Of a DNA stretch of 64,000 nucleotides, positions 1 to 64,000 are shown one piece after another. The stretch is from Candidatus Woesearchaeota archaeon (GTDB taxonomy: Archaea > Nanobdellota > Nanobdellia > Woesearchaeales > UBA10216), in the NCBI GenBank assembly GCA_016180195.1, contig JACPBS010000004.1, forward strand, positions 17,485 through 81,484, in the 5' to 3' direction. The translations under genes were made by a program, and so were the position numbers. The notes under the pieces are model-generated. The model saw only the letters and a program-made list of their open reading frames with translations. It ran no database searches and was not told where the DNA came from. Each line of letters starts with the position of its first letter. The first letter of the stretch is position 1.

Positions 1-95
1 GACCTGTTATATGCCACAACTTCATGATTTTTCGAAAGCAGCCTTAGTGCTATGTTTTTGCCCATTCTTCCCAGACCGATTATTCCGATTTTCAT

Positions 96-1211
96 TTAGT
101 CCTCCTTAAACCTGATGATTTTTTTGATAGTTTCCTCGCGGCTCTTTGAAAAAGCAAGCTTGTATTCATCCAGATGATAGATGTTTGTTATTATTTTTTC
201 AATTGCATCAGGTTTTTTTGCATGTATCTCTTCAATATGCTTCAATGCCACCTCGAAGTGTTCCTTTTGTGAGTTCACGCTTCCCATTATGATCAAGTTT
301 TCCCTCACTATTTTGTGCACCATTCCTTTTATGTTGAAGCATAGCTCTTCAGATCCCTTTGGTATGCCGAGGAAAACATAGATTGCGTTTCTTTTCATTA
401 GCTCTATCAGGTCTATGACCATTTGTGTTGCACCTGTTGCTTCTATTACAAGGTCCACTTTGCCTATTTCTTCTTTTAGTATGTTGACATTCTTATTTCT
501 TATATCCACGTATTTTGCACCGAATTCAGTTGCCAGCCTTGCCTTTGCATCTGTATTGTCCCTTCTTCCTAGAACATGTGTTTCTATTCCCTGATTCCTT
601 AATAATGCTATTGCTGACATTCCAACTGAGCCCATTCCGAATACAACTGCTTTTGTTTTCCTGAACTCGTGGGTTGGAATCCTTTTTTGCGCATTCATTA
701 CCTGCTGCAATGCCTTTTCAACTATGCTGAACGGTTCTGCCAGCACAGCCACATTGACAATCCCTTCAGGCACCTTGACAATGTACTCATCTTCCTCCAC
801 AAAGAACTCGGAGAAGTATCCGTGAAGCTTGTGTTGGCCGGCTGCCGTGTATTGTCCTGTCTCGCAGAAATCGCTTCTTCTTGACTTGCAAGGCGCGCAA
901 ATTCCACACCCATGCCGAGGTATCAGGGCAACATGATCTCCCTTCCTGAATCTTGTTTGCTCTCCTGTTTCCACGATTTTCCCAATGGCTTCGTGTCCGA
1001 GTATCAGCTTGTCTTCCCCTGGCGGGCTGTCAACAAGGCTGTTTTCTATTATGTCAATGTCAGTTCCGCATATTCCTGCATCAAGCATCTTTATGCATGC
1101 CTGGTTTGGCTTTGTTACCTGCGGCTTTTCGATAAGAAAGATTTCAGGCTCTTTTTTTCCTTTTCGTACCCCTATCGCCCGAATCTTCATAGCCAATGGG
1201 CCTTTTTCCAT
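96..1211 (-). CDS. Zn-dependent alcohol/sugar dehydrogenase of the medium-chain dehydrogenase/reductase (MDR) family
   Basis: 371 aa. Has GHEAIG-type catalytic Zn motif, structural Zn Cys cluster (CGICAPCKSRRSDFC) and a Rossmann GxGxxG (VFGMGSVGM). Confidence 0.7.
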   Translation of the reverse strand: MEKGPLAMKIRAIGVRKGKKEPEIFLIEKPQVTKPNQACIKMLDAGICGTDIDIIENSLVDSPPGEDKLILGHEAIGKIVETGEQTRFRKGDHVALIPRHGCGICAPCKSRRSDFCETGQYTAAGQHKLHGYFSEFFVEEDEYIVKVPEGIVNVAVLAEPFSIVEKALQQVMNAQKRIPTHEFRKTKAVVFGMGSVGMSAIALLRNQGIETHVLGRRDNTDAKARLATEFGAKYVDIRNKNVNILKEEIGKVDLVIEATGATQMVIDLIELMKRNAIYVFLGIPKGSEELCFNIKGMVHKIVRENLIIMGSVNSQKEHFEVALKHIEEIHAKKPDAIEKIITNIYHLDEYKLAFSKSREETIKKIIRFKED

Positions 1212-1264
1212 TTTTTTAAAGTTATTGCAAAGGGTTTATAAATATTCAATTCCCTTTTTTAAGA

Positions 1265-2995
1265 ATGAAGAACTCCGAGGTTGCAAAGATTCTTTACGAT
1301 ATTGCCGATCTTCTTGAGCTTCAGGCAGTGCCTTTCAAGCCCATGGCTTACAGGAAGGCTGCTAGGAGCATTGATGAGCATCCTGAAGATATTGATCAGG
1401 TTTATGCAAGTTCAGGTATTAAGGGCCTGATGGGTATCCCGGGGATAGGAAAGGGTATAGCTGTGAAGATTGAGGACTTGTTGAAGACCGGGAGAATGAG
1501 GTATTATGATGACCTCAGGTCAAGGTTTCCACCGCATATTTCTTCTTTGATTGAGGTTCCTGGGCTTGGGCCAAGGAAGGTTAATGTGCTTCATGAAAAG
1601 CTGAGGATAAGCAGCATAGAAGACCTGGAAATGGCTGCAAATGAACACAGGATTTCCGCAATAAAAGGATTTGGGAGGAAGTCTGAGGAGGATATTTTGA
1701 AGGGGATTGCATTGTTCAGGGCTGGCCAGAAGAGGATGCTTCTGTTTTATGCATTTCCTGTTGCTTCTGAAATTGAAAAGCGAATTGGCTCCCTTGATTT
1801 CGTGAAGAAGGCTGTTGTTGCTGGTTCGTTCAGGAGAAAAAACGAGACCATAGGCGATCTAGACATACTTGCAGTCTCATCCTATCCTGACAAGGTTGTC
1901 TCTTATTTCATTAATATGCCTGAAGTTGACCGGGTTCTTTCCAAGGGAAGCACCAAGAGCAGCATCTTGCTCAGGAACGGGCTTCAGGTTGATCTGAGGA
2001 TTGTTGGAGAGGGAAGCTTTGGATCTGCCCTGCAGTATTTCACAGGTGACATAAGGCACAACGTAAGGCTTCGCGAAATCGCTTCCAGGAAAGGATTAAA
2101 GCTCAATGAGTATGGGCTGTTTGACAAAAAAAACAGGTTTTGTGCAGGCAGATCTGAAAAGGAGGTTTACAATTATCTGGGCTTGGAGTACATTGAGCCT
2201 GAACTTAGGAATGACCGCGGTGAAGTTGAGGCATCTTTGAAAGGAAGGCTTCCGAAACTCCTGCAATATGGGTCGATAAGGGGGGATCTTCATGTGCATA
2301 CCAAGATGAGCGATGGCACGGCAGGCATCAGGGAAATGGCTGATGCTGCCCGTGATTTGGGTTATGAATATATTGCCATCACAGACCATTCGGTTTCGGA
2401 GAGGATAGCTTCAGGTTTGCCCGAGGAACGGATGAGCACTTGGCTTTCAGAGATAAGGAGGTTTGCAAGGTCTTATGAGGGGCTGAAGATACTTGCAGGG
2501 TCTGAGGTGAGCATAAGGGCTGACGGAAGCTTGGATTACATTGATAGTTTGCTTAAAAAGATGGATTTCGTTGTTGCGTCTATCCACTCTAGGTTTAAAA
2601 GCGGCAGGAAAGAGATGACCGCACGCATTATTTCTGCATTGGAAAATGAGCATGTTGATGTTCTTGCGCATCCTACGGGTAGGCTGATTTACAGGAGGGA
2701 CCCCTTGGACTTCGATCTTAAGGCAGTCTTCAGGTCAGCAGTGGATAATGGTGTATGCCTGGAAATCAATTCTCAGGCTGACAGGATGGACCTTAAGGAT
2801 GTTCATGTCAAGGAGGCAAAGGATATGGGAGCTCGGTTTGTAATTAGCACTGACTCTCACAGCGTTCATGAACTGAAGAACATGTGGATTGGCGTCTCAA
2901 TCGGCAGGAGGGGATGGCTTTCTGCGGATGATGTTATAAATACAAGAAAATTCAGGGATTTTGTCAGGATTCTAGGGAAGGGCAGGCTTCCCTGA
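1265..2995 (+). CDS. polX: DNA polymerase X family with C-terminal PHP phosphoesterase domain
   Basis: 576 aa. N-terminal helix-hairpin-helix motifs (GIPGIGKGIA, VPGLGPRKV), pol-beta-like nucleotidyltransferase core (GSFRR...GDLDIL) and PHP motif HVHTKMSDG...ITDHS. Confidence 0.85.
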   Translation: MKNSEVAKILYDIADLLELQAVPFKPMAYRKAARSIDEHPEDIDQVYASSGIKGLMGIPGIGKGIAVKIEDLLKTGRMRYYDDLRSRFPPHISSLIEVPGLGPRKVNVLHEKLRISSIEDLEMAANEHRISAIKGFGRKSEEDILKGIALFRAGQKRMLLFYAFPVASEIEKRIGSLDFVKKAVVAGSFRRKNETIGDLDILAVSSYPDKVVSYFINMPEVDRVLSKGSTKSSILLRNGLQVDLRIVGEGSFGSALQYFTGDIRHNVRLREIASRKGLKLNEYGLFDKKNRFCAGRSEKEVYNYLGLEYIEPELRNDRGEVEASLKGRLPKLLQYGSIRGDLHVHTKMSDGTAGIREMADAARDLGYEYIAITDHSVSERIASGLPEERMSTWLSEIRRFARSYEGLKILAGSEVSIRADGSLDYIDSLLKKMDFVVASIHSRFKSGRKEMTARIISALENEHVDVLAHPTGRLIYRRDPLDFDLKAVFRSAVDNGVCLEINSQADRMDLKDVHVKEAKDMGARFVISTDSHSVHELKNMWIGVSIGRRGWLSADDVINTRKFRDFVRILGKGRLP

Positions 2996-3482
2996 AATCA
3001 GGGCAGCAGTCTCCGTATGTTTGGCACCTGTTGTCGCAATAGCAGTTATCTTCTGATTTTGCACCGCAGTACCCGGAACAGCTCTTTGTCTTTATGGTCT
3101 CCACTACCTTCACCTTTACCACGCAAATGTTCTTTTCGCATTCAGAGGTCATCGGGCATTCTTCGCTGGTCTGGCACCTTATTGGCTCCAGCCCGGGGGA
3201 TGAGCCCGCTACGGCTCCTGTTATTTCGTTCTCAAGCCAGTTTCCTTCGGGCTCAGACATGTCAATTGCACAGTAGCCCTGAATGCAGCTTCCCTGCACG
3301 CAATCGGATTGCGTTTTGCAATTAAGCTCGGAATTAAAAAATGCGCCAGTTAAAGTGTCATTCCTTAAGTCGATGAAAGCAAGCCCGGCTGCGGACAGGA
3401 AGGTTATGCCCAGTATCCACAGAAAGGGGTTGTTTATGTCCACCTTTTGTTTTTTTTGCGCACCTTTTTTCATGAGTTTCAA
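2964..3482 (-). CDS. Membrane-anchored cysteine-rich extracellular protein with C-terminal somatomedin-B-like domain
   Basis: 172 aa. N-terminal TM helix (FLWILGITFLSAAGLAFI), two Cys-rich modules, and C-terminal CSGYCGAKSEDNCYCDNRCQTYGDCCPDFREAC, which matches the SMB pattern C-x-C-x3-C-x5-CC-x-D-F-x3-C. Overlaps polX 3' end convergently by 32 nt. Confidence 0.55.
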   Translation of the reverse strand: MKLMKKGAQKKQKVDINNPFLWILGITFLSAAGLAFIDLRNDTLTGAFFNSELNCKTQSDCVQGSCIQGYCAIDMSEPEGNWLENEITGAVAGSSPGLEPIRCQTSEECPMTSECEKNICVVKVKVVETIKTKSCSGYCGAKSEDNCYCDNRCQTYGDCCPDFREACPSLES

Positions 3483-3486
3483 TTGG

Positions 3487-4125
3487 TTAAGGTTGTTTAT
3501 TAATCTTTTGTAATTCCTGCTTTGTTCTTGTTGAGAGCCTGTGAGCCCGGTAAATTTGTTCAGGCATCTTATGGGGAGGCCTGAGGCTTTTCTTCACCAT
3601 TTCTATGCTCGCCTGGATGCTTACCCTGTGCCCTGGGCTGATATATACTGGCTTGCTGTATTCCCTTGTCCTTAATTCAAAGCCCCTGATCTCGTTGTTG
3701 AAGGTCACTTTTCCGTCAGGCTCAATCTCGCCGCAAAGCAGTGTTTTTGCCACGCCTATTGTTGGTATGTCAAGCATTATTCCGATGTGTGAAGCCAGGC
3801 CTATCCTTAGCGGATGGAGTATTCCATGCCCTTCAACTATCATCAGGTCAGGCTTGTTTTTCAGCTTGCTGTACGAGTCCTTTATCGCACTACCTTCGCG
3901 AAAAAACCTGTACCCCGGAATATAGGGGAAACTTGAATCCGTAACTGATACCTGCTCTTCTACCTTATTCATATCGCTGTCAAGCAGGACTATTGCTGAT
4001 ATTACTTTTTTCCCTATGAATGCCTGCTGAACACCGCCGATCAAATCAGCTTTTTTGAAATCATCCCTGGTTAGCACTCTTGTGGCCATTTCAATCTGTT
4101 CCCGGTTGTATTTCTGAAGGTTCAT
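3487..4125 (-). CDS. nfi: Endonuclease V
   Basis: 212 aa. Has the conserved PYIPGYRFFREG motif (YIPG..FRE) and HPLRIGLASHIG. Confidence 0.8.
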   Translation of the reverse strand: MNLQKYNREQIEMATRVLTRDDFKKADLIGGVQQAFIGKKVISAIVLLDSDMNKVEEQVSVTDSSFPYIPGYRFFREGSAIKDSYSKLKNKPDLMIVEGHGILHPLRIGLASHIGIMLDIPTIGVAKTLLCGEIEPDGKVTFNNEIRGFELRTREYSKPVYISPGHRVSIQASIEMVKKSLRPPHKMPEQIYRAHRLSTRTKQELQKINKQP

Positions 4126-4135
4126 TTTGAAAGCA

Positions 4136-4235
4136 TGGGCCCACCCGGAGTTTCGTGTGTATCAGTTTACCACAAGTTCGAACCGGGGACCCTCACCCTG
4201 TGAAGGTGATGTCATTGCCGCTAGACCATGGGCCC
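4136..4235 (-). tRNA. tRNA-Val(CAC) with a ~27-nt insertion (putative non-canonical intron) in the T-loop
   Basis: Reverse complement reads GGGCCCA-TG-GTCT-AGCGGCAA-TGAC-A-TCACC-TTCACAG-GGTGA-GGGTC-CCCGG-TTCGAAC-[27 nt]-CCGGG-TGGGCCC-A. It has a perfect 7-bp acceptor stem, a 5-bp anticodon stem and a 5-bp T stem. The anticodon loop is TTCACAG, giving anticodon CAC. The 27 extra nt lie between T-loop and 3' T-stem. Confidence 0.65.
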
Positions 4236-4316
4236 AATAAAAGAGCAGACAAGAAAAAGGCATATAAGAATTTTTTGGCAGAAATAATTAAATATTTCAC
4301 CGTTTCCTGTTTTATC

Positions 4317-4700
4317 ATGCCTTATTCGAGCATTCTTGTATGTATTAGCAACCCGCGGCATGGTGAGGAGATGGCCAGGCTCGCCCTCTCTGTTTCAGCC
4401 AGGGAAAGAAAAATCGTGTTCCTTCGTGTTTGCGGGCACATAGATGATGCTGTTGTCAGGGAATTCGACAGGGACCTGGCTTTTATGGATGGCGGGCCTG
4501 TGAGGTTTGAGAAGCGGATCGTTGAGTCCGACGATCCTGCGAGGACTATACTTGATGTCGCTGCAAGGGAGAATTCAGACCTTATCATTATCGGCTCAGC
4601 AGCCCATAAGGGGGTGATAAACAGGGTTGCGGGCAGCATTTCCTTCAAGTTGATGAAGGGTTCTAATGCTGCGGTGGTTGTGGTTAGGTCAAGAATCTAG
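4317..4700 (+). CDS. Universal stress protein (UspA family)
   Basis: ORF track starts at 4155 but that overlaps the tRNA. The internal ATG at 4317 gives MPYSSILVCISNP..., a typical Usp N-terminus, and a C-terminal ATP-binding motif IIIGSAAHKG...GS. Confidence 0.65.
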   Translation: MPYSSILVCISNPRHGEEMARLALSVSARERKIVFLRVCGHIDDAVVREFDRDLAFMDGGPVRFEKRIVESDDPARTILDVAARENSDLIIIGSAAHKGVINRVAGSISFKLMKGSNAAVVVVRSRI

Positions 4701-5842
4701 CGGCTGAACAATATGGCCTTCAATGTTTCCTTCCCAAGCAGAACTGTGCGTTCTTCATCTGTTTTGAACCCGTATTTTTCTGCGCTTTTCTTAAGCAGAT
4801 CCGTGTTCCGGGCCAGAAGCCCTATTTTTCCGTTCTTTGAGATTATGTATTGAGCTTGGTAGAACAACTCGTTGTTTAGCTTTTCAACGAATTTCTCTCC
4901 GATTCTTTTTGATGACTCTGGCGGGTTCGTTATTAACCTGTCTATTTCCCCTTCTGAAAATTTTGTATCGAGCCATTCAATATCGAGCCTGCTGAATGAG
5001 ATGCTCTTGTTTACACCGGCCAGCTTCGCATTTTTTTGCGCCGCGGTTATGCTGGGCATTGAAGAGTCAATGCCGATGATCCTTCGTTTCTGGGACTCGT
5101 TTTCCTGTGAGTCTATTTTTTCATAAAAAGTTTCCCAGTCCTCGTTATCAAGCGGCTTTAGGTGCTTGAATGCCAGGGCCTCCTTCCGGTAGAAGTTTAC
5201 TGGCTTTCCAGTCTGGTATAATGCTGCCTCTATTGGTATGATTCCTGATTTTGTGAACGGATCTATCAGGGAATTTGTTTTTTTGGTGCCTGAGAACCTG
5301 AGCATGCAATATGCCATAGTTCCTTTTAGGGCTGCAGGGTGTGCGAATATCCTGTAGTCCCTTTTGCTCAGGTCTATTCCGCTGAAGTCAATTCCGATAT
5401 AGCCTTTTTGGTTAAGTATATGTATGAAGAAAATGAGGTCCGGGCTTTCAAAGTTTACGTCCTTGTTTGTCTTCTCTTTTATCAGCCTGCTGGTTTCCGC
5501 GGAAAGGTCCTGGCTGTTGAAGGAATGCTCTCCTGTCCTTATGCAGGATACCTTGAAGGATGTCCCGTCTGAAATCCATTGCGAAAGGTCCGTTTCAGAA
5601 AGGATGCCTTTTATCGAAGAGACAGCAGAGCTCAGCTCATTGTTAACCGAAAATTGGCCTAGCAGGTGAAGCGACTTGATGGCTGACTGGGACTTGTACG
5701 TGAAAGCGCAGAGGTCTGTGAATTTCCTGTACTCGAATATGGAGACTGATTCATCTGTCGCCGGGCTTGATCCTATCATTTCCTCGACTTCTCTTGAAAG
5801 GATGTCTTCAAATCCCCTGTGCGTTATTGATATTCCTTTCAT
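4697..5842 (-). CDS. THUMP-domain RNA (guanine-N2/adenine-N6 type) methyltransferase, likely tRNA m2G methyltransferase
   Basis: 381 aa. N-terminal THUMP-like region, methylase core with motif I (GIDSSMPSI) and catalytic NPP motif (LITNPPESS). Confidence 0.6.
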
Positions 5843-8283
5843 GCCGGGTGGTTGTTCCCCTCGTTCGGGACTATTGCTGCCGCCACCACCTTGTCATTTT
5901 GATCGAGCTTCATTATCCTCACGCCCTGTGTGTTTCGGCCTATCTCGGAGATGTCTTTTGCAGTTATCCTTATGCCTATTCCCTTCTTGCTGATTATCAT
6001 AAGGTCGTCAGATTCGGATACAGATTTTATGACCGCAACCTTTCCATTTCGTTCATTTGTCTGTATGTTGATGACGCCAAGGCCGCCCCTGTTTATGAGC
6101 CTGTACTCGTCAACCTTTGTCCTTTTGCCATATCCATTCTCGGTTATGGTCAGCAGGCTTTTCTCAGCGACTACCATTCCGATTACTTCATCGCCCGATT
6201 TCAGCCTTATTCCCCTCACACCCTGTGATGATCTTCCTGTCTCCCTTACATCGGACTCGTTGAACCTTGCCGCAAGGCCGTTCTTTGTGGCTATTATTAC
6301 TTCCCTGTTCATCTCTGTAAGCTCTACGCCAACAAGCTTGTCGTTTTCATCGAGCGTGATTGATATTATCCCTCCTTTTCTTGGCTTCGAGTATTCTGAA
6401 AGGCTTGTTTTCTTGATAACCCCGTTTTTGGTTGACATTAGAAGCCCGTATTTTCCATCAAACTCCTTTACCGGGATGTATGCTGTTATCTTCTCGTCCT
6501 CAAGGTCCAGCAGGTTGACAATGGCCTTGCCCATTGCAAGCCTTGATGCCTCAGGTATCTTGTAAACCTTCAGCCAGTGGGCTATGCCCTTGTCTGTGAA
6601 GAAGAGTATGTAGCTGTGGGTATTTGCGTAGAATATGCTTTCTACGAAGTCCTGCTCGCCTATTTCCGCGGCTATGATTCCTTTCCCGCCCCTTTTTTGC
6701 TGCCTGTATGCGTCAAGTGACAGCCTTTTAATGTATCCATTGTGGGTTATTGTTACTACAGCATCCTGGGATGGGATAAGGTCCTCAATCTCAAAATCCT
6801 CGACGCCTTCACCTATCTCTGTCCGTCTTGGATCCGAATATTTCTGCTTGAGCTCTGTTGTTTCGTTTTCTATTATCTCGAGTATTCTTTTATCATCTGA
6901 AAGTATCTCCTTCAGGTGGTTTATGAGTTTTGTAAGCTCTTCGAATTCGAGCTTGACTTTTTCCTGCTCAAGCGAAGCGAGTCTTTGGAGCTTTATTTCA
7001 AGTATTGCACTTGCCTGCTTATCAGAAATGCTGTATTGGGAGATGAGCCCTGTCTTCGCAGCAGCTGCATCCCTTGATTTTCTTATCAGGATGATGACAT
7101 TTTCGATGTTCTTTAGCGCGATAATTATTCCTTGAAGTATATGTGCCTTCTCCTCTGCTTTTTTCAATTCGAAGGATGTTCTTCTCCTTACAACATGTTG
7201 CCTGTGCCTTATGAAGCTCTGGATAACTTCCTTCAGGTCAAGGGTCCTGGGCTCATTGTTCTGGAGCGCGATCATCATTATTCCGAATGTTGTCTCCAGC
7301 TTTGTGTGCGTGAACAGCTGGTTCATTACAACTTCCTGGTTTGCATCCTTTTTCAGCTCTATGACTATCCTCAGGCCTTCCTTGTCGCTTTCATCCCTGA
7401 GATCAGATATTCCCTGGATTTTTTTCTCCCGTATCAGGTCTGCCATTTCCTCGATGAGCTGCGATTTGTTGACCTGGAAAGGTATCTCGTTGACTATCAT
7501 TCTTTGCCGATCCTTGTTTTTTTCAACAGATATCTTTGCCCTTATTGTTATTAGGCCCCTGCCTGTCTTGTAAGCCTGCCTGATTCCTGCATTTCCGCAT
7601 ATTATGCCTCCGGTGGGGAAGTCAGGCCCTTTAATGTGATGCATCAGCTCATCCATGCATATCTCCGGGTTTTTGATAGTTGCAATTACGGCATCGGCAA
7701 CCTCCTTGAAATTGTGGGGAGGGATGTTCGTTGCCATTCCCACCGCGATCCCTGAGCTTCCGTTTATCAGCAGGTTAGGTATCTTGGAGGGGAGCACAAG
7801 AGGTTCTTCCAGGCTTGCATCGAAATTCGGGACAAAATCAACTGTCTCTTTTTCAATATCTATTAGTAGCTCCTCCGCTATCCTGGAAAGCCTTGCTTCA
7901 GTATACCTTATTGCGGCTGCTGAGTCGCCGTCTATGCTTCCCCAGTTACCTTGCCCGTCTATGAGGGGGTACCTTAATGAGAAATCCTGTGCCATTCGCA
8001 CCATTGTATCGTACACTGCTGATTCTGAGTGAGGATGGTACTTCCCAAGGCAGTCACCTATTATCCTTGCGCTTTTCCTGTACTGCTTGTTGTGCAACAG
8101 GCCGAGGTCATGGTACATTGCATAAAGCACGCGCCTTTGGACAGGTTTCAGGCCGTCCCTTAAATCTGGAAGTGCTCTTGCAACAAGGACAGACATCGCA
8201 TAGTCCAGGTATGATGTCTTCATTTCCTGGGAGATCTCCCTGTTCAGTATGCTGACCGCTGCTTTAGTAGTTTCAGAATTCAT
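5839..8283 (-). CDS. gyrA: DNA gyrase subunit A
   Basis: 814 aa. Has the [29 protein letters not shown] signature and C-terminal beta-pinwheel repeats. No gyrB adjacent in window. Confidence 0.9.
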
Positions 8284-8332
8284 TTTTCAGTCAGTAAAAC
8301 CGAAAAATTTGCTGGTTTAAAAAGCTTTGGAA

Positions 8333-8440
8333 TCAGACCTTTTTCTTCATGAACGCGTACTGCATTGCCATGCTCAGCCTGCCTATTATCACTCCGATAA
8401 TGAATACCAGGAAATAAATGAAAAGATCCAAGCCGTCCAT
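8333..8440 (-). CDS. Candidate small hydrophobic peptide (35 aa) immediately upstream of gyrA
   Basis: MDGLDLFIYFLVFIIGVIIGRLSMAMQYAFMKKKV: single TM helix plus a basic tail. Not in the ORF track, which has a length cutoff. Speculative. Confidence 0.2.
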   Translation of the reverse strand: MDGLDLFIYFLVFIIGVIIGRLSMAMQYAFMKKKV

Positions 8441-8472
8441 TTTTTCCTGTTTCTATGCTAGCTTAATAAACT

Positions 8473-9156
8473 TTACCTGGCCAGATATCCCCTGGTCAGC
8501 TGTATGCTTTCCACGCTTTGATCGTTGGGTGTCAATGAGGCGGCAAGAATTCCCCTTGGCATTGAGTCGCCTAATATGTATGTGCTGACATTGAAGCCCG
8601 CATTAATCAGCTTTTCTCCCTTTTCGGAAAGGTCTGCCCTTACATGTAAGAGTTCCTGCTTCCTTGCACTTTTGTAGGCAATGTTTTTCCAGCGTATCGG
8701 CGGGCTATAGACGAGGCTGCACCTTGTCCTGATGGCTGCATTGACAACCTCATCCTCAAATCCACTGGGTTTGTCCGCTATCAGCGTTGTGCCTGTGTTT
8801 ACAAGGCCCCATCTTACAATTTCATCCAAATCCGCGTTGAGGAAACTTGTGCGGGATTGGAATGTTCTCGAAATAATGTTTGCAACCCTTACTGCTTTCT
8901 CCTTCGGGTCTGTTGCCAATGCTTCCCCTGTCAGGTAGCTTGCGAAAATAGAAGGTATTGCTGTGCCGCATCCAACTTCAATAATCCTTCCAGCGATTCT
9001 TGACGCACTATAAGCCATGTTGAGGGCTGTATAAACATCCAACTCCGCTATTTCCGTTATTGTATCTTCGGGCCATTCAACACGCGTGGAAATTGCCCGA
9101 ATATTAACTGGCAGAACATAGCTTAGGATTCCTGAATAAAGCTGATTTATGGCCAT
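8473..9156 (-). CDS. Class I SAM-dependent methyltransferase (MTS-like small domain)
   Basis: 227 aa. Motif I IIEVGCGTAIPS, acidic motif II, and a possible amino-methyltransferase motif IADKPSGF. Confidence 0.55.
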   Translation of the reverse strand: MAINQLYSGILSYVLPVNIRAISTRVEWPEDTITEIAELDVYTALNMAYSASRIAGRIIEVGCGTAIPSIFASYLTGEALATDPKEKAVRVANIISRTFQSRTSFLNADLDEIVRWGLVNTGTTLIADKPSGFEDEVVNAAIRTRCSLVYSPPIRWKNIAYKSARKQELLHVRADLSEKGEKLINAGFNVSTYILGDSMPRGILAASLTPNDQSVESIQLTRGYLAR

Positions 9157-9278
9157 AATAAGGGATTTTCAGCCTATGTTTTATTTCTTTTTGAAAATAT
9201 TATTCTTAAAAGAATATTTCAGTCAAAAAATATTATAAATAGGTTCAATAGCGCATTTGGAATAGGTGAAATTCAAAA

Positions 9279-10466
9279 ATGTCTGATCTTGTCATGCATT
9301 CTTTTGAGGCTGGAAGGAGAGGGAAGCCTGATGAGCTGGAAAGCCAGCTGGCAAACCTTATAGGCGCCTATTTCCTGGAAATAGATAACAATTCAAGGTT
9401 TGACTTGAGGGTTTGCGGAGGAATTTCCAATTCCCGTCCTGTTGTCCGTGTTTCAGGCGAGGTTACCGAGTCGCTAATTAGACCTGGGCTAAAAGAAGAC
9501 TTGACAGGGATTATTGCAGCCCATTACAACAAAATCCATCTGACACGGCATGATCCCGAATTTTTCGTTTTAGAAACCAGTTTGGTGAAGCCGCAGTCTT
9601 TTAAGCTGCATTCAAATGGCCACGCAGGTGATTCTGGCAATCCTATTGCAGCTGCTTATTCAGACTCTCCATTAAACCTTCCGTGGGAAAGGTATTTAGC
9701 AGTTTCAATCAGGAATATTATTGATGATATATTCCAGGGTGGTGGCAATATACCGGAATACGTCAAAACTACTTCAGGCAGGTCTATTGAAGGCTTGCTT
9801 GCAGACGGAAAGGTGGGAGTTGATGTGATTTATGAAGGGGCTAAAATAAGAGGTGTTAATGGGATTACAATAGCTGTTCAGCATGAGGAACATTTGAAAA
9901 TAAGTGATCTAAGGAAAAAGCTTGAAAACGTCGTATTCAGCTATTTGAATCTTTTGGGAGATGCATATAAGGTCGATTTTGGGGTGCCTTCTGTTGTAAT
10001 CAACGGGCTTGGTGATTGGAATGTCGGGGGCTGGCAGGTTGATGAGGGCAGCAGGGAGGCAAAGCCATATAGGGACGGATTTGCCAGTTATGGGGTTGTC
10101 GAGGACTCCTTTACCGGGGAGGATCCGAGCAAGCCTTCAGGGACAGGCACCATTATAGCGTGGAATATAGCCAGGCAAATCATGAAAAATGGCTTAGCCG
10201 ATTTCGCAAGAGTTATGCTTGGTTATAGGATTGGGCGTGAGGATGTCATTGTCAATGTTTATACGGGCAATTCAGCCAAGATCTCCCAGGATTCGATTCA
10301 CGAGTGGGTAAATGATAATTTTCAGCTTCGATTGTCTGATGCTGTCCGTGTTTTCGGAATGAAAAGCCCGGAAATTTACAGAAGCATTGCTGAAGCATCG
10401 GATTATTTCCATTCGAGAAGTTTCCCTTGGAACAGGTATTCTTTGGAACGCCGATTAACAGGCTAG
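9279..10466 (+). CDS. S-adenosylmethionine synthetase, archaeal type
   Basis: 395 aa. By recollection, local similarity to archaeal MAT blocks: [14 protein letters not shown] vs [39 protein letters not shown] vs [37 protein letters not shown] vs GKIYNILANLIA. Confidence 0.55.
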   Translation: [395 protein letters not shown]

Positions 10467-10598
10467 ATTTTTCTCGACAGGAAATGATTTTCCGCAGTAC
10501 ACGCATTCCTTTCTTTTTCCCTTCGATTTTTGGTCAGTTGCCTTGTACTTCATCCTGTTTAGGCAATGCGGGCACTTGAGGGTTATTGGGCTGTTCAT
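10455..10598 (-). CDS. Candidate small zinc-ribbon protein (47 aa)
   Basis: MNSPITLKCPHCLNRMKYKATDQKSKGKRKECVYCGKSF has CPHC...CVYC. Taken from the internal Met of the 92-aa ORF at 10455..10733. Overlaps scpB 3' end in another frame. Confidence 0.3.
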   Translation of the reverse strand: MNSPITLKCPHCLNRMKYKATDQKSKGKRKECVYCGKSFPVEKNLAC

Positions 10599-11163
10599 TT
10601 TTGTTCTCAGTCTCGCCAGGCGCGCTATCCTGAACGGTTTCTTGGGTTTGTTGCTGGCTTGGCTTGATTTTTTCGTTGAACTTCCTGAACTTGTCCTTGA
10701 CTTCCTGCTCGTTATGGACATCGAAATAGTCATAGAACCGCTGAGTGAGCTTTATCAGCTGGGTTCTTCCATGTTTTTCCCTTGAGATGAACCCTGCTTT
10801 CTCAAGTTCGCCCATGTGGTCGTATGCCTTGTTTGTCCTTATCTTTATTATGTCCGACTGCAGGACCGGGGCTTTCCATGCTATAGCCGCAAGCGTCTCA
10901 ATCATTGTTTTTGTTAGCTCTGTATGGGGCACTATTTTCCGCACGATGGGAGAGAAATGTTCCCGGACCATGAATTTCCAGAATTCGCCCTCATCCATTA
11001 CAGCAAGGGATGAATCCTTCTCAGCGTATTCCTTCTTCAGGGCTGCAAGGGCCTCAAGCGCCTCTTCCCTGCTTGCCTTGCATAGCTTCGCTATGTGGTC
11101 CAACGCTATCTTCTTCCCGGTCGAGAAAAGGATCGCCTCAACCTTGTTTTTAAGCAGTTGCAT
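10534..11163 (-). CDS. scpB: Segregation and condensation protein B-like (ScpB), low-complexity acidic/Q-rich tail
   Basis: 209 aa. N-terminal winged-helix block VEAILFSTGKKIALDHIAKL...EALEAL typical of ScpB. Confidence 0.55.
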   Translation of the reverse strand: MQLLKNKVEAILFSTGKKIALDHIAKLCKASREEALEALAALKKEYAEKDSSLAVMDEGEFWKFMVREHFSPIVRKIVPHTELTKTMIETLAAIAWKAPVLQSDIIKIRTNKAYDHMGELEKAGFISREKHGRTQLIKLTQRFYDYFDVHNEQEVKDKFRKFNEKIKPSQQQTQETVQDSAPGETENKNEQPNNPQVPALPKQDEVQGN

Positions 11164-11731
11164 TTTTTAGCGCGTAATTGTCCCCTGACTTTGTCAGAAT
11201 GTTCTCCTGGACGTACTTGTCAAGGAATGGCCTTAGCTGGTCAGGCACTATTCCGACTGACATTGAAATGAGGTCAATGGACTTTTCGCCTTCCCTTAAT
11301 GTAAAGGTTAGGGCGATTTTCAGAAGGTTATTGGCATTCCTTTCCAGGATCATGTTGGATGCATTCGAATTTTTCAGCTTGCTGTCTGTTTCATGGAGCA
11401 TTAATAGTAGATCATTGAAGAATGATGTCAGGTCATTCTGTTCCATTATGATCTGTTCCGGGTCAATGAATTCGATTGATGATGGCATGTAATTGAAGCA
11501 GAAGTTAAGTATGGACTCATAATCATTGAATTCTGCCTCGATTTCCGAGAATGTGTTGAATATGCCTGAATTTTCCTTGGCATTGTGCATCTTGCAGTGC
11601 CTGATATTAATTCCGTCCTCTTCACGGAGTTTTTTTACCACAAGCGCCATTGTCTTCTCAACATAATCCTTCGGCTTCCCCGCTATCTCTATTATCGCCC
11701 TTGAGGATAATTTTATCCTTTTTTTTCCCAT
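11150..11731 (-). CDS. Hypothetical protein, upstream partner of scpB (operon position of ScpA/kleisin but not recognisably ScpA)
   Basis: 193 aa. No recognisable motifs. 14-nt overlap with scpB start. Confidence 0.35.
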   Translation of the reverse strand: MGKKRIKLSSRAIIEIAGKPKDYVEKTMALVVKKLREEDGINIRHCKMHNAKENSGIFNTFSEIEAEFNDYESILNFCFNYMPSSIEFIDPEQIIMEQNDLTSFFNDLLLMLHETDSKLKNSNASNMILERNANNLLKIALTFTLREGEKSIDLISMSVGIVPDQLRPFLDKYVQENILTKSGDNYALKNATA

Positions 11732-11803
11732 ATGTTTTGTTTAGGAAACATGTTTAAAAAATTTATGCAATAAGTTTATAATTCCAGTCGAAAGGCTGTT
11801 TTA

Positions 11804-12184
11804 ATGGAAGGCGTTTTCGGGAAGGCAACTCTTAAGGATGTCGCTGCAATAGGCAGGATGACCGGGAACCCGGAGCAGGAAGTATTTAGCTCAATTAGGG
11901 ATTATTTTGTCGCAAAAGTGTCAGGAAGTGTTGTTGGCTGCATCGCCGTCCGTTTCCTGGAGAAGGACACGGCTGAGATAAGGGATCTTTTCGTAATGGA
12001 GCGGAATAGGAACTGCGGCATAGGTTCCAGGCTCTTGGAGCTGGCTTTGTTCGAGTCAAGGACCATGGGGGCGGACCAGGCGGTTATTGCCGTTGATGAG
12101 CCCGGATTTTTTCTTGGGAAGGGTTTCGTGAAAAAGGATGGCAGCATCAGCTTCGATCTTTCCAGGGTTGATTACCCTTTCTAG
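11804..12184 (+). CDS. GNAT family N-acetyltransferase
   Basis: 126 aa. Acetyl-CoA binding motif RNRNCGIGSRLLE (Q/RxxGxG/A). Confidence 0.7.
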   Translation: MEGVFGKATLKDVAAIGRMTGNPEQEVFSSIRDYFVAKVSGSVVGCIAVRFLEKDTAEIRDLFVMERNRNCGIGSRLLELALFESRTMGADQAVIAVDEPGFFLGKGFVKKDGSISFDLSRVDYPF

Positions 12185-12186
12185 TG

Positions 12187-12819
12187 TTATTGTTTAAGGG
12201 CTTCCAGGGCTTTTGCCGCATCCTTCTCATTCACGACAAAAAGGGTGTCAGTCCAGCAACTCATGCTCTCCACTATATTTATCCCCCTGTCGCCAAATAC
12301 CGAATATAGGTATGCTATCACGCCGGGTGTCTCCTCTATTTCCTGAGGGCTTTTCACTATTATTTGCGTGAGGCCGTTGTTTATTTTGATTATTTCCCTG
12401 CTGAATTGCTTCTTTATGGTTTCAAGGAATTCCGATCCGGTTATTATCGTGACTGTATTCGCCCCTTCTATTATGTGTAATGTTTCCCTTTTCTTTTTTA
12501 TCTCCTTTTCAAGGTCTATCAGGCTGTTATGGTAAAGCCCTTTTTCCATTACAACCGCCATTATCCTGTCTTTTATCTCGATTTTGCTGTTTTTCAGTAT
12601 GTTGATTATCGCTTTTTCCTGCCCTGCCTCTCCCTTCTTTTTAGCAGCATACCTTCTGCATGCTATCAGTATCGCATCAAATTTTTTTATACCCAAATCG
12701 TGGCCAATTTGCCTGGACAGCGCAGAATAGTTTACCAAACCTTTTCTGATGCAGTCCCTGATGCTTGGCCTTTCACAGATGTATTTCTCGGTTAATTTTG
12801 TTATGTTCATAGCTACCAC
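12187..12819 (-). CDS. Putative regulator with N-terminal HTH and C-terminal ACT domain (COG2150-like)
   Basis: 210 aa. C-terminal PGVIAYLYSVFGDRGINIVESMSC is an ACT-like ligand-binding fold. Confidence 0.4.
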   Translation of the reverse strand: MVAMNITKLTEKYICERPSIRDCIRKGLVNYSALSRQIGHDLGIKKFDAILIACRRYAAKKKGEAGQEKAIINILKNSKIEIKDRIMAVVMEKGLYHNSLIDLEKEIKKKRETLHIIEGANTVTIITGSEFLETIKKQFSREIIKINNGLTQIIVKSPQEIEETPGVIAYLYSVFGDRGINIVESMSCWTDTLFVVNEKDAAKALEALKQ

Positions 12820-12847
12820 CGCAACAACTAACCAACAGCTATATAAT

Positions 12848-12892
12848 TGTTTTGTTTAGGACATTTTTGTCTATTTTGTCCTGTTTCAGGTA
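12848..12892 (+). repeat. 45-bp direct repeat, copy 1 (upstream of PIN/UPF0175 cassette), contains inverted repeat AGGACA-N13-TGTCCT
   Basis: attgttttgtttaggacatttttgtctattttgtcctgtttcagg. Its 42/45-identical partner is at 13819..13863. Confidence 0.85.
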
Positions 12893-12981
12893 ATCGGTTC
12901 CTCCAATGGAACAGAATGGAACCTTTGGTACGCCAACGGATGAAAATAAGGTTTCAGGTACTTTGGAGGATCTTGTAGTGT

Positions 12982-13539
12982 ATGCACAAAAAATTGTTTA
13001 AGAAACATTTTTATATTACAAAAGTACATCATTGTATTACATTGAAAAAGGCATTGGTTTTTGACACATCAACACTCATATTGCTGGCAAAAGCAACTAT
13101 TTTAAGGAATTTTGCAGGCTTCAATAGAATCACAATAACAAAAGAAATTATTTCGGAGGTCTTTTCAAAAGAAGGAGCAGAGGATGCAAAGATCATAAAA
13201 AAGCTTATTGCGGAAGGCCGGATAATTGAGGACATTGCCCCGGATACGGATTTAGGAATTGATTTCATGTTAGGGGAAGGTGAAGCCAAAGCCCTGAGCT
13301 TTGCTTTGAAAAGAAAAATCATATTGGCAACTGATGATTTGCGGGCAATTAGGGCATGCAAAGTGCTTGATGTAAGGTTTATTACCGCAATTCATTGCCT
13401 TATATCACTTTACAACAACAAAGCAATCGATCAGAGATTGGCTCTTGAGAAGTTGAAGACACTTGAAAAATACGGCAGGTATTCGGCTTCGATAATAAGG
13501 GACGCAAGAAGGATAATCGAAGGTGGAAAAAATGGCTGA
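12982..13539 (+). CDS. PIN-like nuclease domain protein (DUF3368-type), toxin-like partner of UPF0175
   Basis: 185 aa from ATG 12982. Alternative TTG at 13042 gives MKKALVFDTSTLILLAK, a typical PIN N-terminus. Conserved acidic residues D(27)/E/D(ATDD). Confidence 0.55.
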   Translation: MHKKLFKKHFYITKVHHCITLKKALVFDTSTLILLAKATILRNFAGFNRITITKEIISEVFSKEGAEDAKIIKKLIAEGRIIEDIAPDTDLGIDFMLGEGEAKALSFALKRKIILATDDLRAIRACKVLDVRFITAIHCLISLYNNKAIDQRLALEKLKTLEKYGRYSASIIRDARRIIEGGKNG

Positions 13540-13816
13540 TGTGGTAAGTTTCAGGTTTAAAAGTCACGAGCTTGAGCACATAAATAAGCTATCGGCAGCA
13601 AGAAAAACAGATAAGACGACTGCTGCAAGGGAGCTTATAGAATACGGCTGGATATACTATGTTATTCAGCAATACAAGGAAGGGAAGCTCTCATTGGAAA
13701 GAACGGCAAAGGAGCTGCATATTTCAGTCGGAGAGCTGATTGATTTGCTTGCAGATTTCGGGATAAAATCGCCAATTGCTTTTGAGGATTATCTTGAAGG
13801 TCTGAAGAACATTTGA
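13523..13816 (+). CDS. UPF0175 family antitoxin-like protein
   Basis: 97 aa. C-terminal KLSLERTAKELHISVGELIDLLADFGI matches the UPF0175 signature SLGKAAELAG.S...F...L...GI. Overlaps PIN gene by 17 nt. Confidence 0.6.
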   Translation: MEKMADVVSFRFKSHELEHINKLSAARKTDKTTAARELIEYGWIYYVIQQYKEGKLSLERTAKELHISVGELIDLLADFGIKSPIAFEDYLEGLKNI

Positions 13817-13818
13817 TT

Positions 13819-13863
13819 ATTGTTCTATTTAGGACATTTTTGTCTATTTTGTCCTGTTTCGGG
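13819..13863 (+). repeat. 45-bp direct repeat, copy 2 (2 nt after UPF0175 stop; promoter region of next gene)
   Basis: attgttctatttaggacatttttgtctattttgtcctgtttcggg. Confidence 0.85.
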
Positions 13864-13900
13864 CGATACGCTTTTAAGCACCTATCTAATCCAGAGAAAA

Positions 13901-14476
13901 ATGAAAGCAACCGGAGGATGGGTATACGGGCCAGCTACACGTGAGAGCTGTCAGTACAGGGGCAAGCTCGTGAAGGGTTACGGTTTTGGTAAGGGAGGAC
14001 TAGAGGTATTCGTCTCCGCTAATGAATACGCCCAGGCTGATGGGATTCTCGGATATGTTTACGGTCTAATCCTCAACGAATCAGTTATTGGAGATTCAGG
14101 CAAAAAATGGCAGGTCATGTACTCCGAGCAGTTTAAAACGATCGAGGCAATTCCTAAATCAGACCCGTTTGGTTTTCGAAAAGAGGGGGAAATTTATGGA
14201 AATGCAAGCCTTTCACCCGAGAAATGCTACGGCACCGGGAGCTATCCGTATGGTGGCCCTTATGCATCTCAAGGCGAACTTGAAGATCTTTTGTGGCTGA
14301 GGGATAATTTCCCTGGCTTGCCTATTCCAGAATATGTTGCCAAGGATATGCACAGGTGCTTTTCTAAAGCAATCGAATCCCTCGTCTTCGCCAAAAGCAT
14401 AAAGGTAGTTCGTCTTCCAAAGTTCATGGATGCGGCCATGCTTGATCCATCAGGCATTAAGATATCCTCGAATTAG
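13901..14476 (+). CDS. Hypothetical protein
   Basis: About 191 aa from internal Met (MKATGGWVYGP...). The ORF track start at 13820 would run through the repeat. Gly/aromatic-rich, no recognised motif. Confidence 0.4.
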   Translation: MKATGGWVYGPATRESCQYRGKLVKGYGFGKGGLEVFVSANEYAQADGILGYVYGLILNESVIGDSGKKWQVMYSEQFKTIEAIPKSDPFGFRKEGEIYGNASLSPEKCYGTGSYPYGGPYASQGELEDLLWLRDNFPGLPIPEYVAKDMHRCFSKAIESLVFAKSIKVVRLPKFMDAAMLDPSGIKISSN

Positions 14477-14484
14477 GTGTAAAA

Positions 14485-14988
14485 ATGATATCATTCAGGA
14501 AAGCCAACCAAGGGGATGCAAGGGCAATATGCAGCCTGATTTCCTCTTACCAGTTCAACAGAGATGGAACTGGAAGCCTTATCAGCATGCATGAGGCAGG
14601 GATTGTTGCTGTGATTGGGCAAAGCGGTGTTTTTGTTGTTGCTGAAAATGGAGAAGGTATAGTTGGTTGTTGTTCAATAGTTGAATATCCTATCAACGGA
14701 GAACGGTCTGCAGAAGTAAGGTCTCTTTCAGTTAGGAAGGAGTTCCAGTTGCAGGGTATTGGCAGTAAACTTGTGGGTTTATGCAAAGTTGAGGCTGAAA
14801 GTATGGGTATATCTGCTTTATACGCTCTGGTTCAACCTGAAAGACTCGAATTTTTCACAAAGCAGGGATTTGACCATGTTTATTTTCCCCAAGAAAAGAT
14901 CTGGAGGGATTGCTATAGGTGCCCTCGATATGGAAACAATTGCAACGAAATTCCTTTGGTCAATATAAATGGGGTGAATCAGAAATGA
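14485..14988 (+). CDS. GNAT N-acetyltransferase with C-terminal Cys cluster; possible short-form amino-acid (glutamate) N-acetyltransferase given arg context
   Basis: 167 aa. Motif A QLQGIGSKLV. C-terminal CYRCPRYGNNC. Stop overlaps argG start (ATGA). Confidence 0.55.
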   Translation: MISFRKANQGDARAICSLISSYQFNRDGTGSLISMHEAGIVAVIGQSGVFVVAENGEGIVGCCSIVEYPINGERSAEVRSLSVRKEFQLQGIGSKLVGLCKVEAESMGISALYALVQPERLEFFTKQGFDHVYFPQEKIWRDCYRCPRYGNNCNEIPLVNINGVNQK

Positions 14989-16229
14989 ATGATTACAAGA
15001 AGGTTGCATCTTTTGAAGCGGAAAAAGGCAAGGTAAAGAAGGTTGTGCTGCTTTATTCGGGCGGCCTTGACACTTCTGTGATGCTCAAGTGGATTCAGGA
15101 TGAGTATAAAGCAGAAGTTATAGCACTTACTGTTGACCTTGGCCAGCAGGCTGAGGATTTGAATGCAATACGGGAGAAGGCTTTGAAGCTTGGTGCGAAA
15201 AAAGCTCATGTTATTGATGCCAAGGACGAATTTGCAGATAGCTATATTGCTAAAGGAATTAAGGCAAATTCTTCTTATCAGGGCGCATATCACCTTGCAA
15301 CTGCAATTGGCAGGCCTTTGCTTGCAAAGATTGCTGTTGAGATTGCTGAAAAGGAAGGGGCAGACACAATTGCGCATGGCTGCACAGGAAAGGGCAACGA
15401 CCAGGTAAGGATTGATGCAACTGCAATCACTTTGAACCCGAAAATCAAGATACTTGCACCTGTCAGGGAATGGGCTATGGGAAGGGATGAGGAGATTGAA
15501 TATGCAAAAAAGAACAACATCCCCGTTCCAGTTACTAAGGAAAAGCCTTACAGCTATGATGAGAACATGTGGGGCTCAAGCGCAGAATCCGGGGAGATTG
15601 AGGAGCCTGATGTGATTCCTCCACTAAACAAGATCTTGAAGATTTGCAATCTTCCTGAAAATGCTCCGGACAGCCCTGAGTACGTTAAGCTGGGTTTTGA
15701 AAAGGGGATTCCCGTCTTGCTGAATGGGAAAAAAATGAAGCTTTCACTGCTTATTGATGCGTTGGCTAGGATCGGTGCAAACCATGGCATCGGGATCAGC
15801 TACCATATTGAGGACCGTGTTGTTGGCCTGAAAAACCGTGACCTGTATGAAATGCCTTCTGCAACAATAATAATTGCAGCCCATAAAAATCTGGAGAAAT
15901 ACGTCTGCACAAGGCAGGAAAACGAGTTCAAGACCCTTGTTGATGAGAAATGGGCCTATCTTTGCTATGGCGGGTTATGGCTTGAGCCTTTGATGAATGA
16001 ATTGAATGCTTTCTGTGACAAGGTTAATGAAAAGGTGAATGGAACGGTGACTGTGAAGCTCTTCAAGGGCAAGGTTGACGTTGTTGCTATTGAGTCTGAT
16101 TTCGCATTGTACGACAAGAAGCTGGTCACTTTCATGAAAGACCGCACATTCAACCAGAATGCAAGTGCAGGATTCATTGAGCTCTGGAGCCTTCAGATGA
16201 AGCTGGCAAACCAGGTGAAGAAGAAATGA
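14985..16229 (+). CDS. argG: Argininosuccinate synthase
   Basis: Start taken at internal ATG 14985 (MNDYKKVASFEAEKGKVKKVVLLYSGGLDTSV: PP-loop SGGLDTS). Conserved argG blocks throughout. Confidence 0.9.
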   Translation: MNDYKKVASFEAEKGKVKKVVLLYSGGLDTSVMLKWIQDEYKAEVIALTVDLGQQAEDLNAIREKALKLGAKKAHVIDAKDEFADSYIAKGIKANSSYQGAYHLATAIGRPLLAKIAVEIAEKEGADTIAHGCTGKGNDQVRIDATAITLNPKIKILAPVREWAMGRDEEIEYAKKNNIPVPVTKEKPYSYDENMWGSSAESGEIEEPDVIPPLNKILKICNLPENAPDSPEYVKLGFEKGIPVLLNGKKMKLSLLIDALARIGANHGIGISYHIEDRVVGLKNRDLYEMPSATIIIAAHKNLEKYVCTRQENEFKTLVDEKWAYLCYGGLWLEPLMNELNAFCDKVNEKVNGTVTVKLFKGKVDVVAIESDFALYDKKLVTFMKDRTFNQNASAGFIELWSLQMKLANQVKKK

Positions 16230-16522
16230 CAGGGATAGGATTGACAGTGATGGAATTGGCTGATATGCTGTTTTATTCAGCCGAAAAAGGGAATTTGCCG
16301 AGGAGTGACTTGGATATTTTGATATTAAATCCTTCAATTGCCGAATCAGTCATGGCTAGAATTTCAAATGGTTATGAGGTTGAAAGGATAATTGAAAGCC
16401 ATTGCCAGACTTATAATGCTGGATCTCCTGAATATAATCTGATGGTACAGAAAGCTGCAGTGGATGCTTTGTATAGCCTCAATAAAGCCTATAGAGATCA
16501 TAGCCAAATTAATTCATTTTAA
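16226..16522 (+). CDS. Hypothetical small protein between argG and argH
   Basis: 98 aa. Overlaps argG stop by 4 nt. No recognisable domain. Confidence 0.3.
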   Translation: MTGIGLTVMELADMLFYSAEKGNLPRSDLDILILNPSIAESVMARISNGYEVERIIESHCQTYNAGSPEYNLMVQKAAVDALYSLNKAYRDHSQINSF

Positions 16523-16572
16523 AGGGATAGATTTATATCGGCAACTGTTAAGGAAGGAAAAGGTGATTCGCT

Positions 16573-17745
16573 ATCAAGCTTTGGAAAAAGGAAGGGCCTG
16601 ATATCAACAGGGAGATTGAGAAGTTCTGTGTTGGGAACGAGCACTTAATAGATCAAAAGCTGGTGAAATATGACTGCATTGCCAGCATTGCTCACGCAAG
16701 GATGCTTAACAAGATGGGGGTTTTGAGCAGCACCGAGCTAAGGCAGCTTATTTTTGCATTGGAGGAGATCATCAGTCTGGATAATGAAGGGAAATTTTCC
16801 ATAGCTATTGAGCAGGAGGACTGCCACACGGCAATTGAGAATTATCTTACTGGAAAGCTGGGGGATGCTGGAAAGAAGATCCATGCGTGCAGGTCAAGGA
16901 ATGATCAGGTTATTGCAGCATTAAGGCTTTATGAGAAGGAAGAGTTGAGAGAGGTTGGGAAACTTGTACGGAATTTAATTTCGGCAATTACGAACTTTAG
17001 CAGCCGAAACTCAGGGATTCCACTCCCAGGCTACACTCATTTGAGGAAGGCGATGCCTTATTCTATTGGAAGGTGGGCTGAGTCATTCTCAGAGTCTTTG
17101 CAGGATGATATCTTGCTGCTGGATTCTGTTTCAATGCTGATCGATCAGAATCCCTTAGGCAGTGCTGCTGGCTTCGGGGTTCCAATTTTTAAAGTTGACA
17201 GGGAATTCACTGCAAGGCAGCTTAAGTTTGGCAGGGTTCAAAAGAACACTCTGTACGTTCAGAATAGCAGGGGAAAGTTTGAGCTTGCAATTTTGGATGC
17301 CCTCAATCAAGTAATGCTGGATATTAACAAGCTTGCCACAGATATGTGGCTCTTTACTTCTGCAGAATTTGGGTTTATTGAGCTTCCCAAGGAATTCTCA
17401 ATGGGCAGTTCGATAATGCCCCAGAAAGTAAATCCCGACGTGGTTGAGCTTCTGAGGGCAAAGGCAGGCGTGATGAAAGGGCATAGGGACAGCATCAATA
17501 GCATGATCCTGAACCTTCCTTCAGGATATAACGGCGATTTCAAGCTCACAAAGCAGCCTTTGATTGAGGGGTTTGAGCTGGCAAAGTCCTGCATCAGCAT
17601 AATGACTTTGGTGATCGGGGGCTTGAAGGTGAACGAGGGAAGATGCAAGGCCGCAATGACGCCTGAATTGTTTGCAACTGAAAAGGCTCTGGAGCTTGTT
17701 AAGAAGGGAGTTCCTTTTAGGGATGCTTACAGGAAAATGGGTTAG
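16573..17745 (+). CDS. argH: Argininosuccinate lyase; conserved N-terminus lacks a canonical start codon
   Basis: ORF track begins at GTG 16663, but the in-frame upstream translation IKLWKKEGPDINREIEKFCVGNEHLIDQKLVKYDCIASIAHARML matches the ArgH N-terminus (MKLWGGRF...SIAHA.ML). Signature HACRSRNDQVIAALRL is present. An in-frame TGA sits at 16564, and the only codon at the Met position is ATC (16573). Confidence 0.8.
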   Translation: MKLWKKEGPDINREIEKFCVGNEHLIDQKLVKYDCIASIAHARMLNKMGVLSSTELRQLIFALEEIISLDNEGKFSIAIEQEDCHTAIENYLTGKLGDAGKKIHACRSRNDQVIAALRLYEKEELREVGKLVRNLISAITNFSSRNSGIPLPGYTHLRKAMPYSIGRWAESFSESLQDDILLLDSVSMLIDQNPLGSAAGFGVPIFKVDREFTARQLKFGRVQKNTLYVQNSRGKFELAILDALNQVMLDINKLATDMWLFTSAEFGFIELPKEFSMGSSIMPQKVNPDVVELLRAKAGVMKGHRDSINSMILNLPSGYNGDFKLTKQPLIEGFELAKSCISIMTLVIGGLKVNEGRCKAAMTPELFATEKALELVKKGVPFRDAYRKMG

Positions 17746-17840
17746 GCTGTTATTTCTTTTAATGAAACTTTTTTTAGGTCCTGGCAAAAATTATCGATTT
17801 TTTCAGGATTGAAATTCCTGGAATAAAAACTTCAATAAAA

Positions 17841-18057
17841 ATGTTGTGTCAAGTACCCCGGGCTAAAGCCCAGGGCGTGTTCTTGAGCACACAAATCAAG
17901 CTTTGCTTGATTGTGCCCATTTGAGCTATGCTCAAATTGGGTCTCAGAAATTGTCAAGCTTTGCTTGATTGTGCCCATTTGAGCTATGCTCAAATTGGGT
18001 CTCAGAAATTGCTCGTCCTTACTGCGCACTAAAGTGCCACAGATTACGTCGAGAGCA
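17841..18057 (+). repeat. Hairpin-rich intergenic repeat, family A copy 1 (contains a perfect 58-bp tandem duplication, 17896-17953 / 17954-18011)
   Basis: About 150 bp near-identical to 40241..40405. Built from consecutive palindromes: GGGCTaaAGCCC, AATCAAGCtttGCTTGATT, CCCATTTGAGCtatGCTCAAATTGGG, GCACTaaAGTGC. Confidence 0.85.
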
Positions 18058-18113
18058 ATTTCTGACATTTCAATTCTGAATTTTCCCATCAATTCCACAA
18101 CAGTATTAAGGAT

Positions 18114-19481
18114 GTGAAACATTTATCTTTTTGCATGGCAAGTTTTGGTATCGATACAATCATCAGGCGTTATTATCCATTTGCTCTTGGCGCTCTTGTT
18201 TTTATCATGTCCAATTGCTCCCCTTATAAGCAATTAACTCCTGTTTCTTCAGCTGTGGAAAACTACACCGTACCGCCTGCTAATACAGTTCCAAGCGAGA
18301 CCCCAACTCCTTTTTACTCTCTTTTTGCACCTTTTCTTTTTGATGGACCCCCTTCACCTACATCTACTCCGGAGAAAAAGCTCGTTTTTTCCCCCCAGTT
18401 TTATAACGGAAGCAGGCACGTCACGCCCACGGTTACACCTTCAATTACACCAAAACCTGTTCCGCCAACACCAACACAAGCTCCAAGCCTTTGTTATGAC
18501 ATGAATGGAAAAAGCCCTTCTGAGAAATCTGAATACCTTGTTAAGCTGTCCTCTCCTGTCGAATTCAACCAGAAGAGGGTTGGGATGAACCACAACTTTC
18601 GTGCCCCGACAGGGGGTTTCAACCCATTACATCAGGGCGCTCCAAATTCGGGGTGGGCAAGGTTTGTTTTCATCGTCAATGAGGGTAACCTGGATGAGGC
18701 TTTTGGTTTTTATGACCTGTATTTTTATGATTTGGCAATATTCAGGATAAAGCCGCTGGTTGTATTCAATACCCAGTCGCATATAAGCAACTATTGGTCT
18801 CACCTTAATTCCAAAGCTGAGTGGGATGAGTATGTTGCCGGCTACACAGATCAGCTTGGAAAACTTCTTGACAGGTATGGGTATGCAATAGCAGGAATTG
18901 AGCTGGGGAATGAGAATGATTTCCATAGTTCATACATCCCGCCTGAGAGGTATGCTGCCCTGCTCAAGAGCGCATCTGCAAAGATTGATGATTTTAACTC
19001 AAGAAAATCTTCGCGTATTTTGAAGATTTCAGGAGGCCTGGTAACCGGCTCGAGTGCTTTGGAATATCTTATGCATGTGAGGGATGCAATTGGCGGAGAT
19101 TTGCCTGTTGACGTAATTGCATACCATCTTTATGGGTACAGGATTGATGGTTACAATTTTAAATATCCTGAATGGGGATGGAATGGTTCGCCTGAAAGCG
19201 TGAATTCGATCCTGGATTCCTTTAGGAATGCGGGGTTTAGAGAGCCTTTCATGATAACTGAGGCTGGCATCCAGGAAAAGAATCCGGCAAGGCAAAAGGA
19301 CAGGGCAGATTGGTATGATGCCCTGGCAAGATACCTGTTCGAGTATAGAAATGATGTGGACTCTCTGATTTTTTTCGCAGGCTCGGACATTAATGAGGAC
19401 GGGTTTGGCTTTGTAGACACAGCATGCAATGTGTACAGGGAAATGTGGGATGGTTATCTTGGACTTTTAGAAAGGTATTGA
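18114..19481 (+). CDS. Secreted/lipid-anchored glycoside hydrolase, clan GH-A (GH5-like) TIM barrel with Pro/Thr-rich linker
   Basis: 455 aa. N-terminal hydrophobic segment with Cys (FIMSNCSP), PT-rich linker, acid/base-like motif GIELGNEND and nucleophile-like motif MITEAG. Confidence 0.5.
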   Translation: MKHLSFCMASFGIDTIIRRYYPFALGALVFIMSNCSPYKQLTPVSSAVENYTVPPANTVPSETPTPFYSLFAPFLFDGPPSPTSTPEKKLVFSPQFYNGSRHVTPTVTPSITPKPVPPTPTQAPSLCYDMNGKSPSEKSEYLVKLSSPVEFNQKRVGMNHNFRAPTGGFNPLHQGAPNSGWARFVFIVNEGNLDEAFGFYDLYFYDLAIFRIKPLVVFNTQSHISNYWSHLNSKAEWDEYVAGYTDQLGKLLDRYGYAIAGIELGNENDFHSSYIPPERYAALLKSASAKIDDFNSRKSSRILKISGGLVTGSSALEYLMHVRDAIGGDLPVDVIAYHLYGYRIDGYNFKYPEWGWNGSPESVNSILDSFRNAGFREPFMITEAGIQEKNPARQKDRADWYDALARYLFEYRNDVDSLIFFAGSDINEDGFGFVDTACNVYREMWDGYLGLLERY

Positions 19482-19484
19482 GTT

Positions 19485-20402
19485 TTAAGATTTCTCGAAG
19501 AAGCCTGCAAAATGCTGTGATTCTTGAACAGCCTTCTCAAGGTTTCCTGTTGCGAATATCTCAACAAGCGCAGATAGTTTTTTCAGTTGGGTCAGGTAAT
19601 CTCCATGTGCCTCGCTTGTTCTTTTGAGTTGCATTTCAAGCCCCTCATAAAAGCGGATTAAGCCATAATCATCCGTTTCTTTTATTGTCTCTTTGGGAAG
19701 CCTTCCATTTACAAACATACCTACTCTGGCATCGTAATCCATATTCAACGCTTCAGGATACAATGCATGCGTTTGTATCCTTCCATAGCCATCCCTGACT
19801 TGGATTGCCCATTGCCTGTTCCCATCAACTTTTTCATTTCTTTCTGCAGAAACAGCCTTGACATACATCTCAAGCATGGTTTCAGCCACGTTTTCAAATG
19901 CGTGGGCTCCATTCAATTGTGCACTTCTTGAAAAACACGATTGGTTGGCAAGTTTTCTTCCTGAACCTTCAATCGCGCCTCCGACAGCCTCAATAAAATA
20001 ATCGCAAAAATCAAGCGTGACCACCTCAAGGGGGTATTTTGCCTCGCCTATTTTCGGGAACAAAAAATGTTCGATACGTTCCCTTTTAGGTCCGGATATC
20101 ACCAGCTTTTGTGCCTCCAGGTATAGATTCATTTTCTTATAAATGCCCTTGATGCGTTTCGCAAATTGGGTTGGAGTCCTGATTGATCCCCAATGGCGCA
20201 TGCTAACTGCAGCTTCCGCTGTTATCCTGATGAACCCTGTTCCAGCGAGCAGGTAAGAGCCATCCGAAAAGACCTTTTGCCCAACTTCTATTTTAGACGG
20301 GTCGTTTACAAATATCACCCTACTGTCTGAAACCATAACTACTGAATCCAGGGATTTTCCATTATGCTGTATTGAGGCCTTCGATGCAATAACAATAGTC
20401 AT
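19485..20402 (-). CDS. Hypothetical protein (N-terminus MTIVIASKAS... weakly reminiscent of Ntn-hydrolase/proteasome-like Thr N-terminus)
   Basis: 305 aa. No firm motif. Convergent with the GH gene. Confidence 0.35.
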   Translation of the reverse strand: MTIVIASKASIQHNGKSLDSVVMVSDSRVIFVNDPSKIEVGQKVFSDGSYLLAGTGFIRITAEAAVSMRHWGSIRTPTQFAKRIKGIYKKMNLYLEAQKLVISGPKRERIEHFLFPKIGEAKYPLEVVTLDFCDYFIEAVGGAIEGSGRKLANQSCFSRSAQLNGAHAFENVAETMLEMYVKAVSAERNEKVDGNRQWAIQVRDGYGRIQTHALYPEALNMDYDARVGMFVNGRLPKETIKETDDYGLIRFYEGLEMQLKRTSEAHGDYLTQLKKLSALVEIFATGNLEKAVQESQHFAGFFEKS

Positions 20403-20533
20403 TAGCTATTTAGAAGTGGTGATTTTAATATAAATTTTGTTTTGGATTTTTTACGGCATTCATTTCCAAAAAAAAAGCATTGGGTCCATGAAACAGGGAA
20501 AATTTTTAAAGTTCAATCTTATTTTCGCTTTCT

Positions 20534-21463
20534 TTGATGGGTTTCAAAAACAGGGACATTATTTCTATAAGGGACTTTTCCAAGGCAGAGTTGTTGCACG
20601 TGCTTGATGTCGCGGCGGATATCGAGAGGAACGGAACAGGCTCTTTTTCGCAGCTGCTGAAGGGTAAAATCCTGGCCTCCCTTTTTTTTGAGCCTTCGAC
20701 AAGGACGCGGCTTAGTTTTGAGGCTTCAATGCACCGCTTGGGGGGAAGCGTTATCGGGTTTTCTGAGCCGGAGACAACATCTATCGTTAAAGGTGAGACT
20801 GCTCATGACACCATCAGGATTGTTGATGGTTATTGTGATATAATGGTAATGAGGCATCCTGAGTCAGGTTCTGCGACAAAAGCCGCCGAAGCAGCAAAAA
20901 ATCCTGTGATTAACGCGGGCGACGGTGCTAATGAGCACCCTACCCAGACATTTGTTGACCTGTATACGATTAGAAAAACAAAAGGTAGCCTTGAAAGGCT
21001 CAGTATAGGTTTCTTAGGGGATCTTAAGTATGGACGGACTGTTCACAGTCTTTCCCACGCACTGTCTCACTTCAGTCCTGATTTGTATTTCATTTCACCC
21101 GAATCATTGGCTCTGCCTGATAGGCTCATAAGGGAGCTTGAATCATCCAGGATCAAGATTGTGGAGGAGGAGAACCTTTCAAGGGTCAGTAGGCAGCTTG
21201 ACATACTTTATGTTACCCGTATCCAGAAGGAACGGTTCCTTGATGAGGGGGAGTATGCAAAGGTCAAGGGATTTTACAAGCTCGACAAGGAATTCCTGAA
21301 ATCTGCAAAGCCGGACTTGAAGATTCTCCATCCCCTTCCAAGGGTGGATGAGATCAATCCGCGTCTTGATTCAGAGAAGCAAAGCATTTACTTTGAGCAG
21401 GCACATAATGGAATCCCTGTAAGAATGGCCCTGCTTGGTTTGGTATTGGGCTGCTTCGAATAA
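20534..21463 (+). CDS. pyrB: Aspartate carbamoyltransferase catalytic subunit
   Basis: 309 aa. Has STRTR (FFEPSTRTRLSFE), HPTQ and HPLP motifs. Confidence 0.9.
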   Translation: MMGFKNRDIISIRDFSKAELLHVLDVAADIERNGTGSFSQLLKGKILASLFFEPSTRTRLSFEASMHRLGGSVIGFSEPETTSIVKGETAHDTIRIVDGYCDIMVMRHPESGSATKAAEAAKNPVINAGDGANEHPTQTFVDLYTIRKTKGSLERLSIGFLGDLKYGRTVHSLSHALSHFSPDLYFISPESLALPDRLIRELESSRIKIVEEENLSRVSRQLDILYVTRIQKERFLDEGEYAKVKGFYKLDKEFLKSAKPDLKILHPLPRVDEINPRLDSEKQSIYFEQAHNGIPVRMALLGLVLGCFE

Positions 21464-21502
21464 ATAACTTTATATATTATTTCCGGCTTTTTCTTTTTTT
21501 TA

Positions 21503-22567
21503 ATGGCTTATATTGAATTAGAGGACAAAACTAGGTTTGAAGGCTTCTCTTTTGGTGCAGATAACTCGGTTTCAGGCGAGGTAGTGTTCAACACTGGTAT
21601 GGTGGGATATCCGGAAAGCCTTACGGATCCCAGCTACAGGGGCCAGATTCTTGTTCTTACTTATCCTTTGGTTGGCAATTACGGTGTTCCCAGAAACGAT
21701 ATTGACCGGTTAGGAATTCCAAGGAATTTCGAGTCAGGAAAAATCCAGGTTAGCGGCCTTATTGCCGCGGATTATTCAGGCAACTATAGCCATTGGAACG
21801 CTGTGAAAAGCCTCTCGCAATGGCTGAATGAGGAAGGCATTCCTGCTTTGACCGGGATTGATACCCGTATGCTGACAAAGAAGCTTCGTGAAAAAGGGGT
21901 TATGCTTGGGAAGATCGTGAATTTCGGCGACGTGAAACTTGATGACCCTAATTTGAGGAATCTTGTGGATGAAGTTTCAGTTAGTGAAAAAATAACATAT
22001 AGCTGCGGCGGAAGAAAAAAAGTTCTTCTGGTTGACTGCGGCGCCAAGAACAACATAACAAGATGCCTGATAAAAAGAAACTGCGGGGTGATAAAAGTGC
22101 CCTGGGATTATGATTTTCTTGCGGATAAAGAGCTTGATTTCGACGGCATCGTGATAAGTAACGGCCCTGGAGACCCTAAGATGTGCAGGAAGACAATAAG
22201 AAATGTTTCAGCTGCGATGAAAAAGGAAATCCCGATATTCGGAATATGCCTTGGAAACCAGCTGCTTGCATTGGCAGCGGGCGGAGACACTTACAAGCTG
22301 AAGTACGGGCATAGGAGCCAGAACCAGCCATGCATAAATAAGGAGACCGGGCGCTGCTACATAACTTCGCAAAACCACGGGTTCGCTGTTGACATGAAAA
22401 CGATGCCATCTGGATGGGATGAATTTTTTGTGAATGGGAATGACGGAACAAACGAGGGAATGATGCATAAGGATAAGCCATTCATGTCTTGCCAGTTTCA
22501 CCCGGAAGCTTCCTGCGGTCCGGTTGATACGGAATTCCTTTTTGATGATTTTTTGAGGTTGCTATGA
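21503..22567 (+). CDS. carA: Carbamoyl-phosphate synthase small (glutaminase) subunit
   Basis: 354 aa. Type-1 glutamine amidotransferase catalytic Cys in GICLGNQLLALA. C-terminal HPE. Confidence 0.9.
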   Translation: MAYIELEDKTRFEGFSFGADNSVSGEVVFNTGMVGYPESLTDPSYRGQILVLTYPLVGNYGVPRNDIDRLGIPRNFESGKIQVSGLIAADYSGNYSHWNAVKSLSQWLNEEGIPALTGIDTRMLTKKLREKGVMLGKIVNFGDVKLDDPNLRNLVDEVSVSEKITYSCGGRKKVLLVDCGAKNNITRCLIKRNCGVIKVPWDYDFLADKELDFDGIVISNGPGDPKMCRKTIRNVSAAMKKEIPIFGICLGNQLLALAAGGDTYKLKYGHRSQNQPCINKETGRCYITSQNHGFAVDMKTMPSGWDEFFVNGNDGTNEGMMHKDKPFMSCQFHPEASCGPVDTEFLFDDFLRLL

Positions 22568-23337
22568 CAAGCATTGCGAGGCTTTACGAAAAGAACGCAT
22601 TTATGCTTCCACCAATGAAGAGTCTGATTAGGCAGAAAATAATGAAAGGCGACTTTGTTGTAGATGCAGGTTGTGGAACTGGAGTGTATTCCGATATTCT
22701 AAGGAAGAAAGTGGGAGAACGAGGCAAGCTACTTGCAGTTGACAGGGACAAATCAATGGTTCAGTATTGCAAAAAGAAGCATCCAGACGTCGAAACTAAG
22801 CAGTTGGAAATAGAAAAACTGTCAAGGATTGTTAAAAACGCGGATGTTGTTTTTGCGAGCCTCGTCCTTCAGTTTTCAAGGCCCGAAGCAATAGCTGAAA
22901 TTCGAAAGGTGCTTAAGAAAGGCGGGAAACTTATATTCTCAATACCTCTTTACAGGACGGGGATAAACATTGCTATTGACAAACAAACCAAAAATTTTAT
23001 GGATGAACTGATAAGCAGGATGAATGAACAGGCAAAAAACATCGGCTGCAATAAGAAGGTTGCAGTAGAATATTCAAACACCAGGGAACAGCAGTTAAGG
23101 AAACTTCTAAATAAGAGCAGGTTTCGGATTTTGGAGTGGGTTGTTGTTCCGGTTGAGAAATCTGATTTCAATTTCATGAAAGAGTATTATAAGATTCCCT
23201 GGAGAAGCAGGAAAATGCTGGATCTTCCGTTCAGGTTAAGGTACAAGATTATTACTGATGCAATGAAGCTTGCTTTCAAAAAATATCCCAAATTCATGAT
23301 AACCCGTTATTATTTGTTTGGAGTTGCCCAAAAATGA
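22564..23337 (+). CDS. Class I SAM-dependent methyltransferase (Methyltransf_11-like)
   Basis: 257 aa. Motif I VVDAGCGTGVYS. Inserted between carA and carB. Confidence 0.6.
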   Translation: MTSIARLYEKNAFMLPPMKSLIRQKIMKGDFVVDAGCGTGVYSDILRKKVGERGKLLAVDRDKSMVQYCKKKHPDVETKQLEIEKLSRIVKNADVVFASLVLQFSRPEAIAEIRKVLKKGGKLIFSIPLYRTGINIAIDKQTKNFMDELISRMNEQAKNIGCNKKVAVEYSNTREQQLRKLLNKSRFRILEWVVVPVEKSDFNFMKEYYKIPWRSRKMLDLPFRLRYKIITDAMKLAFKKYPKFMITRYYLFGVAQK

Positions 23338-23843
23338 GTGAGGAAATGATTGATGTTGTGGATGATGAAGATAATATTGTCGGGATAGCTGATAGGGGAA
23401 AAATAATTGAAAAGGGTTTAACCCACAGGACATCATTTGTCATAGTTCTTGATCATTTCAAGAGGTTCCTCATCCAGAAAAGGTCGAGTTCAAAGAAGAT
23501 ATTTCCTGGATGCCGGGATTTGGGTGCTGCGGAAACCGTGTCAAGCGGTGAGTCTTACGAGCATGCTGCAATAAGGGCTTTGGAAGAGGAGCTTGGGATA
23601 AAAGGGTATACTGTGAATGAATTAACTATGCTTTTCGAAGTGAGATTCAGGTCCCCTTCTTACAGAACAAATACGCGGGTTTTCAAGCTGATGTACACCG
23701 GCCGAATAAGTATCCAGACAGACGAGGTGGATGAAATAAGGAATGCAAGCTGTTCTGAAATAGACGATCTGATTTCCAAAGGTGTTTTTGCGCCTGATGG
23801 TGCATTGATATTCAAAAGGATCCAAAATGGAAGAATTGATTGA
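23334..23843 (+). CDS. Nudix hydrolase (paralog 1)
   Basis: 169 aa. Degenerate Nudix box GESYEHAAIRALEEELGI. Confidence 0.65.
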   Translation: MSEEMIDVVDDEDNIVGIADRGKIIEKGLTHRTSFVIVLDHFKRFLIQKRSSSKKIFPGCRDLGAAETVSSGESYEHAAIRALEEELGIKGYTVNELTMLFEVRFRSPSYRTNTRVFKLMYTGRISIQTDEVDEIRNASCSEIDDLISKGVFAPDGALIFKRIQNGRID

Positions 23844-23872
23844 TTTTGTGGATGAAATAGTTAAGCTTTCAG
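23827..23872 (+). pseudogene. Truncated 5' fragment of a third Nudix paralog, interrupted by repeat B1
   Basis: Encodes MEELIDFVDEIVKLSG, homologous to the N-termini MSEEMIDVVDDEDNIV and MEEMVDIVDEKDKV of the flanking Nudix genes. Overlaps the stop of Nudix 1 in operon fashion, then runs into the repeat at about 23873. Confidence 0.35.
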
Positions 23873-24100
23873 GTAACAAAAATCCGCCGCTCGGAGCTAT
23901 CCTCTCACTTCAATGGCGGATCCCAATTCGAACAGAGTTCAAATGGGCCAAATCACAAAGTGATTTGGGTTTTGGAACAATACACAAATTGAGCAAAGCT
24001 CAATTGTGCCCAATCGCAAAACGATTTGGGAATTTCGCCCTAAAGGGCGGAATTTCGCCCTAAAGGGCGGGGCTTTGAACCCAAGGCGAAATTTATTTGT
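23873..24100 (+). repeat. Hairpin-rich intergenic repeat, family B copy 1 (contains 20-bp tandem duplication 24031-24050 / 24051-24070)
   Basis: Palindromes ATCCGCC...GGCGGAT, CCAAATCACaaaGTGATTTGG, ATTGAGCaaaGCTCAAT, CCCAATCGcaaaaCGATTTGGG, CGCCCtaaaGGGCG. Shares a 28-nt block with 33623-33648 and a 30-nt block (inverted) with 39543-39572. Confidence 0.8.
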
Positions 24101-24160
24101 AAGGAGAATTTTACTCCCGATGGATTTTATTGAAAAATATTTTGGAAAAGGTGATGTGGA

Positions 24161-24655
24161 ATGGAGGAAATGGTTGACATAGTGGATGAGAAAGATAAGG
24201 TTATTAGTACCACAACAAAGAGGGAAATGGTTGAGAACGCGCTGCTTCACAGGGCGGCCAGGGTGGTATTGCTGAACAGCAAGGGAGAGGTTCTGGTCCA
24301 GAAGCGTTCTGAAAAGAAGAAAGTCTATCCGGGATGCTGGGATATTGGCGTTGCCGAAACCGTGCAGTCAGGCGAAAGCTTTGAGGAAGCCGCAACAAGG
24401 GGCTTGAACGAGGAGATGGGAGTCTCGGATGTTATCGGCGACTTCCTTTTCAAGACAAAATTCCTGTCAAAGGACAACAACGTCATCTACAAGGTTTTCG
24501 AGGCTTTTTATGACGGGGACGTGAAGGTTCAGGAGGAAGAGGTTGACGAGGCAAGGTTTGTGCCATTGGATGGTGCGATAAGCATTGCCAATCTGGAGAA
24601 ATTTTCGCCAACAGGGAAATTTATCCTGGATAAGTATGTTGAAATGAAAAGATGA
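24161..24655 (+). CDS. Nudix hydrolase (paralog 2)
   Basis: 164 aa. Nudix box GESFEEAATRGLNEEMGV (E-x7-R-x-U-x-EE-x-GU). Confidence 0.7.
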   Translation: MEEMVDIVDEKDKVISTTTKREMVENALLHRAARVVLLNSKGEVLVQKRSEKKKVYPGCWDIGVAETVQSGESFEEAATRGLNEEMGVSDVIGDFLFKTKFLSKDNNVIYKVFEAFYDGDVKVQEEEVDEARFVPLDGAISIANLEKFSPTGKFILDKYVEMKR

Positions 24656-27600
24656 CTTTAACAATTGGCCATAGGGGAGCTGGAAAACTGGAGCCTGAAA
24701 ATACCTTAAAGGCGATCAGGAAGGCAATCGAGCTCGGGCTGGACCAGGCTGAGATCGACTTGAGGCTGACAAAAGACGGCAGGCTTGTTGTTTTCCATGA
24801 CTACTCTACTGAAAGGATCAGTGCAAAAAAGATCATGTTGAGGGACCTTGATTTCTCAGAGCTGAAAAAAATCAAGCCAGACATCCCTTCTTTGGAGGAA
24901 GTCTTTGATGCGGCTGATGGAAAGGTAAGTCTGAGGATTGATGTCAAGGAGGACATCGCAGAGGAGCTTTGCCGATTTCTGAAGATGAATGGTTTTGAAG
25001 ATTGTGTTGTAATGTTCAGGAACGTGGACGAGCTGAGGAAAGTGAAAAAGCTTCTGCCGGGAATCGAGACAGCTTTCCTTGTTACGGATCCAAGCATAGA
25101 TCCAATAGCTGGAGCGAAGGAAGCGAATGCGGACGGGATCCATCTTGGAAGCAAATGCATTAGCAAGAAGGTAATTGATGCTGCAAGAACGGAAGGTTTG
25201 AGAATGGCTATAGGTGATTTTAGCACAGTTGGGGATATCAGGCAAGCGTTGGAATTCAACCCTGATTGCATCAGCAGCGAGAGGCCTGATTTGTTGGTCG
25301 GAATCATAAAGAATAAAAGAAATAAATTGAAGAAAATCTTGGTCATTGGTTCGGGTCCGATAAAAATCGGAGAAGCTGGGGAATTTGACTATTCTACTAG
25401 CCAGTGCCTAAAAGTTTTGAAGGAAGAGCACATTACTACCGTACTTGTCAATCCAAACATAGCCACCATCCAATCAGATAAGAAGATGGCGGACAAAATC
25501 TACTTCCTCCCGATTACTCCATACTTTGTTGAGAAAATTATCGAAAAAGAAAGGCCTGATGGAATCCTGCTTAGCTTCGGAGGGCAGACAGCGCTCAACT
25601 GCGGCGTGGCATTGCATGATTCAGGAATCCTTGAGAAATACTGCGTAAGTGTGCTGGGAACCCCTGTTGAAACGATAAATGCGACAGAGGACAGGGAGTT
25701 GTTCGTGCGGAAATTAAATGAAATAAGCCTGAAAACGCCAAAAAGCTTCGCTGTAAAAAGCGTGCAAAATGCAATCATCGCCGCAAGTAAGATAGGCTAC
25801 CCGTTAATCATCCGTTCCGCTTATGCTCTTGGCGGTTTGGGAAGTGCCATTTGCAGGAATGATGATGAGCTTGAGGAAGCGTCAAGGAAGGCTTTTGCAA
25901 GCGCTCCTCAGATCCTGGTTGAGGAATATCTTGAGCATTGGAAGGAAATAGAGTATGAGGTTGTCCGTGACAGATTTGATAACTGCATCACCGTTTGCAA
26001 CATGGAGAATTTTGACCCGATGGGCATCCATACTGGCGAGAGCATAGTAGTGGCGCCAAGCCAGACCCTGTCAAATTCCGAATACCATAAATTGAGGGAA
26101 ATTTCAATCAGGCTTATCAGGCATCTTGGCATAGTTGGTGAATGCAATGTGCAGTTTGCATTGGACAGGAACAGCGAGGATTACAGGATTATTGAGGTTA
26201 ATGCCCGCCTTTCAAGGAGCTCTGCCCTGGCCAGCAAGGCAACAGGCTACCCCCTTGCGTTTGTTGCTGCAAAGCTCGCCTTGGGCTATGGCCTTGCAGA
26301 GATAAATAACTCCATCACAAAATCAACAATTGCATGCTTTGAGCCGGCCTTGGATTATGTTGTCGTTAAGATCCCGCGGTGGGATTTGAAGAAATTCAGG
26401 AACGTGTCAAGGAGCATAGGGAGTTCCATGAAGTCAGTTGGAGAGGTTATGGCTATCGGGCGCAGATTTGAGGAGGCTTTGCAGAAGGCATTGAGGATGC
26501 TTGACATTGGTGCTTATGGTTTGGTCTGCAACGAGCCAGTATGTGCTGATCATGATATCGAGCACGAACTCGCAAATCCAACTGACGAGAGGATTTTCAC
26601 AGTGGTTGAGGCTATAAGGAAAGGTTACAGCCCTGAAAAAATAAGCAGTCTTTCAGGGATTGATTGCTGGTTCCTGGAAAAAATAAAGAACGTCGTTGAT
26701 CTTGAATCTGAATTGAGGCATTATAAGGATATTGCCTGTATCGGAAAGGAATTGCTGATGAGGGCAAAGCAGTTTGGATTTTCTGACAAGCAGCTATCCT
26801 TGATGTTTAATGTTGATTATACGGAAGTTATGAAAATCCGTGAATCAATGGGGATCAAGCCAGTTGTAAGGCAGATTGACACATTGGCAGCCGAATACCC
26901 TGCAAAAACTAATTATCTGTACCTTACCTATAATGGAGGTGAGGATGACATTGATTTCACAGGAAAAAGGAAAAAGATCATTGTTCTTGGATCAGGAGTT
27001 TACAGGATCGGGAGTTCTGTTGAGTTTGACTGGTGCTGCGTGAATGCGGTTTTTACACTAAGGGATCTGGGGTATGAGACGATTATGGTTAACTACAACC
27101 CCGAAACAGTCAGCACTGATTATGATGTCTGTGACAAGCTGTATTTTGATGAGATCTCTTTTGAGGCCGTGGTTGAGGTTTGCAGGAAGGAAAACCCGTT
27201 TGGCGTTATTATATCAATGGGCGGGCAGATCCCGAACAACATCGCGGTTAAGCTGCACAAGGCAGGGGTGAATGTTTTGGGGACGAGCCCTCAAAGCATT
27301 GACATGGCAGAGGATAGGCACAAGTTCTCTAAGCTTCTTGACGAGCTCGGGATAGATCAGCCAAAATGGAAGGAACTCACGGATTTTTCTGAGGCAAGGC
27401 TGTTTGCGAACAGGGTCGGGTATCCGGTTCTTGTCAGGCCTTCTTATGTCCTCAGCGGTGCTGCCATGAATGTGGCTTTCAATGATGATGACCTAGAGAC
27501 TTACCTTACAAGGGCTTCAAGGGTAAATCTTGACTATCCTGTGGTCATAAGCAAGTTCATGGTGAACTCAAAGGAAATTGAAATTGATGCTGTCGCAAGG

Positions 27601-28518
27601 CAGGGTATTATTGTTTCAGAGGCGATTTCTGAGCACGTTGAAAACGCGGGGGTCCATTCAGGGGATGCAACCATGATTTTTCCAGCAGTGAGGCTTTATC
27701 CTGAGACAGTTGAAAAGGTGAGGAGGATATCTTCGACTGTTGCTTCCAGTCTTAATATTTCTGGTCCATTCAATATCCAGTTCCTTGCAAAGGATAATGA
27801 GGTGATGGTGATTGAATGCAATCTGAGGGCCTCAAGAAGCTTTCCATTTGTTTCCAAGGTGAAGATGAATAACCTGATAGAGACCGCTACAAGGGCTATA
27901 GTCGGGGCTGATGTGGACCATGAAAAGCCAAAGGAAATACGTTATGTGGGGATTAAATCCCCGCAGTTCTCTTTTTCAAGGCTTTTGGGAGCAGACCCTG
28001 TTCTTTCGGTGGAGATGGCCTCAACCGGGGAAGTTGCTTGCCTGGGCTCTGATGTTTATGATGCATTCCTGAAGGCCATCCTGGCTGCAGGGTTTAAGAT
28101 GCCTAGAAAGAACATTCTCCTCAGCATCGGCGGGGATGAGAACAAGCAGAAATTTATCCCTTATGCCCGGAAGCTCGTGGAAAAGGGGTATTCGATTTTT
28201 GCAACTGACAATACTTCGAAAATGCTAGATGAAAGCGATATAGCAAATGTGCTGCTTCATAAGATCCATGAGGGAAAGTCGCCGAATATAAGCGAATATC
28301 TCACGAATGAGAAGCTGGACACGGTTATAAATATACCAAGCGGCTCTGGCAATAATACCAAAAGGAAGGCAAGGGACGGCTATATAATAAGGCGTGCTGC
28401 CGCAGACTTCGGCATTCCGTTAATAACAAATATTCAGCTTGCAATGCTGCTTGTTGATGCCTTGTGTTCCCTGAAGATTGATGCGCTTGATATCAGGGCA
28501 TGGGATGAATATAATTAA
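24652..28518 (+). CDS. carB: Carbamoyl-phosphate synthase large subunit with an in-frame N-terminal glycerophosphodiester phosphodiesterase (GDPD) domain
   Basis: 1288 aa continuous ORF. Residues 1-215 carry GDPD motifs (IGHRGAG, ENTLKA, EIDLRLTKDG, VVFHD, C-terminal GIISERPDLL). From LKKILVIGSGPIKIGEAGEFDYS onward it is canonical CarB with two ATP-grasp halves and an MGS-like C-terminal domain. An in-frame TTG at 25327 could give stand-alone CarB (MKKILVIGSGP). Confidence 0.85.
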   Translation: MTLTIGHRGAGKLEPENTLKAIRKAIELGLDQAEIDLRLTKDGRLVVFHDYSTERISAKKIMLRDLDFSELKKIKPDIPSLEEVFDAADGKVSLRIDVKEDIAEELCRFLKMNGFEDCVVMFRNVDELRKVKKLLPGIETAFLVTDPSIDPIAGAKEANADGIHLGSKCISKKVIDAARTEGLRMAIGDFSTVGDIRQALEFNPDCISSERPDLLVGIIKNKRNKLKKILVIGSGPIKIGEAGEFDYSTSQCLKVLKEEHITTVLVNPNIATIQSDKKMADKIYFLPITPYFVEKIIEKERPDGILLSFGGQTALNCGVALHDSGILEKYCVSVLGTPVETINATEDRELFVRKLNEISLKTPKSFAVKSVQNAIIAASKIGYPLIIRSAYALGGLGSAICRNDDELEEASRKAFASAPQILVEEYLEHWKEIEYEVVRDRFDNCITVCNMENFDPMGIHTGESIVVAPSQTLSNSEYHKLREISIRLIRHLGIVGECNVQFALDRNSEDYRIIEVNARLSRSSALASKATGYPLAFVAAKLALGYGLAEINNSITKSTIACFEPALDYVVVKIPRWDLKKFRNVSRSIGSSMKSVGEVMAIGRRFEEALQKALRMLDIGAYGLVCNEPVCADHDIEHELANPTDERIFTVVEAIRKGYSPEKISSLSGIDCWFLEKIKNVVDLESELRHYKDIACIGKELLMRAKQFGFSDKQLSLMFNVDYTEVMKIRESMGIKPVVRQIDTLAAEYPAKTNYLYLTYNGGEDDIDFTGKRKKIIVLGSGVYRIGSSVEFDWCCVNAVFTLRDLGYETIMVNYNPETVSTDYDVCDKLYFDEISFEAVVEVCRKENPFGVIISMGGQIPNNIAVKLHKAGVNVLGTSPQSIDMAEDRHKFSKLLDELGIDQPKWKELTDFSEARLFANRVGYPVLVRPSYVLSGAAMNVAFNDDDLETYLTRASRVNLDYPVVISKFMVNSKEIEIDAVARQGIIVSEAISEHVENAGVHSGDATMIFPAVRLYPETVEKVRRISSTVASSLNISGPFNIQFLAKDNEVMVIECNLRASRSFPFVSKVKMNNLIETATRAIVGADVDHEKPKEIRYVGIKSPQFSFSRLLGADPVLSVEMASTGEVACLGSDVYDAFLKAILAAGFKMPRKNILLSIGGDENKQKFIPYARKLVEKGYSIFATDNTSKMLDESDIANVLLHKIHEGKSPNISEYLTNEKLDTVINIPSGSGNNTKRKARDGYIIRRAAADFGIPLITNIQLAMLLVDALCSLKIDALDIRAWDEYN

Positions 28519-28595
28519 GGAAAATGCAAATTTTTAATATGCACCAACACCAATAGGCACAATCTTTTTATTTTATTCTCTTTTCAGCTTCATAA

Positions 28596-29516
28596 ATGGC
28601 TAATGTTGATATCAGGACTAACATACTGAATATAGAGCTAAAGAACCCGACTATCTTGGCATCAGGGATCATGGGCGTATCAGGATCCTCATGTGTTTAC
28701 GCGGCAAGGAATGGCGCTGGTGCTGTTATACCCAAATCCATAGGGCCTTCTGAAAGGCAGGGCCACAGCAATCCCATAATTACGCAGTTCGAATCAGGTT
28801 TTCTTAATGCAGTCGGTCTTCCAAATGCAGGAGTGGACAGCAGCCTTGATGAGATAAGGTTTGCAATGGATAATGCAGGTGTTCATGTATTTCCAAGCTT
28901 TTTCGGCGGAACAAAAGAGGAATTCGGGTTGGTTGCAGAGAAAATTTCAGCCTTGAATCCCCCGCTTATGGAGGTTAACCTTTCCTGCCCGAATACTGCT
29001 GATGATTTCGGGATTTCATTTGCATTGTCAGAGAATGACGCGCATGACGTAATTAGCATTGTGAAGTCAAGGACAAAGATTCCTGTAATTGCAAAGCTCG
29101 CCCCGAATGTCCCTGATATAAGGCGCATTGCAAGGGCTGTTGAGGAGGCTGGAGCTGATGCAATAACCGCTGTCAACACAATGCCGGGCATGATTATTGA
29201 TGTTAAGGCTGCTAAGCCAATCCTTTACAACAAGTGTGGGGGCATTAGCGGTCCTGCCTTGAAGCCTGTTGCAGTGAAGTGCATTTATGATGTCTTTGAA
29301 TCAGTTAATATCCCTGTGATTGGCGTTGGCGGCGTTAAATCAGGAGAGGATGCTGCTGAGATGATTATGGCAGGCGCGGTTGCTGTCGAGATAGGCTCTG
29401 GGATTTATTACAGGGGCATTGACGTATTCAGGAAGGTAAGTGATGAGCTTCGAATGTTCATGGAAGAGAACGGCTATGATAAAATCAAAGATATGGTCGG
29501 GGTTGCGCATAAATGA
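28596..29516 (+). CDS. pyrD: Dihydroorotate dehydrogenase catalytic subunit (class 1B)
   Basis: 306 aa. FMN/substrate motifs (NAVGLPN, LSCPN, GVGGV). Confidence 0.85.
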   Translation: MANVDIRTNILNIELKNPTILASGIMGVSGSSCVYAARNGAGAVIPKSIGPSERQGHSNPIITQFESGFLNAVGLPNAGVDSSLDEIRFAMDNAGVHVFPSFFGGTKEEFGLVAEKISALNPPLMEVNLSCPNTADDFGISFALSENDAHDVISIVKSRTKIPVIAKLAPNVPDIRRIARAVEEAGADAITAVNTMPGMIIDVKAAKPILYNKCGGISGPALKPVAVKCIYDVFESVNIPVIGVGGVKSGEDAAEMIMAGAVAVEIGSGIYYRGIDVFRKVSDELRMFMEENGYDKIKDMVGVAHK

Positions 29517-30319
29517 AGATGGAAAAGCCAGTTATTTATAGGATAAAAAGGACTGTTGACGAGGCTGAATGCATAAAATCATTTTTTTTCAGCGGCAAAA
29601 TTAATTACAGGCCCGGCCAGTTTGTGATGGTATGGATTCCGGGCGTGGATGAGAAGCCTTTTGCTGTAAGCTATCTTTCAGGAGATGAATTTGGAATAAC
29701 CGTTGCTGAGGTTGGGAATTTTTCTGGAAATCTATGCAGGCTCAAGGCTGGCGACATGATTGGTATAAGGGGTCCTTATGGAAAGGGTTACAATCTTGAT
29801 GGCGAGTTGAGAAGCATTGCTGTTGTTTCTGGAGGTCACGGCGCTGCTTCGCTCATGACGCTTGCTGAGGAGGCGGTCAGGAAAGGAATCATGGTCAGAT
29901 TCATCCTGGGGGCAAGGTCGAAGGATAAGCTGCTTTACATGCAGCGGCTTGTTGATCTTGTTGGCAGGGAGAATCTTATTATCACCACTGATGACGGCAG
30001 CATGGGCGCCAGAGGGTTCGTTACAGAAGCCCTTAAGCAGGTCATCAGTGATGGAAGGATTGGCATGATCTTTGCCTGCGGCCCTGAAAAGATGCTTAAG
30101 GCAGTTGCAGAAATGGGTGTTCAGAATAAGATTAAGGGAGAGCTTAGCATGGAGCGATACATGAAGTGCGGATTCGGCATTTGCGGGCATTGCTGCGTTG
30201 ACACTACCGGGATTAGGGTTTGCGTTGAGGGTCCTGTTCTGGATTTTGAGTCGGCTTTGAAGATTAAGGAGTTCGGGACTTATAGGAGGACCATATCAAG
30301 CAGGAAGGAGAAGATCTAG
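29513..30319 (+). CDS. pyrK: Dihydroorotate dehydrogenase electron-transfer subunit
   Basis: 268 aa. FAD/NAD-binding ferredoxin-reductase fold and C-terminal 2Fe-2S Cys cluster CGFGICGHCCV. Confidence 0.8.
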   Translation: MKMEKPVIYRIKRTVDEAECIKSFFFSGKINYRPGQFVMVWIPGVDEKPFAVSYLSGDEFGITVAEVGNFSGNLCRLKAGDMIGIRGPYGKGYNLDGELRSIAVVSGGHGAASLMTLAEEAVRKGIMVRFILGARSKDKLLYMQRLVDLVGRENLIITTDDGSMGARGFVTEALKQVISDGRIGMIFACGPEKMLKAVAEMGVQNKIKGELSMERYMKCGFGICGHCCVDTTGIRVCVEGPVLDFESALKIKEFGTYRRTISSRKEKI

Positions 30320-30377
30320 CGCCGAAGCAGCTTATTATGAACAATATTTATAAAACTATTTCTCAAATTGCATTCTA

Positions 30378-31088
30378 ATGAAAGCCCCCTACAGGTCAAT
30401 TGCCCCGTTTTACGATCTTCTTTACTCTTATAAGGATTATGAAAGGGAGTGTGAGGAGCTAAGGGGCCTGATATCCAGATACAAGAGATCGAATGGCAAA
30501 GCACTGCTGGATGTTGCATGCGGTACAGGGAGCCATCTTGAATATTTTGAGAACTGGTTCAGCTGCACTGGAATTGACAGGAGCGGTGAGATGCTCGCCA
30601 TTGCCAGGAAAAAGCTTTCAAGAGCGCAGCTAAGAAAAGGGGACATGGCCTGTTTCAGGTTAGGAAGAAAGTTCGATATAATTACCTGCATGTTCAGCGC
30701 AATAGGATATGCAAGAACTGTTAGCATCCTGGAAAAGGCAATAGCGAACATTTCCTCGCACCTTAAGAGAGGAGGTGTGGTATTTATCGAACCTTGGCAT
30801 GCCCCTGAAGACTTTAAGGCTGGCATGCCATTCATGCTCAACTATGATAGCCCTGATATAAAGGTATCCAGGCTTAACGTATCTAAAGTAAGATCGAATA
30901 TCTCAGTTCTTGACATGCATCATTTGGTTGCGGAAAAGGGGAAAGATGTTAAGTACGTGTTTGAGAGGCATGAGCTTGGCTTGTTCAAATTTTCAACGAT
31001 AACCGCCATCATGGAGGATGCTGGGCTTGATGTTAGGCTGGTAAAAAGCCACGTTTTCTCCAGGGCGATGTTCATAGGGGTAAAATGA
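30378..31088 (+). CDS. SAM-dependent small-molecule methyltransferase, TylM1/DesVI-like architecture
   Basis: 236 aa. By recollection, blocks PFYDLLY, LDVACGTGSHLEYF, FDIITCMFSAIGY and VFIEPWHAPEDF match the TylM1 sugar N,N-dimethyltransferase family layout. Confidence 0.55.
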   Translation: MKAPYRSIAPFYDLLYSYKDYERECEELRGLISRYKRSNGKALLDVACGTGSHLEYFENWFSCTGIDRSGEMLAIARKKLSRAQLRKGDMACFRLGRKFDIITCMFSAIGYARTVSILEKAIANISSHLKRGGVVFIEPWHAPEDFKAGMPFMLNYDSPDIKVSRLNVSKVRSNISVLDMHHLVAEKGKDVKYVFERHELGLFKFSTITAIMEDAGLDVRLVKSHVFSRAMFIGVK

Positions 31089-32386
31089 TTCTTATCAGGA
31101 ATTGCAGGGTGCTTGTCGAAAACAAGTCATGTAAAAAAAGCATAGTTATAGGTGATTCAGGCAGGATAGAAAAAGTAGTATCTCCATCTTCTGTGAAATC
31201 TGCAGACATGGTTGTCGATGCTGGAGGATGTTTTGCGATCCCTGGAGCGATTGATGTTCATGTTCATTGCCGGGAGCCAGGAATGACCCATAAGGAGGAT
31301 TTTAATTCCGCGGGAAAGGCGGCGGCAGCAGGGGGAATTACAACCATCCTGGACATGCCTAATACATCACCTGCAACGACGACGGTGAAGCTGCTGGAAG
31401 AGAAGAGGCTGGCGGCTGCCGGGAAATGCCTGGCGAATTATGGCCTTTATTTGGGCGCTACTCCGGATAATGCTGGTGAAATAATGGCCGCAACCAATAT
31501 AGCGGGAGTCAAGGTTTATATGGGCTCTTCAACCGGAAATCTTCTTGTTACAGGCGATAAAGAGCTTGGGGGTATTTTCAGCAGCGGAAAGAGGATTGCG
31601 GTTCACGCGGAAAATGAAGCCATGATCCGGGAGAATGCGGATAAGTTCAGGGACTTGAATGATGTTTCAGTTCATGGCAGGATCAGGAATAATTTATCTG
31701 CTGCTGTAGAGGTTGAGCGTGCTATCAACCTTGCCAGGAAAAATAATGCAATCCTTCATATTTGCCACCTGTCAACAAGTGAGGAGACTCGAATTTTAAA
31801 AAACAGCAGATCAAAAAGCATCTCATGTGAAGTAACTCCTCATCATTTGTTCCTGACAGCGGAAAAAGCGGAAGAGCTTGGCAATTATTCTAAAGTAAAT
31901 CCGCCATTAAGAAAAAAGGCCGATGTAGTTTCCTTATGGGAAGGCCTATCATCAGGAATCATCGATATGATAGCTACTGATCACGCCCCCCATTTAAGGA
32001 AGGAAAAGGATCTGCCTTTTTTTGACGCGCCTTCCGGTGTTCCTGGACTGGAGACTATGCTTCCTTTGATGCTTGATGCGGTGGGCAAGGGCAGGATTTC
32101 TCTCCAGCAGCTTGTCGCGCTAACTTCCGGCAACCCGGCTGATATCTTCAAGATGAGGGGAAGGGGCCATATCCTTCCAGGATTTTATGCGGATATCGTC
32201 ATTGTTGACCTGAAGAAAGAAAAAACAATAAAAAACGATGATTTGTTCACTAAGTGCGGCTGGTCGCCGTTTGACGGATGGAAATTAAGGGGAAGCGTTG
32301 AAGCGACTATAGTCAATGGGAATATTGTGTTTAAGGAAGGCGGGATTCATGACGGCGTTAATGGGCAGGAGGTTGTTTTTGAATGA
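31085..32386 (+). CDS. pyrC: Dihydroorotase
   Basis: 433 aa. Metal-binding DVHVHCREPG and DHAPH. Confidence 0.8.
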   Translation: MILIRNCRVLVENKSCKKSIVIGDSGRIEKVVSPSSVKSADMVVDAGGCFAIPGAIDVHVHCREPGMTHKEDFNSAGKAAAAGGITTILDMPNTSPATTTVKLLEEKRLAAAGKCLANYGLYLGATPDNAGEIMAATNIAGVKVYMGSSTGNLLVTGDKELGGIFSSGKRIAVHAENEAMIRENADKFRDLNDVSVHGRIRNNLSAAVEVERAINLARKNNAILHICHLSTSEETRILKNSRSKSISCEVTPHHLFLTAEKAEELGNYSKVNPPLRKKADVVSLWEGLSSGIIDMIATDHAPHLRKEKDLPFFDAPSGVPGLETMLPLMLDAVGKGRISLQQLVALTSGNPADIFKMRGRGHILPGFYADIVIVDLKKEKTIKNDDLFTKCGWSPFDGWKLRGSVEATIVNGNIVFKEGGIHDGVNGQEVVFE

Positions 32387-32889
32387 AGATAGGCGTTATA
32401 TCCGATACCCATGATCAGCAGAAGATGATTATTGAAACAATCAGGATTTTTAACATTGAGAAGGCAGATCTGGTTATTCATTGTGGTGATTGGGTTTCGC
32501 CTTTTTCTGCTGCGAGGTTCAGGGATTTGAATTGCAGCATAAAAGGCATTTTCGGCAATAATGATGGGGATAAAAAAGCACACAGGGAAAGAAATAAATT
32601 CATAGAATACCATGATGAAAAAATGGAACTGGAGATTGGCGGAAGAAAGGTTTTCGTGGTTCATGGGGATGACGGCAAAGTTGTTCACGACGCGATTTCT
32701 TCCGGCAAGTATGATGCTGTTTTTTCCGGCCATACGCACGTTCCCCATGTAAAGAAGATGGGAGATACATTGTGGGTGAATCCCGGAAGCCTGGTTGACG
32801 GGACGTATGATGAAGTTTCTGGGATGAGCATTGCTTTTTACTCTACAGGCGATAACAGCGCAATAATCCAAAGACTTGGAGGTGGATGA
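32383..32889 (+). CDS. Metallophosphoesterase (MJ0936/YfcE-like, calcineurin fold)
   Basis: 168 aa. Has motif series DTHD, GDWV, GNND (GNNDGD), GHTH. Confidence 0.7.
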   Translation: MKIGVISDTHDQQKMIIETIRIFNIEKADLVIHCGDWVSPFSAARFRDLNCSIKGIFGNNDGDKKAHRERNKFIEYHDEKMELEIGGRKVFVVHGDDGKVVHDAISSGKYDAVFSGHTHVPHVKKMGDTLWVNPGSLVDGTYDEVSGMSIAFYSTGDNSAIIQRLGGG

Positions 32890-33530
32890 TGTCAGGCGAA
32901 AAAATTGCAGCATTGCTTTTAAATTCGGGTGCTGTTATGCTCAGGCCGAAGCAGCCATTCAGGTATGCCTCTGGTCTTTCGGGCCCTATCTACTGTGATA
33001 ACAGGATTCTTCTTTCAAGGCCTCATGAAAGGAAGGTGATTGTAAATGCCTTCATTGAGTTGCTAGAGGGGGATAAGCCAGATGTGATTGCGGGTGTTGC
33101 CACAGGAAGCATTGCCTGGGCTGCAATGGTTGCGGATAAGCTTGGGAAGCCGATGGTTTACATTAGGAAGGAATCGAAGGATCATGGTAAGGGCAACCTT
33201 ATTGAGGGTGTTCTTGATTCAGGGCAGGAAGCTGTCGTCGTTGAGGATTTGGTTACTACAGGAGGCAGTTCCCTTTCAGCGGTTTCTGCTGCAAGAAATC
33301 ACGGTGCTGTTGTCAAGAAATGCCTCGCCATCTTCACTTACGGGCTTGAGTCCTCGAAAAAAGGTTTTAACAATGCAGGATGTCAGCTGATTACCCTTAC
33401 TGATTTTGACACCCTTGTCAAGGTTGCATTTAAAAGTGGTTTCATTAGCAGTGATGACCGCGCCATCCTGATGGAATGGAAAAGCGATCCTGAAGGGTGG
33501 GGAAGAACAGCATCCCAAAATAGGTTTTGA
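32886..33530 (+). CDS. pyrE: Orotate phosphoribosyltransferase
   Basis: 214 aa. PRPP-binding motif VVVEDLVTTGGS. Confidence 0.8.
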   Translation: MMSGEKIAALLLNSGAVMLRPKQPFRYASGLSGPIYCDNRILLSRPHERKVIVNAFIELLEGDKPDVIAGVATGSIAWAAMVADKLGKPMVYIRKESKDHGKGNLIEGVLDSGQEAVVVEDLVTTGGSSLSAVSAARNHGAVVKKCLAIFTYGLESSKKGFNNAGCQLITLTDFDTLVKVAFKSGFISSDDRAILMEWKSDPEGWGRTASQNRF

Positions 33531-33559
33531 CTATTTTTGGGTTTGTTGCAGCGTTTTTC

Positions 33560-33700
33560 TCTTAGTGCCAACAACGGTTGGCGAGCCAATGGATGCCCCA
33601 TCCGGGGTGGCGAGAAGCTCCCAAATTGAGCAAAGCTCAATTGTGCCCGAAGCAAAAAAGCGTCCAACCATTATTGTTGGACAATCAGAAATTTCACTCA
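33560..33700 (+). repeat. Hairpin-rich intergenic repeat, family B copy 2 (partial)
   Basis: Contains aaattgagcaaagctcaattgtgccc (33623-33648), identical to 23986-24011, plus hairpins GCCAACaacgGTTGGC, CCCCatccGGGG and GTCCAACcattattgTTGGAC. Confidence 0.7.
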
Positions 33701-33874
33701 GAATGCAAATTAAATATGTCATCGTTGCCTTGACGACTTCCCTCTTATTGTTTGTTGTCGGCTGTACCAAGTAGTCCGTTCTTATGGAAGGCTGCAATAA
33801 GCTGACTTATGAAGCAAAAAGCCACATTACTTGGTCTTTGTCTGTTGCTGCAAAGCGTTATCCAAGAACAAATG

Positions 33875-34579
33875 TTAATATGCACCGCTGGACATGTACA
33901 TCATCCTTTTCTTTTCATCCATCCTTTCTATTGCATACCTTAGCATCGTCCTTGGCATGCGCTTGTGGTGATTTTCCAGGAATTTGTCCAGTTTTTTTTG
34001 GTCTCTTTTTCCTATTTCCCGAAGCATCCACCCGACTGCCTTGTGTATCAGGTCATGCTTATCGCCTAGCATCATTTCTGAAATCTTAAGCGTGTCGTTG
34101 AATTGATTTTCCCTGATGTAGCGGAATGTGGCTATTATTGCTATCCTTCTTTCCCAAACATTTCGGGATTCTGCCATCTTGTATAGCAGGCCCTTGTCTT
34201 TATCCAGCAGATAATCCCCTATGATCTTTTCTGAGGATAAATCAACCAGATCCCAGTTGTTTATTCTACCTCTGTTTTTGATATAGAACTCAAAGATCAT
34301 CCTTTTGTCATCCTTTCTTTTATATTTGCCAATAAGTATCAGCAGTGCTGTAAGCCTGTGCTCATGTATCCTGCTTGATATAAGTTTTTGCAGCTCATTC
34401 AGGCTAATTTCCTTGTATTTTGCGGCAAGTTTTCTTTGGTTTGGCACGGTTATCCCCAGGAATTTGTCTCCTTCACCATACTCGCCTTTTCCAGTTTTGA
34501 AGAATTTTTGAAGCAGTATTGCCTTTTTCCTGTCAGAATTTTGCTGCATCTCACTTATTAGCTTGTCAATCATGATCAT
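33875..34579 (-). CDS. DNA alkylation repair protein (AlkD/AlkC-like HEAT-repeat glycosylase family)
   Basis: About 235 aa from internal ATG at 34579 (MIMIDKLISEMQQNSDRKKAILLQKFFKTGKGEYGEGDKFLGI...WDLVD.S). The ORF track N-terminal extension (to 34858) is probably untranslated. Confidence 0.65.
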   Translation of the reverse strand: MIMIDKLISEMQQNSDRKKAILLQKFFKTGKGEYGEGDKFLGITVPNQRKLAAKYKEISLNELQKLISSRIHEHRLTALLILIGKYKRKDDKRMIFEFYIKNRGRINNWDLVDLSSEKIIGDYLLDKDKGLLYKMAESRNVWERRIAIIATFRYIRENQFNDTLKISEMMLGDKHDLIHKAVGWMLREIGKRDQKKLDKFLENHHKRMPRTMLRYAIERMDEKKRMMYMSSGAY

Positions 34580-34627
34580 CCTTGTTTCAGTTAACTTTAT
34601 AAAATTGCTCCAAGATAAGAGCATGCA

Positions 34628-35203
34628 ATGAAGCCAAAGATAGGTGTCATGGGGTCTGCGGTAGAAAAGGGAACGGGCGGAAAGATCACTAGCTCGGTGA
34701 AGAAGCTTAGCTATCAGGTTGGCAGGGAAATCGCAAGGCATAACTGCATTCTTGTTAATGGCGCTTGCCAAGGTATTCCTTATGATGCGTCCCGCGGGGC
34801 AAAGGATAATGATGGATTCGTGATCGGGATTTCTCCAGCAGGCAATCTTGAGGAGCATGTTAGGAGATACAAGTTTCCAACAGAGTGCTATGATGTCATC
34901 ATTTTCACTGGTTTTGGTTTCAAGGGGAGGAACGTCGTTAATGTTACTAATTGCGATGCTGTCATCATCATTTCGGGCCGCGTCGGGACCCTTAATGAGT
35001 TCACGATAGCGTATGATGAGGGCCAGATAATCGGGGTTTTGACTGGCTCAGGCGGGATTGCTGATCACATAAAGCAGATGATAAGGATTATGAACAAGAA
35101 AACCGGGGCGTGCGTTATCTTCGACAGGGATGCTCACAGCCTGGTGAAGAGGCTTCTTAGGGAGATTGCGAAGCGAAATAAAGTGATTAATCTCAGGGTA
35201 TAG
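34628..35203 (+). CDS. LOG/SLOG-family Rossmann-fold nucleotide-binding protein (TIGR00725-like)
   Basis: 191 aa. Has IGVMGSA...GACQGIPYDASRGA...GISP...FGFKGRN...ISGRVGTLNEF, a LOG-like PGGxGTxxE motif. Confidence 0.55.
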   Translation: MKPKIGVMGSAVEKGTGGKITSSVKKLSYQVGREIARHNCILVNGACQGIPYDASRGAKDNDGFVIGISPAGNLEEHVRRYKFPTECYDVIIFTGFGFKGRNVVNVTNCDAVIIISGRVGTLNEFTIAYDEGQIIGVLTGSGGIADHIKQMIRIMNKKTGACVIFDRDAHSLVKRLLREIAKRNKVINLRV

Positions 35204-35235
35204 CAACATTTATATTTGCTTTTCTTCTTTTTATT

Positions 35236-36084
35236 GTGATGGACTTTCCCGGAATTCTTGAGAAAAAGGCCGAGGATTGCGGCAACATAATATGCCTCGG
35301 AATGGACCCTGTGATTGAACGAATTCCCGTTGAGGAGAAAAGCATTCAAAGGAAAATAGTTAAGTTCTATTCGGGTATTGTTTCTGCTGCTTTGGCAGAG
35401 AATGTAAGGCCTGCTGCGGTGAAGCCGAACTATGCATTCTTTGCACAGTACGGATTCCCCGGGCTGCGTGCTCTGAAAAGCGTCATAAGGCTTTGCGCCA
35501 GGAATAAGCTGTTAGTCATTCTTGACGCAAAGAGGGGTGATGTTGGCAGCACCAGCCAGGCTTATGCGCGTGAGGTTTTTGGGTTCTGGAAGGCTGATGC
35601 GGTTACTGTTTCCCCCTACATGGGCTTTGACAGCGTTGAGCCTTTCCTTGCTTACTGCAATAAAGGAAAAGGTGTTTATGTTCTTGTGAAGACCTCGAAC
35701 AAGGGCTCGTTCGATTTCCAATCCCTCGATTGTGGGGGCAGCAACTTGTTCATGAGGGTTTCAAGGAAGATTATCGAGTGGCATCGTGATGGCATTTGCG
35801 CGGTTGCTGGTGCTACAAGCTTAACTGAGCTTTCTGATGTATGCGGATTTTTCGCCGGATCCGGGAAGAAAATACCTCTGCTCATTCCAGGCGTTGGCGC
35901 TCAGGGAGGCTCTGCGCGGGACGTTGTTGCTGCATTGAAGTCTTCAGGTAGCAGCATCGGCATGCACAGGATCAACAGCAGCAGCTCAGTCAACTATGCT
36001 TATGAGAAGGAAGGCTCGTCAGACTTTGCAGGCGCTGCCGCGAGGGAATTGAAGAGCCTGGTCGGTGAAACCCGTGGCTTTTAA
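35236..36084 (+). CDS. pyrF: Orotidine 5'-phosphate decarboxylase (type 2, long form)
   Basis: 282 aa. Conserved LDAKRGDVGST and lysine/aspartate triad context. Confidence 0.8.
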   Translation: MMDFPGILEKKAEDCGNIICLGMDPVIERIPVEEKSIQRKIVKFYSGIVSAALAENVRPAAVKPNYAFFAQYGFPGLRALKSVIRLCARNKLLVILDAKRGDVGSTSQAYAREVFGFWKADAVTVSPYMGFDSVEPFLAYCNKGKGVYVLVKTSNKGSFDFQSLDCGGSNLFMRVSRKIIEWHRDGICAVAGATSLTELSDVCGFFAGSGKKIPLLIPGVGAQGGSARDVVAALKSSGSSIGMHRINSSSSVNYAYEKEGSSDFAGAAARELKSLVGETRGF

Positions 36085-36316
36085 TGTTATATCTGGAAAA
36101 ATCGTATTTGTTCTTGGCCTGGCCAATATTCTCGGCATTTTTTTGGTATTTTTTTCGTGCAGGTGCCTGGTCGGGGCGGGGATGTTCAGCAGGCTTATGG
36201 AGAATAGGTGGTACAGGGGCTTTTATTCAAAGCATTGCCTTTTTTGGTGGATTTTCCTTCTGAGCGTTGCCGCTCACGCCATTTTGTCTTTTTATGTTTT
36301 CGGGTTTCCTTTTTAG
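36065..36316 (+). CDS. Candidate small membrane protein (2 TM)
   Basis: 83 aa, hydrophobic. Overlaps pyrF end and purA leader. Weak. Confidence 0.25.
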   Translation: MKPVAFNVISGKIVFVLGLANILGIFLVFFSCRCLVGAGMFSRLMENRWYRGFYSKHCLFWWIFLLSVAAHAILSFYVFGFPF

Positions 36317-36353
36317 GGAAAGAAATATAAAAGGCCCCCTGATTTTCAGGTTG

Positions 36354-37670
36354 ATGAACAGGGTCGTGATAGGCGCATATTGGGGGGATGAGGGAAAGGG
36401 CAAGATTGTTGACCTGCTTGCTTCTGATTCTGATTGGGTTGTGAGGTTTAACGGCGGTGATAACGCAGGCCATACAATTTTGGTCAATGGAAGAAAGGTT
36501 GTTCTTCACATACTGCCTTCAGGTGTGCTTCAGGGCAAGAATGCTGCGATAGGCCCTGACGTGTTCTTTAACCCGAAATCTTTTTTTGCGGATATCAAAG
36601 AGGTTGAGAGCAAAGGCTTCAGGCTGGCTGGCAGGGTTGTTGTGGATGATCGGGCTCATGTGATAATGCCTTACCATATTGCTCTTGACATGAGCCATGA
36701 GAATTCAGGAAGAAGGATCGGAACTACCGGGAAGGGTATAGGTCCTGTTGCTAAGGACAAGGCCTCTAGGAGGGAGGACATTACAATCCATGATCTTTTA
36801 TTTGACATAGGAAAAATCCGGGAGGTTGTCGCTGCCAAGGAGAATGAGCTTGTAAGGAATGGCATTATCTGCCAGGGTGAAGCAGACGATTATGCTGAGA
36901 GCCTTGTCAGGGAGTATTCCTCTTATGCTTCCCTGTTGAAGCCGTTTGTTGGTAATGTCATGTACATTCTTAATAACGCATTGGCAACAGGCCAATCCAT
37001 CCTTGTTGAGGCTGCCCAGGGCACTCTTCTTGACATAGTGCATGGCACAAGGCCTTTTGTGACGAGCTCTAACACAACATCAGGCGGTGCGTTTGCGAAT
37101 CTTGGCCTTAATCCGAAGCTGTTCAGGATAATTGGCATCGTAAAGGCTTATCCCACAAGGGTTGGTGAGGGCCTTTTTCCTACAGAGATGGATGATGAGT
37201 TTGGAAAGCAGGTTCAGATGGACGGGTTTGAGTTTGGGGCGACAACAGGCAGGGTGAGGCGCATTGGGATGCCTGATTTTGTGGCTCTTAGTTATTCTGC
37301 TGCTGTCAATGGCGTTGACGAATGGGTTGTTACTAAGCTTGATGTTCTTGCAGGAAAGGAGTTCACCGCCGCAGTTTCTTATGAGAAGGATGGGCAGGTC
37401 TCATCAGAATTCCCTTCGAGGCTTGATGGGTGGAAGCCTGTTTATAACGGGAGGACATATTACTTTGATAAGTTCTCAGAGGACCAGGCAATGGCCATGG
37501 TCGAGATGGGTTTTGATGCGCTTCCTGACGGCATCAAGGATTTCCTCAAGGACCTCGTAATGCATACAAGGGTTCCTGTAAGCATGGTGAGCCTTGGGCC
37601 TGAGAGGGGTGTTACAGTCATTAAGAATGTTCTTGAACGCACAAAAGGCTGGCTTGATGGACCTCGTTAA
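36354..37670 (+). CDS. purA: Adenylosuccinate synthetase
   Basis: Internal ATG 36354 gives MNRVVIGAYWGDEGKGKIVD (P-loop GDEGKGK). GTP-binding TTGKGIGP and substrate loop GATTGRVRR. Confidence 0.85.
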   Translation: MNRVVIGAYWGDEGKGKIVDLLASDSDWVVRFNGGDNAGHTILVNGRKVVLHILPSGVLQGKNAAIGPDVFFNPKSFFADIKEVESKGFRLAGRVVVDDRAHVIMPYHIALDMSHENSGRRIGTTGKGIGPVAKDKASRREDITIHDLLFDIGKIREVVAAKENELVRNGIICQGEADDYAESLVREYSSYASLLKPFVGNVMYILNNALATGQSILVEAAQGTLLDIVHGTRPFVTSSNTTSGGAFANLGLNPKLFRIIGIVKAYPTRVGEGLFPTEMDDEFGKQVQMDGFEFGATTGRVRRIGMPDFVALSYSAAVNGVDEWVVTKLDVLAGKEFTAAVSYEKDGQVSSEFPSRLDGWKPVYNGRTYYFDKFSEDQAMAMVEMGFDALPDGIKDFLKDLVMHTRVPVSMVSLGPERGVTVIKNVLERTKGWLDGPR

Positions 37671-38268
37671 GATTGAAAATGTGATTATCAGCGTTTACGA
37701 TAAGCGCGGGGTATCTGAGCTAGCTAAGGAGCTTGTGAGGATTAATCCTTCGATAACCATAATAAGCAGCGGCGGGACTTTCAGGGAACTGCAAAAATCT
37801 GTTGCTTCAAACCTTGTTGATGTTTCCGAATACACTGGTTTCCCTGAGATGCCGGGAGGCCTCGTAAAGACCCTTCATCCTAAGGTTCATGGCGGCATCC
37901 TTGGCAATGAGGAGCAGGTGCAATACATGTCAATGCATGGCATTAAGAAGATTGACCTGGTTGTTGTTAACCTTTATCCTTTCAGGGCAGCTTCTGAAAA
38001 AGGAAGCTTTGAGGAGGCAAGGACAAACATAGACATTGGCGGAGTAAGCCTTATCGAGGCTGCATGCAAGAACTTCCTTAGGGTTGCTGTCATTTCTGAT
38101 CATTGCGATTATGATGAGTTTTTGGATGAGCTAAAGCAGCTTAACGGCTGCTCGGGGCTGTCAACAAGGTTAAAACTTGCAAAGAAGGCAATTTCCCGCC
38201 TATCTGATTACCTTTCCAATATCAGCATTTATTTTCAGAAACTGAACATTGAAGAAGTAAAAAAATGA
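37657..38268 (+). CDS. purH: PurH N-terminal half: IMP cyclohydrolase (MGS-like) domain as separate ORF
   Basis: Internal ATG 37657 gives MDLVKIENVIISVYDKRGVSELAKELV...ISSGGT...LVKTLHPKVHGGIL, the IMPCH domain. Stop overlaps the next ORF start (ATGA). Confidence 0.7.
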   Translation: MDLVKIENVIISVYDKRGVSELAKELVRINPSITIISSGGTFRELQKSVASNLVDVSEYTGFPEMPGGLVKTLHPKVHGGILGNEEQVQYMSMHGIKKIDLVVVNLYPFRAASEKGSFEEARTNIDIGGVSLIEAACKNFLRVAVISDHCDYDEFLDELKQLNGCSGLSTRLKLAKKAISRLSDYLSNISIYFQKLNIEEVKK

Positions 38269-39500
38269 ACAAGGACTACAAGAAATCATACAAGACGATA
38301 GTTACAGACCATTTCCCGGAGACATTGAAGGTTTCTCTTGGAGGGAGGGAAATAACTTACAGGAAGAAATTGTGGAATTTAGGTAATGAAACTGTCGGGC
38401 TGAGGTATGGTGAGAATCCTGGCCAGGAGGCTGCTTTGTATGAGGCTGAGAATGCCAGTCTTGTTCTTGGCGAGTGCACTTATGTTTATGGGGATCCCCT
38501 TGTTAGCGGGATTTCAGAATCGGATATTCTTCAGGTTGGCAAGCATCCCAGCATGAACAACCTTACTGATGTTGATGCTGCCCTGAATATTTTGAGGTAT
38601 TTTGACAGGCCGACCGCGGTCATAATAAAGCACAACAACCCGAGCGGCGTTGCTTCGAGGGAGAGCATTGCTGATGCCTACACTGAAGCGAATCTTTGCG
38701 ATTCAATTGCTGCTTTCGGCGGGGTTGCTGTTTTCAACAGGGATGTTGACCGCGAAACCGCTTTAAGGATAGAGAAGAATTATCTGGAGGTTGTTTGCGC
38801 TCCTGGTTTTGACGAGGATGCACTTGAACTACTAAAGCAGAAAAAAAACCTGAGAATCATAAGGATAGGTAACATTGCAAACCTGAAGAAATTCTCAAGG
38901 TTTATTGATTTCAGGCCTTTGATGGATGGTGGATTGATACTTCAGCAATCGCTTCTTAATACAGTAAAAAGCACGAGTGATTTGGCGGTTGCCACTTCAA
39001 CCTTTGAAGGCAAGGAACACGCAATAAAAAGAAAGCCTGATGAAGCAGAGTATCGAGATCTGATTTTCGCTTGGAGGGTGCAGCAGGGGGTCACCAGCAA
39101 TTCTGTTATCTTTGTGAAGGATGAGTCAACCGTCGCAATAGGCACTGGAGAGCAGGACCGTGTTGGTGTTGCCAAGATTGCTGCTTTCAAGGCTTATGAG
39201 AAGTATGCTGCACGCCTGTCATTAGAAAAGTATGCAACCCCTTATTGGCTGCTTGATTCTGCTGAAAAGAAAAGTCTTATCGACAAGGAGGTTGAAAATG
39301 CTAAGGGCAACATATCAGGATCTGTCATGTCATCAGATGGCTTTTTCCCGTTTGCAGATACAGTTGAGGTTGCCGCAAGATACGGTGTCACAGCTATTGT
39401 TCAGCCCGGCGGATCCCTGAGGGATCATGAGAGCATTGAGGCCTGCAACAACCACAATATCAGTATGGTATTCACTGGCCAGAGGGCTTTCAAGCATTAG
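38265..39500 (+). CDS. purH: PurH C-terminal half: AICAR formyltransferase domain as separate ORF
   Basis: 411 aa. AICARFT blocks (GLRYGENPGQ, IKHNNPSG, SDGFFPF). Confidence 0.8.
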   Translation: MNKDYKKSYKTIVTDHFPETLKVSLGGREITYRKKLWNLGNETVGLRYGENPGQEAALYEAENASLVLGECTYVYGDPLVSGISESDILQVGKHPSMNNLTDVDAALNILRYFDRPTAVIIKHNNPSGVASRESIADAYTEANLCDSIAAFGGVAVFNRDVDRETALRIEKNYLEVVCAPGFDEDALELLKQKKNLRIIRIGNIANLKKFSRFIDFRPLMDGGLILQQSLLNTVKSTSDLAVATSTFEGKEHAIKRKPDEAEYRDLIFAWRVQQGVTSNSVIFVKDESTVAIGTGEQDRVGVAKIAAFKAYEKYAARLSLEKYATPYWLLDSAEKKSLIDKEVENAKGNISGSVMSSDGFFPFADTVEVAARYGVTAIVQPGGSLRDHESIEACNNHNISMVFTGQRAFKH

Positions 39501-39530
39501 CTACAATGAATTTCGCGGTTCAAATCCTCG

Positions 39531-39572
39531 ACCTTTAGGGCAAGGATAGCTCCGAGCGGCGGATTTTGTTAC
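39531..39572 (-). repeat. Family B repeat fragment (inverted), abutting HepT stop codon
   Basis: Reverse complement gtaacaaaatccgccgctcggagctatcct matches 23873-23903. Followed by a CCTAAAGG hairpin. Also contains the T-loop-like string GGTTCAAATCC (39517-39527). Confidence 0.65.
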
Positions 39573-39844
39573 TTTCTCCTTTCCAAATTCGACAATACCT
39601 TTTTTAGTTTCTGCTTCAGGTTTGGAATTTCTTTTTTAATCGCTGCCCAAACAAGATCATAGTCAGTTCCAAAATACGCGTGGATTAACCTGTCTCTCAT
39701 TCCGGACATGGATTTCCATTGGATTTCTTTGTATTGGTTTTTTATTTCTTCAGGCATGTATTTGGCAGCTTCTCCGATTATCTCGAATTTCCTTATAACT
39801 GCACTTGAAGTTTTCTCATCATTCTTCAGCTCCTCAAGGGTCAT
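39569..39844 (-). CDS. HepT-like toxin (DUF86, HEPN superfamily)
   Basis: 91 aa. HEPN R-x4-H-x-Y motif in MRDRLIHAYF. Confidence 0.7.
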   Translation of the reverse strand: MTLEELKNDEKTSSAVIRKFEIIGEAAKYMPEEIKNQYKEIQWKSMSGMRDRLIHAYFGTDYDLVWAAIKKEIPNLKQKLKKVLSNLERRK

Positions 39845-39915
39845 TTCTCCAATAAAGCTTTGAATCGAATCAATTGCTTACAAGATGTCCTTTACGAAAA
39901 GTTTAGAATCCCTTT

Positions 39916-40228
39916 TCATATCATGATAACCCCTTTGGTGATGCTATCTTTTAATTCAGGCCTTATTCCTCTTTCCGAAACGACATCCACCTTCATTTTT
40001 AGTTTTTCTTCAAGATAATTGCCTAAACCATTAAAATCAAAGAGGGTTGCATCGGTGTTAAACTTAACGAGAATATCTAAATCGCTGTTTTTTTTGTTGG
40101 CCTCTTGCAAAAGATCCGAAGATGCCAAGTTCCTTAACTTTATATCTTTTCTTTAGTTTAGGCATGTTTGATTCCAACGTATTTCGAATTTGTTGTAGAT
40201 TCTTCATTTTCACTGTTTTATCGTACAT
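39916..40228 (-). pseudogene. MNT-type minimal nucleotidyltransferase (antitoxin partner of HepT) disrupted by a frameshift in an A8 homopolymer
   Basis: One frame encodes MYDKTVKMKNLQQIRNTLESNMPKLKKRYKVKELGIFGSFARGQQKK. The adjacent frame continues NSDLDILVKFNTDATLFDFNGLGNYLEEKLKMKVDVVSERG.... The GS-x-ARG and DLD motifs are split across a T8 run at 40088-40095 (A8 on the coding strand). Seven A would give an intact 103-aa MNT. Confidence 0.7.
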
Positions 40229-40240
40229 TACTTGTTATAA

Positions 40241-40405
40241 AAATCTTGCTATGTGTCAAGAACCCGGGCTAAAGCCCAGGGCGTGTTCTTGAGCACACAA
40301 ATCAAGCTTTGCTTGATTGTGCCCATTTGAGCTATGCTCAGATTGGGTCTCAGAAATTGCTCGTCCTTACTGCGCACTAAAGTGCCACAGATTGCGTCGA
40401 GAGCA
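40241..40405 (+). repeat. Hairpin-rich intergenic repeat, family A copy 2
   Basis: Near-identical to 17841-18057 but with a single copy of the 58-bp unit. Lies in the purF upstream region. Confidence 0.85.
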
Positions 40406-40479
40406 CAAATAAACGCTTGGCGTTTATTGTGCAATAAACCGAAGCATTTTCCGCGTTGTATTAGGGGTGTTTTTGATTT

Positions 40480-41890
40480 GTGTGGTATTTTTGCGGTAAT
40501 TGGTAGCAGTCAGGCAGCCGCAGAGCTGTATATTGGCTTGACTCATCTTCAGCATAGGGGTCAGGATGCTGCAGGGATTGCTGCTTCTGACCGCTCAGGC
40601 GGTCTTAGGATTTTCAAGGGCAAGGGGCTTGCCCTGGATATTTTCAGCGAGGAAACAATACGCGATCTGGGCGGGTTTATGGGCATTGCCCATAATCGTT
40701 ACCCGACTGCTGGAGTTGGTGACTCTACCGAATACCAGCCTTTTTCTGATGGCGAGGTTTCAATTGCTTTTAATGGAAATATCATTAATTATCCGAGCTT
40801 GAAATCTGCAATTGAGCAGCAGGGCAGGAAATTCTGTTCTAGCTCTGATGGCGAGCTTCTGCTTTGTATTTTTGCGGACGCTTACAGGAAGGGCGGGTTT
40901 TTCCATGCTGTAAGGGAAGTCCAGGAGAAACTTGTTGGAGGGTATTCTGTTGTGGGTGTTGTTGAGGGGAAGGGGATTTTTGCCTTCAAGGACCCTAATG
41001 GGATAAGGCCATTGATAATGGGTAGACGGGGTGGCCCTGATGTAGGTTATGCTTTCGCTTCTGAAAGCATTGCTTTGTCAGTTGATGGTTATAATAGTTT
41101 GCGCGATTTGAGGAACGGCGAAGCTGTTTTTGTTGGAAGCGATTTGAAGATTGAATCTAAGGTTATTATTGGCAGGGATCATGCCCCTTGCATCTTTGAG
41201 TACGTATATTTTTCCTCTGTTGAGTCTGTTCTCAACGGAATGCCTGTTTATAGTGTGAGGAGAGGGCTTGGAAAGGCTTTGGCTAATAAGGTTAAGGAGC
41301 TTTGGCCTGATATGGGGATTGATGTTGTCATACCTGTTCCTGATACTAGCAGGCCTGCCGCTGTTTCGCTTGCGCAGTCTCTTGGGGTTCCTTATGAGGA
41401 GGGTTTGGTGAAGAACAGGTATATTGGCCGTACTTTTATCATGCCATCGCAGAAGATTAGGGAAAGCGCCCTGAAGGTTAAGCTTAAGCCTATCGAGTCA
41501 GTAATAAGGGGAAAGAACGTGATGGTTGTTGATGATTCCATTGTGAGGGGAACCACTTCAAGAAGGATCGTCAGGCTTCTGAGGGATTTCGGGGCGAGGA
41601 AGGTTTTCCTCCTGAGCACTTTTCCTCCAATAAGGCATCCTTGTGTTTACGGGATTGATTTTACCAATGAGAATGAGCTTATTGCTCATGGAAAAACAAT
41701 TGATGATGTTGAGAGGGAGATTGGTGCTGATAGGCTTGTGTATATGGATCCTGATGCTTTGGGAAGGATCGTTGGAATAAATGGCATCTGCATGGCTTGT
41801 CTTAACGGCATTTATCCCACTTCCATGGATCATGCAAGGGAGATGCAGGAGCAGAGGCTGAAGGATAAGGGGAGGATGGTGGAAGGATGA
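40480..41890 (+). CDS. purF: Amidophosphoribosyltransferase
   Basis: The longest ORF starts at 40334 but runs through the repeat. The TTG at 40480 gives M-CGIFAVIG with the catalytic N-terminal Cys of class II glutamine amidotransferases. PRTase motif VMVVDDSIVRGTT. C-terminal Cys ligands of a 4Fe-4S-type PurF (CMACLNGIYP). Confidence 0.85.
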
Positions 41891-43188
41891 AGGTTCTCTT
41901 GGTCGGTTCCGGGGCCAGGGAGAATGCGATTTCTGATGCCCTTATCGCCGGGCAGGCTGATGTTTTCGCCTTCATGTCCAACAGGAACCCGGGCATTTGC
42001 AGGTACTGCAGGAAATTCGAAATAGGGGATGTAAAGGATGTGCTTTCAATCTGTAAGTTTGCCTTAGCTTCAAAACCTGATTTGGCTGTTATCGGTCCCG
42101 AAGCTCCTTTGGCTGCAGGTGTTGTTGATGAGTTGCATAAGATCGGCGTTAGCTGCTTTGGCCCGACTAGGGAGCTTGCGCAGCTGGAATCCAGCAAATC
42201 ATTCACAAGGTGTCTGCTTGAGAAATACAACATCAATGCAAGCCCGGAATTCAGGATTTTTACAAGGAAAAGTCCTGAAGCTGAGATAAGGTCTTTTTTA
42301 AGGGACCTGGGTGAATATGTGATCAAGCCTGACGGGCTCACGGGTGGCAAGGGTGTTAAGGTTTTTGGCGAGCATATTGATAATGACGATGATGCAGTTG
42401 ATTACTGCAATGAGATCTTTGGCAACAATTCTTCAGTTGTAATTGAGGAGAAGCTTGATGGTGAGGAATTCAGCCTGCAGTCAATTACCGACGGAAAAAC
42501 AGTTATAGACTGTCCTCCTGTTCAGGACCATAAGAGGGCTTTTGATAATGACATCGGGGCAAATACCGGAGGCATGGGCAGTTATGGCTGCGAGGATCAT
42601 CTTCTTCCCTTCCTGAAACGCGAGCACATAGATCACGCACACAATATCACAGTTCAAGTTGCCTCGGCTTTGAAAAAGGAGATCGGCCCTTACAAGGGGG
42701 TGATGTATGGCGGGTTCATCCTCACTAAGAAGGGAGTGAGGCTTATAGAGTACAATGCGAGGTTTGGAGATCCTGAAGCGATGAATGTGATTCCTCTGAT
42801 GAAGACCAACTTCGTGGATGTCTGCAATGCGGTTATCAATTCAGAGCTGCATAAGATTGAATTCAGGAAATTGGCATCTGTTTGCAAGTATGTTGTTCCT
42901 GAAGGCTATCCGGAAAATCCAAGACCTGGAAGGATTGAAGTTCCGGCAAGCGCGCCTGCCTTAACATTCTACGCTGCCGTTGATGAGAAGGCAGATGGCA
43001 TTTATGCCACGAAGTCAAGGGCAGTTGGATTTGTCGGCATGGCGCCGGGCATTGAGGAGGCTGAACGCATCGCTGAGCAGGCTGCTTCAAGGGTAAAAGG
43101 ATTCGTTTTCCACAGAAAGGATATCGGAACAAGAGCGCTGCTGCAGAAAAGGATTGCGCATATGAAAGGCATTATGGAGGGAAAATGA
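41887..43188 (+). CDS. purD: Phosphoribosylamine-glycine ligase
   Basis: 433 aa. ATP-grasp fold with GARS N-terminal, ATP-grasp and C-terminal domains. Confidence 0.9.
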   Translation: MKVLLVGSGARENAISDALIAGQADVFAFMSNRNPGICRYCRKFEIGDVKDVLSICKFALASKPDLAVIGPEAPLAAGVVDELHKIGVSCFGPTRELAQLESSKSFTRCLLEKYNINASPEFRIFTRKSPEAEIRSFLRDLGEYVIKPDGLTGGKGVKVFGEHIDNDDDAVDYCNEIFGNNSSVVIEEKLDGEEFSLQSITDGKTVIDCPPVQDHKRAFDNDIGANTGGMGSYGCEDHLLPFLKREHIDHAHNITVQVASALKKEIGPYKGVMYGGFILTKKGVRLIEYNARFGDPEAMNVIPLMKTNFVDVCNAVINSELHKIEFRKLASVCKYVVPEGYPENPRPGRIEVPASAPALTFYAAVDEKADGIYATKSRAVGFVGMAPGIEEAERIAEQAASRVKGFVFHRKDIGTRALLQKRIAHMKGIMEGK

Positions 43189-44462
43189 GAAGGGATGAGC
43201 TTTTTGGTCCTCTTAACGATAAGTCTGCAAAGATCATGCTGTTGGGCTCTGGTGAGCTTGGGAAGGAGATCATCATCGAGGCAATGAGGCTGGGAATTGA
43301 GACTATTGCCGTTGACCGGTATGAAAACGCTCCGGGTCAGCAGGTTGCCCACAGGGCTTATACTGGAAACATGAAGGATCCCTTGTTTCTAAAGGGGATT
43401 GTTGAAAAGGAGAAGCCTGATGCAATTATTCCTGAGATTGAGGCGATTAATCTTGACGTGCTTTTTGAGCTGGAGAAATGTGGATTTAACGTTATTCCAA
43501 ACGCAGCTGCAACGCACGCAGCGATGCAGAGGGAAAGGATAAGGGAGCTTATCTCGAAAAAAGCAGGTGTTCCGACTTCGAAATACCTTTACGCAGACAC
43601 ACTTGATGAGTTGAAGGATGCCTGCGAAAAGTTAGGCTATCCGTGCTGGGTCAAGGCCATCATGTCTTCTTCCGGCCAGGGGTCGATGTTTGTTGAAAGT
43701 GAAGCTGATATAAAGAAGGCTTTTGATAATTCAAGGGCCAGGGCAAGGGGCTCGGGTGAAAGGATGATTGTTGAGGAACATATTCCTTTTGACATAGAGG
43801 TTACTGAGCTTGCAGTGAGGCATTATGATGGGAACGGGCACATCGTAACATCTTTTCCCAAGCCGGTTGGCCATTACCAGATTGATGGGGATTATCATTC
43901 AAGCTGGCAATGTGCCGAGGTTAGCGAGAGCGTTGAGAGGGAGATCTACAGGACTGCCGAGAAGATAACTTCTGCTTTGGGTGGTGTGGGCCTTTTCGGG
44001 TGTGAGCTTTTTGTGAAGGATGGCAAGGTTTATGGCAACGAGTGCTCTCCACGGCCTCATGACACGGGCATGGTTACCCTTGCAACCCATCAGGCAACTT
44101 TGTCAGAGTGTGGATTGCACGTGAGGGCTGTTTGCGGGCTTCCTGTTCCCAGCGTGAAGCAATCGGGATTTAATGTTATTTTGCCTGTGAAGAACGGGGC
44201 GTCTCATGTTATTTTGTCTCCGTGCGAGGGCAGCCATCCTGTGATGAGGAACCTTTGGCAGGCTTTGGGGAATGATGTGTCTTTTTTTGCTTTTGGCAAG
44301 CCTGATGCTCATTTTGGCAGGAGGATGGGGCTTGTTGTTGCTTTGGATGATGATGTGGGGAAGGCGAAGGTGAAGGCTGAGAGGGCTGCCCATATGATTG
44401 AAATGAGGACTTCGCAGCAGGGCTGGGCTGGGCAGCATGACAGGAAGTTCCACCTGCTATGA
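43185..44462 (+). CDS. purT: Formate-dependent phosphoribosylglycinamide formyltransferase (PurT, ATP-grasp)
   Basis: 425 aa. N-terminus KIMLLGSGELGKEIIIEAMRLGIETIAVDRYENAPGQQVAHRAY closely follows the PurT consensus. Confidence 0.8.
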   Translation: MRRDELFGPLNDKSAKIMLLGSGELGKEIIIEAMRLGIETIAVDRYENAPGQQVAHRAYTGNMKDPLFLKGIVEKEKPDAIIPEIEAINLDVLFELEKCGFNVIPNAAATHAAMQRERIRELISKKAGVPTSKYLYADTLDELKDACEKLGYPCWVKAIMSSSGQGSMFVESEADIKKAFDNSRARARGSGERMIVEEHIPFDIEVTELAVRHYDGNGHIVTSFPKPVGHYQIDGDYHSSWQCAEVSESVEREIYRTAEKITSALGGVGLFGCELFVKDGKVYGNECSPRPHDTGMVTLATHQATLSECGLHVRAVCGLPVPSVKQSGFNVILPVKNGASHVILSPCEGSHPVMRNLWQALGNDVSFFAFGKPDAHFGRRMGLVVALDDDVGKAKVKAERAAHMIEMRTSQQGWAGQHDRKFHLL

Positions 44463-45145
44463 CAAGGAAGGATCCTTTGAAGGTGGCCGCATTTGTCTCA
44501 GGTTCCGGGACAAACCTTAGGCGAATTATTGAGCTTCAGGAAAGCCTTGGTGGTCAAAGCCCTTTTGTGGTTGCTTTGGTGTTTACAGATACGAAGGACA
44601 TTGGAAGATGTAATGCGAAGGCAATCGCAGCCGAATACAACATTCCTTTTATAGAAAAGGATATTAAGGATTATTATGGAAAGCGTGGATATCCTGATAC
44701 AAAAAACATGGTGATACGTGAGGATTATGACAGGGAAACTGCATCTGTATTGAGAGTGCATGGCATTGATCTCATCGCGATGTGTGGCTATTTGAGCATA
44801 GTGACTAGCCACATTTATTCAGGCTTCGTTACCCTGAATATACATCCTGGTGACTTGACTAGGACTGATCAAAATGGGAAAAGAATATATGCTGGCTGTA
44901 TTGGCGTTAACTGCATCAGGAAGGCCATTGAGAATGGCGAAAGAGAGGTGAGGTCCACTGTCCATTTTGTTAATGGGGAGTTGGATGGAGGGGCTGTAAT
45001 TGCTCTTTCAGATCCTGTTTTGGTTTCAGGGGGCGACAGTGCATCCCTGTTGGAAGAACTGAAAAGGAAGGAATGGATTATTTATCCTGAAGTGATCAGG
45101 AGGTTGGCTGGTGGAGTGTTGAGGAAAAATGGCATTGGGGTCTGA
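44459..45145 (+). CDS. purN: Folate-dependent phosphoribosylglycinamide formyltransferase
   Basis: 228 aa. Has VAAFVSGSGTNL, NIHPGDL and catalytic His/Asp context. Confidence 0.8.
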   Translation: MTRKDPLKVAAFVSGSGTNLRRIIELQESLGGQSPFVVALVFTDTKDIGRCNAKAIAAEYNIPFIEKDIKDYYGKRGYPDTKNMVIREDYDRETASVLRVHGIDLIAMCGYLSIVTSHIYSGFVTLNIHPGDLTRTDQNGKRIYAGCIGVNCIRKAIENGEREVRSTVHFVNGELDGGAVIALSDPVLVSGGDSASLLEELKRKEWIIYPEVIRRLAGGVLRKNGIGV

Positions 45146-45704
45146 ATTCAAGAAAATAAAGAAGGATGGCTTGAGGCCTTATTTCCTTGATGTTAGGAAC
45201 AGGCTTGGGAAAGGGTTTGTTCATTCCAGGAGCTTGCAGGTCCAGAAGAGGTTTTCAGGCCTTGTGGAGTATAGCGAGGCAGATACCATAATGTTCTATT
45301 GTTCTACTGGTAATGAGGTTGAAACAAGGAAGGCTATTGGTGATGCGCTCAAGCTGAAAAAACGGGTTGTTCTCCCTGTTTGCGATATTTACATGAGGAT
45401 GATGAAGCCTGTCCAGTTTGGCAGGCTGAAAAAAGGGCCTCTCGGAATCCCTGAGCCTTCTGGCAAGGAGATTAACATCGATGAGATTGACATAGTGGTT
45501 GTTCCTGTTGTTTCCTTTGATGAGGAATGTGACCGTCTGGGGAGGGGTCTTGGCTATTATGATAATTTCCTGAGGGGGTTAAAGGCGGTTAAGGTCGGTT
45601 TTGCTTTCGATTGCCTTAAGACGGATAATGTTCCGAGGGAGGATCATGATATTCAGCTTGACAAGATAGTTACAGAATCCAGGGTTATTGTTGCAAAAAA
45701 ATGA
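45129..45704 (+). CDS. 5-formyltetrahydrofolate cyclo-ligase (MTHFS)
   Basis: 191 aa. 5-FTHF cyclo-ligase family blocks (VVLPV...GRLKKGPLGIPEP...VVVPVVSFDEECDRLGRGLGYYD). Confidence 0.7.
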   Translation: MALGSEFKKIKKDGLRPYFLDVRNRLGKGFVHSRSLQVQKRFSGLVEYSEADTIMFYCSTGNEVETRKAIGDALKLKKRVVLPVCDIYMRMMKPVQFGRLKKGPLGIPEPSGKEINIDEIDIVVVPVVSFDEECDRLGRGLGYYDNFLRGLKAVKVGFAFDCLKTDNVPREDHDIQLDKIVTESRVIVAKK

Positions 45705-46270
45705 GCGAGTCTTTAGATTTTGGAATAAGAGGTCTTCAAAAGCAAGTGTTCACTATCCTTTTTTTTTCATCCTTGGCTTTTATATTGGTTTTTTCGGTGC
45801 TCCACATCCTGTCTTTGACTAAGTATTTTTTTCTTGGTATTCTTTTGGCGGTTCATTCTGTTTCTTGCTATTTTTTGAAGGGACTTAAGAGAAATCATAT
45901 AGGCATTGAGCTAATAACCCTAATTACTGTTCTTGCCGGGGTTGCTTATGGTGCAAAGGCAGGTGCTGCATTCGGGGCGTTGTCAATAGCTGCTGATTAT
46001 GTTTTTTCAGGCAGGATTTCATATTTCAGCCTGGTGACAATACCTTCATATGCGCTTATAGGCGTCATTTCAAGCCTGTTAGCTTCAACAAGCTTGCCTG
46101 TTCTCGGTGTTTTGATGGCAGTCATTTACAATGTGGCAACTTCCATCATTATTTTCTGTTTTCTCGGCGGCGATCTTGACAAGTGCATCAGGTTTGGTGT
46201 TACGGCTGTTGCATTCAATTTTCTGATATTCAGCAGCTTTGCTGGCGCATTGCTGTCTTTGATGGTTTAA
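45701..46270 (+). CDS. Integral membrane protein, ECF-transporter S-component-like (candidate folate/C1-vitamin binding component)
   Basis: 189 aa with about 5-6 TM helices. Sits between MTHFS and glyA. Function inferred only from context. Confidence 0.35.
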   Translation: MSESLDFGIRGLQKQVFTILFFSSLAFILVFSVLHILSLTKYFFLGILLAVHSVSCYFLKGLKRNHIGIELITLITVLAGVAYGAKAGAAFGALSIAADYVFSGRISYFSLVTIPSYALIGVISSLLASTSLPVLGVLMAVIYNVATSIIIFCFLGGDLDKCIRFGVTAVAFNFLIFSSFAGALLSLMV

Positions 46271-46280
46271 AAAGTAAAGG

Positions 46281-47615
46281 GTGGGAAAAATGAGCAGAAA
46301 AGACAGGCTTAGGAAAGCTGATCCTGAGGTTTTCAATGCTATCAGGAGCGAGCTTAGGAGAAGAAAGGAGGGCCTTGAGCTTATTCCTTCTGAGAACATT
46401 ACAAGCAAGGCTGTTCTGGAGGCTTTGGGGTCTATATTGACTGACAAGTATTCGGAAGGTTACCCTGGAAGAAGGTATTATGGTGGTAATCAGTTCATTG
46501 ATGTTGTTGAGAATCTGGCTATTGAAAGGGCGAAAAAGGCGTTTGGCGTTCCTTACGCGAATGTCCAGCCGTATTCAGGAAGCCCGGCTAACATGGCAGT
46601 TTATTTTGGTGTCCTCAGTCCGGGGAATGTGGTGATGGGCCAGAATCTTCTGGACGGAGGCCACTTGACTCATGGCTGGAAAACAAATTTCTCGAGCCTG
46701 TTCTACAAGAGTATTCCTTATCATGTGAAAAAGGACGGCTATATTGACCTTGAGGAAGTGGAGAGGCTCGCGAAGGAAAATAAGCCCAAGCTTATTTGGT
46801 GCGGCGCAACATCTTATCCGAGGGAATTTCCTTTCGAGGCTTTGGGCAGGATCGCTGATGATGTTGGCGCTTATTTCGCATGTGATATTGCTCACATTGC
46901 CGGGCTCATCATTGGGGGGGCGCATAAAAGCCCTGTTCCGTTCGCTCATATCATTACAACCACGACTCACAAAACTTTGAGAGGTCCAAGGGGCGGTATA
47001 ATTATGGTGACTGAGAAGGGTTTAAAGAAGGACCCTGAACTTCCTAACAAGATAGATAAGGCAATTATACCTGGGTTGCAGGGTGGCCCTCATAATCATC
47101 AGACTGCGGCAATCGCTGTTGCCTTGGCTGAAACACTTAAGCCTGAGTTCAGGGATTATGCATCTCAGGTGGTTAAGAATGCAAGGGTGTTGGCCTATGA
47201 GCTTATGCAGAGGGGGCTCAAGCTGGTTTCAGATGGAACTGATAACCATATGATGCTTGTTGACCTGACTTCAGAGGGTCCGGGCACAGGGGTTTTCTTC
47301 CAGGAGGCTCTTGACATGGCGGGTATCACTGTGAACAAGAATACGATTCCCGCAGATCCTTCATCCCCCTTTTATCCGAGCGGGATCCGGCTTGGTTCTC
47401 CGACAGTTACAACCCAGGGCATGAAGGAGGATGAGATGAAGCTGATTGCCGGATTTATTGCAGAGGTATACTCAGAAGTGAAGAAATACAGGTTGCCTGA
47501 GGGTGACAAGAAGGAATACCTGGCGACGTTCAGGCAGGAAATCAGGAGAAACCGGACGCTGAAAAGGATAAGGAACGAGGTAAAATCTTTGGCCAAGAAA
47601 TTCGAGATCTATTGA
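46281..47615 (+). CDS. glyA: Serine hydroxymethyltransferase
   Basis: 444 aa. PLP-lysine motif [14 protein letters not shown]. Confidence 0.9.
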
Positions 47616-47616
47616 G

Positions 47617-48465
47617 ATGGCAACGATATTAGATGGGAAAAAAACTGCGGAAAAAATCAGGAATGGGCTTGCAGAAAGGATTAAAGGGGTGAAACCAGGG
47701 CTTGCGGTTGTTCTGGTCGGAAACGATCCTGCATCAGTTACTTATGTTGCATCAAAGGAAAAGGCTTGCTCGGAGATTGGCATTTTTTCTGAAATCCACA
47801 GGCTCCCCGAATCTGCAAAACAGCAGGAGTTGATAAGCCTGGTTAAAAAGCTTAGCTCCGAAAGCAGGATCCATGGCATTCTGGTCCAGCTTCCTCTGCC
47901 ACCAAATGTCGACAAGGATGAAGTCATAGAATCAATAGCTGTTGAAAAGGATGTTGATGGATTCACCCGGCTTAATATGGGAGGGCTTGCTTCTGGACGC
48001 AAATGCATTTTTCCCTGCACACCGAAAGGCATCATAAGGCTTCTTGATGAGTATGGCATTCCTATCGAGGGAAAAAATGTCGTTGTGATTGGAAGAGGGC
48101 AGTCTGTTGGAAAGCCACTTGCCCTGATGCTGATTAACAGGAGCGCTACCGTAACAGTTTGCCACAGCAAAACAAAAAATCTGGAAGATCATGCAAAGAA
48201 AGCGGACATTTTGATAGCAGCTGTTGGAAAACCCGATTTCATAACAGCGGATATGATTAAGGAAGGCGCTGTTGTAATCGATGTCGGAATAAACAGGATT
48301 AACGGAAGGCTTTGCGGCGATGTTGATTTCGAATCAGTTAAGAAAAAGGCTGGCTTCATAACCCCTGTCCCGGGAGGAGTTGGCCCGATGACTGTTGCCA
48401 TGCTTCTTGAGAACACCGTTGAATGCTTTGAAAGATCAGAACATTCCAAAACCAATAAAAACTAG
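47617..48465 (+). CDS. folD: Bifunctional methylene-THF dehydrogenase/methenyl-THF cyclohydrolase
   Basis: 282 aa. Conserved YVASKEKAC and GVGPMTVAML. Confidence 0.9.
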   Translation: MATILDGKKTAEKIRNGLAERIKGVKPGLAVVLVGNDPASVTYVASKEKACSEIGIFSEIHRLPESAKQQELISLVKKLSSESRIHGILVQLPLPPNVDKDEVIESIAVEKDVDGFTRLNMGGLASGRKCIFPCTPKGIIRLLDEYGIPIEGKNVVVIGRGQSVGKPLALMLINRSATVTVCHSKTKNLEDHAKKADILIAAVGKPDFITADMIKEGAVVIDVGINRINGRLCGDVDFESVKKKAGFITPVPGGVGPMTVAMLLENTVECFERSEHSKTNKN

Positions 48466-48482
48466 CCGGTAAAGCCAGAATC

Positions 48483-49511
48483 ATGGCAACCTATAAGGAC
48501 TCGGGTGTTGATATCGACGCTGCTGATTCTGCAAAGGAACTCATCAAAGGGTATGTCAGATCAACCTTCACAAAGGATTCCATAAACAATGCAGGTTTCT
48601 TCTGCGGCGGCATTAAGCTTGATCTTGGCGGTTATAATGATCCTGTTCTTATGGCCAGCACTGATGGCGTCGGGACGAAGATGATGATTGCAAGGATGAT
48701 GAACAGGTTCGATACAGTTGGTTTCGATCTTGTAAATCATTCCGCAAATGACCTGATTACTTCCGGGGCAAAGCCCCTGATCTTTCTTGATTACATAGCT
48801 TCTGAAATGGTTGACCCGAAAATCGCATCAGAATTGGTTAAAGGTGTTGCTGCGGCCTGCAAAAAGCTCGGGATGGTTTTGGTTGGGGGTGAAACCGCCC
48901 AGATGCCCGGCGTTTATGTCAAAGGCGAGACTGATCTTGCAGGAACGATAGTTGGAATTGTTGAAAAATCCGGGATTATAGATGGCAGCAGCATAAAGGA
49001 GGGTGATTCTCTTGTAGGGATTGCCTCAAATGGCTTGCATACCAACGGGTATTCGCTTGCCAGAAAGATATTGTTTGATCATTGCGGTTTTGGTGTTAAT
49101 GATTATTTTGCCGAACTTGGAGGAAGTTTGGGTGATGTTTTGCTTGAGCCCCATCGCGACTACGTGAGCACTATTTTTGAATTGAGTGCCGTGGTAAAAA
49201 TCAAGGGCATTGCTCACATAACGGGCGGGGGCATCACCGATAACCTTCCAAGGATTCTTCCAAAAGGCCTCGGGGCTGTGATAAGTACAAACAGCTGGGT
49301 GGTTCCTCATGTTTTCAGATTTCTCCAGGAAAAGGGGGATGTTCATTTTGACGATATGTTCCGCACTTTTAACATGGGGATTGGCATTATTGTGGTTGTG
49401 GACAAATCCGATGTTCCTGTAATCGTTGACAGGTTGAAAAGGATGGGGGAAAAATCATGCATAATGGGCTCAGTGGTCAGGGGAAAGGGTGTGAGCTATG
49501 TTGAGGGTTGA
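48483..49511 (+). CDS. purM: Phosphoribosylformylglycinamidine cyclo-ligase (AIR synthetase)
   Basis: 342 aa. Conserved DGVGTK and GGETA blocks. Confidence 0.9.
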   Translation: MATYKDSGVDIDAADSAKELIKGYVRSTFTKDSINNAGFFCGGIKLDLGGYNDPVLMASTDGVGTKMMIARMMNRFDTVGFDLVNHSANDLITSGAKPLIFLDYIASEMVDPKIASELVKGVAAACKKLGMVLVGGETAQMPGVYVKGETDLAGTIVGIVEKSGIIDGSSIKEGDSLVGIASNGLHTNGYSLARKILFDHCGFGVNDYFAELGGSLGDVLLEPHRDYVSTIFELSAVVKIKGIAHITGGGITDNLPRILPKGLGAVISTNSWVVPHVFRFLQEKGDVHFDDMFRTFNMGIGIIVVVDKSDVPVIVDRLKRMGEKSCIMGSVVRGKGVSYVEG

Positions 49512-52320
49512 AATCTATCCTAAGGGAAGGGATTTCCGCGGTGATGCGTTGAAAAAATCTCTTTATGAAGATTTAGGGATAGATTGCAGCTGCGTGGCCG
49601 TTGCCGATGTTTACAGCATTGACGGGATTAATGATAGTGAGAAAGTCGTTGCTGAGCTTTTTTCTGATCCGCTGGTTAATGAGTGTTTTGATGGAAACAG
49701 GAGTTTTAGCTCATCCTGGATAATCGAAGTCGCGTATAAGAAGGGAGTCCAGGACCCTTCAGAGCTTAGTGCTCTTCGGGCGCTGCAGGATATCGGGGAA
49801 ATGCCTTCTTCAGTCAAGGCATCTAAAAAGACAATAATTGCGGGAGTTTCCGAAGCTGAAGCAAAAAGAATTGCGTTGTTCATCGCTAATCCTGTGATCC
49901 AGGAATATAAGCTCGGATTTGAAAAGGTTTCTTTGGTCGATAAGCCATACGTTTTTTCCGAAAGCCAGATCTCGATTGTTGAGATAATTGGAAGGAATGA
50001 TTCGGATCTGGTTGAGATCAGCAGGAAAGGTCTTCTCTCGCTGAACATTGAGGAAATGAGGGCGATACGGGATTATTTTTTAGGGCTTGGGAGGAATCCG
50101 ACTGATGGCGAGATCGAGACGATTGCGCAGACCTGGAGCGAGCACTGCAAGCACAAGACTTTCAGTTCAATAATAGATTACTCCGAAAATGGAAGGACTG
50201 TTGTCATTGACGGCCTGTTCAGCAGCACCATTGTAGCCGCAACCAAAAAGATCAGGAAAGATTGGCTTGTTTCTGTTTTCAAGGATAATGCCGGCATCAT
50301 CAAGTTTGATGAGAACAATAATCTGGCTTTCAAGGTAGAGACTCATAACCATCCTTCTGCACTCGACCCTTATGGTGGGGCTGGAACTGGTATCGGGGGA
50401 GTTATCAGGGATATTCTTGGAGCCGGCCTTGGGGCGAATCCGATCTTCAACACCGATGTTTTTTGTTTTGCCAGCCCGGATTATTCTGGGGAAATCCCGG
50501 GGAAGATTCTGGCGCCTAAAAGGATAATGAAAGGTGTTGTCTCTGGTGTCAGGGATTATGGCAACAGGATGGGAATACCCACGATCAACGGCTCCATCAT
50601 CTTCAATGATGATTTTCTCGGTGCACCTCTTGTTTTCTGCGGGACCTGCGGCTTGATTCCTTCAGGACTGGAGAAGAAGCGGGCATCCCCTGGGGAACTT
50701 ATTGTCGTTGTCGGGGGAAGGACTGGGAGGGACGGCATTCACGGTGCTACTTTCAGTTCCGCTGTTCTTGACGAGTCTTCTCCTGCAAGCGCTGTGCAGA
50801 TCGGGAATGCTATTGAGGAGAAGTGCACGATGGATGCTCTTTTGCGTGCAAGGGATAGAGGGCTTTATAGTTGCGTAACAGACTGTGGGGGAGGCGGGTT
50901 TAGCTCTGCAATTGGTGAGATGGCTGCCGGGTGCGGTGCTGTTGTTTATCTTGAGAAAGCTCCCTTGAAATATGAAGGCATGTCTCCATGGGAAATATGG
51001 ATTTCCGAGTCGCAGGAGAGGATGATCATTTCTATTCCAAAGAGGAATCTTGATAAATTCCTGGCTGTTTGCAGGGTCGAGGAAGTAGATGCTTTTGTGA
51101 TAGGTGAATTAAATGACACGGGGAAGCTAGTGGTTAAATATAACGGAAAAAATCTTGTTGACCTTGACATGGATTTCTTGCACAACGGATTGCCGAGAAG
51201 AAGAAGGATTGCGTCGTGGAAAGCCCCGGTATTGTCCGAGCCTGAACTCCCTGAAAAAGGTGATTATTCTGATGTTCTTATTAAGCTCATTTCTCATCCC
51301 ACAATAGCGAGCAAAGAATGGGTTATTAGGCAGTATGATCATGAAGTGCAGGCTTCGACTGTAATCAAGCCTCTTGTTGGGGCTTTTAATGACGGCCCGG
51401 GTGACGCTTCTGTTGTCAAGCCGCTATCCAGCTCGATCAGGGGCGTTGTTGTTGCACACGGCATAAATCCTCTTTTCAGCATGATTGATCCTTATTGGAT
51501 GGCGGCCTCGGCTATTGATGAAGCTATGAGGAACATAGTTTCGGTGGGAGGCAACCCAGGCCATACTGCAATTCTCGACAATTTCTGCTGGGGAAGCGTG
51601 AATGATGAAAGCCTTGGGAGGCTTGTTAGGGCTTCAAAGGCATGTCATGATTTCTCGATTATGTTCGATATTCCTTTTATTTCAGGAAAGGACAGCCTGC
51701 ATAACGAGTTCGTTATCGGAGACCGGAAGATAAGCATTCCTGACACCCTTCTTATTTCTGCAATCTCTGTCATTGGTGATGTGGGAAGATGTGTTACCAT
51801 GGATGCAAAGAAAGCAGGAAATAGTGTTTACATTGTCAGCAGGACTTATGATGAGCTTGGAGGCAGCTATTATTACGGGCTTTACGGTGAGACAGGGAAA
51901 AATGTCCCTATTGTAAGGGAAAATGCAAGGATTGCCTTTGAAAGGATTCATTCTGCGATCTCCGGCGGTCTTGTAAGGAGTTGTCACGACTGTTCTGAAG
52001 GAGGGATTGCTGTTTCTGCTGCTGAAATGGCTTTCTCAGGGAATCTGGGAATGAGTATTTCCCTGGATAAGGTTCCGTTTGAAGGCAAGTCAAGGGACGA
52101 CAAGGTTCTTTTCTCCGAATCTAATAGCCGTTTTATTGTTGAGGTCGAAAAAGGCATGGAGGAAAAATTCGAGTCTGCAATGGAAGGTGTGGAGGTGGCT
52201 AGGATAGGGGAAATTACTGCTGGCCGCGATTTTATTGTTCACGGTTTGGATGGAAAAATAGTGGTTAACGCAGCCATTTCAAGCCTTAAGAATTCATGGC
52301 AGGGTACGTTCAGATGGTGA
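49498..52320 (+). CDS. purL: FGAM synthase II (PurL) with N-terminal PurS-like module(s) fused
   Basis: 940 aa. Residues 1-75 are PurS-like (MLRVEIYPKGR...DPLVNE), with a second PurS-like segment ending ANPVIQEYKL. The rest is small-type PurL. Confidence 0.85.
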   Translation: MLRVEIYPKGRDFRGDALKKSLYEDLGIDCSCVAVADVYSIDGINDSEKVVAELFSDPLVNECFDGNRSFSSSWIIEVAYKKGVQDPSELSALRALQDIGEMPSSVKASKKTIIAGVSEAEAKRIALFIANPVIQEYKLGFEKVSLVDKPYVFSESQISIVEIIGRNDSDLVEISRKGLLSLNIEEMRAIRDYFLGLGRNPTDGEIETIAQTWSEHCKHKTFSSIIDYSENGRTVVIDGLFSSTIVAATKKIRKDWLVSVFKDNAGIIKFDENNNLAFKVETHNHPSALDPYGGAGTGIGGVIRDILGAGLGANPIFNTDVFCFASPDYSGEIPGKILAPKRIMKGVVSGVRDYGNRMGIPTINGSIIFNDDFLGAPLVFCGTCGLIPSGLEKKRASPGELIVVVGGRTGRDGIHGATFSSAVLDESSPASAVQIGNAIEEKCTMDALLRARDRGLYSCVTDCGGGGFSSAIGEMAAGCGAVVYLEKAPLKYEGMSPWEIWISESQERMIISIPKRNLDKFLAVCRVEEVDAFVIGELNDTGKLVVKYNGKNLVDLDMDFLHNGLPRRRRIASWKAPVLSEPELPEKGDYSDVLIKLISHPTIASKEWVIRQYDHEVQASTVIKPLVGAFNDGPGDASVVKPLSSSIRGVVVAHGINPLFSMIDPYWMAASAIDEAMRNIVSVGGNPGHTAILDNFCWGSVNDESLGRLVRASKACHDFSIMFDIPFISGKDSLHNEFVIGDRKISIPDTLLISAISVIGDVGRCVTMDAKKAGNSVYIVSRTYDELGGSYYYGLYGETGKNVPIVRENARIAFERIHSAISGGLVRSCHDCSEGGIAVSAAEMAFSGNLGMSISLDKVPFEGKSRDDKVLFSESNSRFIVEVEKGMEEKFESAMEGVEVARIGEITAGRDFIVHGLDGKIVVNAAISSLKNSWQGTFRW

Positions 52321-53075
52321 ATGCAATTGTATTGAGGGGTTTCGGAATTAACTGCAACAATGAGACTGAATGCGCATTAAAGCTTGCCGGCGCAAATACT
52401 GCACAGGTGCATGTAAATGAGCTTATTGGAGGAGAAAAGCAGCTTTCAGAATTCCAGATCCTTGTTATTCCAGGAGGTTTTAGCCATGGCGATGATTTGG
52501 GTGCAGGAAGGATACTTGCGAACCAGATTAGGCATTCGCTAAAATCGGAAATGCAGGATTTCATAGCCAGAGGCAATCTTGTTGTGGGCATTTGCAATGG
52601 CTTTCAGGTTTTGGTAAAAACAGGCTTCTTGCCAGGGAACTGCAACGCAACCCTTGCGAACAATGACTCGGGCCGATTTGAGGACAGATGGGTAACAGTA
52701 AAGTCTTCTTCGGATAACTTATTCACTAAGGGAATCAAGAGCATGTACATTCCTGTTAATCATGGTGAGGGAAAGTTTGTTGCTGGCGAGGAAGGCTTAA
52801 GGCTGCTGGAAAAAAATGATCAGGTGGCGTTCAGATATTGCGACGAACTGTTAAATGAATCATCCTGTTATCCAATAAACCCAAATGGCTCCCTTCTGAA
52901 TATAGCTGCCATTACAAGCAAAGAGGGGAATGTTTTGGGTATAATGCCTCACCCGGAGAAATTTATTTCGCGGCTTCAGCATCCTAGGTGGACTCGCGAA
53001 AGCCTTCCTGATGAGGGTGACGGCCTGGCTTTGTTCAGGAACATGGTTGAGTATGCTGAGAAAAAGCTTTTCTAG
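52314..53075 (+). CDS. purQ: FGAM synthase I (glutaminase subunit PurQ)
   Basis: ATG 52314 gives MVNAIVLRGFGINC. GATase catalytic GICNGFQVL and C-terminal HPE. Confidence 0.85.
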   Translation: MVNAIVLRGFGINCNNETECALKLAGANTAQVHVNELIGGEKQLSEFQILVIPGGFSHGDDLGAGRILANQIRHSLKSEMQDFIARGNLVVGICNGFQVLVKTGFLPGNCNATLANNDSGRFEDRWVTVKSSSDNLFTKGIKSMYIPVNHGEGKFVAGEEGLRLLEKNDQVAFRYCDELLNESSCYPINPNGSLLNIAAITSKEGNVLGIMPHPEKFISRLQHPRWTRESLPDEGDGLALFRNMVEYAEKKLF

Positions 53076-53348
53076 AGCTTTCGGAAAAGTTATAGAAAAA
53101 AATATAAATAATTATTAATTCCCTGTATAAAATGTACTTGACGGCCTGATTATAACGTAAGATATTACGGTCCTTGGGGGGTTCCTACTCGTGGAAGAAA
53201 GGGAGGGCCTAGCCTTGCTGAAAGGATAGTTTCCAATCCCGGATACGCGATAGGAGAGCATTTATCCACTTTGGAAGGCCAGAGTTCTTGTTGTGGCGGC
53301 GGAAAAGCATATAATACATTGGAGAATGCTATTGAAATTGCTAGAAGG

Positions 53349-53412
53349 GCTCCTTTCAAGGATTATAGAAATCGCAGTAACTAATTTTATTGCTCAAGTG
53401 GGTTTAATGCCC
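53349..53412 (+). repeat. 64-bp direct repeat, copy 1 (9 nt beyond HEPN stop)
   Basis: gctcctttcaaggattatagaaatcgcagtaactaattttattgctcaagtgggtttaatgccc. 63/64 identical to 54584-54647. Confidence 0.9.
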
Positions 53413-53421
53413 TGTCATAAT

Positions 53422-53928
53422 CTAATGATTTGATTGCATCAGCTCTTCTGCCTTATTGATGAAGTCCAAAACCTTGTTTTCGTATTCTTCTATTGTTTCA
53501 TTGTTGAATTTTATCGTTGTTGCATAGCTTGCATCATGCCTGTCATCTTTAAGCTGTGTGTAGAGCTCAGCATCTTCCTTGCTTATGGAAAGCTCGTTTA
53601 GCAGCTTTGCCTCTTCTCTTGTTATCGCATACTCTTTGATGAGTAGGAGTATTGTCGCATAGTGGTTCTTTGATGTGTACTTTTTTCTTGTTATCAAAGC
53701 CAATGCAGAATGGTACAGTGAGTAGTACAATGTTACGACAAGCCAGTCATTGAACTTGTGCTGCTCTTTGTTGAGCTTATAGAACTCCATGTTATGCCTT
53801 GCTTTTTTCAGGTGTGATTGGGCTAGCTCAGGGTTGCTTCCTATTTTCCTTATGTGCTTTTTTTCCGTGAAAAAGACAATTTCCTGCTCAAGGAATTTCT
53901 TGTCGGAGAACAGCTTATTGATATCCAT
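53422..53928 (-). CDS. HEPN-domain protein (toxin-like partner of MNT)
   Basis: Likely start at the internal ATG at 53928 (MDINKLFSDKK...). The ORF track extends to 54003. HEPN-type R-x4-H motif context (KKARHNMEFY). Confidence 0.6.
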   Translation of the reverse strand: MDINKLFSDKKFLEQEIVFFTEKKHIRKIGSNPELAQSHLKKARHNMEFYKLNKEQHKFNDWLVVTLYYSLYHSALALITRKKYTSKNHYATILLLIKEYAITREEAKLLNELSISKEDAELYTQLKDDRHDASYATTIKFNNETIEEYENKVLDFINKAEELMQSNH

Positions 53929-54490
53929 CCAATTGTACCTCGTAAAAGCTTTGTTCTTTATGGATTGGAAATCCTGTCTTTCTTGCCTGAATGATGATGT
54001 CATCTTTATTATCCTTGAATTGGGATATTGTTGCGTTGAAAAGTGATAAAGGATGCTTCGAGGTTATTTCGGCCTCTTTCTTATTTATCGACAAGTCTGG
54101 CTTTTTTCCTGATACGACAAGAATGTCAATGTCGCTTTCATTTGTTTCCTCTTTTCTTGAAGCAGAGCCGAAGAGGATTATGGTGAAGATGTTTTCAGGG
54201 ATATTCTTCAGGAAGTTTTTGAGCGGTACTTTTACGTTTGGGCTCAGGCTGTTGAATTTTCGCATTGCTATCTCGGAGAATTTGAGGGCAAAGAGTTTTT
54301 TGTCCTTTATCTTATAGAAGGTGTTTGCCTTGGTCTTTTCTTCATCCAGGACGTTTGCTTTGGTGAGCTTTTCCAGGGCGTTTTGCAGGGAGCTATGGGA
54401 GAGTATTGTGTGCTCCTTGATCTGGTTGTAATAGAGCTTAGGCTGCTTTAGCTCAAAAAATGCCTCGTATATCTTCTCTTCTGCGTTCAT
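53915..54490 (-). CDS. MNT-type nucleotidyltransferase with N-terminal winged-helix domain
   Basis: 191 aa. Nucleotidyltransferase motifs ILFGSASRKEETNESDIDILVV. Confidence 0.75.
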   Translation of the reverse strand: MNAEEKIYEAFFELKQPKLYYNQIKEHTILSHSSLQNALEKLTKANVLDEEKTKANTFYKIKDKKLFALKFSEIAMRKFNSLSPNVKVPLKNFLKNIPENIFTIILFGSASRKEETNESDIDILVVSGKKPDLSINKKEAEITSKHPLSLFNATISQFKDNKDDIIIQARKTGFPIHKEQSFYEVQLDGYQ

Positions 54491-54583
54491 TTTGTGATTG
54501 TAAGCGATTGATATTTAAATGCTTTACCAATTTTTGGTATAAGTTTACCATATTTTGGTATTGATTCATGTTTTGCCTGAAGT

Positions 54584-54647
54584 GCTCCTTTCAAGGATTA
54601 TAGAAATCGCAGTAACTAATTTTATTGCTCAAATGGGTTTAATGCCC
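54584..54647 (+). repeat. 64-bp direct repeat, copy 2 (93 nt upstream of MNT start; overlaps the last codons of ORF 54629..55141)
   Basis: gctcctttcaaggattatagaaatcgcagtaactaattttattgctcaaatgggtttaatgccc. Confidence 0.9.
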
Positions 54648-55141
54648 CTGAGTTCAAGCAAGGTGAGTGTGCTTACCCCTGTTGCAAGGACATTTAATAA
54701 TACTAGTTCATATGCTTGTTTAGTCAAATTCGATTCAGAATCCTGCAGTCGGTAATTCGCCATTTGCAGCATATTCAATGTGTCTAAAGGGGTGAATGAT
54801 TCGTTTGTTTCATGTTCTGCAAGCTTTGAATCTGCCATGTAAAGCATGTTTTCAAGACCATCTCTGCCAGTATCCGGCATTTTTGTTAATGCTTTGTATA
54901 TATTTCCCCTTGCTTTTTCTATTGCTGCGATCGAGATGCTTTTTCCCGTGTAATATTCTAATAGCTCAGACCTAGCATGATCAATCTCGATCCGGGTTTG
55001 CTTTCCACGGTCTAGTTGTTGTGCTATGTAATCAACAGGCGGTTTGAAGAATGCCAGCGAAGCATATATAACTCCTGCAGTGCCTAATATTGTTGCTGTT
55101 GTCGTTAAAGCTTTTCTTGCATCCATAATAATCACTTTCAC
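54629..55141 (-). CDS. Hypothetical membrane-anchored protein
   Basis: 170 aa. N-terminal TM segment (TTTATILGTAGVIYASLAFF). No known motif. Confidence 0.4.
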   Translation of the reverse strand: MKVIIMDARKALTTTATILGTAGVIYASLAFFKPPVDYIAQQLDRGKQTRIEIDHARSELLEYYTGKSISIAAIEKARGNIYKALTKMPDTGRDGLENMLYMADSKLAEHETNESFTPLDTLNMLQMANYRLQDSESNLTKQAYELVLLNVLATGVSTLTLLELRGIKPI

Positions 55142-55293
55142 ATGTATTCCATGCTTTCGATTAACCTGTTCAGGTCAATGCATGATATTCCTTTTGCCTT
55201 TCAGCTTTCTTTAGGAACTGATTTCCTTCTTTTCGCGGAATTCATTTTAGCCCCGTTTTCGCAGCGAACACAAGCCGGTTCGTTTTTTTTATC

Positions 55294-56361
55294 TCATTTT
55301 GTCATTTCGTTGTATCTTATTGCTAATTCCTTTGCCCTTTCATGCCTGATTTTAGTCGCAAGTGCTGCAGCTATCCTTATTACCCTTGGATCGTCGCTTT
55401 GAGCAAATAGATCAACGGCTTTTGCATGTTGCCCAGCCCTCTCTGCAAAAAGTCCTGCCGTGTAAAAATCCCCCTGTATCTCGCATACTTTTATGCGCAA
55501 CAGGTAATCCCCGCTCTCACGCGCAATGTTGGAGGCTTTGTCCAGTAACCAGTGTTTTTCTTTGCCATTTGCTTTTTCCGATGCGGTGAAGCAGTAGTCA
55601 ATTGCCCTTTCATAAAACCCTGCCTTACCTGATAGTTCTGCGGCTTCTTCAAAATTTCCTGAGGATTCATATTTTTCCAGGATCTCTGTCAGGTATTCTT
55701 CAGGTATTGTTGTCCTGCCAGCCAGTTCTATCGCTATTGCTTGTGCATTTTCCTTGGGCAGCGCCGAAAGTAGCGGGGTTACATCAACAGCTTCCCATAA
55801 TGTTCTTTCAAGGCCATGACACTGCATGGATATGTCTTCTGCAACTCTCATCAAATCCGGATCCTCTGAGCGGGATGCATATTTAGTTGCTGTATCAATG
55901 CTTTCCCTGGCATCTTGGATTTTCCTGATCATTGCTAGGGATAGGGAGGCTCGTCCTATTTTCTTTATCTGGTCTGCATTACCTGTTTCATATTCAGTTG
56001 TAAGATAAAAAAGAAGAGGGCTCATCGAATTCCATGTTGTTAAATGTGCCAGATTTTTTGATACGTCACCGCTCATGCGAACTGCTATCTCCTCAACATA
56101 GAATTTTCCAAGAAGTTCCCCAATTCCTTCAATTGATGGATCTATTTGATGATTCCTTGCCAGTTCATTAAAATCGCTTATTTTGGGCTTATAAGCCCGT
56201 GATTCAAATTCGGCTGCACATTCGATAAATCTTCTTGCCCTGTCTTCAAGTGGCATGTCCGGTTCTGATTTTTCTGTTATGAACCTTTTCGATCTCCAAC
56301 GTGATGGGTGTCTTTTGGATGCTTCGATTTCTTCTCTTGTCAGTTTACTCATTAAACTCAC
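55294..56361 (-). CDS. Hypothetical alpha-helical (TPR-like) protein
   Basis: 355 aa. Predicted all-alpha repeat architecture. No catalytic motif recognised. Confidence 0.4.
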   Translation of the reverse strand: MSLMSKLTREEIEASKRHPSRWRSKRFITEKSEPDMPLEDRARRFIECAAEFESRAYKPKISDFNELARNHQIDPSIEGIGELLGKFYVEEIAVRMSGDVSKNLAHLTTWNSMSPLLFYLTTEYETGNADQIKKIGRASLSLAMIRKIQDARESIDTATKYASRSEDPDLMRVAEDISMQCHGLERTLWEAVDVTPLLSALPKENAQAIAIELAGRTTIPEEYLTEILEKYESSGNFEEAAELSGKAGFYERAIDYCFTASEKANGKEKHWLLDKASNIARESGDYLLRIKVCEIQGDFYTAGLFAERAGQHAKAVDLFAQSDDPRVIRIAAALATKIRHERAKELAIRYNEMTK

Positions 56362-56485
56362 CTTTGTTACTTAATAATGACGGCAAAACAGCAAATCATA
56401 TAATCTTAACCCTTATAAATTATAATTTAAATTAAAATTATAATCTTAGGGAAATTTTATATATTAAGGCAGTTCAACCTGGAAC

Positions 56486-57397
56486 ATGAAGCGAAAGATA
56501 ATACAGCTTGCGAACACCACATATGTAGTCTCCCTTCCATTAAAGTGGGTAAAAGCCCATGGTGTCCGGAAAAAAGATGAGGTGGAAGTAGCTGAGGAAG
56601 GCCGAAAAATAACAGTTTCACTTCTCGGCGAAAAAGAGCCTCTGCCGGTGGGAACAGTTATTGACGTGAGCGGGCTTGGACGTAGGATTGCTGAGTGGTC
56701 AATAGCAGCGGCTTATAAAAGGGGCTTTGACGAGATAAAGGTATTTTACAAGGGAGACCAGATAAAGTTTATCCTCAATTACGTTAGGGACATGCTTTTG
56801 GGTTTTTTCGTTACAGAGCAGACCGAGGATTACTGCGTTTTGAAGATCGTGTCAAGGGAAACTGGTTCAGAATTCAATAACCTGTTAAGGAGGGCTTTTC
56901 TTGTAGGCATCGAGCTTGCTGAAAGCAGCCTTGATCTGATCAGCAAGGGAAAGTATGATGCGCTTGCAGACCTTCTACATCTGGAAAAGACAAATAACCA
57001 ACTGACCTTGACCTGTCAGAGACTGGTCAGGAAAGGGTTTATAAGCGAAAATCCAAACGAGCTTTTCCTGGTTGCATGGCATCTTGAGAACATTGTTGAT
57101 GATTACAGGGATATGTGCATTCACCTGTCAACCACTGAAAAACCGAGGGTATCGAAAGAAATTTTGGAAACCTATTCAGAAGTCAACGGTTATTTCAGGA
57201 GCTATTACGATCTTTTCTACTCATTCAACCTGAAAAGTCTTGATGATCTGGACAGGAAAAGAGACATTATTGTTAAAAAAATCAGTAAAATGGATGGTTT
57301 TGTTTTGAATTGCCTTTCATCGATAACAAGGAAATTATCTGTTCTTTCAGCAACAATCATGTCCATTAATCTGGCTGATAAGCCTGAAGATTTCTGA
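56486..57397 (+). CDS. PhoU-like phosphate-uptake-regulator family protein with N-terminal AbrB/SpoVT-type swapped-hairpin domain
   Basis: 303 aa. N-terminus IIQLANTTYVVSLPLKWVKAHGVRKKDEVEV is AbrB/MazE-like. The remainder is a PhoU-like helical repeat. Confidence 0.55.
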   Translation: MKRKIIQLANTTYVVSLPLKWVKAHGVRKKDEVEVAEEGRKITVSLLGEKEPLPVGTVIDVSGLGRRIAEWSIAAAYKRGFDEIKVFYKGDQIKFILNYVRDMLLGFFVTEQTEDYCVLKIVSRETGSEFNNLLRRAFLVGIELAESSLDLISKGKYDALADLLHLEKTNNQLTLTCQRLVRKGFISENPNELFLVAWHLENIVDDYRDMCIHLSTTEKPRVSKEILETYSEVNGYFRSYYDLFYSFNLKSLDDLDRKRDIIVKKISKMDGFVLNCLSSITRKLSVLSATIMSINLADKPEDF

Positions 57398-58667
57398 CAA
57401 CATTATCTCTCGTCAAAAAGGGAGCTTTCGAGTGCCTGAAAAAGGACTCGAGATTCCCTCCCAAAGCGGAGCTTGCGTTTGCTGCGGTGTTGAAGTTCAT
57501 TCCTATCATGTTTCCCACTCCAACTGCCCGATTTACAATTTCAATGTATTTTTCATCACAAGGTTTGTAACTTCCTTCAATCAGCTCCTTCATTATCTGA
57601 GTATACTCCGGGCAAAGGTCTCCTGCCCTCCTTATGCCCAAGAAAAATTTTGCTGTTATATAGTTTTCATTGAAGCTCCTGCCCATTTTTGCAGCTGCTT
57701 CAAATCCTTTGTGCTTGCTGATTAAGCCGAGATAAGCACCCATTGCTTGGCAAAAATAGCTTGCATCCATGAATGGATGTTGTCCCCTTACAGAGCTTAT
57801 TGCCCTGATAAAGTCATCAGGGCCTGCTGAAAGCTCATCCGCCCTGTCAAGATCTATATGGCGTATTGACCTGGTTAGTACAAATGCAGCATAGTCCTGC
57901 GTTATCATGCCTTCGTTCAGCATCCCTAAAACCTCGAACGCCGAACAATATTGATATCCCATTAATTGAGTTATGATTTCATTATCAAGCATTACATTCT
58001 GCAGGTCAGCGTCCCTCATCCTGTATCCTGCATTTTGTGACAGGCATTTCCCTATCCTGTCAAGCTCAGCTACAAGCCCATCCCTTGATACTCCCATTCC
58101 TGAAAAAATCCTGTCGCTTATCCCGTAGTGGTCAATCAGCCTCGTAAAGCTTTCTATCAGCTTTGATGAGTAGCTGCATGGGCTTGCCTGGACAGGAAGT
58201 TCAAGGAACTGGAAAACAACCAGGTCTTCAAGTAGCCTTGTTGTAAGTCGATTGGCCACGTTGACCGCATGGGGATTTTTTAGCAGCCCTTGTTTTTGGG
58301 CTGCAGTCAGGAACGAAATTACATCATGGCCATCTATCAGCTCCATTTCAAGCGTTTGCCTAGTGACAGCAATTACCCTCGGCGGGTTTAGCCCTGCTTG
58401 ACCGCATGCTTTGTAAACCTCCTCAAATGCACATGCTCTTTCCTCTGAGCCATACTCTTTCTGCACGCATGGCTCTCTGAACTTAAGGTGGAAAATCCGT
58501 GAATCCCCTGTAGGCTGTTGAATTGCAGCCGTCTTGGTCCTAACAACCTTCCCCGTTGTTCCCCCTCTCAAAACTATTCCGAACTCTGCACTTGATGGAT
58601 CGCTTCCTACCTCTACGTAAGACCCGTCCGGATTTTTCTTTGAGTCTTGAAACAAACCAGTCAACAT
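57366..58667 (-). CDS. Putative atypical protein kinase-like / phosphotransferase fold protein
   Basis: 433 aa. Kinase-catalytic-loop-like YRMRDADLQNVMLD (compare HRDLKPEN). Otherwise unrecognised. Confidence 0.35.
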   Translation of the reverse strand: MLTGLFQDSKKNPDGSYVEVGSDPSSAEFGIVLRGGTTGKVVRTKTAAIQQPTGDSRIFHLKFREPCVQKEYGSEERACAFEEVYKACGQAGLNPPRVIAVTRQTLEMELIDGHDVISFLTAAQKQGLLKNPHAVNVANRLTTRLLEDLVVFQFLELPVQASPCSYSSKLIESFTRLIDHYGISDRIFSGMGVSRDGLVAELDRIGKCLSQNAGYRMRDADLQNVMLDNEIITQLMGYQYCSAFEVLGMLNEGMITQDYAAFVLTRSIRHIDLDRADELSAGPDDFIRAISSVRGQHPFMDASYFCQAMGAYLGLISKHKGFEAAAKMGRSFNENYITAKFFLGIRRAGDLCPEYTQIMKELIEGSYKPCDEKYIEIVNRAVGVGNMIGMNFNTAANASSALGGNLESFFRHSKAPFLTRDNVVRNLQAYQPD

Positions 58668-58748
58668 TTACCACTTAATAGTTACACTAATATTTAAGCC
58701 TTTCGCAAAATAATTCAATTTAAAAACATCGGTTTTTTATCCATAAAA

Positions 58749-59504
58749 ATGGGAAAGATCCTGGTTGTTTTCGGCAGCAAAAGCAACAAGCCTGTCTATG
58801 ATAGAGTAATTGCCTGCCTTAAGCGCCTTGGTGCGGATTTTGAGTTCAGGGTATGTTCTGCTCACAGGACCCCTGAGGTGCTTGACAAAATGCTGAAGGA
58901 GGATTATTCGGTTGTGATTGCAGGAGCAGGTTTGGCAGCCCATCTTCCAGGTGTCATCGCCTCGAAGACAACGGCCCCTGTTATCGGAATACCTTGCAGA
59001 GATAATTTCGGTGGAATGGATTCTCTGTTGTCTATAATCCAGATGCCTCCGGGAATCCCTGTTCTTTCTGTCGGGATAGGCCTGGCAGAGGATGCTGCAG
59101 AATCCGCTGCCAAAATATTGGACCCTCCGGATGGTGTTTCGATTGTATCTAAAGCGCCTTATTCTGAAAAGGCGGCTGAAATTCTGGAAATGCTGGATGT
59201 TCAATATAAGCTTTCAGGTTCTTTAAATAGCAAATGCATAAATTTGAGATTTGAGGATCTCAATCATATCAGCGAAGCTGATGAAAGCGAGGCTCTGACC
59301 ATCAACTGCCCTGTCTCCGAGAATGTTCATGAAGGTATTTTAAATCTTTCAAAAATTAAGTCAGGGCTTTGGGTAGGCCTTAACCGTGCTGAGAATGCTG
59401 CTATCGCGGCAGCAGAGATACTGGGTAGGAAGAGGGAGCTCGATGGGTACAGGAAACAGGCTGCTTCTGCTGTAATTGATGACGACAGGGTGGAAAGATG
59501 CTGA
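58749..59504 (+). CDS. purE: N5-CAIR mutase / AIR carboxylase catalytic subunit (PurE) with about 90-aa C-terminal extension that looks like a degenerate partial PurE repeat
   Basis: Core ILVVFGSKSN...SAHRTPE...GIPVLSVGIGLAEDAAESAAKIL. The extension repeats the last block (GLWVGLNRAENAAIAAAEILG). Confidence 0.75.
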   Translation: MGKILVVFGSKSNKPVYDRVIACLKRLGADFEFRVCSAHRTPEVLDKMLKEDYSVVIAGAGLAAHLPGVIASKTTAPVIGIPCRDNFGGMDSLLSIIQMPPGIPVLSVGIGLAEDAAESAAKILDPPDGVSIVSKAPYSEKAAEILEMLDVQYKLSGSLNSKCINLRFEDLNHISEADESEALTINCPVSENVHEGILNLSKIKSGLWVGLNRAENAAIAAAEILGRKRELDGYRKQAASAVIDDDRVERC

Positions 59505-60157
59505 AAGCCGTTATTTTTGACCTTGACGGGGTATTGATTGATTCGCTTGATCTTCATTATGTTTCATGGAAAAAAATGCTTGCAGATGATGGAATTTCAA
59601 TCACAAAGTCCGATTTTTCGCATGTGTTCGGGATGACGGGCAATGATATCCTGAGGGGATTTTATTCAAAGGCCAAAAAGAATCTTGATGAAAGCGCTTT
59701 GAAGGAAAAAATTGACAAAAAGAATGCCTTTTTCCGGGAGTTTGCTGCTAGCATGCTCAAGCCTTCAATAGGCTCTGTTCAGTTGCTGGAAGGTCTGAAA
59801 ACAGCTGGAGTGAAGGCAGCAATTGGGACTTCAGCACCGGGAAAGAATGTCGAGTTCTACCTTGAAAAAACAGGTCTTGGGAAATATTTCAGCGGATATG
59901 TTTGCGCTGACCACATAAAGAAGGGGAAGCCTGACCCGGAAGTTTTCCTCAAAGCTGCGCAGGTGTTGAATGAAAAGCCTGAGGATTGTGTGGTTGTTGA
60001 GGATGCCCTGCACGGGATTGAGGCTGCAAAGCGTGGTGGTATGAAGGCTGTTGCCGTTGCTTCAACAAATGAAAAATCCGCATTGGCAGGGTCGGATCTT
60101 GTCGTAGATAATTTGGCCGAGCTTGGTGTTGAAAAGCTCAGGAGACTGTGGAAATGA
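59498..60157 (+). CDS. HAD-superfamily hydrolase (beta-phosphoglucomutase-like subfamily IA)
   Basis: 219 aa. Motif I AVIFDLDGVLIDS, motif II T, motifs III/IV K...EDALHG. Confidence 0.75.
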   Translation: MLKAVIFDLDGVLIDSLDLHYVSWKKMLADDGISITKSDFSHVFGMTGNDILRGFYSKAKKNLDESALKEKIDKKNAFFREFAASMLKPSIGSVQLLEGLKTAGVKAAIGTSAPGKNVEFYLEKTGLGKYFSGYVCADHIKKGKPDPEVFLKAAQVLNEKPEDCVVVEDALHGIEAAKRGGMKAVAVASTNEKSALAGSDLVVDNLAELGVEKLRRLWK

Positions 60158-61122
60158 TTTCAGAACATTTACTGAAGCAGCAGCTTGGCTTCACTCTTGA
60201 GAGGACTGACTTGAAGATCGGACAGAGGATAGAAGGCAAGGTGAGGGATTGCTACATATCCAAAGGAAAAAGGATCATAGTATGCACAGATAGGCTTTCC
60301 GCATTCGATGTTGTTCTTTGCACTCTCCCGTTCAAGGGACAGGTTCTTAACCAGCTTTCTGCTTTCTGGTTCGGAAAAACAAAGTCGATAATCCCCAATC
60401 ATGTTATCGATGTGCCTGACCCGAATGTTACTGTTGCAAGGGACTGCACGCCTATACCTGTAGAATTTATTGTCAGGGGCTACATAACAGGGGTTACAAA
60501 GACCTCTTTATGGTATAACTACAGCAACGGTTCCCGTGAATACTGCGGGCACAGGCTTCCTGATGGGCTGAGGAAAGACCAGAAATTGAATGTGCCGATA
60601 GTTACCCCTACGACCAAGGCTGAAAAGGGCCTTCATGATGAGCTTGTTTCAAGGGACTCAATCATAAAGAGGGGTATTTTGGATGGTGACGAGTTTGACA
60701 CAATTGCCGAGATAAGCTTGAAGCTGTTTGAGCTTGGCAGCAGGCTGGCTGCAAGGAATGGGATCATCCTTGTTGATACCAAGTATGAGTTCGGCAGGGA
60801 CCATGAGGGTGAGATCACGTTGATTGATGAAATCCATACGCCTGACAGCTCAAGATTCTGGTTCAGGGAAACTTACCAGGAGATTTTCAAAAAAGGGGAA
60901 GAGCAGATGAAAATCGACAAGGAGTATGTGAGGAAATGGCTTGCTGAATCAGGTTTTACCGGTGATGGAGCACCTCCGAATATACCTGACGATGTCAAGG
61001 TCGAGGGAGCAAGAAGGTATATCGAGGCATTTGAATGCATTACAGGGGAAAGTTTCGAGTCAAAGGCGGGTAATGTAAGCAGCCGCATCGCCAGGAACCT
61101 GGAAAAAGGAGGCTATTTGTGA
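60148..61122 (+). CDS. purC: SAICAR synthetase (long form)
   Basis: 324 aa. Conserved SAICAR synthase blocks (DRLSAFD, LVDTKYEFG). Confidence 0.85.
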   Translation: MEMISEHLLKQQLGFTLERTDLKIGQRIEGKVRDCYISKGKRIIVCTDRLSAFDVVLCTLPFKGQVLNQLSAFWFGKTKSIIPNHVIDVPDPNVTVARDCTPIPVEFIVRGYITGVTKTSLWYNYSNGSREYCGHRLPDGLRKDQKLNVPIVTPTTKAEKGLHDELVSRDSIIKRGILDGDEFDTIAEISLKLFELGSRLAARNGIILVDTKYEFGRDHEGEITLIDEIHTPDSSRFWFRETYQEIFKKGEEQMKIDKEYVRKWLAESGFTGDGAPPNIPDDVKVEGARRYIEAFECITGESFESKAGNVSSRIARNLEKGGYL

Positions 61123-62507
61123 TGGACCGGTTTGATTCAATAAGCCCTTTGGACTTCAGGTATTATGCTGGAAACAGGGAGCTTTTTGGCTCCATGAACA
61201 GTTATCTTTCAGAGGCCGCCTTCATAAGATACCAGCTTTTGGTCGAGGCAAAGCTTGTTGAGGCCCTGGCTGATTTCGGGGTTTGCAAAAAGGAAGTTTC
61301 AGATGATGTCGCAAATGCATGTTCAGGCATTACTGCAAAGGAGGTATACGATGAGGAGGAAAGGGTCGGACACGATGTGAGGGCTTTGGTGAACTGTATT
61401 AGGAAAAGGGTTTCTGATGAGTCAAAGCCTTTTGTTCATTTCTCTGCAACATCCTCGGACATAATTTGCACTGCAGATGCCGCACGTTTAAGGGAAGCTG
61501 CAAAGGCTTTATTGTTGCCTCAGCTTATGGAATTGGAAAAAACCCTGATATGCATTGCACGGAGGGAGAAAGGCACAATACAGATTGGAAGGACTCATGG
61601 GCAGCATGCGGAGCCGATTACTTTTGGGTTTGCAATTTCAGAGTATGTAAGCAGGCTGGGCAGCAGGCTTCTGGAAATTGAAAAAGCGGCATCCGGACTT
61701 CGGGGTAAGATGTCTGGCGCGGTTGGAAACTATAATGCTTCCTCATTATTCATTGATGACCCTGAAAAGTTTGAGGCTGCTGTCCTTTCAAAGCTGGGAC
61801 TTTCCCCATCCACTCATTCAACTCAGATAGTGGAGCCCGAGTTCGTAGCTGATTACATGCACGCTGTAGTATCCGCTTTCAGCGTTATTGCAAACCTGGC
61901 TGACGACATGCGCCACTTGCAGCGTTCAGAGATCGCAGAGGTTGCGGAATCATTCGGCCAGTCCCAGGTCGGCTCGAGCACGATGCCTCATAAGAGGAAT
62001 CCGATAAATTTCGAGAACGTCAAGTCAATGTGGAAGGCTTTCATGCCCCGCATGACAACAGTTTATCTTGATCAGATCTCAGAACACCAAAGGGACCTTA
62101 CAAATTCCGCCAGCTCAAGGTTCGTGACCGAGCTTGTTGCTGCCCTTGTCCTGTCCGCGAATAGAATGAACAGGATAATGTCAAGGCTTGTTGTGGACAA
62201 GGAAAGCATGAAGAAGAACTTGGATCATTCAAGGGGCATGATTTCAGCAGAGCCCGCTTATTTGCTTCTTGCTGCTTACGGCCATCCTGATGCCCATGAG
62301 TTTGTCAGGAAGCTTACATTGAAGGCAAGGAATGGGAAGGAATTCTCTGAGCTGTTTTTTTCTGAGGCTGCCCCTTATGTCAGCAAAATGTCTGAAATGC
62401 AGGTTGCTATTTTAAAAAATCCCGAGCTTTACATCGGCATAGCTTCCAAAAAAACCGAGGCGGTCTGTGATTATTGGGAGAATATGTTTGAACCGAAACA
62501 TGTGTGA
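61119..62507 (+). CDS. purB: Adenylosuccinate lyase
   Basis: 462 aa. Fumarate-lyase signature GSSTMPHKRNP. Confidence 0.9.
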   Translation: MMDRFDSISPLDFRYYAGNRELFGSMNSYLSEAAFIRYQLLVEAKLVEALADFGVCKKEVSDDVANACSGITAKEVYDEEERVGHDVRALVNCIRKRVSDESKPFVHFSATSSDIICTADAARLREAAKALLLPQLMELEKTLICIARREKGTIQIGRTHGQHAEPITFGFAISEYVSRLGSRLLEIEKAASGLRGKMSGAVGNYNASSLFIDDPEKFEAAVLSKLGLSPSTHSTQIVEPEFVADYMHAVVSAFSVIANLADDMRHLQRSEIAEVAESFGQSQVGSSTMPHKRNPINFENVKSMWKAFMPRMTTVYLDQISEHQRDLTNSASSRFVTELVAALVLSANRMNRIMSRLVVDKESMKKNLDHSRGMISAEPAYLLLAAYGHPDAHEFVRKLTLKARNGKEFSELFFSEAAPYVSKMSEMQVAILKNPELYIGIASKKTEAVCDYWENMFEPKHV

Positions 62508-62577
62508 GCAATCCCGCTTTAAGGCCTCATTTTCCGCTTTTTGAATCACTAACCTTATATAAAAGTTCCAAACTACC

Positions 62578-63594
62578 TTGAACATGGGGAGCCGGGGTTT
62601 TAAGATAGCCACCATAGGCAGCCATTCTGCCCTTCAGATTCTAAGGGGGGCAAAGGACGAGGGTTTTGGAACTATTGCTGTTTGTGAGAAGGAAAGGGAT
62701 GAGCCTTACAGGCATTTCGGGGTTGCTGACAGGATAATTCTTCTGGATTCCTTCAAGAAATTCATGGAGATCGAGAATGATCTTATTTCTGAAAATTCAA
62801 TAGTGATACCCCACGGGACATTCCTAGATGCGGTCACTACCGAAAAAATCGAGCTCCTTAAGGTGCCTTATTTCGGCAACAAGAAGATTCTGAAGTGGGA
62901 GGTTGACAGGGCCATGCAGAGGGAGTGGCTCAGGAAAGCAGGCCTTACATTGCCCAGGATTTTCAGGGGCCCTGATGATATTGATGTCCCGGCTATAATC
63001 AAGTTTTATGGCGCTAAAGGCGGTAAAGGCTTTTTCCTGGCAAAGAGCCGCGATGAATTCGACAGGAAGATTGAGGAGCACAAGGGTAAGGCCTACATAA
63101 TCCAGGAGTATATTGTTGGAGCCCCCATATACATACATTACTTTTATTCGCCGTTGAGTGGAGAGATTGAGCTGATGAGCTTTGACAAAAGGTATGAGAG
63201 CAACGTGGATTCTATTGGCAGGATTGCTGCCAAGGACCAGCTGGATATGGGTCTCGACACTTCTTATAACATCACAGGAAATGTTCCTCTTGTTGTCCGG
63301 GAATCGCTTCTGCCGAAGATTTTCGAGATGGGCCGTGCTGTTATTGAGGCTTCAAAGAAGATCGAGAAGAGAGGCATTTTCGGCCCTTTCAGCCTTGAGA
63401 CTGTTATTACCCCTGACCTGAAATTTTATGTTTTCGAGATTTCAGCGAGGATAGTTGCAGGCACCAACCACTACATATCCGGAAGCCCTTACACTGCTTT
63501 GAAATACAAGGAACCTATGAGCACAGGCAGGAGGATTTCCAGGGAGATAAGAAACGCAATAGCATCAGATCAGCTCTGTAAGGTGCTGGGATAG
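62578..63594 (+). CDS. purP: 5-formaminoimidazole-4-carboxamide ribonucleotide synthetase (archaeal PurP, ATP-grasp)
   Basis: 338 aa. N-terminus KIATIGSHSALQIL and the ATP-grasp layout typical of PurP. Confidence 0.75.
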   Translation: MNMGSRGFKIATIGSHSALQILRGAKDEGFGTIAVCEKERDEPYRHFGVADRIILLDSFKKFMEIENDLISENSIVIPHGTFLDAVTTEKIELLKVPYFGNKKILKWEVDRAMQREWLRKAGLTLPRIFRGPDDIDVPAIIKFYGAKGGKGFFLAKSRDEFDRKIEEHKGKAYIIQEYIVGAPIYIHYFYSPLSGEIELMSFDKRYESNVDSIGRIAAKDQLDMGLDTSYNITGNVPLVVRESLLPKIFEMGRAVIEASKKIEKRGIFGPFSLETVITPDLKFYVFEISARIVAGTNHYISGSPYTALKYKEPMSTGRRISREIRNAIASDQLCKVLG

Positions 63595-63630
63595 AGGGGA
63601 AAGACATTGGCAGAGCCAAACTTGGGAAAA

Positions 63631-64000
63631 ATGATAAAGGCAGTTATTTTTGATTTGGATGGCGTAATAATTGACACTAAGGAGCTTCACTATCTTGCTT
63701 GGAAAAAGTTCTGGGCCAAGAGGGGCATTGAACACACGTATGATGACTTTATAAAAAAATTCGGAATTCCAAACCAGGATATTTTCAAGGAATTGTATGA
63801 GAATATGGGTGTTGATGAATTAAATGATCTATGTGAGGAGAAGGAAGTTTATTTTAGGGAATTGTCAGAAGGCAAGCTAATGCCTATGAAAGGGGCAGCA
63901 GGGCTCATCAAGAGTTTGAAAAAGGAAGGTTACAAGATTGCTTTAGGTACTTCCTGCCAGAAAAGCAACATTGAATTCATTATGAAACAGATAGGCTTGA
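63631..64000 (+). CDS. HAD-superfamily hydrolase, paralog of 59498..60157 (3' truncated by window end)
   Basis: MIKAVIFDLDGVIIDTKELHYLAWKKFW...: HAD motif I. Confidence 0.6.
   Translation, partial: MIKAVIFDLDGVIIDTKELHYLAWKKFWAKRGIEHTYDDFIKKFGIPNQDIFKELYENMGVDELNDLCEEKEVYFRELSEGKLMPMKGAAGLIKSLKKEGYKIALGTSCQKSNIEFIMKQIGL

What the first reader, a model, noticed from the sequence alone, without database searches (positions are those of the whole stretch)
53076..58748. About 5.7-kb island splitting the purine operon between purQ and purE
purL-purQ ends at 53075 and purE-HAD-purC-purB-purP resumes at 58749. The interval encodes only non-purine genes. These are the DR-bracketed HEPN/MNT cassette, a membrane protein, a 355-aa all-alpha (TPR-like) protein, a PhoU-like protein with an AbrB-type N-terminal domain and a 433-aa kinase-like protein with catalytic-loop-like YRMRDADLQNVMLD. 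Gene orientation flips relative to the pur genes. The combination of a TPR-like protein, a PhoU/AbrB regulator and a kinase-like protein next to a TA cassette looks like an integrated accessory island. Its function is unknown and it may be defence- or signalling-related.
Basis: partly seen in the sequence, partly recalled or inferred. Interest (0 to 1): 0.5.

Follow-up and report, generated by a model that had tools for sequence, protein, structure and literature searches.

The report
Old gene gap, not one island
The 5.7-kb stretch between purQ and purE of this Woesearchaeota genome is not one imported island: it is an old gap between two purine gene clusters that holds a lineage-conserved regulator/kinase gene pair, and only a small toxin-antitoxin cassette clearly arrived recently.

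Summary
purQ ends at 53075 and purE starts at 58749. The six ORFs between them are non-purine, and five of them lie on the opposite strand.

The 'single integrated accessory island' reading is only partly right. A relative (purQ 77%, purE 65% identical) has the same gap, with four of the same elements in the same order:
- a small ORF after purQ;
- a fast-evolving membrane protein;
- the 303-aa AbrB-PhoU regulator (67% identical);
- the 433-aa protein (49% identical).

All other genes in the gap differ. The regulator and the 433-aa gene have native composition. The window holds no tRNA gene, and no integrase-type family matched.

Only the HEPN/MNT cassette shows an insertion signature. It is bracketed by a 75-nt direct repeat (71/75 identical) that duplicates the tail-to-tail ends of two genes. 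The relative shows the empty site.

The convergent, 3'-overlapping pairing of an AbrB-PhoU gene with a kinase-like gene recurs in many DPANN contigs in unrelated neighbourhoods. This pairing is the most interesting result, and I found no description of it. The function of the pair is inferred, not shown.

The parts
52296..53075 (+). purQ (FGAM synthase glutaminase subunit); the last gene of the upstream pur/folate cluster and the left flank of the gap
   Evidence: PF13507 E 8e-79. 77% identical to the L001 purQ.
53142..53377 (+). Small conserved reading frame directly after purQ. It has no canonical start before the TTG at 53271. It is a homologue of the 92-aa gene that follows purQ in L001. 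Its 3' end lies inside direct-repeat copy 1.
   Evidence: tblastn 45% identity over 60 aa, E 2.8e-11. phmmer E 1.9e-10. Frame and start analysis.
53338..53412 (.). Direct-repeat copy 1 (75 nt). It holds the functional 3' end of the small ORF and a relic of the 3' end of the membrane-protein gene ('GIKPT*').
   Evidence: 71/75 identical to copy 2.
53422..53928 (-). HEPN-like protein. It is 168 aa as annotated at NCBI; the open frame extends to 54003. It is the presumed toxin of the cassette.
   Evidence: PF05168 21.6 bits, E 2.6e-4, just under the cut-off of 22. The exact 168-aa protein is MBI2133140.1. The motif reads RHDASY rather than a canonical Rx4-6H (read from the sequence).
53915..54490 (-). 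wHTH + minimal nucleotidyltransferase (MNT). It is the presumed antitoxin, lies upstream of the HEPN gene and overlaps it.
   Evidence: PF18765 E 2e-8, PF01909 E 1e-7, NF047752 MntA E 2e-6 (sub-threshold), PADLOC PDC-M05A E 4.8e-15. The GS...DID NTase motif is visible in 'LFGSASRKEETNESDIDILV'.
54573..54647 (.). Direct-repeat copy 2 (75 nt). It holds the functional 3' end of the 170-aa gene and a relic of the small ORF's 3' end.
54629..55141 (-). Fast-evolving membrane protein (165-170 aa). It is the positional orthologue of the L001 219-aa protein.
   Evidence: Hydropathy segment 141-159. Local alignment score 66, z 6.9, 0/300 shuffles. No family hits. GC3 0.345.
55294..56361 (-). Orphan 352-355-aa protein, transcribed divergently from the AbrB-PhoU gene. 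Function unknown.
   Evidence: No hits in Pfam above threshold, NCBIfam, PADLOC, PHROGs or PDB. No homologue in about 175 related loci. Singleton cluster. GC3 0.354, CAI 0.70.
56486..57397 (+). AbrB/SpoVT-type DNA-binding domain fused to a PhoU-like helical domain (303 aa). It is a lineage-conserved regulator.
   Evidence: PF04014 in 34/35 and PF01895 in 13/35 homologues. Profile against PhoU 1t72 E 7.8e-6, aligning the E201xxxD205 motif. 61-67% identical in L001, L003 and L006.
57366..58667 (-). 433-aa kinase of the aminoglycoside-phosphotransferase/choline-kinase fold, from a very small, highly divergent family. It is convergent with the AbrB-PhoU gene and overlaps its 3' end by 32 nt.
58668..58748 (.). 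AT-rich divergent intergenic region with TATA-like elements about 25 nt upstream of both the 433-aa gene and purE. This implies that purE-HAD-purC-purB-purP is a separate transcription unit.
   Evidence: Sequence read (TTTAAAAA at 58719-58726). Promoter function is inferred, not tested.
58749..59504 (+). purE; the first gene of the downstream pur cluster and the right flank of the gap
   Evidence: PF00731 E 1.4e-46. 65% identical to the L001 purE.

Best explanation
The interval is a long-standing gap between two purine transcription units (purF...purQ and purE...purP). It has composite content and is not one integrated element.

**(1) Native core.** This is a vertically inherited pair of convergent genes whose 3' ends overlap.
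- One gene encodes an AbrB/SpoVT-PhoU DNA-binding regulator.
- The other encodes a very divergent kinase of the aminoglycoside-phosphotransferase/choline-kinase fold.
- The same kind of pairing recurs across DPANN archaea in unrelated neighbourhoods, so the two genes are probably functionally coupled.
- Inferred mechanism: the regulator binds DNA through its swapped-hairpin AbrB domain, and its PhoU-like helical domain, with a conserved ExxxD site, acts as the sensing or partner-binding module. The kinase phosphorylates an unknown small molecule or protein in the same circuit. Convergent overlap could add antisense or transcriptional-interference coupling.

**(2) Other old residents.** A small ORF after purQ and a fast-evolving membrane protein are also conserved in position.

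**(3) A recent insertion.** A 1.16-kb HEPN/MNT (type VII-like) toxin-antitoxin cassette was inserted exactly between the tail-to-tail ends of those two genes. The insertion duplicated 75 nt, so both genes kept intact 3' ends.

**(4) An orphan.** The 355-aa protein is lineage-specific and of unknown origin.

**Shown:** the anatomy, the synteny, the folds and family assignments, and the repeat structure.
**Inferred:** all biochemical functions, the promoter assignment and the coupling of the pair.
For: **Synteny.**
- L001 has purQ - small ORF - membrane protein - ... - AbrB-PhoU - kinase - ... - purE. Identities are 77, 45, weak, 67, 49 and 65%. All other gap genes are unrelated.
- In L001 the small ORF and the membrane gene are tail to tail with a 10-nt spacer. 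A single copy of the window's repeat would give a 16-nt spacer, so L001 shows the empty site.

**Recurrence of the pair.**
- 433-family members sit next to an AbrB-type gene in all seven loci that hold one: window, L001, L003, L006, L093, L094 and L095/96. Only the window and L001 are near pur genes.
- The two most distant members were found by sequence alone. They again sit next to a ~310-aa gene with a weak PF04014 (AbrB/MazE) hit.
- In 46 metagenome loci with at least 2 kb downstream of an AbrB-PhoU gene, about 29 have a convergent ORF of at least 350 aa that ends within -71 to +30 nt of its stop.
- Of those, 15 belong to one kinase-like cluster, many members with N-terminal TPR. Pfam APH is above threshold in two of the ten partners scanned: L107 at 34.3 bits and L157 at 29.0 bits.

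**Fold of the 433-aa protein:**. **Regulator family:**

**Composition.** The pair is native. The HEPN/MNT segment has GC 0.385 against 0.447 for the window.

**Mobility markers.** No tRNA gene or Rfam match in the window, and no integrase-type hit among the six ORFs.

**purE promoter.** A TATA-like element precedes purE.
Against: - Only one relative with pur flanks was available (L001). 'Conserved across the lineage' therefore rests on a single comparison, and the one genome-collection scan returned no close relatives.
- The 433-aa family and the APH-like partner cluster share no significant profile similarity (hmmsearch and hhalign). Their equivalence rests on fold, a Pfam class and position.
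- About a third of AbrB-PhoU loci have unrelated or small downstream genes, such as a HerA-like ATPase, a DAO oxidoreductase and iPGM. Several large partners (L007, L091, L092, L142, L178) remain unclassified.
- The ATP-anchoring lysine of the kinase is not invariant in the 7-sequence alignment, so catalytic activity is uncertain.
- The interval as a whole has the most deviant tetranucleotide profile in the window: 0.165 against a maximum of 0.156 for the other windows.
- The mechanism that produced a 75-nt duplication around a cassette with no recombinase is unknown.
Confidence: 0.72

Rival explanations
1. One reading: the whole 53076-58748 interval is one horizontally acquired accessory island, for defence or signalling, that split a formerly contiguous purine operon.
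For: - Five of the six ORFs are on the opposite strand to the pur genes.
- GC is lower across 53.0-55.2 kb.
- The interval has the largest tetranucleotide distance in the window.
- Four proteins are singletons or orphans.
- A TA cassette is present.
Against: - The pair, the small ORF and the membrane protein occupy the same gap in a relative that has diverged to 65-77% identity in the pur proteins.
- The pair has native codon usage, and its divergence matches that of the neighbouring housekeeping genes.
- There is no tRNA gene, no integrase-type hit, and no repeat at the outer borders.
- purQ-purE is not a conserved junction elsewhere.
Confidence: 0.07
2. The AbrB-PhoU gene and the kinase-like gene are neighbours only by inertia. 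There is no functional link, and the recurrent convergent arrangement reflects slow rearrangement or a shared terminator.
For: - The genes are convergent, so they are not co-transcribed.
- About a third of AbrB-PhoU loci lack a kinase-like partner.
- The partners fall into sequence clusters that cannot be linked by profiles.
Against: - The arrangement persists while all other flanking genes change. AbrB-PhoU identity falls to about 30% and 433-family identity to about 20%.
- Distant 433-family members recovered by sequence alone are again next to an AbrB-type gene.
- Where the partner can be classified (the 433 family and the APH-like cluster), it is an APH-type kinase rather than a random gene.
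Confidence: 0.25
3. The pair is itself a toxin-antitoxin-like or defence module. A kinase toxin analogous to HipA would be neutralised by an AbrB/MazE-fold DNA-binding antitoxin.
For: - The N-domain matches PF04014, 'MazE antitoxin'.
- The partner has a protein-kinase-like fold.
- TA cassettes accumulate around the pair: HEPN/MNT here, MazE/ParE in L001 and MazE/PIN in L093.
Against: - The orientation is convergent, not operonic.
- The regulator is 300 aa with a PhoU-like domain and is as conserved as the housekeeping genes, at 61-67%.
- There are no PADLOC hits.
- The structural neighbours are small-molecule kinases (APH, ChoK, MTR kinase), not HipA.
Confidence: 0.04

Closest known systems
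Archaeal SpoVT/AbrB-PhoU fusion regulators, annotated 'phosphate uptake regulator' (e.g. T. kodakarensis TK2245, listed among chromatin-associated proteins in PMC7325993)
   Same: - An N-terminal AbrB/MazE-type swapped-hairpin domain (PF04014).
- A C-terminal PhoU-like helical region with the ExxxD motif, aligned to PhoU structure 1t72.
- A length of about 300 aa.
   Different: - The window's own protein scores below the Pfam cut-offs: PF04014 at 23.6 against 24.7 bits, and no PF01895 hit.
- Only one stretch of the profile (140-215) matches PhoU repeats.
- The recurrent convergent pairing with a kinase-like gene appears in none of the papers my searches returned.
Aminoglycoside phosphotransferase / choline kinase family of protein-kinase-like small-molecule kinases (Pfam APH PF01636; PDB 3csv, Rv3168 3att, corramycin phosphotransferase 8agy, choline kinases)
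   Same: - A catalytic-loop D219-x4-N224.
- A metal-binding Asp, D272, in 'HIDLD', followed by 'DDF', in the same order as the APH 'IDxE...DLA' motifs (the motif comparison is from my own knowledge).
   Different: - No sequence profile detects it: Pfam, NCBIfam and PDB phmmer/hmmsearch give nothing even at E 10.
- An insertion of about 35 residues lies between the catalytic loop and the Asp motif.
- There is a long extra C-terminal helical region (300-430).
- There is no invariant beta-3 lysine, and the His of HxD is absent.
- The family is extremely small.
HEPN/MNT (HepT/MntA, type VII) toxin-antitoxin cassettes, abundant in archaea
   Same: - An MNT gene upstream of a HEPN gene and overlapping it.
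- The NTase GS...DxD motif.
- An N-terminal wHTH on the MNT protein.
- A small mobile two-gene unit.
   Different: - The HEPN hit is just under threshold (21.6 against 22 bits), and the motif reads RHDASY rather than a canonical Rx4-6H.
- The cassette is bracketed by a 75-nt duplication of host sequence. That is unusually long for a target-site duplication, and no recombinase is present.

Membership tests
Genomic island (horizontally integrated element) | Absent from the same site in related genomes | tested here: not met
   L001 carries the AbrB-PhoU/kinase pair, the small ORF and the membrane protein in the same purQ-purE gap. The feature is met only for HEPN/MNT and the 355-aa gene.
Genomic island (horizontally integrated element) | Integration machinery or target: integrase/transposase, tRNA gene, flanking repeats at the island borders | tested here: not met
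   No tRNA gene. No integrase- or transposase-like family among the six ORFs. The only long repeat brackets the 1.16-kb TA cassette, not the interval.
Genomic island (horizontally integrated element) | Atypical composition or codon usage | tested here: inconclusive
   The left half is atypical: HEPN/MNT GC 0.385, and the 170-aa and 355-aa genes have GC3 of about 0.35 against 0.479±0.039. However, the 170-aa gene is positionally conserved. The pair is typical: GC3 0.45, CAI 0.74 and 0.725.
PhoU family (PF01895) | Helical-bundle repeat with the conserved E/DxxxD metal-binding motif, detectable by profile | tested here: met
   The family profile A3 hits PhoU 1t72 (E 7.8e-6) and 2i0m (E 2e-4). E201 and D205 are at least 90% conserved and align to the PhoU 'ERxGD' motif. 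13/35 homologues hit PF01895. The window protein alone has no PF01895 hit.
AbrB/SpoVT/MazE swapped-hairpin DNA-binding domain (PF04014) | N-terminal domain of about 45 aa that matches the profile | tested here: met
   34/35 family members hit PF04014 (best E 7.5e-11). The window protein scores 23.6 bits, E 5e-5, against a cut-off of 24.7.
APH/choline-kinase-like kinases (PF01636 and relatives) | Bilobal protein-kinase-like fold | tested here: met
   [not shown]
APH/choline-kinase-like kinases (PF01636 and relatives) | Catalytic loop HxDxxxxN and the downstream metal-binding Asp | tested here: inconclusive
   D219-x4-N224 is present, N224 is invariant and D219 is in 6/7. D272 is invariant. The His is absent, and there is an insertion of about 35 aa between the motifs. 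Residue roles were inferred from the alignment and not checked in 3D coordinates.
APH/choline-kinase-like kinases (PF01636 and relatives) | ATP-anchoring beta-3 Lys and alpha-C Glu | tested here: inconclusive
   No invariant Lys in the N-lobe across the 7 members. A 'GGTTGK' glycine-rich segment is conserved in only 3 members.
APH/choline-kinase-like kinases (PF01636 and relatives) | Match to the family's sequence profile | tested here: not met
   No Pfam, NCBIfam or PDB sequence hit for any 433-family member, even at E 10. hhalign against the APH-positive partner cluster gives probability 0.2%.
HEPN/MNT type VII toxin-antitoxin | MNT with the GS-x(9-13)-DxD nucleotidyltransferase motif, adjacent to a HEPN gene | tested here: met
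   PF18765 and PF01909 hits, with 'GSASRKEETNESDID' visible in the sequence. The genes overlap and lie on the same strand.
HEPN/MNT type VII toxin-antitoxin | HEPN Rx4-6H RNase motif | tested here: inconclusive
   PF05168 scores 21.6 bits against a cut-off of 22. The C-terminal motif reads 'RHDASY', with no His 4-6 residues after the Arg (read from the translation).
HEPN/MNT type VII toxin-antitoxin | Toxicity of HEPN and neutralisation by MNT-dependent AMPylation | not testable with these tools
   This needs expression experiments.

The most novel reading that the evidence does not exclude
The convergent, 3'-overlapping pair 'AbrB-PhoU regulator + APH-fold kinase (often TPR-fused)' may be an undescribed, widely conserved two-gene sensing and regulatory module of DPANN archaea. 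In it, a small-molecule or protein phosphorylation step would be coupled to a PhoU-type phosphate- or metal-sensing transcription factor. In this lineage the module sits inside the purine cluster and may tune nucleotide or phosphate metabolism. The 433-aa proteins would be a new, sequence-unrecognisable family of that kinase.
Probability: 0.3. Interest if true: 0.55.

Novelty: new variant of a known kind. Interest (0 to 1): 0.33.

Why it matters
**As an 'island', the finding is ordinary.** It is a variable inter-operon gap that collects toxin-antitoxin cassettes.

**Two things are worth keeping.**
- The 433-aa protein founds a tiny family, with 7 members among 1.84 billion cluster representatives. 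Only structure prediction places it in the APH/choline-kinase fold. This is a concrete case of annotation 'dark matter' in DPANN archaea that can be resolved.
- Its pairing with an AbrB-PhoU regulator recurs across many Woesearchaeota/Nanoarchaeota contigs in unrelated neighbourhoods. That gives a testable hypothesis for a regulatory circuit in organisms with almost no characterised regulation.

**A further small point.** The 75-nt duplication around the HEPN/MNT cassette, with an empty-site analogue in a relative, is a clean example of how such cassettes land between convergent genes without damaging them.

Tried and rejected
2. **Sequence searches for the 433-aa family.** Pfam, NCBIfam, PADLOC, PHROGs and PDB all gave nothing.
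3. **Linking the 433 family to the larger convergent partners (582-952 aa).** hmmsearch and hhalign were not significant. The kinase motifs I saw by eye in L007, L091, L092, L142 and L178 are not counted as evidence.
4. **purQ scan of the genome collection for close-relative synteny.** It returned only distant, mostly bacterial purQ loci (≤52%). These were useful only to show that pur gene order is variable.
5. **Non-coding RNA in 53140-53340.** No Rfam hit, and fold z-scores of -0.36 and +0.55. The stretch is instead a conserved small coding frame.
6. **Viral-contig scans for the MNT and the 355-aa proteins.** No relatives.
7. **Other contigs that carry the identical 433-aa protein.** All have the same arrangement. 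The longest (L097) ends inside the repeat, so these contigs say nothing about presence/absence polymorphism of the cassette.
8. **355-aa protein against the positionally equivalent proteins of L001 and L003.** No similarity, z < 1.5.
9. **afdb50 fold library.** It was unavailable.
10. **First metagenome scan with the broad alignment A3.** It was rejected for lack of a conserved stretch and repeated with A5.

Full report
**Source and anatomy.**

The 433-aa protein is identical to HYU11_00525 of a Candidatus Woesearchaeota archaeon MAG, so the window is from a DPANN archaeon.

On the + strand a long cluster runs purF-purD-purT-purN-(5-FTHF cyclo-ligase)-x-glyA-folD-purM-purL-purQ and ends at 53075. 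A second set, purE-HAD-purC-purB-purP, starts at 58749.

Between them lie these ORFs:
- a HEPN-like ORF, 53422-54003(-);
- a wHTH-MNT, 53915-54490(-);
- a 170-aa hydrophobic protein, 54629-55141(-);
- a 355-aa protein, 55294-56361(-);
- a 303-aa protein, 56486-57397(+);
- a 433-aa protein, 57366-58667(-).

A 75-nt direct repeat (53338-53412 and 54573-54647, 71/75 identical) brackets HEPN/MNT. The only unverified detail is the 'TPR-like' label of the 355-aa protein, which rests on a sub-threshold PF23774 hit.

**Is it an island?**

The 433-aa protein has only a handful of relatives. One of them (49% identical) lies on an 11.4-kb contig of GCA_053533825.1 (L001), which also carries purE-HAD-purC on one side and purQ-purL on the other. 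Identities to the window are 77% for purQ, 73% for HAD, 65% for purE and 67% for the 303-aa protein. The pair has therefore diverged about as much as its housekeeping neighbours.

Two further elements are conserved in position:
- A 92-aa gene follows purQ in L001. It matches an unannotated + strand frame at 53196-53372 in the window (45% over 60 aa, E 2.8e-11).
- The L001 219-aa membrane protein aligns weakly but significantly with the 170-aa protein (z 6.9, 0/300 shuffles).

Everything else in the gap differs. L001 has 291-, 242- and 356-aa proteins and two small cassettes, one of them MazE/ParE.

Other tests:
- Composition agrees with a native pair: GC3 0.45, CAI 0.74 and 0.725 against 0.746±0.028. 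The HEPN/MNT segment has the lowest GC (0.385 against 0.447). The 170-aa and 355-aa genes have low GC3 (about 0.35).
- The window has no tRNA gene and no Rfam match. None of the six ORFs matches an integrase-type family.
- In 80 purQ loci from other organisms the order of pur genes is highly variable. purE follows purQ closely in only one. So no canonical purQ-purE junction was broken here.
- A TATA-like TTTAAAAA about 25 nt upstream of the purE ATG suggests a separate transcription unit (inference).

Conclusion: this is an old gap with variable content around conserved residents, not one integrated island.

**The one clear insertion.**

Repeat copy 1 holds the true 3' end of the small ORF (...APFKDYRNRSN*) and a relic of the membrane gene's end (GIKPT*). 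Copy 2 holds the true end of the membrane gene (GIKPI*) and a relic of the small ORF's end.

Collapsing the repeat gives two convergent genes 16 nt apart. In L001 the orthologous genes are convergent and 10 nt apart, with no cassette between them. A 1.16-kb HEPN/MNT unit therefore landed between two gene tails and duplicated 75 nt.

- The MNT has the GS...DID motif, an N-terminal wHTH, and a PADLOC PDC-M05A hit (E 4.8e-15).
- The HEPN hit is marginal (21.6 against 22 bits), and its motif (RHDASY) is not canonical.
- How a recombinase-less cassette produced a 75-nt duplication is unexplained.

**The conserved pair.**

The 303-aa protein belongs to a family common in Woesearchaeota and Nanoarchaeota (55 hits).
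- 34/35 members hit PF04014 (AbrB/MazE) and 13/35 hit PF01895 (PhoU).
- The family profile hits PhoU structures 1t72 (E 7.8e-6) and 2i0m.
- The hits align a nearly invariant E201xxxD205.

The 433-aa protein has no sequence-level annotation anywhere.
- An exhaustive HMM search of 1.84 billion representatives found 5 strong and 2 weak members.
- With those 7 sequences AlphaFold2 gave pLDDT 85.7 and pTM 0.82.
'HIDLD' supplies the invariant D272.
- No invariant beta-3 lysine was found, so activity is plausible but unproven.

**The pairing recurs.**

In every 433-family locus the partner is a convergent AbrB-type gene. These loci are the window, L001, L003, L006, L093, L094 (where a HAD gene is intercalated) and L095/96. 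The 3' ends usually overlap by 32-84 nt, and only two of these loci are near pur genes.

Starting instead from AbrB-PhoU homologues, loci L007, L008, L091 and L092 each have a convergent overlapping ORF of 582-952 aa with no precomputed Pfam hit beyond a faint TPR.

A metagenome scan gave 80 more loci.
- Of the 46 with at least 2 kb downstream, about 29 have a convergent ORF of at least 350 aa that ends within -71 to +30 nt of the regulator's stop.
- 15 of these form one cluster with a kinase-like C-terminal domain, many with N-terminal TPR. Two of the ten partners scanned pass the Pfam APH threshold: L107 at 34.3 bits and L157 at 29.0 bits. L140 is just under, at 22.1 bits.
- Unrelated partners also occur: a HerA-like ATPase in five loci, a DAO oxidoreductase and iPGM. 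Several large partners remain unclassified.
- The 433 family and the APH-positive cluster cannot be linked by profiles. Their equivalence rests on fold class and position.

I judge functional coupling likely but not shown. My literature searches returned no description of this pairing. An AbrB-PhoU protein is listed among chromatin-associated proteins of T. kodakarensis (PMC7325993).

**Mechanism (inferred).**

The regulator would bind DNA through the AbrB domain. Its PhoU-like domain would act as the sensing or partner-binding module. The kinase would phosphorylate an unknown small molecule or protein in the same circuit. Convergent overlap could add antisense coupling. A specific link to purine regulation is weak, because the pair sits elsewhere in other lineages.

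**Verdict.**

The finding as framed, an accessory island that splits an operon, is largely not supported. The interval is an ordinary variable gap with a recent TA insertion. The residual novelty is a sequence-orphan APH-fold kinase family and its recurrent pairing with AbrB-PhoU regulators in DPANN archaea. Interest is 0.33.

Noticed in passing
window 40334-63594: This Woesearchaeota contig carries a near-complete de novo purine set plus folate one-carbon genes: purF, D, T, N, M, L(S), Q, E, C, B, archaeal-type purP, glyA, folD and a 5-FTHF cyclo-ligase. They form one co-directional array. DPANN lineages differ in whether they keep purine biosynthesis (PMC7414124), so this organism may be less host-dependent for nucleotides.
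   Followed up: partly
window 52296-53075 (purQ); loci L010-L016, L026, L030, L038: The closest purQ relatives among species-representative genomes are bacterial: Hydrogenedentota 52%, Brocadiaceae/Scalindua 47-49%. The best archaeal hit is 43% (Micrarchaeota). CPR bacteria (Saccharimonadales L026, Curtissbacteria L030) share a similar cluster layout that includes archaeal-type purP, and L026 also has a HAD gene. This hints at cross-domain transfer of the pur cluster among ultra-small organisms.
   Followed up: partly
window 53142-53377 (+): A conserved small reading frame after purQ is homologous to a 92-aa gene in L001. It has no ATG/GTG/TTG start before 53271 and is not in the NCBI annotation. 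It may be a decaying gene, a non-canonical start or a mis-called small protein. It is Cys-rich ('SSCCGGG').
   Followed up: partly
window 49498-52320: The purL ORF is 940 aa, with an N-terminal extension of roughly 200 residues ahead of the 'SEHCKHK' region. It may be a purS-purL fusion. This was not checked against profiles.
   Followed up: no
L001 2838-3919; L093 253-911; L007 12883-13509; L156: Toxin-antitoxin cassettes sit close to the AbrB-PhoU/kinase pair in several unrelated loci, as they do in the window. These are MazE/ParE and a second small pair in L001, MazE/PIN in L093, and MNT/HEPN-like ORFs in L007 and L156. It is unclear whether this is more than the general abundance of TA cassettes in DPANN genomes.
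   Followed up: no
L003 12377-15212; L006 102-3304: In the two non-pur loci of the 433 family, the gene divergent from AbrB-PhoU (482/587 aa, E 5e-57) and the next gene (456/466 aa, E 2e-12) are conserved between the two loci. This forms a four-gene block. The window and L001 have unrelated genes at that position.
   Followed up: no
L095/L096 2430-4649: In the locus of the most distant 433-family member, a canonical 739-aa Ser/Thr protein kinase (PF00069) lies immediately upstream of the 483-aa kinase-like gene.
   Followed up: no
window 45701-46270: A 189-aa ORF with no Pfam or NCBIfam hit is embedded between the 5-FTHF cyclo-ligase gene and glyA inside the pur/folate cluster. It may be an unrecognised pathway component.
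   Followed up: no

Follow-up and report, generated by a model that had tools for sequence, protein, structure and literature searches.

A toxin-antitoxin cassette between direct repeats of two resident gene ends in a DPANN archaeon, and its possible capture through flanking homology

Introduction

How toxin-antitoxin (TA) pairs pass from one chromosome to another when no transposon, phage or plasmid carries them is a long-standing puzzle, and the locus described here offers a testable case. In the window, the whole 64-kb stretch of Candidatus Woesearchaeota DNA that we analyzed, two minus-strand genes that form an operon, one for a wHTH-nucleotidyltransferase (MNT) and one for a UPF0332-type HEPN protein, lie between two copies of one sequence. 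How did this cassette enter the chromosome, and where did the second copy of the sequence come from?

Results

The direct repeats and the resident genes

Ungapped alignment placed the direct repeats at 53338-53412 (copy 1) and 54573-54647 (copy 2), neither assigned to a strand, with 71 of 75 positions identical and the starts 1235 nt apart. The four mismatches fall at 53342, 53343, 53348 and 53398 and leave a core (53349-53412 and 54584-54647) that is identical at 63 of 64 positions, within which the longest exact stretch is 49 nt (53349-53397). Weaker homology extends for 11 nt more outside the 64-nt core, on one side only; with 8 of 11 bases still matching past the perfect 49-nt stretch, the edge of the repeat is fuzzy. 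When up to three mismatches were allowed, the 49-mer had two matches in the 64-kb window against 0 expected from 100 shuffles. No third copy of the repeat was found within the window, and the exact 49-mer was absent from the JGI metagenome collection. The alignment and the shuffle control thus confirmed the initial annotation, which had described a 64-bp direct repeat with one difference that brackets the MNT-HEPN pair.

Two convergent resident genes, with only 7 nt between their stop codons, flank the cassette. One is a minus-strand ORFan of 170 aa (54629..55141; annotated by NCBI as 165 aa from 55126) with its 3' end inside copy 2. The other is a small plus-strand gene (53142..53386) with its 3' end inside copy 1; it lacks an in-frame canonical start codon and was uncalled in the contigs examined, yet it belongs to a real small-protein family. 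In copy 1, the final 12 codons of the small gene and its stop are followed by the 7-nt spacer and by a second copy of the last codons and stop of the 170-aa gene. Copy 2 provides the genuine end of the 170-aa gene, six codons and the stop, as had been claimed, together with an orphan copy of the last codons of the small gene that is preceded by an in-frame stop. Each neighbor keeps an intact 3' end because the repeat copies carry both gene ends. The view that the repeat is the 3' end of a resident gene therefore holds for the 170-aa gene but is not a complete account, since the ends of both convergent neighbors are included. The single core mismatch is non-synonymous for the 170-aa gene (I/T).

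The 170-aa gene has no orthologue in GTDB genomes and none besides itself among 5.8 billion proteins; therefore, an empty orthologous site in other species cannot be found. The neighboring genes are purL, purQ, purE, purC and purB together with hypothetical genes. No integrase or transposase gene lies in the insert, no Pfam match to either is on record for the neighboring genes, intI is absent among the genes within ~9 kb, and the 64-kb window holds no tRNA genes. The GC-rich stretch at 53160-53310 was considered as a noncoding RNA gene of which the repeat would be the 3' end. ARAGORN and Rfam returned nothing for it at the gathering and E-value thresholds, and this reading was dropped also because the stretch is the small protein-coding gene.

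The MNT-HEPN cassette

The insert proper comprises 1171 bases (53413 to 54583), and the TA pair are the only genes inside it. The MNT gene (53915..54490, minus strand) encodes a putative antitoxin and autoregulator of 191 aa, in which an N-terminal winged-helix DNA-binding domain, seen as weak wHTH matches, is fused to a minimal nucleotidyltransferase with the motif GSASRKEETNESDIDILV. The GS...DxD nucleotidyltransferase motif is present and reads FGSASRKEETNESDIDILV. The protein scored 34.6 bits with PF18765 (Polbeta; cut-off 26.9) and 32.5 bits with PF01909 (NTP_transf_2; cut-off 21), and it did not pass the NCBIfam MntA model NF047752 (27.5 bits against a cut-off of 60). It has more than 500 homologues at ~60-80% identity; among the matches listed, all taxon names are DPANN archaea and the closest homologue shares 80% protein identity.

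The HEPN gene (53422..53928, minus strand) encodes a putative toxin of 168 aa, identified from a subthreshold Pfam HEPN match, family motifs and the NCBI call. Its open reading frame spans 54003..53422, while the actual start is at 53928 (the conserved M46 of the frame), which agrees with the 168 aa called by NCBI; the gene overlaps the MNT gene by 14 nt. PF05168 (HEPN) gave 21.6 bits, slightly below the 22-bit cut-off, the match to the UPF0332 protein AF0298 (PDB 2hsb) was weak (E = 0.17), and no NCBIfam model matched. The family motifs are SKNH and R-x4-Y (DRHDASY). The canonical R-x4-6-H motif is absent, and the alignment of the 47-member family has R-x4-Y instead, in 45-46 of 47 members.

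Upstream of the MNT gene are two operator-like sites, ATACCAAAATATGGTAAA and ATACCAAAAATTGGTAAA (54523..54561, minus strand; individually 54561..54544 and 54540..54523). Both are TACCA-N5-TGGTA dyads, and their starts are separated by 21 nt. Tandem 16-mers at this spacing, located ~70 nt ahead of the MNT start, are present at 48 of 58 family loci compared with 6 of 300 control windows, and this family-wide recurrence bears out the tandem operator-like repeat that had been noticed in the leader. A TATA-like box, TTTAAATA (54512..54519, minus strand), lies 22-29 nt before the MNT start codon and is kept beside the operators in family loci. If this box serves as the promoter, its placement implies a leaderless or near-leaderless MNT transcript. 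A scan for sigma-70 promoters and terminators was uninformative for an archaeal host.

By analogy with the type VII HepT/MntA system, the wHTH domain of the MNT protein would bind the two operators and repress its own promoter, and the nucleotidyltransferase domain would neutralize the HEPN toxin. The order of an overlapping nucleotidyltransferase gene and then a HEPN gene, and the sizes of both, are typical of that family, of which Shewanella SO_3165/3166 is an example (PMC7641770, PMC4621449). Unlike HepT/MntA, the MNT protein carries an extra N-terminal wHTH domain, and the HEPN protein is UPF0332-like with R-x4-Y.

The cassette has a GC content of 38.7% compared with a window mean of 44.8%, which places it in the lowest 0.6% of windows of equal size, and cassette homologues were found in many different genomic contexts. 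By its composition, the cassette looks foreign. The segment 53413-54583 is best read as a horizontally acquired, self-contained TA cassette consisting of two putative operators, a TATA box, the wHTH-MNT gene and the HEPN gene.

At the 3' edge of the cassette (53413..53433, minus strand), the 9-nt trailer and the last HEPN codons read IKSLDYD in another frame. By eye, this matches the hsdR 5' fragment that trails the cassette in relatives, whereas local alignment with the L016 locus missed the match because of a 50-nt gap. The hsdR 5' fragments carried by cassettes in relatives are 26-57 codons long and stem from an earlier context.

A probable empty allele and a second cassette

The initial annotation predicted that a cassette-free allele would keep a single repeat copy. 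Contig L006 (run SRR12113433) has this structure: it equals the window minus exactly 1235 bp, base for base, and its 170-aa gene is followed by one repeat copy and then directly by 53348..53206. L006 comes from a low-coverage sample, and the exact repeat of 49 nt is longer than the assembler k-mer of 31, so a chimeric de Bruijn path is possible. Independent Logan assemblies of several sequencing runs contain all junctions of the filled allele at 100% identity; because the junctions recur in this way, the filled structure is not an artefact of a single assembly. A filled/empty polymorphism at this locus in public groundwater metagenomes is probable.

A second repeat-flanked cassette was identified in the window from its repeats and annotation (12843..13863, plus strand), with a PIN gene (DUF3368, 13043..13539) and a UPF0175 gene (13532..13816). 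Its 48-nt repeats (12843-12890 and 13816-13863) are 92% identical, fall in the promoter region common to two divergent resident genes, and are unrelated in sequence to those of the MNT-HEPN cassette. All six contigs that carry the flanking ACT-domain gene break off within the repeat and so speak neither for nor against an empty site of this cassette. The two cassettes had been described as sharing the same spacing. The leader of 93 nt and trailer of 9 nt measured from the 64-nt core stand for the MNT-HEPN cassette, but the agreement with the PIN cassette was not reproducible: measured from the 48-nt repeat, the PIN leader spans 91 nt if the gene starts with the ATG at 12982 or 152 nt if it starts with the TTG at 13043, the start favored by the family alignment and the NCBI call, and the trailer is ~0 nt.

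Repeat-flanked cassettes in relatives

Besides the PIN cassette in the window, a search for other TA pairs bracketed by direct repeats, which had been suggested as a test of mobility, was strongly positive among relatives. Locus-specific flanking repeats occur at 8 of 43 MNT-HEPN loci in DPANN genomes, with lengths of 21-131 nt and sequences that differ from locus to locus, and at 14 of 40 PIN/UPF0175 loci, with lengths of 29 to ~190 nt. Repeat-positive loci exceeded all 150 cross-locus controls (0/150), and the shifted controls gave 0/30. The repeat copies of some relatives are only 82-88% identical.

The differences between repeat copies in relatives are not evenly spread over codons. The codon-position test drew on three loci, of which two are significant individually, the other repeat pairs being mostly intergenic or without a clear resident frame. 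Third codon positions account for 12 of 15 differences at L059 and 8 of 11 at L156; the 12 of 25 at L035 is not significant alone, and the pooled count is 32 of 51 (p = 1.6e-5). The copies at L059 differ by 12 synonymous and one non-synonymous codon changes and by a synonymous R-L-stop ending, and at L032 the same serine is written AGT in one copy and TCA in the others. Because the differences lie mainly at third codon positions, the repeat copies in several relatives appear from their sequences to be diverged orthologous sequences rather than fresh duplications. L032 and L103 are arrays of three cassettes, roughly 1 kb each, separated by four copies of the 5' end of one resident gene, a nuclease or methylase gene.

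Discussion

After analyzing these data, we propose that the cassette in the window arose through a recombinase-free, homology-anchored capture, a reading to which we give about an even chance. The DNA that brought in the cassette would also have carried the target sequence as it occurs in a close relative, and would have recombined with the resident copy. Entry may proceed through a single crossover of a circular molecule composed of the cassette and the repeat (a Campbell-type "pop-in"). Alternatively, a crossover between homologous sequences may join one side while the other is closed by an illegitimate join, as in homology-facilitated illegitimate recombination. Both routes would leave the target sequence flanking the cassette on either side. 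Recombination between the repeats would delete the cassette precisely. If the TA pair is addictive, cassette-free cells would be counter-selected, and the repeat-flanked insertions that persist would be TA modules because their loss would be selected against. Campbell-type pop-in/pop-out, in which a single homologous crossover of circular DNA duplicates the homology segment on both sides, is used in archaeal genetics. Recombination between the copies there restores the exact empty site, as in L006; unlike in that use, the homology here is only 49-75 nt and the process would be natural.

The earlier claim that the cassette "inserted" and "duplicated" 64 bp is upheld in its first half by the empty site, the low GC content and the varied contexts, whereas "duplicated" may be the wrong verb. 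Judging from related loci, one repeat copy probably arrived with the cassette. The lone core mismatch in the window fits an imported copy and an in situ duplication alike. Several points speak against homology-anchored capture. Recombination over 49-100 nt, with identity of 84-90% in some relatives, would be inefficient; no donor sequence is known, the closest MNT homologue among the matches listed being 80% identical as a protein; repeats are present at just ~19-35% of family loci; and the first arrival of a cassette at a new locus lies outside the scheme. We know of no study of the recombination machinery of DPANN archaea.

A long target duplication made in situ, in which a staggered break of ~64-75 nt or copying repair is followed by ligation of a homology-free cassette and gap filling, would account directly for core copies identical at 63 of 64 positions and for an empty site with one copy. 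The term "insertion with long target duplication" is usually understood in this sense. The length of the repeat varies by locus, as reported for restriction-modification systems, and in Table 3 of PMC2853133 the published repeat pairs are more alike than either copy is to the empty site of another strain. However, the fuzzy edge, with 8 of 11 matches beyond the 49-nt stretch, is unlike a clean fill-in, the synonymous-site excess in relatives is far above that expected from neutral decay of one copy, and no enzyme is known for staggered cuts of 20-190 nt. We therefore regard this origin as unlikely, though it deserves serious consideration.

Three further explanations fare worse. Integrative elements of archaea and bacteria typically end in direct repeats of 40-70 nt that overlap the 3' end of a gene, a point also discussed in PMC2853133, and the repeats could accordingly be attL and attR of a small non-autonomous element whose integrase is encoded elsewhere. 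However, an integrase is missing from the insert and none is on record among the neighbors, the window has no tRNA gene, and no common att core is seen: repeats differ by locus, from 21 to ~190 nt, those of the two cassettes in the window are unrelated, and copies in some relatives are only 82-88% identical. Site-specific integration is thus very improbable. The arrays of roughly 1-kb cassettes at related loci recall integrons, in which TA pairs are common cassettes and which a preprint (bioRxiv 10.1101/2022.02.06.479319) announces in Archaea. The repeats would then be attC-like sites, in an array possibly without an integrase, but the single-stranded repeats fold no better than shuffles (z = 0.22 and 0.59), which ruled out an attC-like structure, and no RYYYAAC/GTTRRRY core sites were seen by eye. 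In addition, the repeat is coding sequence of two resident genes, and the array repeats are resident gene 5' ends, so an integron-type cassette is hardly credible. Finally, the locus may be no insertion at all: the repeat could be an element dispersed through intergenic DNA, could match by chance or could stem from faulty assembly. The search for copies covered only the 64-kb window of the genome, which leaves room for such a reading; against it, the window holds two copies with 0 chance matches in shuffles, the junctions are reproduced in independent assemblies, the copies are non-identical and of a length that fits no assembler k-mer, and the same layout surrounds homologous cassettes in many genomes. 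We consider it scarcely tenable.

Returning to homology-anchored capture, two known phenomena bear on it. In bacteria, long target duplications of variable length lie on either side of restriction-modification systems (PMC2853133; PMC3874152), and this "insertion with long target duplication" (2000, Gene 259:99; Furuta, Abe and Kobayashi 2010, PMC2853133) is the closest precedent. The repeats are unique in the genome, vary in length by event and often overlap the 3' end of a neighbor (PMC2853133). The present locus shares with it a small addiction-type module without a mobility gene, direct repeats longer than 30 bp (here 64-75 nt) and one repeat copy in the empty allele (here L006, which carries the chimera caveat at k=31). 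Unlike in the precedent, the cargo here is a TA pair rather than a restriction-modification system, and its DPANN host is an archaeon, while that screen retained no archaeal case (PMC2853133). Moreover, the copies in relatives are diverged and orthologous and form arrays, a pattern that favors homology-anchored import over duplication.

Sequential displacement through homology-facilitated illegitimate recombination is the model put forward for effector-immunity arrays of the T6SS and for Rhs orphans (Kirchberger et al. 2017, PMC5361080). In the T6SS arrays of Vibrio cholerae and the Rhs/CDI orphan toxin-immunity arrays, an incoming module uses the conserved part of a resident gene as an anchor; the event leaves a gene fragment by the displaced material, and its repetition yields module arrays with fragments from different lineages (PMC5361080). 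L032 and L103 resemble these effector-immunity arrays, while the window, unlike them, holds a single cassette. The T6SS/Rhs anchor is always the conserved part of a toxin-delivery gene; in contrast, any neighboring gene can be the anchor here: a nuclease, a methylase, a Csa3-like regulator or, in the window, the two convergent gene ends.

Tentatively, and with somewhat less confidence than for the window locus itself, we hypothesize that recombinase-free cassette capture is general in DPANN archaea and in the other uncultivated organisms from which the metagenome contigs come. Small addiction modules that regulate themselves would carry along a short piece of whichever gene they had lain beside; this piece would act as a homology arm, the orthologous site would be entered with the resident copy left intact, and repeats of the event would build integron-like TA arrays; the locus in the window would be a fresh and still polymorphic case. 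Long target duplications around restriction-modification systems, the sole signature that compares with this one, have had neither a mechanism since 2000 nor an archaeal example. In the families studied here, repeats flank a fifth to a third of the cassettes, and the copies of some relatives show a two-lineage signature. Our data suggest that compact genomes tolerate such insertions, as the repeated segment leaves every tightly packed neighbor with gene ends or promoters of its own instead of shared ones, and the recurrence of the repeat-flanked layout in relatives hints at how such modules may spread with neither a transposase nor an integrase. Should arrays like those of the relatives prove general, they would be a second, integrase-free way to stack defense and addiction cassettes.

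The repeat pair and its cassette

Positions 53338-53412 and 54573-54647 of the window align as gapless direct repeats, 1235 nt apart from start to start, with mismatches at 53342, 53343, 53348 and 53398. The longest exact run is 49 nt (53349-53397), and the alignment bears out the near-identical 64-nt core that the initial annotation had placed around the MNT-HEPN pair, with 63 of 64 bases shared; a weaker match (8/11 bases) extends beyond the core on one side. The 49-mer occurs twice in the window with up to three mismatches permitted and in none of 100 shuffles, and it had no match across the JGI metagenome collection. All junctions are present at 100% identity in independent Logan assemblies from several runs, namely the cassette with its repeat ends (contigs L001, L002, L160 and L161), the 170-aa gene running into the repeat (L003-L005 and L007) and purQ running into the repeat (L008 and L009). 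The repeat and the insertion are both real.

Proteins identical to those encoded here carry the NCBI name of a Candidatus Woesearchaeota archaeon. Read on the minus strand, repeat copy 2 is followed by unshared sequence of about 10 nt, then by two operator-like sites whose starts lie 21 nt apart (ATACCAAAATATGGTAAA and ATACCAAAAATTGGTAAA, 54561..54523) and a TATA-like TTTAAATA (54519..54512). The MNT gene (54490..53915, 191 aa), which encodes a winged-helix domain fused to a minimal nucleotidyltransferase, overlaps the HEPN gene (53928..53422, 168 aa) by 14 nt, and a 9-nt trailer leads into copy 1. The nucleotidyltransferase domain scores above the Pfam cut-offs, and the HEPN partner, at 21.6 bits, falls slightly under the 22-bit cut-off. 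This partner is of the UPF0332 type, and SKNH and R-x4-Y are kept across the family in place of R-x4-6-H. The pair resembles HepT/MntA as a toxin-antitoxin (TA) system. It fails two defining tests of that system, as its HEPN protein lacks R-x4-6-H and its MNT protein falls short of the MntA model score, and the MNT protein has an additional wHTH domain. TA activity, operator binding and stabilisation by addiction are putative. The GC content of the cassette is 38.7%, against a window mean of 44.8%, a value within the lowest 0.6% for windows of that size.

Copy 2 encodes the last six codons and stop of the resident 170-aa ORFan (54629..55141, minus strand), at the 3′ end of which it had been located from the outset. 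Copy 1 encodes the last 12 codons and stop of a small plus-strand gene (53142-53386); where the site is uninterrupted, 7 nt separate the two stop codons. The small gene is uncalled in the contigs examined, and its window copy has no in-frame ATG, GTG or TTG 5′ of the conserved block; protein homologues of 73-125 aa (about 47% identity), with the common block RRGPSLAERIV...TL.GQ, rule out a non-coding RNA as the identity of this region. Around the cassette lie hypotheticals and genes of purine biosynthesis, among which no mobility gene is on record.

Elsewhere in the window, a hairpin-rich intergenic element lies at 17840-18060 and 40255-40405 (104 nt, 98% identical, 22 kb apart), and its first locus carries an exact 58-nt tandem duplication (17896-18011). 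It has no match in Rfam and might represent either a small RNA or something MITE-like. Two tandem 33-nt units, 73% identical, occupy 44154-44219.

A probable empty allele

Contig L006, from run SRR12113433, equals the window minus 1235 bp, base for base, with the crossover anywhere within the 49-nt exact stretch, and it matches the empty site that the initial annotation had predicted. Logan assembles at k = 31, below the length of the exact repeat, so L006 could also be an artefact: where a filled genome is sampled at low coverage, clipping of the cassette branches could join the 170-aa gene via the repeat to the small gene. SRR12113433 is not among the named cassette-carrying runs, and three runs sharing L001 are unnamed. 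Contigs from other runs end inside the repeat, as expected at a branch point of the assembly graph. Overall, we consider an empty allele at this locus probable.

Recurrence in two TA families

More than 500 proteins are homologous to the MNT protein, with identities of about 60-80%, and the taxon names on those listed are all DPANN archaea. Many of the contigs that encode them are 1.0-1.4 kb long, about one cassette, which would fit assembly breaks at flanking repeats but may mean nothing, as most contigs of that collection are about 1 kb. We took 64 MNT loci from species-representative genomes and compared, locus by locus, the 700 nt upstream of the MNT gene with the sequence that follows the HEPN gene. 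Eight of the 43 full-flank loci contained a direct repeat scoring above all 150 cross-locus controls, a level that none of 30 shifted controls reached; locus L053 and the window are two further cases. The relatives' repeats (23-131 nt, 82-97% identical, 1145-1410 nt apart) are locus-specific in sequence and usually correspond to one end of a resident gene, either 5′ or 3′. Examples are the beginning of a gene similar to the PD-(D/E)XK nuclease gene anchoring L032 (in L035), the start of another gene (in L053) and the final 34 codons of a 232-aa gene whose C-terminal region is winged-helix-like (in L059). Homology between cassettes runs from the first operator to the HEPN stop or just past it. 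The operator pair, always spaced 21 nt apart and lying some 70 nt before the start codon, was found in 48/58 loci and 6/300 control windows, and its sequence varies by family subgroup.

A second cassette in the window, PIN (DUF3368) plus UPF0175 (12843-13863), has 48-nt direct repeats, 92% identical, and the same GC content (38.7%). Its repeats lie within a promoter region of about 110 nt common to two divergent resident genes, and each neighbour thus retains a copy; all six independent contigs with the flanking ACT-domain gene end inside the repeat. For the PIN/UPF0175 family, 40 of 80 metagenome loci were testable; in 14 of these, flanking repeats scored above all 150 controls, with lengths of 29 to about 190 nt and identities of 80-97%. 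The repeat-flanked layout recurs in two TA families.

Self-comparison of all loci revealed several in which one repeat is present three or four times at a spacing of about 1 kb. In L032, from a Woesearchaeota genome, three different wHTH-MNT/HEPN cassettes (3853-7461) alternate with four copies of the nuclease gene's first 55-75 nt, such that a copy follows each cassette, and only the last copy runs on into that gene; an AbiEi/AbiEii pair precedes the array. In L103 (757-3998), MntA/HepT, a DUF4143 gene and PIN/UPF0175 are separated by four copies of a DNA methylase 5′ end, and L104, L106, L065 and L120 are likewise arrays of cassettes of about 1 kb. In an array of this type, the repeat copy adjoining the methylase gene has a 1-nt frameshift. 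In L052 (5057 onward), a full-length hsdR (1055 aa) comes immediately downstream of the MNT-HEPN cassette; in L016, L030, L037, L041 and L042, what follows the HEPN gene is limited to the first 26-57 codons of hsdR. In the window, about 21 nt fused to the HEPN 3′ end (53413-53433, reading IKSLDYD) match the L016 hsdR fragment by eye. Cassettes thus carry along pieces of a former neighbour.

Duplicated in place or imported

If the target had been duplicated in situ, the orphan copy would decay neutrally and the copies would differ at all codon positions. However, differences at first, second and third positions were 3/0/12 in L059, 0/3/8 in L156 and 7/6/12 in L035, the last not significant alone, and third positions account for 32 of the 51 pooled differences (p = 1.6e-5). 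The L059 copies show 12 synonymous changes against one non-synonymous codon change, and their R-L-stop ending reads AGA-CTA-TGA in one and AGG-TTG-TGA in the other. In L032, a serine is AGT in one copy and TCA in the others, and the copies differ at synonymous sites. This bias indicates that both copies were part of functional genes until recently. In the relatives, one repeat copy probably came with the cassette from another lineage, judging from these substitution patterns.

With a single base difference between the core copies, the codon-position test has no power at the window locus. The initial annotation held that the cassette had inserted and duplicated 64 bp of the resident gene; the insertion stands and the reading was essentially right, and the one core mismatch fits duplication in place and import alike. 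The fuzzy repeat edge mildly favours an imported copy. We infer a homology-anchored route of entry. It might be a single crossover with a circular molecule of cassette and flank; alternatively, one end would have entered by homologous crossover within the neighbouring gene and the other by illegitimate joining. Both would fit the evidence from the relatives, and the second is the mechanism suggested for T6SS effector-immunity arrays and for Rhs orphans (PMC5361080).

Relation to known systems

Neither site-specific integration nor an integron cassette fits: the insert contains no integrase, the window offers no tRNA as target, the loci share no core and the repeat does not fold like an attC site. 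Among described phenomena, insertion with long target duplication comes closest. There, restriction-modification systems lie between direct repeats, unique and about 30 to >400 bp long, that are single in the empty strain; it has been reported from bacteria only, without a mobility gene or an established mechanism (PMC2853133; PMC3874152). In the literature searched, long target duplication and TA systems appear together only in papers that cite the restriction-modification work. With the loci described here, the mobility of TA cassettes becomes testable with existing read data.
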